A DNA stretch of 40,000 bases from Clostridia bacterium (GTDB lineage: Bacteria > Bacillota > Clostridia > TANB77 > CAG-508): positions 6,439-46,438 of the forward strand of contig JAAWOE010000011.1 in the NCBI GenBank assembly GCA_022799315.1, given 5' to 3'. Below the pieces are notes generated by a model, which was given only the letters and a program-made list of their open reading frames with translations, was not told the origin of the DNA and did no database searches. A program made the translations under genes and the position numbers. Of the stretch, positions 1-40,000 are shown piece after piece (within the stretch, counting starts at the first letter, position 1; the number at the start of each line of letters is the position of its first letter).

Positions 1-156
1 TAAGAATTGTTTCAGAAAAAGAAAATTATTTAAAATCAAAACTTTTTAAATCTTTTATATAAATCAAAAAAGAAAATTAATTATATAAATTTTAAAAATG
101 GGTGCTAGGTACTTTATTTATTGTACACAAAAATCAAAAAAACTTTTAACAAACAC

Positions 157-185
157 TTGTTTAAATAAAATAAATATAGTATAAT
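157..185 (+). promoter_or_regulatory. candidate sigma-A promoter of uvrA (TTGTTT-17-TATAAT)
   Basis: TTGTTT at 157-162, 17-nt spacer, TATAAT at 180-185, about 50 nt upstream of ATG 236. Confidence 0.4.
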
Positions 186-235
186 AACTCCTGCATGTAT
201 TAATAATAAAAAGTATATACATGTTGGGGGTAAAA

Positions 236-3059
236 ATGAACGATAAAATAGTAATTAAGGGAGCAAAAGAACACAATCTAAAAAATATAAATTTAGAAAT
301 TCCAAGAGATAAACTAGTAGTAGTTACAGGTCTTTCAGGTTCACGGAAAATCATCTCTTGCGTTTGATACATTATATGCAGAAGGGCAAAGAAGATACGT
401 AGAAAGTTTATCTAGTTATGCAAGACAATTCTTAGGATTAATGGAAAAACCAGATGTAGAATTAATAGAGGGATTATCACCAGCAATTTCAATAGACCAA
501 AAAACAACCTCAAGAAATCCTCGTTCTACAGTAGGAACTGTAACAGAAATATATGATTATATTCGTTTACTATATGCAAGAATTGGTGTACCATATTGTC
601 CAAACTGTGGTAAGAAAATTGAAAAACAATCAATAGACCAAATTGTAGATAACATTATGAGTTTAGATGAAGGAACAAAAATACAAGTATTAGCACCAGT
701 AATTCACAATAGAAAAGGTGAATTTACAAAGCTATTAGCAGATTTTGTAAAAGAGGGATTTGTTCGTGCAAGAATAGATGGAGAAACAGTAGAACTAACA
801 GACGATTTAGAATTAGATAGGAAGAAAAAACACAATGTTCAAATAATTGTAGACCGTTTAGTAATTAAAGAAGATATTAGAAACCGTTTAGCAGAATCTG
901 TAGAAATTGCAATGAAACATGCAAATCAATTAGTGTTAATAGATGTTGTTGGACAAGAAGAAAAACTATTTAGCGGTAATTATGCATGTCCTGATTGTGG
1001 TATAAGTTTTCCAGAGTTGTCGCCAAGAATGTTTTCATTCAATAATCCAGTAGGAGCATGTCCAACTTGTACAGGTATTGGTTTTCTAATGAAAATGGAT
1101 GAAGATTTAATAATACCAGATAAAAATAAAACTCTATATGATGGTGTAAAAGCATTTGGAGCAAGCACTATGAAAAAAGGCGATACTATGGCTAAAATGT
1201 ATTTTGAAAGTATAGCACGTCATTATGGAGTAGATATAAAGCAACCAATTAAAAAATTACCAAGGGAATTCTTAGATAAAATTTTATATGGTACAGGTGA
1301 TGAAGAAATAGATTTTGAATATACTTCAGCTGCAGGAACAAGAAAATTTAAAGCACCATTTGAAGGAGTTATTCCAACACTAGATAGACGCTATAATGAA
1401 ACAAAATCACAAGGAATGCGTGATTTTTACGAAATGTATATGAGCTATAGTGCTTGTCCTACTTGCCATGGTGCAAGGCTTAAAAAGGAAGTTCTTGCAG
1501 TAAAAGTAGGAGATAAAAACATAAACGAATTGACAGATATGTCGATTGATAAAATAAAAGAATATTTGAATTCATTAAAACTAACAAAAAAAGAAGCAAT
1601 GATTGCAGACCAAATAATGAAAGAACTAAACCAGAGATTACAATTCTTAATGGATGTGGGACTTGAATATTTAACGCTATCAAGAAATGCTGGAAGTTTA
1701 TCTGGAGGAGAAGCACAACGTATTAGACTTGCTACTCAGATTGGTTCTGGGTTAACAGGTGTATTATATATTTTAGATGAACCAAGTATTGGATTACATC
1801 AAAGAGATAATGATAAACTGCTTGCTACTCTTAAAAAATTAAGAGATTTAGGTAATACTTTAATTGTAGTAGAGCATGATGAGGATACAATGTATGCAGC
1901 AGACCAAATAATTGATATAGGGCCAGGGCCAGGAGTTCATGGCGGAAATGTAATTGCACAAGGAACAGCAGAAGAAATTAAACAAATTCCAGAGTCAATT
2001 ACTGGACAATACTTAAGTGGCAAAAAGAAAATTATAGTACCTAAAAAAAGAAGAAAATCAAATGGAAAAGCAATACAAGTAATAGGAGCAGAACAAAACA
2101 ACTTAAAAAATATTAATGTAAAATTTCCATTGGGAGTATTTACATGTGTAACAGGTGTATCTGGTTCTGGAAAAAGTACACTTGTAAATGAAATTTTATA
2201 TAAAACAGTTGCAAAAGAAATCTATGGTTCAAATGAAAAACCAGGAAAATGTAAAGAAATAAAAGGTCTTGAGAATATTGATAAAATAATTAACATTGAC
2301 CAATCACCAATTGGCAGAACACCACGTTCAAATCCAGCAACATATACTGGTGTGTTTGATATAATTCGTGATATTTTTGCAACAACAAATGAAGCAAAAC
2401 TTCGTGGTTATCAAAAAGGAAGATTTAGCTTTAATGTAGCAGGTGGAAGATGTGAAGCATGTAATGGAGATGGGATTTTAAAAATTGAAATGCATTTCTT
2501 ACCAGATATTTATGTGCCATGTGAAGTTTGTCATGGAAAAAGATATAATAGGGAAACATTAGAGGTTAAGTATAAAGGAAAAAGCATTGCAGATGTATTA
2601 GATATGACAGTAGAAGAAGCACTAAGCTTTTTTGAAAACATACCAAGAATTAAAACAAAAATACAAACATTGTATGATGTAGGACTTGGTTATATAAAAC
2701 TAGGACAACCATCAACTACTCTTTCAGGTGGTGAGGCGCAAAGAGTAAAACTTGCAACAGAATTATCAAAGAAACCAACAGGAAAAACATTATATATTTT
2801 AGATGAACCAACAACAGGATTACACATTGCAGATGTTCATAAACTAGTAAATATTTTACAAAGATTAGTAGATACAGGAAATAGCATTATTGTAATTGAA
2901 CACAATCTAGACTTAATAAAAACAGCAGATTATATTATAGACTTAGGACCAGAAGGCGGAGATAAAGGTGGACAAATTGTAAGTGTAGGAACACCAGAAC
3001 AAGTAGTAAGAAATGAGCAAAGCCATACAGGTAGATTTTTAAAAAAATATTTGGAGTAA
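236..3059 (+). CDS. uvrA: excinuclease ABC subunit UvrA, full length only if C344 is skipped (+1)
   Basis: ATG 236 gives [36 protein letters not shown], then the frame breaks. The +1 frame continues [31 protein letters not shown] into the 872-aa ORF 441..3059, which has two ABC ATPase modules (LSGGE signatures) and CxxC zinc-finger motifs typical of UvrA. Confidence 0.9.
344..346 (+). other. 0-frame CGG / +1 frame break (TCA-C-GGA) inside the uvrA Walker A motif
   Basis: ggt tca C gga aaa tca tct: removing C344 restores GLSGSGKSS. The 0 frame stops 6 codons later. Confidence 0.85.
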
Positions 3060-3063
3060 ACTC

Positions 3064-3092
3064 TTGAAAGTTTCATAAAAACTATGTATAAT
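3064..3092 (+). promoter_or_regulatory. strong sigma-A promoter (TTGAAA-17-TGtTATAAT) driving the tandem-repeat RNA
   Basis: TTGAAA 3064-3069, 17-nt spacer ending in TG, TATAAT 3087-3092. Confidence 0.6.
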
Positions 3093-3144
3093 GAATATAA
3101 TAAGTAAGATAGTTAATCTATCTAGTGGGCTAACACTTAAAATC

Positions 3145-3248
3145 CGAGATTAAAGTAAGACATAGGGGCTTACAGATTGGCGAGCAATCGATTAACTCGA
3201 GATTAAAGTAAGACATAGGGGCTTACAGATTGGCGGACAATCAATTAA
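3145..3248 (+). repeat. 2 x 52-nt direct tandem repeat, candidate type III antitoxin RNA precursor
   Basis: Unit 1 is 3145-3196 and unit 2 is 3197-3248 (CGAGATTAAAGTAAGACATAGGGGCTTACAGATTGGCGAGCAATCGATTAAC), differing at about 6 positions. Each unit holds two small hairpins, GTAAG/CTTAC and GATTG/CAATC. The repeats lie between a promoter and a terminator, directly upstream of an ORF. Confidence 0.55.
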
Positions 3249-3256
3249 TTAGCAAT

Positions 3257-3305
3257 AAGGGGGAAATACAAATACTAAGGTATTTGATTTCCTCCTTAAT
3301 TTTTT
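3257..3305 (+). terminator. intrinsic terminator between the repeats and ORF 3322
   Basis: AAGGGGGAAATACAAATAC / GTATTTGATTTCCTCCTT stem (one G-U, one bulge), TAAG loop, then AATTTTTTG. Confidence 0.7.
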
Positions 3306-3321
3306 GTAAAGGAAGATTATT

Positions 3322-3927
3322 ATGAAATCAAAAAACAAGAAAGATGATTTAAATATTATAAAGCAAGCAGCGAATTTGTATGAAAAGAACTTAAATAATA
3401 AAACATTATTGTTTATTTATTTAAATAGAAAAAACAATAAAATCGAATTTTATGAAGTTACATTTAAAGATACATATTTTAAACATCTAACGGGAACAAC
3501 CACACCTATTAGCAGTAGAATGTTTTATAGAAAAGCATTAACAAATACATTGAAAATAGAAGATTTTGATTATAAAGATAATAATACAAATCTTAAATTA
3601 GATAATATTATTCGAGGAATGGAAATAAATAAGTATGCAAGAATGATAGGTTGTTTTGAAAATAATAGAAAATATTTAACATTGGATAAAGTAGCTGGAA
3701 CACAATATCTATCAATTGGTTTTGATAGTGATAAAAATTATAATTATCCTAAAACATTTTTAGTAGGAGATATAAGAAAATTAACAATTGGAAAGCCAAA
3801 CAGAGTATTATGTGTGCTATCAAAAAATATAAAAGACATAAAATATGAACAAATAGTATATATTGCTAAAAATGTTGATATAGAGAAACTGAAATGCAAT
3901 AAAGAAATACAAGAAAAACTGAGCTAA
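3322..3927 (+). CDS. hypothetical 201-aa protein, candidate type III toxin (nuclease-like?)
   Basis: ORF with AAGGAAG RBS. It sits immediately after the repeat-terminator leader. I cannot align it by eye to ToxN or AbiQ. Lys/Asn-rich, host-like AT composition. Confidence 0.6.
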   Translation: MKSKNKKDDLNIIKQAANLYEKNLNNKTLLFIYLNRKNNKIEFYEVTFKDTYFKHLTGTTTPISSRMFYRKALTNTLKIEDFDYKDNNTNLKLDNIIRGMEINKYARMIGCFENNRKYLTLDKVAGTQYLSIGFDSDKNYNYPKTFLVGDIRKLTIGKPNRVLCVLSKNIKDIKYEQIVYIAKNVDIEKLKCNKEIQEKLS

Positions 3928-3947
3928 TTTAAAAAAAGCCGACATAG

Positions 3948-3976
3948 TTGCTAATTAACATAAATTATGTTATGAT
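3948..3976 (+). promoter_or_regulatory. sigma-A promoter (TTGCTA-17-TGtTATGAT) of the 4057 cassette
   Basis: TTGCTA 3948-3953, 17-nt spacer, TATGAT 3971-3976 preceded by TG. Confidence 0.5.
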
Positions 3977-4056
3977 TAAATAGTGATATTTGCCAGTACA
4001 GCAAAACAAATAAGGTACATGTAACTAATAACAATCGACGTTATGGAGGTGTTAGG

Positions 4057-4434
4057 ATGAGCGAAACAAAATTATCAATCACAAAAGAGCAGGCTGAAGC
4101 GTTTTCAATCTGGAAAAAACAGTATGTAAGCAAGATTGATTTCGCTGAGGAAGTTTTGCGGCAGGAATTAGGAAAAAAAGCGAAAAAAGTCCAGTTGTTT
4201 CGTAACTTTGAAGAAATGAAAGAAACGATTGAACAGCTTGAGATTTCCGAAGGCTCTGCCAAATTCTCGGGAGAAGAGATTACTTCAGATATGAGATTCG
4301 GATTTAAAGTATCTGGGTACATACATGCGCTTTGGAATGCTTTGTTTAAAGAACAGGGTACTAAAAAAGTAGAATTGGGAATAAGACTGTTTGAAGAACC
4401 GGCAGAAAAGTTATCTAAAATTTTTAACCTGTAA
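4057..4434 (+). CDS. hypothetical 125-aa protein in higher-GC cassette 1
   Basis: GGAGGTG RBS 6 nt before the ATG. About 40% G+C in a sampled 60-nt stretch versus about 25-30% in neighbours. One in-frame CGG (4159). Followed by a GC-rich terminator. Confidence 0.65.
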   Translation: MSETKLSITKEQAEAFSIWKKQYVSKIDFAEEVLRQELGKKAKKVQLFRNFEEMKETIEQLEISEGSAKFSGEEITSDMRFGFKVSGYIHALWNALFKEQGTKKVELGIRLFEEPAEKLSKIFNL

Positions 4435-4451
4435 ACGTTTTAAGCTAAATG

Positions 4452-4478
4452 ATAGCCCCGCACAGTGTGCGGGGCTAT
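4452..4478. terminator. bidirectional GC-rich terminator hairpin
   Basis: ATAGCCCCGCAC AGT GTGCGGGGCTAT, shared by the convergent ORFs 4057..4434 (+) and 4487..4594 (-). Confidence 0.75.
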
Positions 4479-4486
4479 TCGTATAC

Positions 4487-4594
4487 TTATCTGCAGTTTT
4501 CGTTGTTATTATTTTGATTATTTTTGTTTTGATTTTCATTTCTATTTTGATTATTTTTGTTATTGTTTTGGTTGTTTTTATTATTCTTTGCCAT
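4487..4594 (-). CDS. 35-aa Asn/Gln/Lys-rich small protein (MAKNNKNNQNNNKNNQNRNENQNKNNQNNNNENCR)
   Basis: Not in the ORF track because it is under 60 aa. ATG at 4594 is preceded by AATGGAGGTG with 8-nt spacing. The stop at 4487-4489 lies just before the shared terminator. Confidence 0.45.
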   Translation of the reverse strand: MAKNNKNNQNNNKNNQNRNENQNKNNQNNNNENCR

Positions 4595-4726
4595 AAAAAG
4601 CACCTCCATTTATTTAGGTATTTTAAGAAAATTAGAACACACATACCATGTTTCGAATTTCTTATAAATAGTTTTTACAAAAAACGAAAAAAATATTCAA
4701 AAAGAAAGCAAATTATGACGAAAGAA

Positions 4727-4755
4727 TTAACATACACTAAAATCTATGATATAAT
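4727..4755 (+). promoter_or_regulatory. sigma-A promoter (TTAACA-17-TGaTATAAT)
   Basis: TTAACA 4727-4732, 17-nt spacer, TATAAT 4750-4755 with upstream TG, 40 nt before ATG 4795. Confidence 0.5.
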
Positions 4756-4794
4756 GTGCGTTGAATAATTTTAAAATATAGGAGAATATAAAGT

Positions 4795-5490
4795 ATGGGA
4801 AATATTGTAATTGGAATTGAAGGACTGGTAGGAACTGGAAAAACTTCTATTTGTAGGAATTTAATAAAAATTTTATCAAATACTATTTTATTAAATGGTG
4901 GAAACTTATATAGAGCAATTGTATATGTAATGATGAAAAGTGGGGCAAACTTAGAAAGCTTAAAGTCACAAGCAAAAGATATAGATATAAAAACAGTAAT
5001 GGACTTATTCAAAATAGAATTAAGAATTGAAGATAATGAAACAAAAATATATATGGATGGCAAATTAATTGAAGAAGATGAATTACAATCAAAAGAATCT
5101 TCTATTGCTGTATCTGAAGTTGGAGGAAAGGCAAATAACGAAGCATTATTTGTTTTTGCAAGAAATTTGATTGATACATTAAAAATGGAGCATAATATTA
5201 TTGTTTCAGGTAGAGCAATTATGCAAATTTATCCAAAAACAGATTATCACTTTTTTGTAACAGCAAGCTTAGAGGAACGCGCTAGAAGAAAAAGCATACA
5301 ATATAATGGTGAAGTTGATATAGAGGAATTAACAGAGCATATTAAAAAACGTGATGAACTACAAAAACAAGCAGGCTTTTATAATTTAAGCGAAAGAACT
5401 ATTAGTATAGATTTAACAGATTGCAAAACAGTAGAAGAATCAACAAATAAATTGTTAAACTATATCAAAATACCACAAGAATCAATATAA
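4795..5490 (+). CDS. cytidylate kinase-like (P-loop NMP kinase family) protein
   Basis: N-terminal P-loop IGIEGLVGTGKTS and GGNLYRA motif resembling Cmk. AGGAGAA RBS. Confidence 0.6.
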   Translation: MGNIVIGIEGLVGTGKTSICRNLIKILSNTILLNGGNLYRAIVYVMMKSGANLESLKSQAKDIDIKTVMDLFKIELRIEDNETKIYMDGKLIEEDELQSKESSIAVSEVGGKANNEALFVFARNLIDTLKMEHNIIVSGRAIMQIYPKTDYHFFVTASLEERARRKSIQYNGEVDIEELTEHIKKRDELQKQAGFYNLSERTISIDLTDCKTVEESTNKLLNYIKIPQESI

Positions 5491-5505
5491 AGGGAGAGGA
5501 TTTTC

Positions 5506-6900
5506 TTGAACGAAAAGCTAAAAGAATTTAATACATATTTAAAAAATAGAAAAGTAGCAGTAATAGGTCTTGGTGTTAGTAATTTACCATTATTAGATTA
5601 TTTACACGAAAAAGGCTCTATTGTAACAGTGTTTGATGATAGAAATACTGAAAAAATATCAAAAGAAGCAATAGAAAAAGTAAATAAGTATGAATTTGAA
5701 ACTTCATTTGGAGAAAACAATTTGGATAAACTTGTTGGATTTGATTTAATTTTCCGTTCACCAAGTTGTATGCCAACTAAAAAAGAATTAGTAGAAGAAG
5801 AAAAGAGGGGAGCTATTGTTACTTCTGAAATTGAAATGCTAATGGAAATGGCGCCTTGTAAAGTAATTGGAGTAACTGGAAGTGACGGAAAAACAACAAC
5901 AACTAGTTTAATATATGAAATTGTAAAAAATGCAGGATATAATACTCATTTAGGTGGAAATATTGGTATACCATTATTTACAAAATTAAAAGATATTGAA
6001 TCTGAAGATGTAATTGTACTAGAGCTAAGTAGTTTTCAATTAATGAATATGAATATAAGTGCAGACATATCAGTTATTACAAATATTACACCAAACCACT
6101 TAAATATTCATGCAAGTTATGAAGAGTATATTGATGCTAAAAAGAATATCTTTAAAAATCAAAAAGAAGATGGAATTGTAGTATTAAACTATGACAATGA
6201 GCTTACAAGAAATTGTAGACTAGAAGCAAATGGAAAAGTGATTTACTTTAGTAGCAAAGAAAAACTAGAAAATGGTATTATTGTTGACAATGATGTCATA
6301 AAAGAATGTGAAGACCGCCTAAGAAAGCATATTATAAATACAAAAGATATTCATTTAAGAGGAATGCATAATTATGAAAATGTGGCGGCTGCAATTGCAG
6401 CAACTAAATCTTTTATAGATATAGACACAATTGTAGATGCAATTAAAAAATTTAAAGGAGTAGAACACAGAATAGAATTTATAAGAGAGCTTGATGGAGT
6501 AAAATGGTATAATGATTCTATTGGAACAAGTCCAACAAGAACAATCGCTGGATTAAATTCATTTTCAGAAGATATTATATTAATTGCAGGTGGTTATGAC
6601 AAACATTTAGATTATGAACCTATTGCTAAACCAATAGTAGATAATGTAAAAGGTTTAATTCTAATTGGCCAAACTTCGGAAAAAATATATGAAGCTGTAA
6701 CAAAAGAATTAGAAAAAGAAAATAAAGAATTAGATATTTATCAATGTAATGAATTTCCACAAATTGTAGAAGTAGCAAGAAAAATTGCAAAAACAGGGCA
6801 AGTAGTATTATTTTCACCAGCAAGTGCAAGTTTCGATTTATTTGAAAACTTTGCACAAAGAGGAAATAAGTTTAAAGAATTAGTAAATGATTTAAAATAG
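5506..6900 (+). CDS. murD: UDP-N-acetylmuramoylalanine--D-glutamate ligase
   Basis: TTG start with AGGGAGAGGA RBS. Mur ligase motifs GVTGSDGKTTTT and NHLNIH. Length 464 aa. Confidence 0.9.
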   Translation: MNEKLKEFNTYLKNRKVAVIGLGVSNLPLLDYLHEKGSIVTVFDDRNTEKISKEAIEKVNKYEFETSFGENNLDKLVGFDLIFRSPSCMPTKKELVEEEKRGAIVTSEIEMLMEMAPCKVIGVTGSDGKTTTTSLIYEIVKNAGYNTHLGGNIGIPLFTKLKDIESEDVIVLELSSFQLMNMNISADISVITNITPNHLNIHASYEEYIDAKKNIFKNQKEDGIVVLNYDNELTRNCRLEANGKVIYFSSKEKLENGIIVDNDVIKECEDRLRKHIINTKDIHLRGMHNYENVAAAIAATKSFIDIDTIVDAIKKFKGVEHRIEFIRELDGVKWYNDSIGTSPTRTIAGLNSFSEDIILIAGGYDKHLDYEPIAKPIVDNVKGLILIGQTSEKIYEAVTKELEKENKELDIYQCNEFPQIVEVARKIAKTGQVVLFSPASASFDLFENFAQRGNKFKELVNDLK

Positions 6901-6947
6901 GAAAGCTAAAGCTTTTCTATTTTTGTTCTATTATAGAAAAGTTCTAT

Positions 6948-6985
6948 TGTAGGGGCGATTTTAATCGCCCGAGAGGCAAATCCTC
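6948..6985 (+). repeat. TGTAGGGG-hairpin palindromic element, copy a
   Basis: TGTAGGGGCGATTTTAATCGCCCGAGAGGCAAATCCTC. Perfect palindrome GGGCGATT/AATCGCCC. Near-identical copy at 39148. Flanked by the 16-bp direct repeat TTTTGTTCTATTATAG (6921-6936 and 6986-7001). Confidence 0.7.
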
Positions 6986-7080
6986 TTTTGTTCTATTATA
7001 GGGGTAAGATTTGTTATAAGTTTACACTTTAGTTTTTTACTGCATATTCCAGCAAGATGAAGCAGACATGTAACACTGTC

Positions 7081-7108
7081 ACAAAAAACAAATAACTTCC
7101 ATATACTA
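7081..7108 (+). promoter_or_regulatory. candidate sigma-K-type sporulation promoter (AC-17-CATATACTA)
   Basis: AC at 7081-7082, 17-nt spacer, CATATACTA at 7100-7108, 25 nt upstream of ATG 7134. Confidence 0.3.
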
Positions 7109-7133
7109 TTATAAAAATAGTAGGAGGTAAAAT

Positions 7134-7664
7134 ATGAATAATATGTCATACCAAGAATACATGAGAACAGTACTTGGCTATACACCATATAGTATGCAAG
7201 ATACTCTTTGCTGTACAAATGATTATTACATAACACAAGATACAAATTGTATGAACGATAGTAATTTAGAAGAATTATATCCAGATATCTATAAAAAGAT
7301 TAATCCATTAGTTTGTAAACAATGTAATACAAACACAATGCCAATTACACAAGAAATTTTAGAACAAATGGTAGATAATGTTTATAATTCTATAGAAGTT
7401 GATTTGAAAATAGAAACAAATACAAAACTACAAGTAAATGTAAGTAATGGAGTAAGACAACAAGAAAATAGAACAAGACAAAGTAATAATACATTAAGAG
7501 ATTTAATAAAAATACTAATATTAAAAGAGTTAATAGATAGGGGAAGATTTCCTAATAGACCACCGTTTCATGGAAGACCACCAATGCCAGGACCACGTCC
7601 ACCATTTCCAGGAGGACCAAGGCCTCCATTTCCACCACAAGGGCCAAGACCAAGAGATTTTTAA
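7134..7664 (+). CDS. hypothetical protein with Pro/Gly-rich C-terminus, possible spore coat protein
   Basis: TAGGAGGT RBS. C-terminus is RPPFHGRPPMPGPRPPFPGGPRPPFPPQGPRPRDF. Possible mother-cell promoter upstream. Confidence 0.55.
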   Translation: MNNMSYQEYMRTVLGYTPYSMQDTLCCTNDYYITQDTNCMNDSNLEELYPDIYKKINPLVCKQCNTNTMPITQEILEQMVDNVYNSIEVDLKIETNTKLQVNVSNGVRQQENRTRQSNNTLRDLIKILILKELIDRGRFPNRPPFHGRPPMPGPRPPFPGGPRPPFPPQGPRPRDF

Positions 7665-7799
7665 AAAATGAAAAAATTTCCAATTTAATAATTCCAGAAG
7701 ACGGATATAGTTTTGAAATTTAGAAATTTTTGTTTAACATATTTTTTCAAAAAAAGTACAAAATAAAATTGTATAAATTTTTGAAAGGAAGTATGTAAA

Positions 7800-8249
7800 A
7801 TGGAAGTTAAAGAATGTATGAGTACAAAAGTATGTTATTGTACTCCAAATAGTAGTGTTAAAGATGCAGCAAAACTTATGTGCGATAACCATGTTGGATG
7901 TATACCAGTTTGTAATAACGAAAACCAGATTGTTGGAGTTATAACAGATAGAGACGTAATTTTAAGAAGTATTGCATGTGATAAAGATGTATGTCAAACA
8001 AAAGTAAGTGATATAATGACATGCAACCCTTGTTGTTGTACACCAGATACAACAATTGATGAAGCAGAAAAATTAATGAGCGGTTTACAAATAAGAAGAA
8101 TACCAGTATGTGATACAAATAACAAAATAGTAGGAATAATATCTTTGGGAGATTTAGCTCATCATGGAAAAGAAGTAGGAACTGAGCATGTATGTAATAC
8201 ATTAGAAAACATTTGTAATTGTAATGGAAATACTAAAAACGCTGAATAA
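7800..8249 (+). CDS. CBS-pair domain protein, unusually Cys-rich
   Basis: Two CBS-like repeats (GCIPV..IVGVITDRD and IRRIPV..IVGIISLGD). 16 Cys in 149 aa, including PCCC and CNCN. Confidence 0.75.
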   Translation: MEVKECMSTKVCYCTPNSSVKDAAKLMCDNHVGCIPVCNNENQIVGVITDRDVILRSIACDKDVCQTKVSDIMTCNPCCCTPDTTIDEAEKLMSGLQIRRIPVCDTNNKIVGIISLGDLAHHGKEVGTEHVCNTLENICNCNGNTKNAE

Positions 8250-8269
8250 TTTAATATGGATGTCATATA

Positions 8270-8301
8270 ATAATAGAAGTAGACTTGTCTACTTCTATTA
8301 T
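8270..8301 (+). terminator. hairpin terminator after the CBS gene
   Basis: ATAATAGAAGTAGAC / GTCTACTTCTATTAT inverted repeat followed by TTTGATTTT. Confidence 0.6.
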
Positions 8302-8346
8302 TTTGATTTTAATTATATTATAAGCAGTACGCTATTTGTATTTAAT

Positions 8347-8385
8347 TGTAGGGGTCGACGCCCACGTCGACCCGTAAGGCGAAAC
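8347..8385 (+). repeat. TGTAGGGG-hairpin palindromic element, copy b
   Basis: TGTAGGGGTCGACGCCCACGTCGACCCGTAAGGCGAAAC. Same architecture as copies a and e but with a different, still complementary stem (GTCGACG/CGTCGAC). Confidence 0.65.
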
Positions 8386-8470
8386 TTTTTTATAAATCAA
8401 AAGAATGTTATTTTAGGTCAAATATGTATATATTCTAAATTGACATAATAGAGAAAATCGATAAAATTAT

Positions 8471-8502
8471 AACGTGGGTCGACGTGGGCGTCGACACCTA
8501 CA
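8471..8502 (-). repeat. TGTAGG-hairpin palindromic element, copy c (inverted relative to b)
   Basis: The reverse complement reads TGTAGGTGTCGACGCCCACGTCGACCCACGTT. Together with copy b it brackets about 85 bp containing a TTGACA-16-TAAAAT promoter-like sequence. Confidence 0.65.
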
Positions 8503-8577
8503 TAGAATTAATTTTAGAAATAACGATATGGCGTGAAGCTACTTTTGATTATACATATGAAAAAAGGAGATTTTAAA

Positions 8578-9672
8578 ATGGTTGTTGATATGGGATATTG
8601 GACAAAGGTATCAAAAAGAATAATAGTGCTAATTTTAACAATAATAGGAATTTATCTGGCATTTAAACTAGCAATATTCTACATGCCATTTTTAATTGCT
8701 TTTATAATATCATTATTAATAGAACCATTAATAAAATTTGTAAATAAAAAAACAAAATTAACGAGAAAAACAAGTGCAATTATTGTACTTGTTATTGTAT
8801 CTGCAATTTTAATAAGTCTTATTATTTGGGGAATAACTGCAATAGTTTCAGAAACTACTAATCTTTTGCAAGGTCTTAATAGTTATATAGAAACAGCCTA
8901 TAATCAAGTACAAAACATAATATCAAATATAGATTTTAACAAACTAAAAATTCCAGAAGAAGTAACCAAAGTTATACAAAATTCACTTTGGGATTTTATA
9001 GGAACAGTCTCTAATTGGGTTAAAAATTTCTTAACTTCTTTAATGAACTTATTAACTGAAATTCCAACAATAGCAATATATATAGGAATTGCATTTGTTG
9101 CTATTTATTTTATATGTACAGATAAATTGTATATGTTAGACCAAATAGAGCATCATTTACCAAGAGAATGGGTAAAAAAAATAACTAGGCATATGAGAGA
9201 ATTAATTACTAGCTTAGGAAATTATTTAAAAGCAGAAGCCACCTTAATAATAATTTCGTTTATAGTATCATTAATTGGCTTATATATATTTAAATTTTTA
9301 GGCTTAAATGTAAAATATCCATTACTTGCAGCACTTGGAATAGGTTTTGTAGATGCTCTTCCTATTCTTGGTTCTGGAACAGCTATGATTCCATGGGCAG
9401 TTATTTCAGGAATTAATGGTGATATTAATCTTGCTATTGCAATTCTTGTTTTATGGATTATTATGTGTATTGTAAGGCAATTTGCAGAACCAAGGGTAGT
9501 AAGTCATCATATAGGAATACATCCAATTTTTACATTAATTGCAATGTATACAGGCTTTAAATTAATTGGGGTTCTCGGAATGTTTATAGGGCCGATTGTG
9601 CTAATTATATTAAAAAATATATTTGCTACAATGATTGATAAGGGAGTAGGAAAAGCAATATTTGACAGGTAA
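8578..9672 (+). CDS. ytvI: sporulation integral membrane protein YtvI (AI-2E/PerM family)
   Basis: Multi-TM protein. Start chosen at ATG 8578 behind AAAGGAGA RBS (the track ORF begins at 8533). AI-2E-like C-terminal region GSGTAMIPW..QFAEPRVV. Confidence 0.7.
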   Translation: MVVDMGYWTKVSKRIIVLILTIIGIYLAFKLAIFYMPFLIAFIISLLIEPLIKFVNKKTKLTRKTSAIIVLVIVSAILISLIIWGITAIVSETTNLLQGLNSYIETAYNQVQNIISNIDFNKLKIPEEVTKVIQNSLWDFIGTVSNWVKNFLTSLMNLLTEIPTIAIYIGIAFVAIYFICTDKLYMLDQIEHHLPREWVKKITRHMRELITSLGNYLKAEATLIIISFIVSLIGLYIFKFLGLNVKYPLLAALGIGFVDALPILGSGTAMIPWAVISGINGDINLAIAILVLWIIMCIVRQFAEPRVVSHHIGIHPIFTLIAMYTGFKLIGVLGMFIGPIVLIILKNIFATMIDKGVGKAIFDR

Positions 9673-9706
9673 AATAGGTGTCGATGTAAACATCGACACC
9701 TATTTT
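9671..9706. terminator. bidirectional terminator, perfect palindrome related to the TGTAGG family
   Basis: AAAATAGGTGTCGATG TAAA CATCGACACCTATTTT between convergent ytvI (+) and the deacetylase gene (-). Confidence 0.75.
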
Positions 9707-10572
9707 AGTATTTTTTTAAAGAAATCATATGTTGAAATTCCTGAAGGCCTATTGTTACGTTTTAAACAGTATAAACAATCTGGATTTTTTGTAATGTTGT
9801 TTACACCAGTTGAGCAAGAAAGACTTGCTTTAAATCCTAAATTTTTAATGATAGGGAGAGAGGATTTACTAATAGAACCAAAAGGATATGTAAATGTATT
9901 TGGAGTATATCCAGTATTTTCTTGAAACTTTTGCTGTAATAAAATTATATCATTAGATAATATCTTTCTATAATTTTCTTCAGATTCATATAACTTCTTT
10001 GAACAACCCATTCTGCCATTTGATTCAGAATGTAGATTATATGTATGATTCTGAAATTCTATGATACCAGAATTCATTAATTCTTCTATATCTTTCCAAC
10101 GTAAGTAGCTATAATTTAAGTTTGCTTCATCGCTTTCTGAAAAAGTATCTGTATATTTACCTACAATAGAAATAACTGCTTTCATGTTATATTTTTTAAG
10201 AAGTGGAACAGCATAACCAAGATTATTATAATGTCCATCATCAAAAGTGATAATAATTGGTTTTTCTGGAAGCACACTATTTTCATATACATATGCAATT
10301 AAATCTGTCATTGTAATTGTTGTGTAACCGTTATTTGCAATATATTGTAAATCTGCTTCTAATGTGGACGGAGTAACAATATATTTTCCACTTCTTGAAG
10401 TATCCTTTAGAATACTATGATACATAATTATAGGAAGTTTTATACTTTCTTCTTCATATGAAGACGCATTAGTAAATGTATAGATACCAATACAAGAAGA
10501 AACCAAAAGTAAAATAATAAAGCATATAAGTAATTTGTAATTTAATTTTACTGTGTGAAAATGTACCTTCAA
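9700..10572 (-). CDS. polysaccharide deacetylase family protein
   Basis: TTG start with AAGGAGG RBS. N-terminal TM anchor. NodB-like motifs MYHS, TFDDGH and FQNHTYNLH. Confidence 0.8.
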   Translation of the reverse strand: MKVHFHTVKLNYKLLICFIILLLVSSCIGIYTFTNASSYEEESIKLPIIMYHSILKDTSRSGKYIVTPSTLEADLQYIANNGYTTITMTDLIAYVYENSVLPEKPIIITFDDGHYNNLGYAVPLLKKYNMKAVISIVGKYTDTFSESDEANLNYSYLRWKDIEELMNSGIIEFQNHTYNLHSESNGRMGCSKKLYESEENYRKILSNDIILLQQKFQENTGYTPNTFTYPFGSISKSSLPIIKNLGFKASLSCSTGVNNITKNPDCLYCLKRNNRPSGISTYDFFKKILK

Positions 10573-10582
10573 AGAAGCCTCC

Positions 10583-11680
10583 TTATTCTAAAATACTAGG
10601 ATCTATAATATCATACTTTCTTATAAAATCTTTTGTATCATCATTTTTGCGAACTACTTCAGATTTATTTTTTCTTAAAAATTCAATAATTTGATATACG
10701 TCAATCCAAATTTGATTTGTTCCATCTTTTTGAGATTCATCAAAAATTAGTTGCATACCAAAGTGAAGATGAGGAACATTAATGTTATTTACATTTTCTT
10801 TAGTACTATAACCTGTCATACCAAGATATCCAATAACATCACCAGCTGTTACAATTTGACCTTCCTGCAAGTCTTTAACATATGGGTGATCTTTACGAAG
10901 GTGAGCATAATAGTAATAACGTTTTTTATCAAAACTTCTAATTCCAATTCGCCATCCACCATATTGATTCCAACCAAGAGCTTCAACTATTCCAGATTCA
11001 ATAGCAACAATAGGAGTGCCAATTGAACCCATTAAGTCATTACCAAGATGAACTCTTTTGAAACCATATGACCTTGCATTTCCAAAATCATCATAATGGT
11101 TAAAACTATAATTTTTTGCAATTGGTGAGAATGCTTTTACGCCATATTTTTTAGTAAATATTTTATTTTCTGTTCCAACATCATTTGGCAGTTCAACTTC
11201 ATACTCACCAATGAATTCAGAAAGAATCGTGCTATAAGCTTCATAATAATAAGAATAATTTTTTAAATTCTTTGTTAATTCTTCCATAGTAGAACCGTTT
11301 TTTAATTTATTTGTTAATGCTACTAAATCATTATTACTAAATCTCTTAAAATCACCACCATATTTACATGCAAGGTATGAAAGAAGTTCAATCCAATTAT
11401 ATTTTATTTCCTCATTGTTGTTATGAGAATTAATATCTAATTTTGAGGTTTTATCTAAAGCATCGTAGGTAACACTGAAATCTACCCATTTAATATATTT
11501 CTTTTCATTATCATTTGCAGAATTATCTATTGTATTGCTCCATATTAAATTAGAAGAGCTGGTAGGTAATGAAATAGGATACAAAATTGAAACACTTATC
11601 AAAATAAGCAAAATGCAAATAGTAATGCCTAAAAAAATTAAAAAAGATTTATTTATTTTAACTGAATGAATAAACAACAA
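10583..11680 (-). CDS. M23 family metallopeptidase
   Basis: N-terminal TM anchor. M23 motifs HLGNDL, GDVIGYLGMTGYS and PHLHFG. Confidence 0.8.
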   Translation of the reverse strand: MLFIHSVKINKSFLIFLGITICILLILISVSILYPISLPTSSSNLIWSNTIDNSANDNEKKYIKWVDFSVTYDALDKTSKLDINSHNNNEEIKYNWIELLSYLACKYGGDFKRFSNNDLVALTNKLKNGSTMEELTKNLKNYSYYYEAYSTILSEFIGEYEVELPNDVGTENKIFTKKYGVKAFSPIAKNYSFNHYDDFGNARSYGFKRVHLGNDLMGSIGTPIVAIESGIVEALGWNQYGGWRIGIRSFDKKRYYYYAHLRKDHPYVKDLQEGQIVTAGDVIGYLGMTGYSTKENVNNINVPHLHFGMQLIFDESQKDGTNQIWIDVYQIIEFLRKNKSEVVRKNDDTKDFIRKYDIIDPSILE

Positions 11681-11818
11681 AATACACCTCGTAATATGTA
11701 TATGAAAAAAATAGAATATTATTACGTTTAAGTATAAGTTGAAAAATTGATATCAAAAAAACAGCAAAACGATGCATCTATTTACAAACAAGCCAATTCA
11801 TGGTATTATGTTACTTAG

Positions 11819-12640
11819 GTGATAGAGTTGAATAATTATAATGAAATACTAAACCAAATAATTGAAGAAATAGAAAATAATTTAGAAAATGAAATTGATT
11901 ATAAAAAGTTAGCCAATATTGCAGGTGTTTCAGAATATTCATTACAAAGAATATTTATTTTCTTAACAAATATGTCTATATCTGAATATATTAGAAAAAG
12001 AAGATTAAGTAAGGCTTTTGAAGAATTGAAAACAAAAGACGTAAAAATTATAGATTTAGCCATAAAATATCAATATGATTCTAGTATATCTTTTTCAAGA
12101 GCTTTTAAAAATATGTTTGGAATTACACCAAGTAAATGTAAGAATGAAGAAACTAAATATCAACAATTTCCAATTATAAGATTTAAAGATAATCAAAATG
12201 AATGTAGAGAATTAAACTATGAAATAAAAGAAATAGAACCTATAAAATTATATTGTGTTGGAACTAAAGCAAAGACACATGAAGATCTATTATTTAATAT
12301 AAGAGAATTATATAAAAAAATAAAAGAAGAAGGATTGCACCAAGAGTTTAATAAAATAGGTATGTATGGAATATCAACTTCTAAAGATGATACACAATTT
12401 TATTATATCGGATGTAAAAATAAATATGACAATACAGAAGAATTCATAGTACCAAAAGGAAAATATGCTATATTTAATGTTGGTTCAAGAGAACAAAAAG
12501 ATATTGTAAAAACAGAAGAAACTATATATACACAATGGTTACCATCTACAAATTATATAATAGATGAAAAATTGAATTTTGAATTATATATTGAAGATAA
12601 TTGTTATATATACATACCAATAAAAAACAAACAAAACTAA
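11819..12640 (+). CDS. AraC family transcriptional regulator with GyrI-like effector domain
   Basis: AraC helix-turn-helix region (LANIAGVSEYSLQRIF..., FSRAFKNMFGITPS) plus a C-terminal roughly 150-aa small-molecule-binding-like half. The exact start (GTG 11819 or TTG 11828) is uncertain. Confidence 0.75.
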   Translation: MIELNNYNEILNQIIEEIENNLENEIDYKKLANIAGVSEYSLQRIFIFLTNMSISEYIRKRRLSKAFEELKTKDVKIIDLAIKYQYDSSISFSRAFKNMFGITPSKCKNEETKYQQFPIIRFKDNQNECRELNYEIKEIEPIKLYCVGTKAKTHEDLLFNIRELYKKIKEEGLHQEFNKIGMYGISTSKDDTQFYYIGCKNKYDNTEEFIVPKGKYAIFNVGSREQKDIVKTEETIYTQWLPSTNYIIDEKLNFELYIEDNCYIYIPIKNKQN

Positions 12641-12660
12641 TTTTAGTTTTGTTTGTTTTT
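12623..12660 (+). terminator. AT-rich hairpin terminator after the AraC gene
   Basis: AAAAACAAACAAAACTA ATTT TAGTTTTGTTTGTTTTT. Confidence 0.55.
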
Positions 12661-12708
12661 ATTTTCTTTTTGCACATATAATAGAAGAGCTAAGAAAGGA
12701 GCAATATT

Positions 12709-12867
12709 ATGAAAATAGAAGATTTTAAATTAAACGAAACACAAGATATAGAGAACGTAAATCCATTTGTTTCATTTTCTTGTGGAGAATACGAAAAACA
12801 AATAATGGGAGAAATGATACAAAATAATAATTTCAATATGGATATGTATAAAAACTTAGGAAAATAG
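12709..12867 (+). CDS. 52-aa small ORF directly upstream of the ABC exporter pair (leader or precursor peptide candidate)
   Basis: Not in the track because it is under 60 aa. AAGGAGC RBS 8 nt before ATG 12709. Peptide MKIEDFKLNETQDIENVNPFVSFSCGEYEKQIMGEMIQNNNFNMDMYKNLGK. Stop lies 21 nt before ABC start 12889. Confidence 0.4.
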   Translation: MKIEDFKLNETQDIENVNPFVSFSCGEYEKQIMGEMIQNNNFNMDMYKNLGK

Positions 12868-12888
12868 ATTTAAAGTAGGTAATAAATA

Positions 12889-14632
12889 ATGAAAAAGAAA
12901 AAAATGATATTAACTGCACTAAAAGATACAAAAAAGTACATTTTGATAATCCCAATATTAAGTGCAATAATCACGTGTCTAAAGTTACAAATACCAATGT
13001 GCATTAAATATGGAATTGATGGAATTGCTTTTGATGATACAAATGTAGTTCCAAATTTTTTAGCTAAATGGTTTAGTGAAGAACCATTGCAAAACATATT
13101 AGTGATTTCAGTTTACTTGCTTATCCTTTATTTATGTGTTTCAGGAATTTCTTATATAGGAGACAAAATTAGTTCAAAATTTACTTTAAAGGTAAATTAC
13201 AATGTACGTATGAGTATTTTTAAACATATTCAAAAGTTAGAATACCAAAGTTATTATTCATATGATAAAAATGAAATGCTACAAAGAATTCGTGATGATG
13301 CAACTAAGTTTTCAGACTTTTTTCAAACAAGCCTAAATTTAATTTTAGATAGCTTTTTTATTGCTTTCTATGTTATTTACCAAGGAATGCAGTTAAATAT
13401 AGAAATTACTATTTATATTATTATAAGTGTAGGTGCTATTCTGATATTTGGAATTTGGTATTTTAAAAAATTAGGACCAAAAATCGGACAAATGGTAAGA
13501 AGTAACCGTAAATTATTAGCAAAAACCAACTACTCTGTTAATAATTTTAAAATGATACGTATGTTTAACAAACAGGAAAGTGAAATAAATGAATATGATA
13601 ATTTGAATGAAAATTATATAGAAAGTCGAAGAAGATTTATTAACTTAGTGCTATTTCATGAAATCATTACAGACCATATTCAATACTTAGCAAGCCCAAT
13701 TATTTTTATGATTGGAGGAATGCTTGTAATAAAACGGAGAGCTAACACTAGGCTCTCTTACAGTACTTGTTAGTTTTGCAAATACAGTTATGAGATATTT
13801 TATTAATTTGGGTAATAACTTAGATAGTATAGATGATTTTATTGTTACAAATAAGTTACTTAATAAATTATTTGATTTTAAAGAAGAAAAGGGAAATACT
13901 TCAATAAAACTAGAAGAATTAAAAGAATTATTATTATTTAATGTAACAATAGAAGCTGGAGAAAAGCAAATATTAAAAAACATAAATTTAAAAATAAATT
14001 CAGGAGAAAAAATAGCAGTTATTGGAGAAAATGGAAGCGGTAAAAGCATATTTGTAAAAACATTACTAGGTTTTTATGATCATAAAGGAGATATTTATTT
14101 TAATCATCATCACATAGAAAAAAATAATAAAGAAATATTACGAAGAGAAATTAGTTTTGTACCAGAAGATCCATTTATATTTTCAGGCACGGTTAAACAG
14201 AATATAGATTTTGAAAATATATTAACAAAAGAAGAATTACAAGATATTCTTAATAAAGTAAGTTTTGAAACGGATATCGAAAAATTTGATAAAAAAGAAG
14301 AAACTTATGTGGGCGAAAAAGGAATTACATTATCTGGAGGTCAAAAACAAAGAATTGCACTAGCAAGAGCGTTAACTAATAATAAACCAATTCTATTACT
14401 AGATGAAGCGATGAATAAATTAGATGAAAAAACTAAAAAAGAAGTATTTAAAAAGGTAATTTTAGATAATACAAAAACCATTATACTGATTACACATGAC
14501 TTTTCATTATTAGAAAAAATGGATAGAGTTTTATTTTTCCATAATGGAACAACTTACATAGGAACGCATAAAGAATTGCTAGAAAATAAAGATTATATGA
14601 AAATGATGGAAATTAATAAGGATAAGGTATAG
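12889..14632 (+). CDS. ABC exporter, fused permease/ATPase subunit 1, intact only with a +1 shift at 13735
   Basis: ORFs 12889..13773 (TMD) and 13790..14632 (NBD: GENGSGKS Walker A, LSGGQKQR signature, LLLDEA Walker B). The +1 frame joins as GGMLVIK-GELTLGSLTVLVSFANTVMRYF. Confidence 0.85.
13735..13737 (+). other. 0-frame CGG / +1 frame break (AAA-C-GGA)
   Basis: ata aaa C gga gag cta aca: the 0 frame stops at 13771-13773 and the +1 frame continues the TMD. Confidence 0.8.
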
Positions 14633-14635
14633 AAA

Positions 14636-16377
14636 ATGAACAAACAAAAGTTATTAAAAATGTATTATTATAAAAATTATGATAAAAAAGTAAATGGACT
14701 TATTTTACTAATTGTATTTTGCTTTGTTTTTGAAGTTATAACAACACCTTTTTTTACAAAGCAGATTTTAGATATTGAAATTCCAAATAAGAACATACGG
14801 AGGAGTTTTCTTTTTTGGTGGATTATTTGCAATTTCAAATATTATATCTTGCTGTTTGGTTTTAAAGTATTGTATTGTTAGATTAAATTTAAAGTATAGG
14901 ATAGCAGGAGAGTTAAGAAAAGATATTTTTCATAAGTTAATACAAATTGATACAAAGTTCTATGACAAAAACACAACGGGAACTATTTTGCAATTTTTAT
15001 CTAATGACTCAGAAGATGCAGGAAAGTTTGTACCAGGTATTTTAGTAGAAATGTTTATTATGGGACTATTCAGGACACTGGCTTTTTCAATATTATTACT
15101 AGTAGCAGATTTTAAAATTGGTGCAGGTATTGTGATTTTTTACTTACTAGGTATTTTTGTAACAATTTTACTAAATAGAAAAACAGTTACTCTATTAAAA
15201 CAGATAAGACTTATTACAATAGAAGTGTTAAATCAAATGAATGAGGGAATCAGTGGATTTATTACAATTAAAAGCTTACAAATAGAAGAAGAACAAATAA
15301 ACAAATTAGATAAAACCATAAAGGAATATAACAAAGTATCACAAAAACTAAACAAACAGATTGCAAGTTATAATGCAATATTTACAATAATTGTGTCTTT
15401 TTCTTTTATTTGGCTAATTACAGCAGGGACAATGGGACTAACAAGTGGAGTTATTAGCTATGGACTTGTTATGCTTATGATAGACTGGAGAGGAACGTTA
15501 GATGCTGATATACAATGGTTTTTAAAACATATAACAAATTTTAATAGATGTTATTTAGCATTCTGCAAAATATTAGAATTTATTGGAATTGAAGAAGTAG
15601 AGAAGATAAATGAAGGAAAAGAATTAAAAAAGATTACTTCAGTTCAATTCGAAAATGTATCTTTTAGTTACAACAAAGAACAAATAATATTAGATAACTT
15701 TAACTTAAAGATAAATTCAAAACAGCAAATTGCATTAGTAGGAAGAACGGGAAGCGGAAAAAGTACAATTGTGAATTTGATTTGTGGATTTTATAAAGCA
15801 ACAAGTGGAAGTATTTTAATTAATGGAGAAGAAATACGGTAATTATAATCTAAAAAGCTTACGTTCAAAAATTGGATATGTTATGCAAGATGTTACGATA
15901 TTAGAAAACACAATAATAGATAATATTCGTTATGCAAATGAGAATATTAGCAATGAAGAAATTGAAGTAATTTTTAAAAAACTAAACTTACATGAAAAAA
16001 TAATGAACTTACCAAACGGTTATGAAACAGATATATACAACAACCCAGATATCCTATCAAAAGGAGAAAAACAATTAATAAATTTTGCAAGAATTATGGT
16101 GATGAATCCAGATGTTATCATTTTAGATGAAGTAACTTCTTCACTTAGTTATTATTCTGAAATGTTACTCAAAAATGCAATGAAGCAAATTACAAAAGGT
16201 AAAATTGCAATTATTATTGCACATAGACTATCAACAATACAAGAATGCGATAATATTATAGTGTTAGAACAAGGAAAAATAATAGAACAAGGAACAAACG
16301 ATGAATTGTTAGCTAAAAAGGGTGAATATTATAAATTAGCAAGTAAAAGTATAGAGACTAGCATTAATTTTAGATAA
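14636..16377 (+). CDS. ABC exporter, fused permease/ATPase subunit 2, intact only with +1 shifts at 14798 and 15837
   Basis: Three ORFs (14636..14881, 14775..15842, 15823..16377). GRTGSGKST Walker A is in the second ORF and ILDE Walker B in the third. Junctions read PNKNI-GGVFFFGG and INGEEI-GNYNLKSLRSKIGYVMQD. Confidence 0.85.
14798..14800 (+). other. 0-frame CGG / +1 frame break (ATA-C-GGA)
   Basis: aac ata C gga gga gtt ttc. Confidence 0.75.
15837..15839 (+). other. 0-frame CGG / +1 frame break (ATA-C-GGT)
   Basis: gaa ata C ggt aat tat aat: the 0 frame reads CGG TAA, an immediate stop. Confidence 0.8.
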
Positions 16378-16390
16378 TGCTAGTCTCTAT
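16351..16390 (+). terminator. hairpin at the end of the ABC operon
   Basis: ATAGAGACTAGCATT / AATGCTAGTCTCTAT 15-bp inverted repeat spanning the stop codon. The downstream U-tract is weak. Confidence 0.45.
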
Positions 16391-16466
16391 ATTTAAAAAT
16401 AAACATAAATAAAGTATACAACAAAGTAAACATATGTTAAAATAGCAAAGATAGGAGAGTGAAAAA

Positions 16467-17664
16467 GTGAAAAACTTAAAAAAGACATTTGCAATAATAT
16501 TTATAGGACAAACAATCTCATTACTTACAAGTGCAATTGTACAGTATGCAATTATTTGGTATATTACATATAAAACAGGTTCTGCAATAGATTTAGCAAT
16601 AGCAAGCGTTGCTGGAATTTTACCGCAAATTATATTAGGACCAATTGCAGGGGTTATTGTAGATAGATTTGATAGAAAGAAAATAATGATGTGTTCTGAT
16701 GGTATGATTGCAATCGCAACACTTGTATTAGGAGTGCTTTTTATATATGGAGAGCCTTCTATATTAGGAATGTATATCGTTTTAGCAATTCGTTCATTAG
16801 GAAGTACATTCCATTCGCCAAGTTTTACAGCTTCAATTCCAATGCTTGCACCTAACGAAGAATTAGTAAAAATATCAGGAATTAATCAAGTTATAAACTC
16901 TGCTACACTAATTATTGCACCAATGCTAGCAGGAGTTTTATTTGGAACAATACCATTACCATATATTATGTTTTTAGATATTATTGGAGCAATATTTGGG
17001 ATTGGAAGTATTGCAATTGTTAAAATTCCAAATCCTGAAAGGGAAAACGAGAAAAGCAATATATTATCCGAAATGAAGGAAGGATTTTTAGAAATAAGGA
17101 AATCAAGATATTTAGTTGTTTTAACCATATACGTTATTGCCATTTGTATTATTTTTATGCCAATTGCTTCTATGTATCCACTTATTACCAAAAACTATTT
17201 TGGATTGGAAGCAATACATATTAGTGTGGTAGAAGTACTATTTTCAATTGGAATGCTAATTCGGAGGAGTAGCAATGGCAAAAGAAGTTGGATTTAAGAA
17301 AAAGCAATATACAATTTTAGTAGCAATGCTTATTTTTGCAGTAGCACTAATTGCATCAGGACTTGTACCTACATCTATGTTTTGGATATTTGTTATATTA
17401 ACATTTATTATGGGGGTAATGGGACCATTTTTTGAAGGACTATATACTGTTATTCTACAAACAAAAATAGAAGTTCAAAAACAAGGTAGGGTATTTTCTA
17501 TTGTAATGAGCCTTATGCAGCTTGCAATACCAATAGGTTTATTTATAATGGCACCTATTGCAGAAAAAATTGGAGTAGAGAAAATGTTTGTTATTTCTGG
17601 AATTTTAATGATTGTTGCATCAGTTATGACACTTACTTCAAAAACAATAAGAAATGAAGAATAA
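16467..17664 (+). CDS. MFS transporter, intact only with a +1 shift at 17262
   Basis: GTG start with GGAGAG RBS. 12-TM-like hydrophobic profile and DRFDRKK loop motif. ORFs 16467..17297 and 17275..17664 join as SIGMLI-GGVAMAKEVGF. Confidence 0.8.
17262..17264 (+). other. 0-frame CGG / +1 frame break (ATT-C-GGA)
   Basis: cta att C gga gga gta gca atg gca. Confidence 0.75.
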
Positions 17665-17703
17665 AAAAATATTTATAGATAGACATAAATAACAATATAA
17701 TTA

Positions 17704-17732
17704 TTGCAAAAGATTACATAAAGTGATATAAT
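17704..17732 (+). promoter_or_regulatory. near-consensus sigma-A promoter (TTGCAA-17-TGaTATAAT) of cassette 2
   Basis: TTGCAA 17704-17709, 17-nt spacer, TATAAT 17727-17732 with extended -10 TG. Confidence 0.6.
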
Positions 17733-17814
17733 AGCTCTTACATAAGTCATTTTTGAAAAAACTCTCTCGTATATCAAATTTGGCTTAAATAAAATGTAAA
17801 GGAGACAACAAGAT

Positions 17815-18324
17815 ATGACAAAAAAAGAATTCCTTGAAGTTTTAGTAAAAGAGCTTGAGCGGCTTGAAAAGGTAGAACACGTTTCCGACTTGGCCAACAA
17901 TGGCCGGTATGCAGAAGTGGACGCGGTCGTAGCTGAAATTGACTACTCAGCATTAGAGGAGTATATGGACGAGGTGGACGGCGAGGGCGATTTGTCTGCA
18001 AAGACAGATATTCCTGAAGCCTATGTTTTAACCTTTGCCATCTACTTATCCGGAAGCCCGTATGATGAGTGCGATGTTCTGGAAAGTTGGAAAGATTTGC
18101 AGACGGCTTTGCGTAGCTGCGGAGATGTAGGAAATGCAATCGCTGAAAAGATGATATCCGAATGTGTCAACGACTTTGACACGTTTGAGGAGCTTGTGCT
18201 CGGCGAAGAAGCAGATGAAGACGAGGATGACGAGGACGAAGATCCCGATGAAGACGGCGATGATGAGGAAACTGATGATGAGGATTTTGATGCCGAAGAG
18301 GAGAACGGCGAGTCTGAAGAGTAA
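17815..18324 (+). CDS. hypothetical highly acidic 169-aa protein in higher-GC cassette 2
   Basis: AAAGGAGA RBS. About 50% G+C in a sampled 60-nt stretch. C-terminal poly-Asp/Glu tail EEADEDEDDEDEDPDEDGDDEETDDEDFDAEEENGESEE. Two in-frame CGG codons (17860, 17905). Confidence 0.7.
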   Translation: MTKKEFLEVLVKELERLEKVEHVSDLANNGRYAEVDAVVAEIDYSALEEYMDEVDGEGDLSAKTDIPEAYVLTFAIYLSGSPYDECDVLESWKDLQTALRSCGDVGNAIAEKMISECVNDFDTFEELVLGEEADEDEDDEDEDPDEDGDDEETDDEDFDAEEENGESEE

Positions 18325-18428
18325 TCCTAAGCAGAGTTCGTGCTAAATATCGGAACAAAGAATTTCTAAAAACTGAATATTGAGACGAGAGAGTATTGGT
18401 TTTAAGTATTAACCAAAGCTTTAGGATA

Positions 18429-18466
18429 GGCTAGTATCATTTATTTTGTGATGCTAGTCTTTTCTT
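18429..18466 (+). terminator. intrinsic terminator of cassette 2
   Basis: GGCTAGTATCA / TGATGCTAGTC stem (one G-U) followed by TTTTCTT. Confidence 0.6.
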
Positions 18467-18500
18467 ATGCATTCACTAATATGTAATGCTTTTGCTATTT

Positions 18501-18661
18501 ATGAACATGTAGTAATATACGATTAAAAATTCCGTTCTACAAGGCGTTTAAGAATAATTGGTTTTAATAAAAAAGCAACACATTAAACAAAGAATCAGAA
18601 AAAGCGTCGCTTTGCTAAGAAGGTCGAACTCATTTTTACTCTTATATTATTACATGTTCAT
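18501..18661 (+). ncRNA. long-stem CCGTTCTCC/GGTCGAACTC element, copy A (candidate structured RNA)
   Basis: 161 nt. Conserved core flanked by the complementary arms ATGAACATGTAGTAATATACGATTAAAAA and TTTTTACTCTTATATTATTACATGTTCAT. See findings. Confidence 0.55.
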
Positions 18662-18769
18662 TTTAATATTAACCATTTTATTATAAAAAAAGGTCAATTT
18701 AGGTTGTAAAATAGAGCGAAAAATGATATTATTTATGTATGATTTTAAAGTATATACAAAGGAGAAAAT

Positions 18770-40000: not shown

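Follow-up and report, generated by a model that had tools for sequence, protein, structure and literature searches.

The 40-kb stretch of DNA analyzed here (the window) carries a cassette of ~860 bp that, judging from its relatives, probably belongs to a mobile, two-component family of type III-like toxin-antitoxin (TA) or abortive-infection systems, in which a two-unit RNA would neutralize two copies of an RNase. Its features, given in window positions, are as follows.

3058-3916, + strand: mobile cassette, from promoter to ORF (nucleotide homology to locus L006)
3064-3092, + strand: σ70-type promoter, TTGAAA-17 nt-TATAAT (11 of 12 consensus positions)
3103-3256, + strand: structured noncoding RNA (ncRNA), ~155 nt (covariance model R1, 144 bits, E = 1.2e-27)
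3108-3122, + strand: hairpin P1, GAUAG/CUAUC (compensatory changes at 5 of 5 pairs in a 28-sequence alignment)
3124-3137, + strand: hairpin P2, AGUG/CACU (100% paired; 3 of 4 pairs covary)
3145-3197, + strand: repeat unit 1, with hairpins H1a (3155-3173) and H2a (3175-3189; loop GCGAG, 3180-3184) (TRF and repeat search; helices covary)
3198-3250, + strand: repeat unit 2, with hairpins H1b (3208-3226) and H2b (3228-3242; loop GCGGA, 3233-3237) (TRF and repeat search; helices in the 28-sequence alignment)
3129-3133 with 3249-3253, + strand: pseudoknot PKa, P2 loop with the tail UUAGC 3' of unit 2 (97.6% paired; 5 of 6 pairs covary)
3181-3184 with 3196-3199, + strand: pseudoknot PKb, H2a loop CGAG with CUCG (99.1% paired; 3 of 4 pairs covary)
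3143-3146 with 3234-3237, + strand: pseudoknot PKc, UCCG at the start of unit 1 with H2b loop CGGA (100% paired in 28 sequences; 3 of 4 pairs covary)
3257-3305, + strand: intrinsic terminator, hairpin 3257-3297 and T-run 3300-3305 (minimum free energy [MFE] fold; covarying stem)
3308-3315, + strand: ribosome binding site (RBS) AAAGGAAG, read from the sequence, 6 nt before the ATG
3322-3927, + strand: 201-aa PBECR4-family protein, a predicted metal-independent endoRNase and putative toxin (Pfam PF18813, E = 1.1e-21)

The layout of promoter, ~155-nt RNA, intrinsic terminator, and RBS upstream of the ORF was found at all 17 distinct loci reached by starting from the protein (29 to 100% protein identity), with relatives taken from genomes and assemblies. 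Reading these sequences locus by locus gave the same series each time: promoter, two leader hairpins, two units of ~52 to 64 nt, terminator, and RBS. The RNA sequence diverges among homologues with its structure retained, and in distant relatives units 1 and 2 differ from each other in sequence while keeping their structure. We saw no intact toxin gene lacking the RNA leader at protein identities of at least 29%; the most distant member examined (L303, 26% identity) has a leader of similar size and a terminator, and its leader gave no covariance-model match. An operational definition of type III TA loci (Blower 2012, as quoted in PMC12283969) lists one promoter, tandem repeats, a Rho-independent terminator, and a toxin gene; in that wording, this is the arrangement of the window locus, and it is kept in its relatives. 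An initial reading made from the sequence alone had recognized a type III-like layout, and in silico tests favor it: the order of promoter, repeats, terminator, and ORF recurs in all relatives, and homologues at 29 to 100% identity are each preceded by a two-unit RNA and terminator of their own, as that reading had proposed to check.

The cassette moves as a whole: nucleotide homology between the window and L006 (80% identity), whose copy lies in another chromosomal context, is confined to positions 3058 to 3916, starting just 5' of the −35 box and ending near the stop codon. Its chromosomal neighborhood is different nearly every time: upstream neighbors across loci include uvrA, DUF1287, UPF0182, PBP, VTT, and Cu-amine-oxidase-like genes as well as prophage HTH/M78 genes. 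The 17 loci also include that of a cultured phage, Erysipelothrix phage phi1605 (MF172979.1), which carries the RNA (66.8 bits), terminator, and ORF close to a site-specific recombinase gene. We found no relatives of the cassette in a plasmid collection.

The sequence-only reading had taken the 201-aa ORF to be of an unrecognized family. That label falls away: the protein matches Pfam PF18813 (PBECR4) over the full length of the profile, at 78.4 bits against a gathering cutoff of 27 (residues 12 to 183 align to profile positions 1 to 187 of 188), and a weak match to PDDEXK_10 is the only other one at E ≤ 10. The full name of PF18813 is phage-Barnase-EndoU-ColicinE5/D-RelE-like nuclease 4. PBECR domains are predicted metal-independent RNases whose active site consists of a His in a helix and a C-terminal Thr/Ser (Iyer et al. 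2017, PMC5512222). Four residues (H55, G58, K92, and P143) are invariant among 34 members that share 18 to 75% identity, and T145 is conserved in the close clade. The KHLTGTTTP segment corresponds to residues 54 to 62 and holds an HLTG motif with the invariant H55 and G58. BECR-fold nucleases were among the groups proposed for comparison; PBECR4 is a predicted BECR-fold RNase family in Pfam, and the 201-aa protein is predicted to be a BECR-fold endoRNase. The family is sizable: metagenomes yielded 1,453 representatives at 50% identity (E ≤ 1e-3), mostly stand-alone proteins of about 200 aa.

An AF2 model built from 32 homologues is of high confidence (pLDDT 90, pTM 0.86). Foldseek found no solved relative of this model in the PDB (best E = 0.17), and ToxN, AbiQ, and CptN were absent from the top matches; the protein is therefore not detectably ToxN/AbiQ/CptN-like. 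In BFVD, the model matched two unnamed phage proteins, with TM-scores of 0.67 and 0.74. Neither NCBIfam nor PADLOC gave any match to the protein, and a sequence search of the PDB gave none of relevance. The earlier impression that the protein resembles neither ToxN nor AbiQ holds up and extends to CptN and TenpN, none of which was matched by Pfam, PADLOC, PDB sequence search, or Foldseek against the PDB.

The RNA is a fixed two-unit, triple-pseudoknot fold with specialized units rather than a simple array of interchangeable repeats. The two head-to-tail copies reported initially are real, but their period is 53 nt, not 52, as found by TRF (score 187, 94% matches) and by a separate repeat search with the same spacing. 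Each unit has one variable hairpin (H1) and one conserved hairpin (H2), which are the GUAAG/CUUAC (3155-3173 and 3208-3226) and GAUUG/CAAUC (3175-3189 and 3228-3242) pairs already seen by eye. Conserved, A-rich YYYG-AAAU sequences mark the unit boundaries. Unit length ranges from ~52 to 64 nt across relatives, and every strong covariance-model match contains exactly two units; the match at 3103-3256 is the sole copy in the 40-kb window. Among relatives, TRF detected the repeat only in one that is 91% identical and found none at distant loci, where the two units, evident on reading the sequences, have diverged too far from each other. Because repeat finders miss most members in this way, covariance-model searches are needed.

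R1 was built from local helices only; the three pseudoknots lie outside the model and were recognized by inspecting its alignment of 28 diverse copies. PKa draws its 5' strand from the P2 loop (GGCUAA, 3128-3133), its helix was predicted independently by RNAalifold, and only 3 nt separate its 3' strand from the terminator stem. The 3' strand of PKb straddles the unit boundary at the start of unit 2. Each H2 with its downstream partner has the geometry of a classic H-type pseudoknot (5-bp stem, 1-nt loop, 4-bp second stem, and 6-nt A-rich linker). Unit 2 has no unit after it, and its H2 loop pairs back to the start of unit 1 (PKc); this reciprocal pairing closes the RNA as a pseudo-two-fold ring. 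Across the 28 sequences, 94.9% of cells are paired, compared with 28 to 43% in slid controls, and compensatory changes occur at 35 of the 44 pairs. Shuffles gave a covariation score of 0.195, and none of 500 reached the 0.535 of the actual alignment. A search of Rfam 15, which includes ToxI and the abiF motif, yielded nothing relevant at E ≤ 10 in the window region or at E ≤ 0.1 in seven divergent loci; the proposed check of the leader against known riboswitches and cis-regulators thus came back without a match. The ~155-nt RNA is a new structured RNA class.

Covariation effectively refutes the notion of a DNA-level repeat. The two copies in the window are 94% identical, as a recent DNA duplication would be, and one could picture binding sites, an att site, iterons, or a chance duplication lying beside an ordinary phage-derived gene. 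However, in relatives the units differ and their pairing is nonetheless kept by compensatory changes, including those in long-range pairs. The element also lies always between promoter and terminator, on the strand of the ORF, and even in the window, three of the four positions at which units 1 and 2 differ are among those that form the pseudoknots: the H2 loop has two of them and the boundary strand the third. We regard a DNA-level explanation as scarcely credible.

Starting from the RNA instead, we scanned IMG/VR with a gapped RNA pattern and then applied R1, which identified 15 strong copies (67 to 96 bits) in viral contigs; phage phi1605 was likewise reached from the RNA side. A PBECR4 gene lies 3' of the RNA in eight (L196, L205, L235, L263, L273, L293, L301, and L251, the last showing just an N-terminal fragment where its contig stops) and a truncated PBECR4 remnant in two (L284 and L294). 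The other five (L261, L262/L272, L265, and L268) have the RNA without a PBECR4 gene, all in phage-like contexts: beside a PhoH-like gene, at a locus with a phage DNA methyltransferase, convergent with a 2,659-aa ORF, 3' of a holin-endolysin pair, and directly 5' of a tRNA-Thr gene (L268). The L262/L272 RNA stands alone as a gene, followed by nothing on its own strand. Some IMG/VR contigs may be prophage or host sequence, so it is not certain in every case that such an orphan is phage borne. At a genome locus, L005, the RNA is also retained, next to a toxin gene truncated at its N-terminal end. Where the downstream gene is intact and readable, it is nearly always PBECR4 and never one of a metabolically related set. 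The RNA is thus seen without an intact toxin, while an intact toxin is never seen without the leader; such asymmetry would be expected of an antidote RNA, whose loss could not precede that of the toxin.

Other scans were less productive. Those of viral and metagenome contigs with the 16-mer AGATTGGCRGRCAATC gave only single, chance-like matches. A protein-pattern scan of IMG/VR based on alignment A1 found no loci, a failure of sensitivity because the gapped RNA pattern later found many there. We rejected L219/L247, in which a 69-nt sequence with an H2-like hairpin is repeated 4.9 times, since these repeats lie within a leucine-rich-repeat, tail-fiber-like ORF on the other strand and are thus coding repeats rather than RNA; L227, L229, L274, and other gapped-pattern matches scored ≤17 bits with the covariance model and proved to be simple repeats or coding sequence repeats.

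The RNA is preceded by a promoter whose boxes (TTGAAA, 3064-3069; TATAAT, 3087-3092) and 17-nt spacing were described correctly at the outset; the extended −10 (TGn) element attributed to it is not confirmed, because the TG (3085-3086) abuts the hexamer and the promoter tool reports no TG. Promoter-like sites in the region as a whole are no more frequent than in shuffled sequences; this site counts because each homologous locus has a conserved counterpart of it in the same place. The terminator was missed by a simple terminator scanner, yet its initial assignment to 3257-3305 is borne out: it forms in the MFE fold of 3098-3325 (−59.6 kcal/mol, z = −5.4; none of 200 shuffles was as good), and its stem covaries across loci. 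Mean pair probability of the terminator hairpin is 0.94 to 0.99 in the 13 sequences for which the hairpin or its core was isolated by script. In close loci, the terminator arms vary freely and independently of the upstream RNA, which is itself nearly invariant, and no conserved antiterminator or alternative pairing is predicted across loci. As first described, the ORF has its own RBS; there is no space for a promoter of its own, so it can be reached solely by read-through of the terminator.

This arrangement of a 5' structured RNA, an intrinsic terminator, and an ORF is also typical of a cis-acting leader, and we considered whether the RNA is only that: a riboswitch or protein-binding attenuator that tunes PBECR4 expression via the terminator, with no antidote acting in trans. 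The proximity of the PKa 3' strand to the terminator stem would suit such a role, and RCd22, the ncRNA associated with AbiF, acts in cis as well through premature termination. The generic marks of an attenuator or riboswitch, namely, an alternative antiterminator and an RNA found only as a 5' leader, are nevertheless missing here: the terminator hairpin is predicted to form with high probability, its arms vary freely in close loci, and the RNA also occurs as a stand-alone gene (L262/L272) and directly before a tRNA gene (L268). The Rfam results and the near-constant identity of the downstream gene also count against it, and we judge a purely cis-acting leader to be quite improbable.

A different alternative is that the RNA is a positive partner of the PBECR4 nuclease (cofactor, scaffold, guide, or sensor) or an ncRNA with a function of its own that PBECR4 merely matures. 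Three pseudoknots and a fixed architecture go far beyond what a simple decoy needs; orphan RNA genes in phages have their own promoter and terminator, which means that the RNA can function without a protein in cis; and the AbiF ncRNA system has been discussed as an evolutionary forerunner of RNA-guided Cas13. On the other hand, the RNA has no variable, guide-like segment, its variable parts being covarying helices rather than single-stranded spacers. A strong terminator between RNA and ORF, which would leave RNA in excess, is a hallmark of antidote dosing, and truncated toxin genes beside intact RNA fit a situation in which toxin loss is tolerated and RNA loss is not. A positive partnership is therefore unlikely in our view, and we retain the interpretation that the RNA is an antidote to a toxic RNase.

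How does this putative TA cassette relate to known systems? [quoted passage not shown] It shares with ToxIN and AbiQ-antiQ a single promoter, tandem RNA units with pseudoknots, an intrinsic terminator, an endoRNase gene (predicted here), and the form of a small mobile cassette present in chromosomes and phages. The orphan RNA copies in phages recall the reported pseudo-ToxI. In contrast, the toxin is unrelated in sequence, gave no structural match, and is predicted to adopt a BECR rather than a ToxN fold; the RNA unit is 52 to 64 nt rather than the 34 to 36 nt of ToxIN; and there are always two specialized units with reciprocal pseudoknots in place of 2 to 5.5 interchangeable repeats. A unit number fixed at two and specialized units likewise set the RNA apart from both ToxI and CptI. 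CptIN and TenpIN resemble the cassette in their low repeat number (around two) and in having A-rich stretches at or near unit boundaries. TenpIN repeats are often nonidentical and missed by TRF (PMC12283969), as are those of the distant relatives here. Nevertheless, the protein lacks sequence homology to CptN or TenpN, and its RNA partner is more complex, with additional hairpins in the leader (P1 and P2) and a third pseudoknot, PKa, joining this 5' leader to the 3' tail.

Among known systems, AbiF/RCd22 is the nearest analogue in function. The AbiF toxin (Abi_2/HEPN) is preceded by RCd22, an ncRNA with two abiF motifs that binds an AbiF dimer; RCd22 and the AbiF gene are cotranscribed from a shared promoter, with a terminator ending most transcripts. 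Both systems therefore place a toxin that is not ToxN-like after a single ncRNA with two motif copies, with a terminator between them, and AbiF occupies prophage sites near lysis genes, where L261 is placed alike. They differ in the toxin (HEPN versus predicted BECR), in motif size (36 to 37 nt versus pseudoknotted units of ~53 nt), and in the RNA itself, which is unrelated: RF03085 was unmatched at E ≤ 10 in the window region and at E ≤ 0.1 in the seven divergent loci.

The PBECR proteins of phages offer a third comparison. PBECR domains are found both within the polyvalent proteins of phages and as solo proteins, and they are described as injected phage offensive effectors in a paper that makes no mention of an RNA partner (PMC5512222). 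The cassette protein has the Pfam family (PBECR4) and the predicted catalytic His in common with them, and solo versions are known in phages (PMC5512222); here, however, the solo protein comes with a structured RNA dedicated to it and a terminator. A search of the papers available to us turned up nothing that associates PBECR4 with type III systems or with any RNA partner.

We propose the following model. A single, constitutive promoter drives the ~155-nt RNA, and most transcripts would stop at the terminator, leaving the RNA in large excess over the downstream gene. The BECR-fold PBECR4 endoRNase would be toxic when free; the two-unit RNA would bind and inhibit two toxin molecules or a dimer, as in RCd22-AbiF and ToxI-ToxN. 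That the RNA binds and neutralizes the toxin is inferred from strict co-occurrence, codivergence, and RNA-only remnants, and its pseudo-two-fold shape suggests, by analogy, two protein copies per RNA. The conserved YYYG-AAAU boundaries may be cleavage sites for the toxin, in which case the RNA halves would stay joined via the reciprocal pseudoknots; because there are always two units, each specialized, cleavage into interchangeable units is doubtful. Infection or loss of the cassette would stop the supply of RNA and free the RNase, leading to cell arrest. The orphan phage RNAs would then be antidote mimics that serve as counterdefense decoys, or leftovers after toxin loss.

A more ambitious proposal, to which we give slightly less than an even chance, is that the cassette represents a fourth, structurally unrelated type III class, in which a BECR-fold RNase would be held by a single-chain, pseudo-dimeric, triple-pseudoknot RNA whose halves are matched by programmable 4-bp loop-boundary helices, with stand-alone RNAs in phages acting as antidote decoys. 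Within a type III-like plan, the toxin fold and the RNA class appear to be new here, and the closed two-unit architecture is unusual.

AbiF/RCd22 is a recent case of an RNase of non-ToxN fold with an RNA antidote; a BECR-fold member, if true, would show RNA antitoxins to be a solution that recurs and not the quirk of a single fold. PBECR4, an orphan family of about 1,450 representatives at 50% identity, would gain a function. The RNA, with its strong covariation and unusual reciprocal-pseudoknot topology, is attractive for structural work and RNA design. Finally, the presence of orphan RNAs in phage genomes hints at a connection with phage counterdefense that can be tested; if these stand-alone RNAs are indeed decoys, they would point to an arms race fought with structured RNA.

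Upstream of the cassette, uvrA carries a frameshift (window 221-441) that splits the gene within its first Walker A motif: the frame reads GLSGS, is broken by one additional base, and resumes as (G)KSSLAFD in a different frame. Because the same additional base occurs in a relative that is 92% identical (L001), the frameshift is probably real rather than a sequencing error. Two ORFs lie downstream of the cassette, neither of which has a match in Pfam:

window 4057-4434: 125-aa ORF, directly downstream of the PBECR4 ORF
window 7134-7664: 176-aa ORF with a very proline-rich C terminus (RPPFHGRPPMPGPRPPFPGGPRPPFPPQGPRP)

The GC content of the 125-aa ORF is 37%, compared with ∼30% for its neighbors and 22 to 24% for the PBECR4 ORF. 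Window 4118-4431 is a gap relative to L001, in which ∼300 bp is replaced and the flanks are colinear on either side.

A 753-bp ENA contig encodes a chimeric product of 146 aa (P0026), in which a RelB-antitoxin-like N terminus (Pfam PF04221) continues in frame into the final ∼90 residues of the window PBECR4 protein; since only that part is present, the product lacks H55, the invariant, predicted catalytic histidine of the family. The fusion stems from a rearrangement or else was created during assembly. At L303 (2290-2470), a PBECR4 gene that is 26% identical is preceded by a promoter, a leader of ∼150 nt, and a terminator. That leader gave no match to the covariance model and might represent another partner RNA; by eye, it has hairpin loops complementary to CCCG/CUCC further downstream. 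As for the Erysipelothrix phage phi1605 gene, SER90K_81 (L304 2983-3609; MF172979.1 84720-85346), the annotated start is position 84789. Starting translation instead at an in-frame ATG 69 nt further upstream, which has an RBS and comes immediately 3′ of the terminator, restores the conserved N terminus.

A second, weaker RNA subfamily, scoring 26 to 40 bits, was found on IMG/VR contigs (L212 7367-7538, L224, L257, L283, and L288). Set within a longer noncoding stretch, it has two units of hairpins H1 and H2 (GUUGGCAAGCAAC), the loops of both pairing with CUUG downstream, and lacks both the P2/tail pseudoknot and a PBECR4 gene. The L283 copy is flanked by two Rfam RNAs, skipping-rope and DUF3800-VIII.

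Two orphan RNAs, copies without a PBECR4 gene, lie in phage-like contexts. In L268 (5113-5341), the orphan is followed after two bases by a tRNA-Thr(UGU) gene in place of the terminator, and an ORF resembling a serine recombinase lies ∼830 bp upstream. The L261 orphan (1952-2104, oriented) comes directly after a holin-like ORF plus a gene for an amidase endolysin; downstream are a small ORF and then a Fic/Doc-like ORF (HCFVDGNKRVG motif). The region looks like a defense/TA islet at the end of a prophage lysis module.
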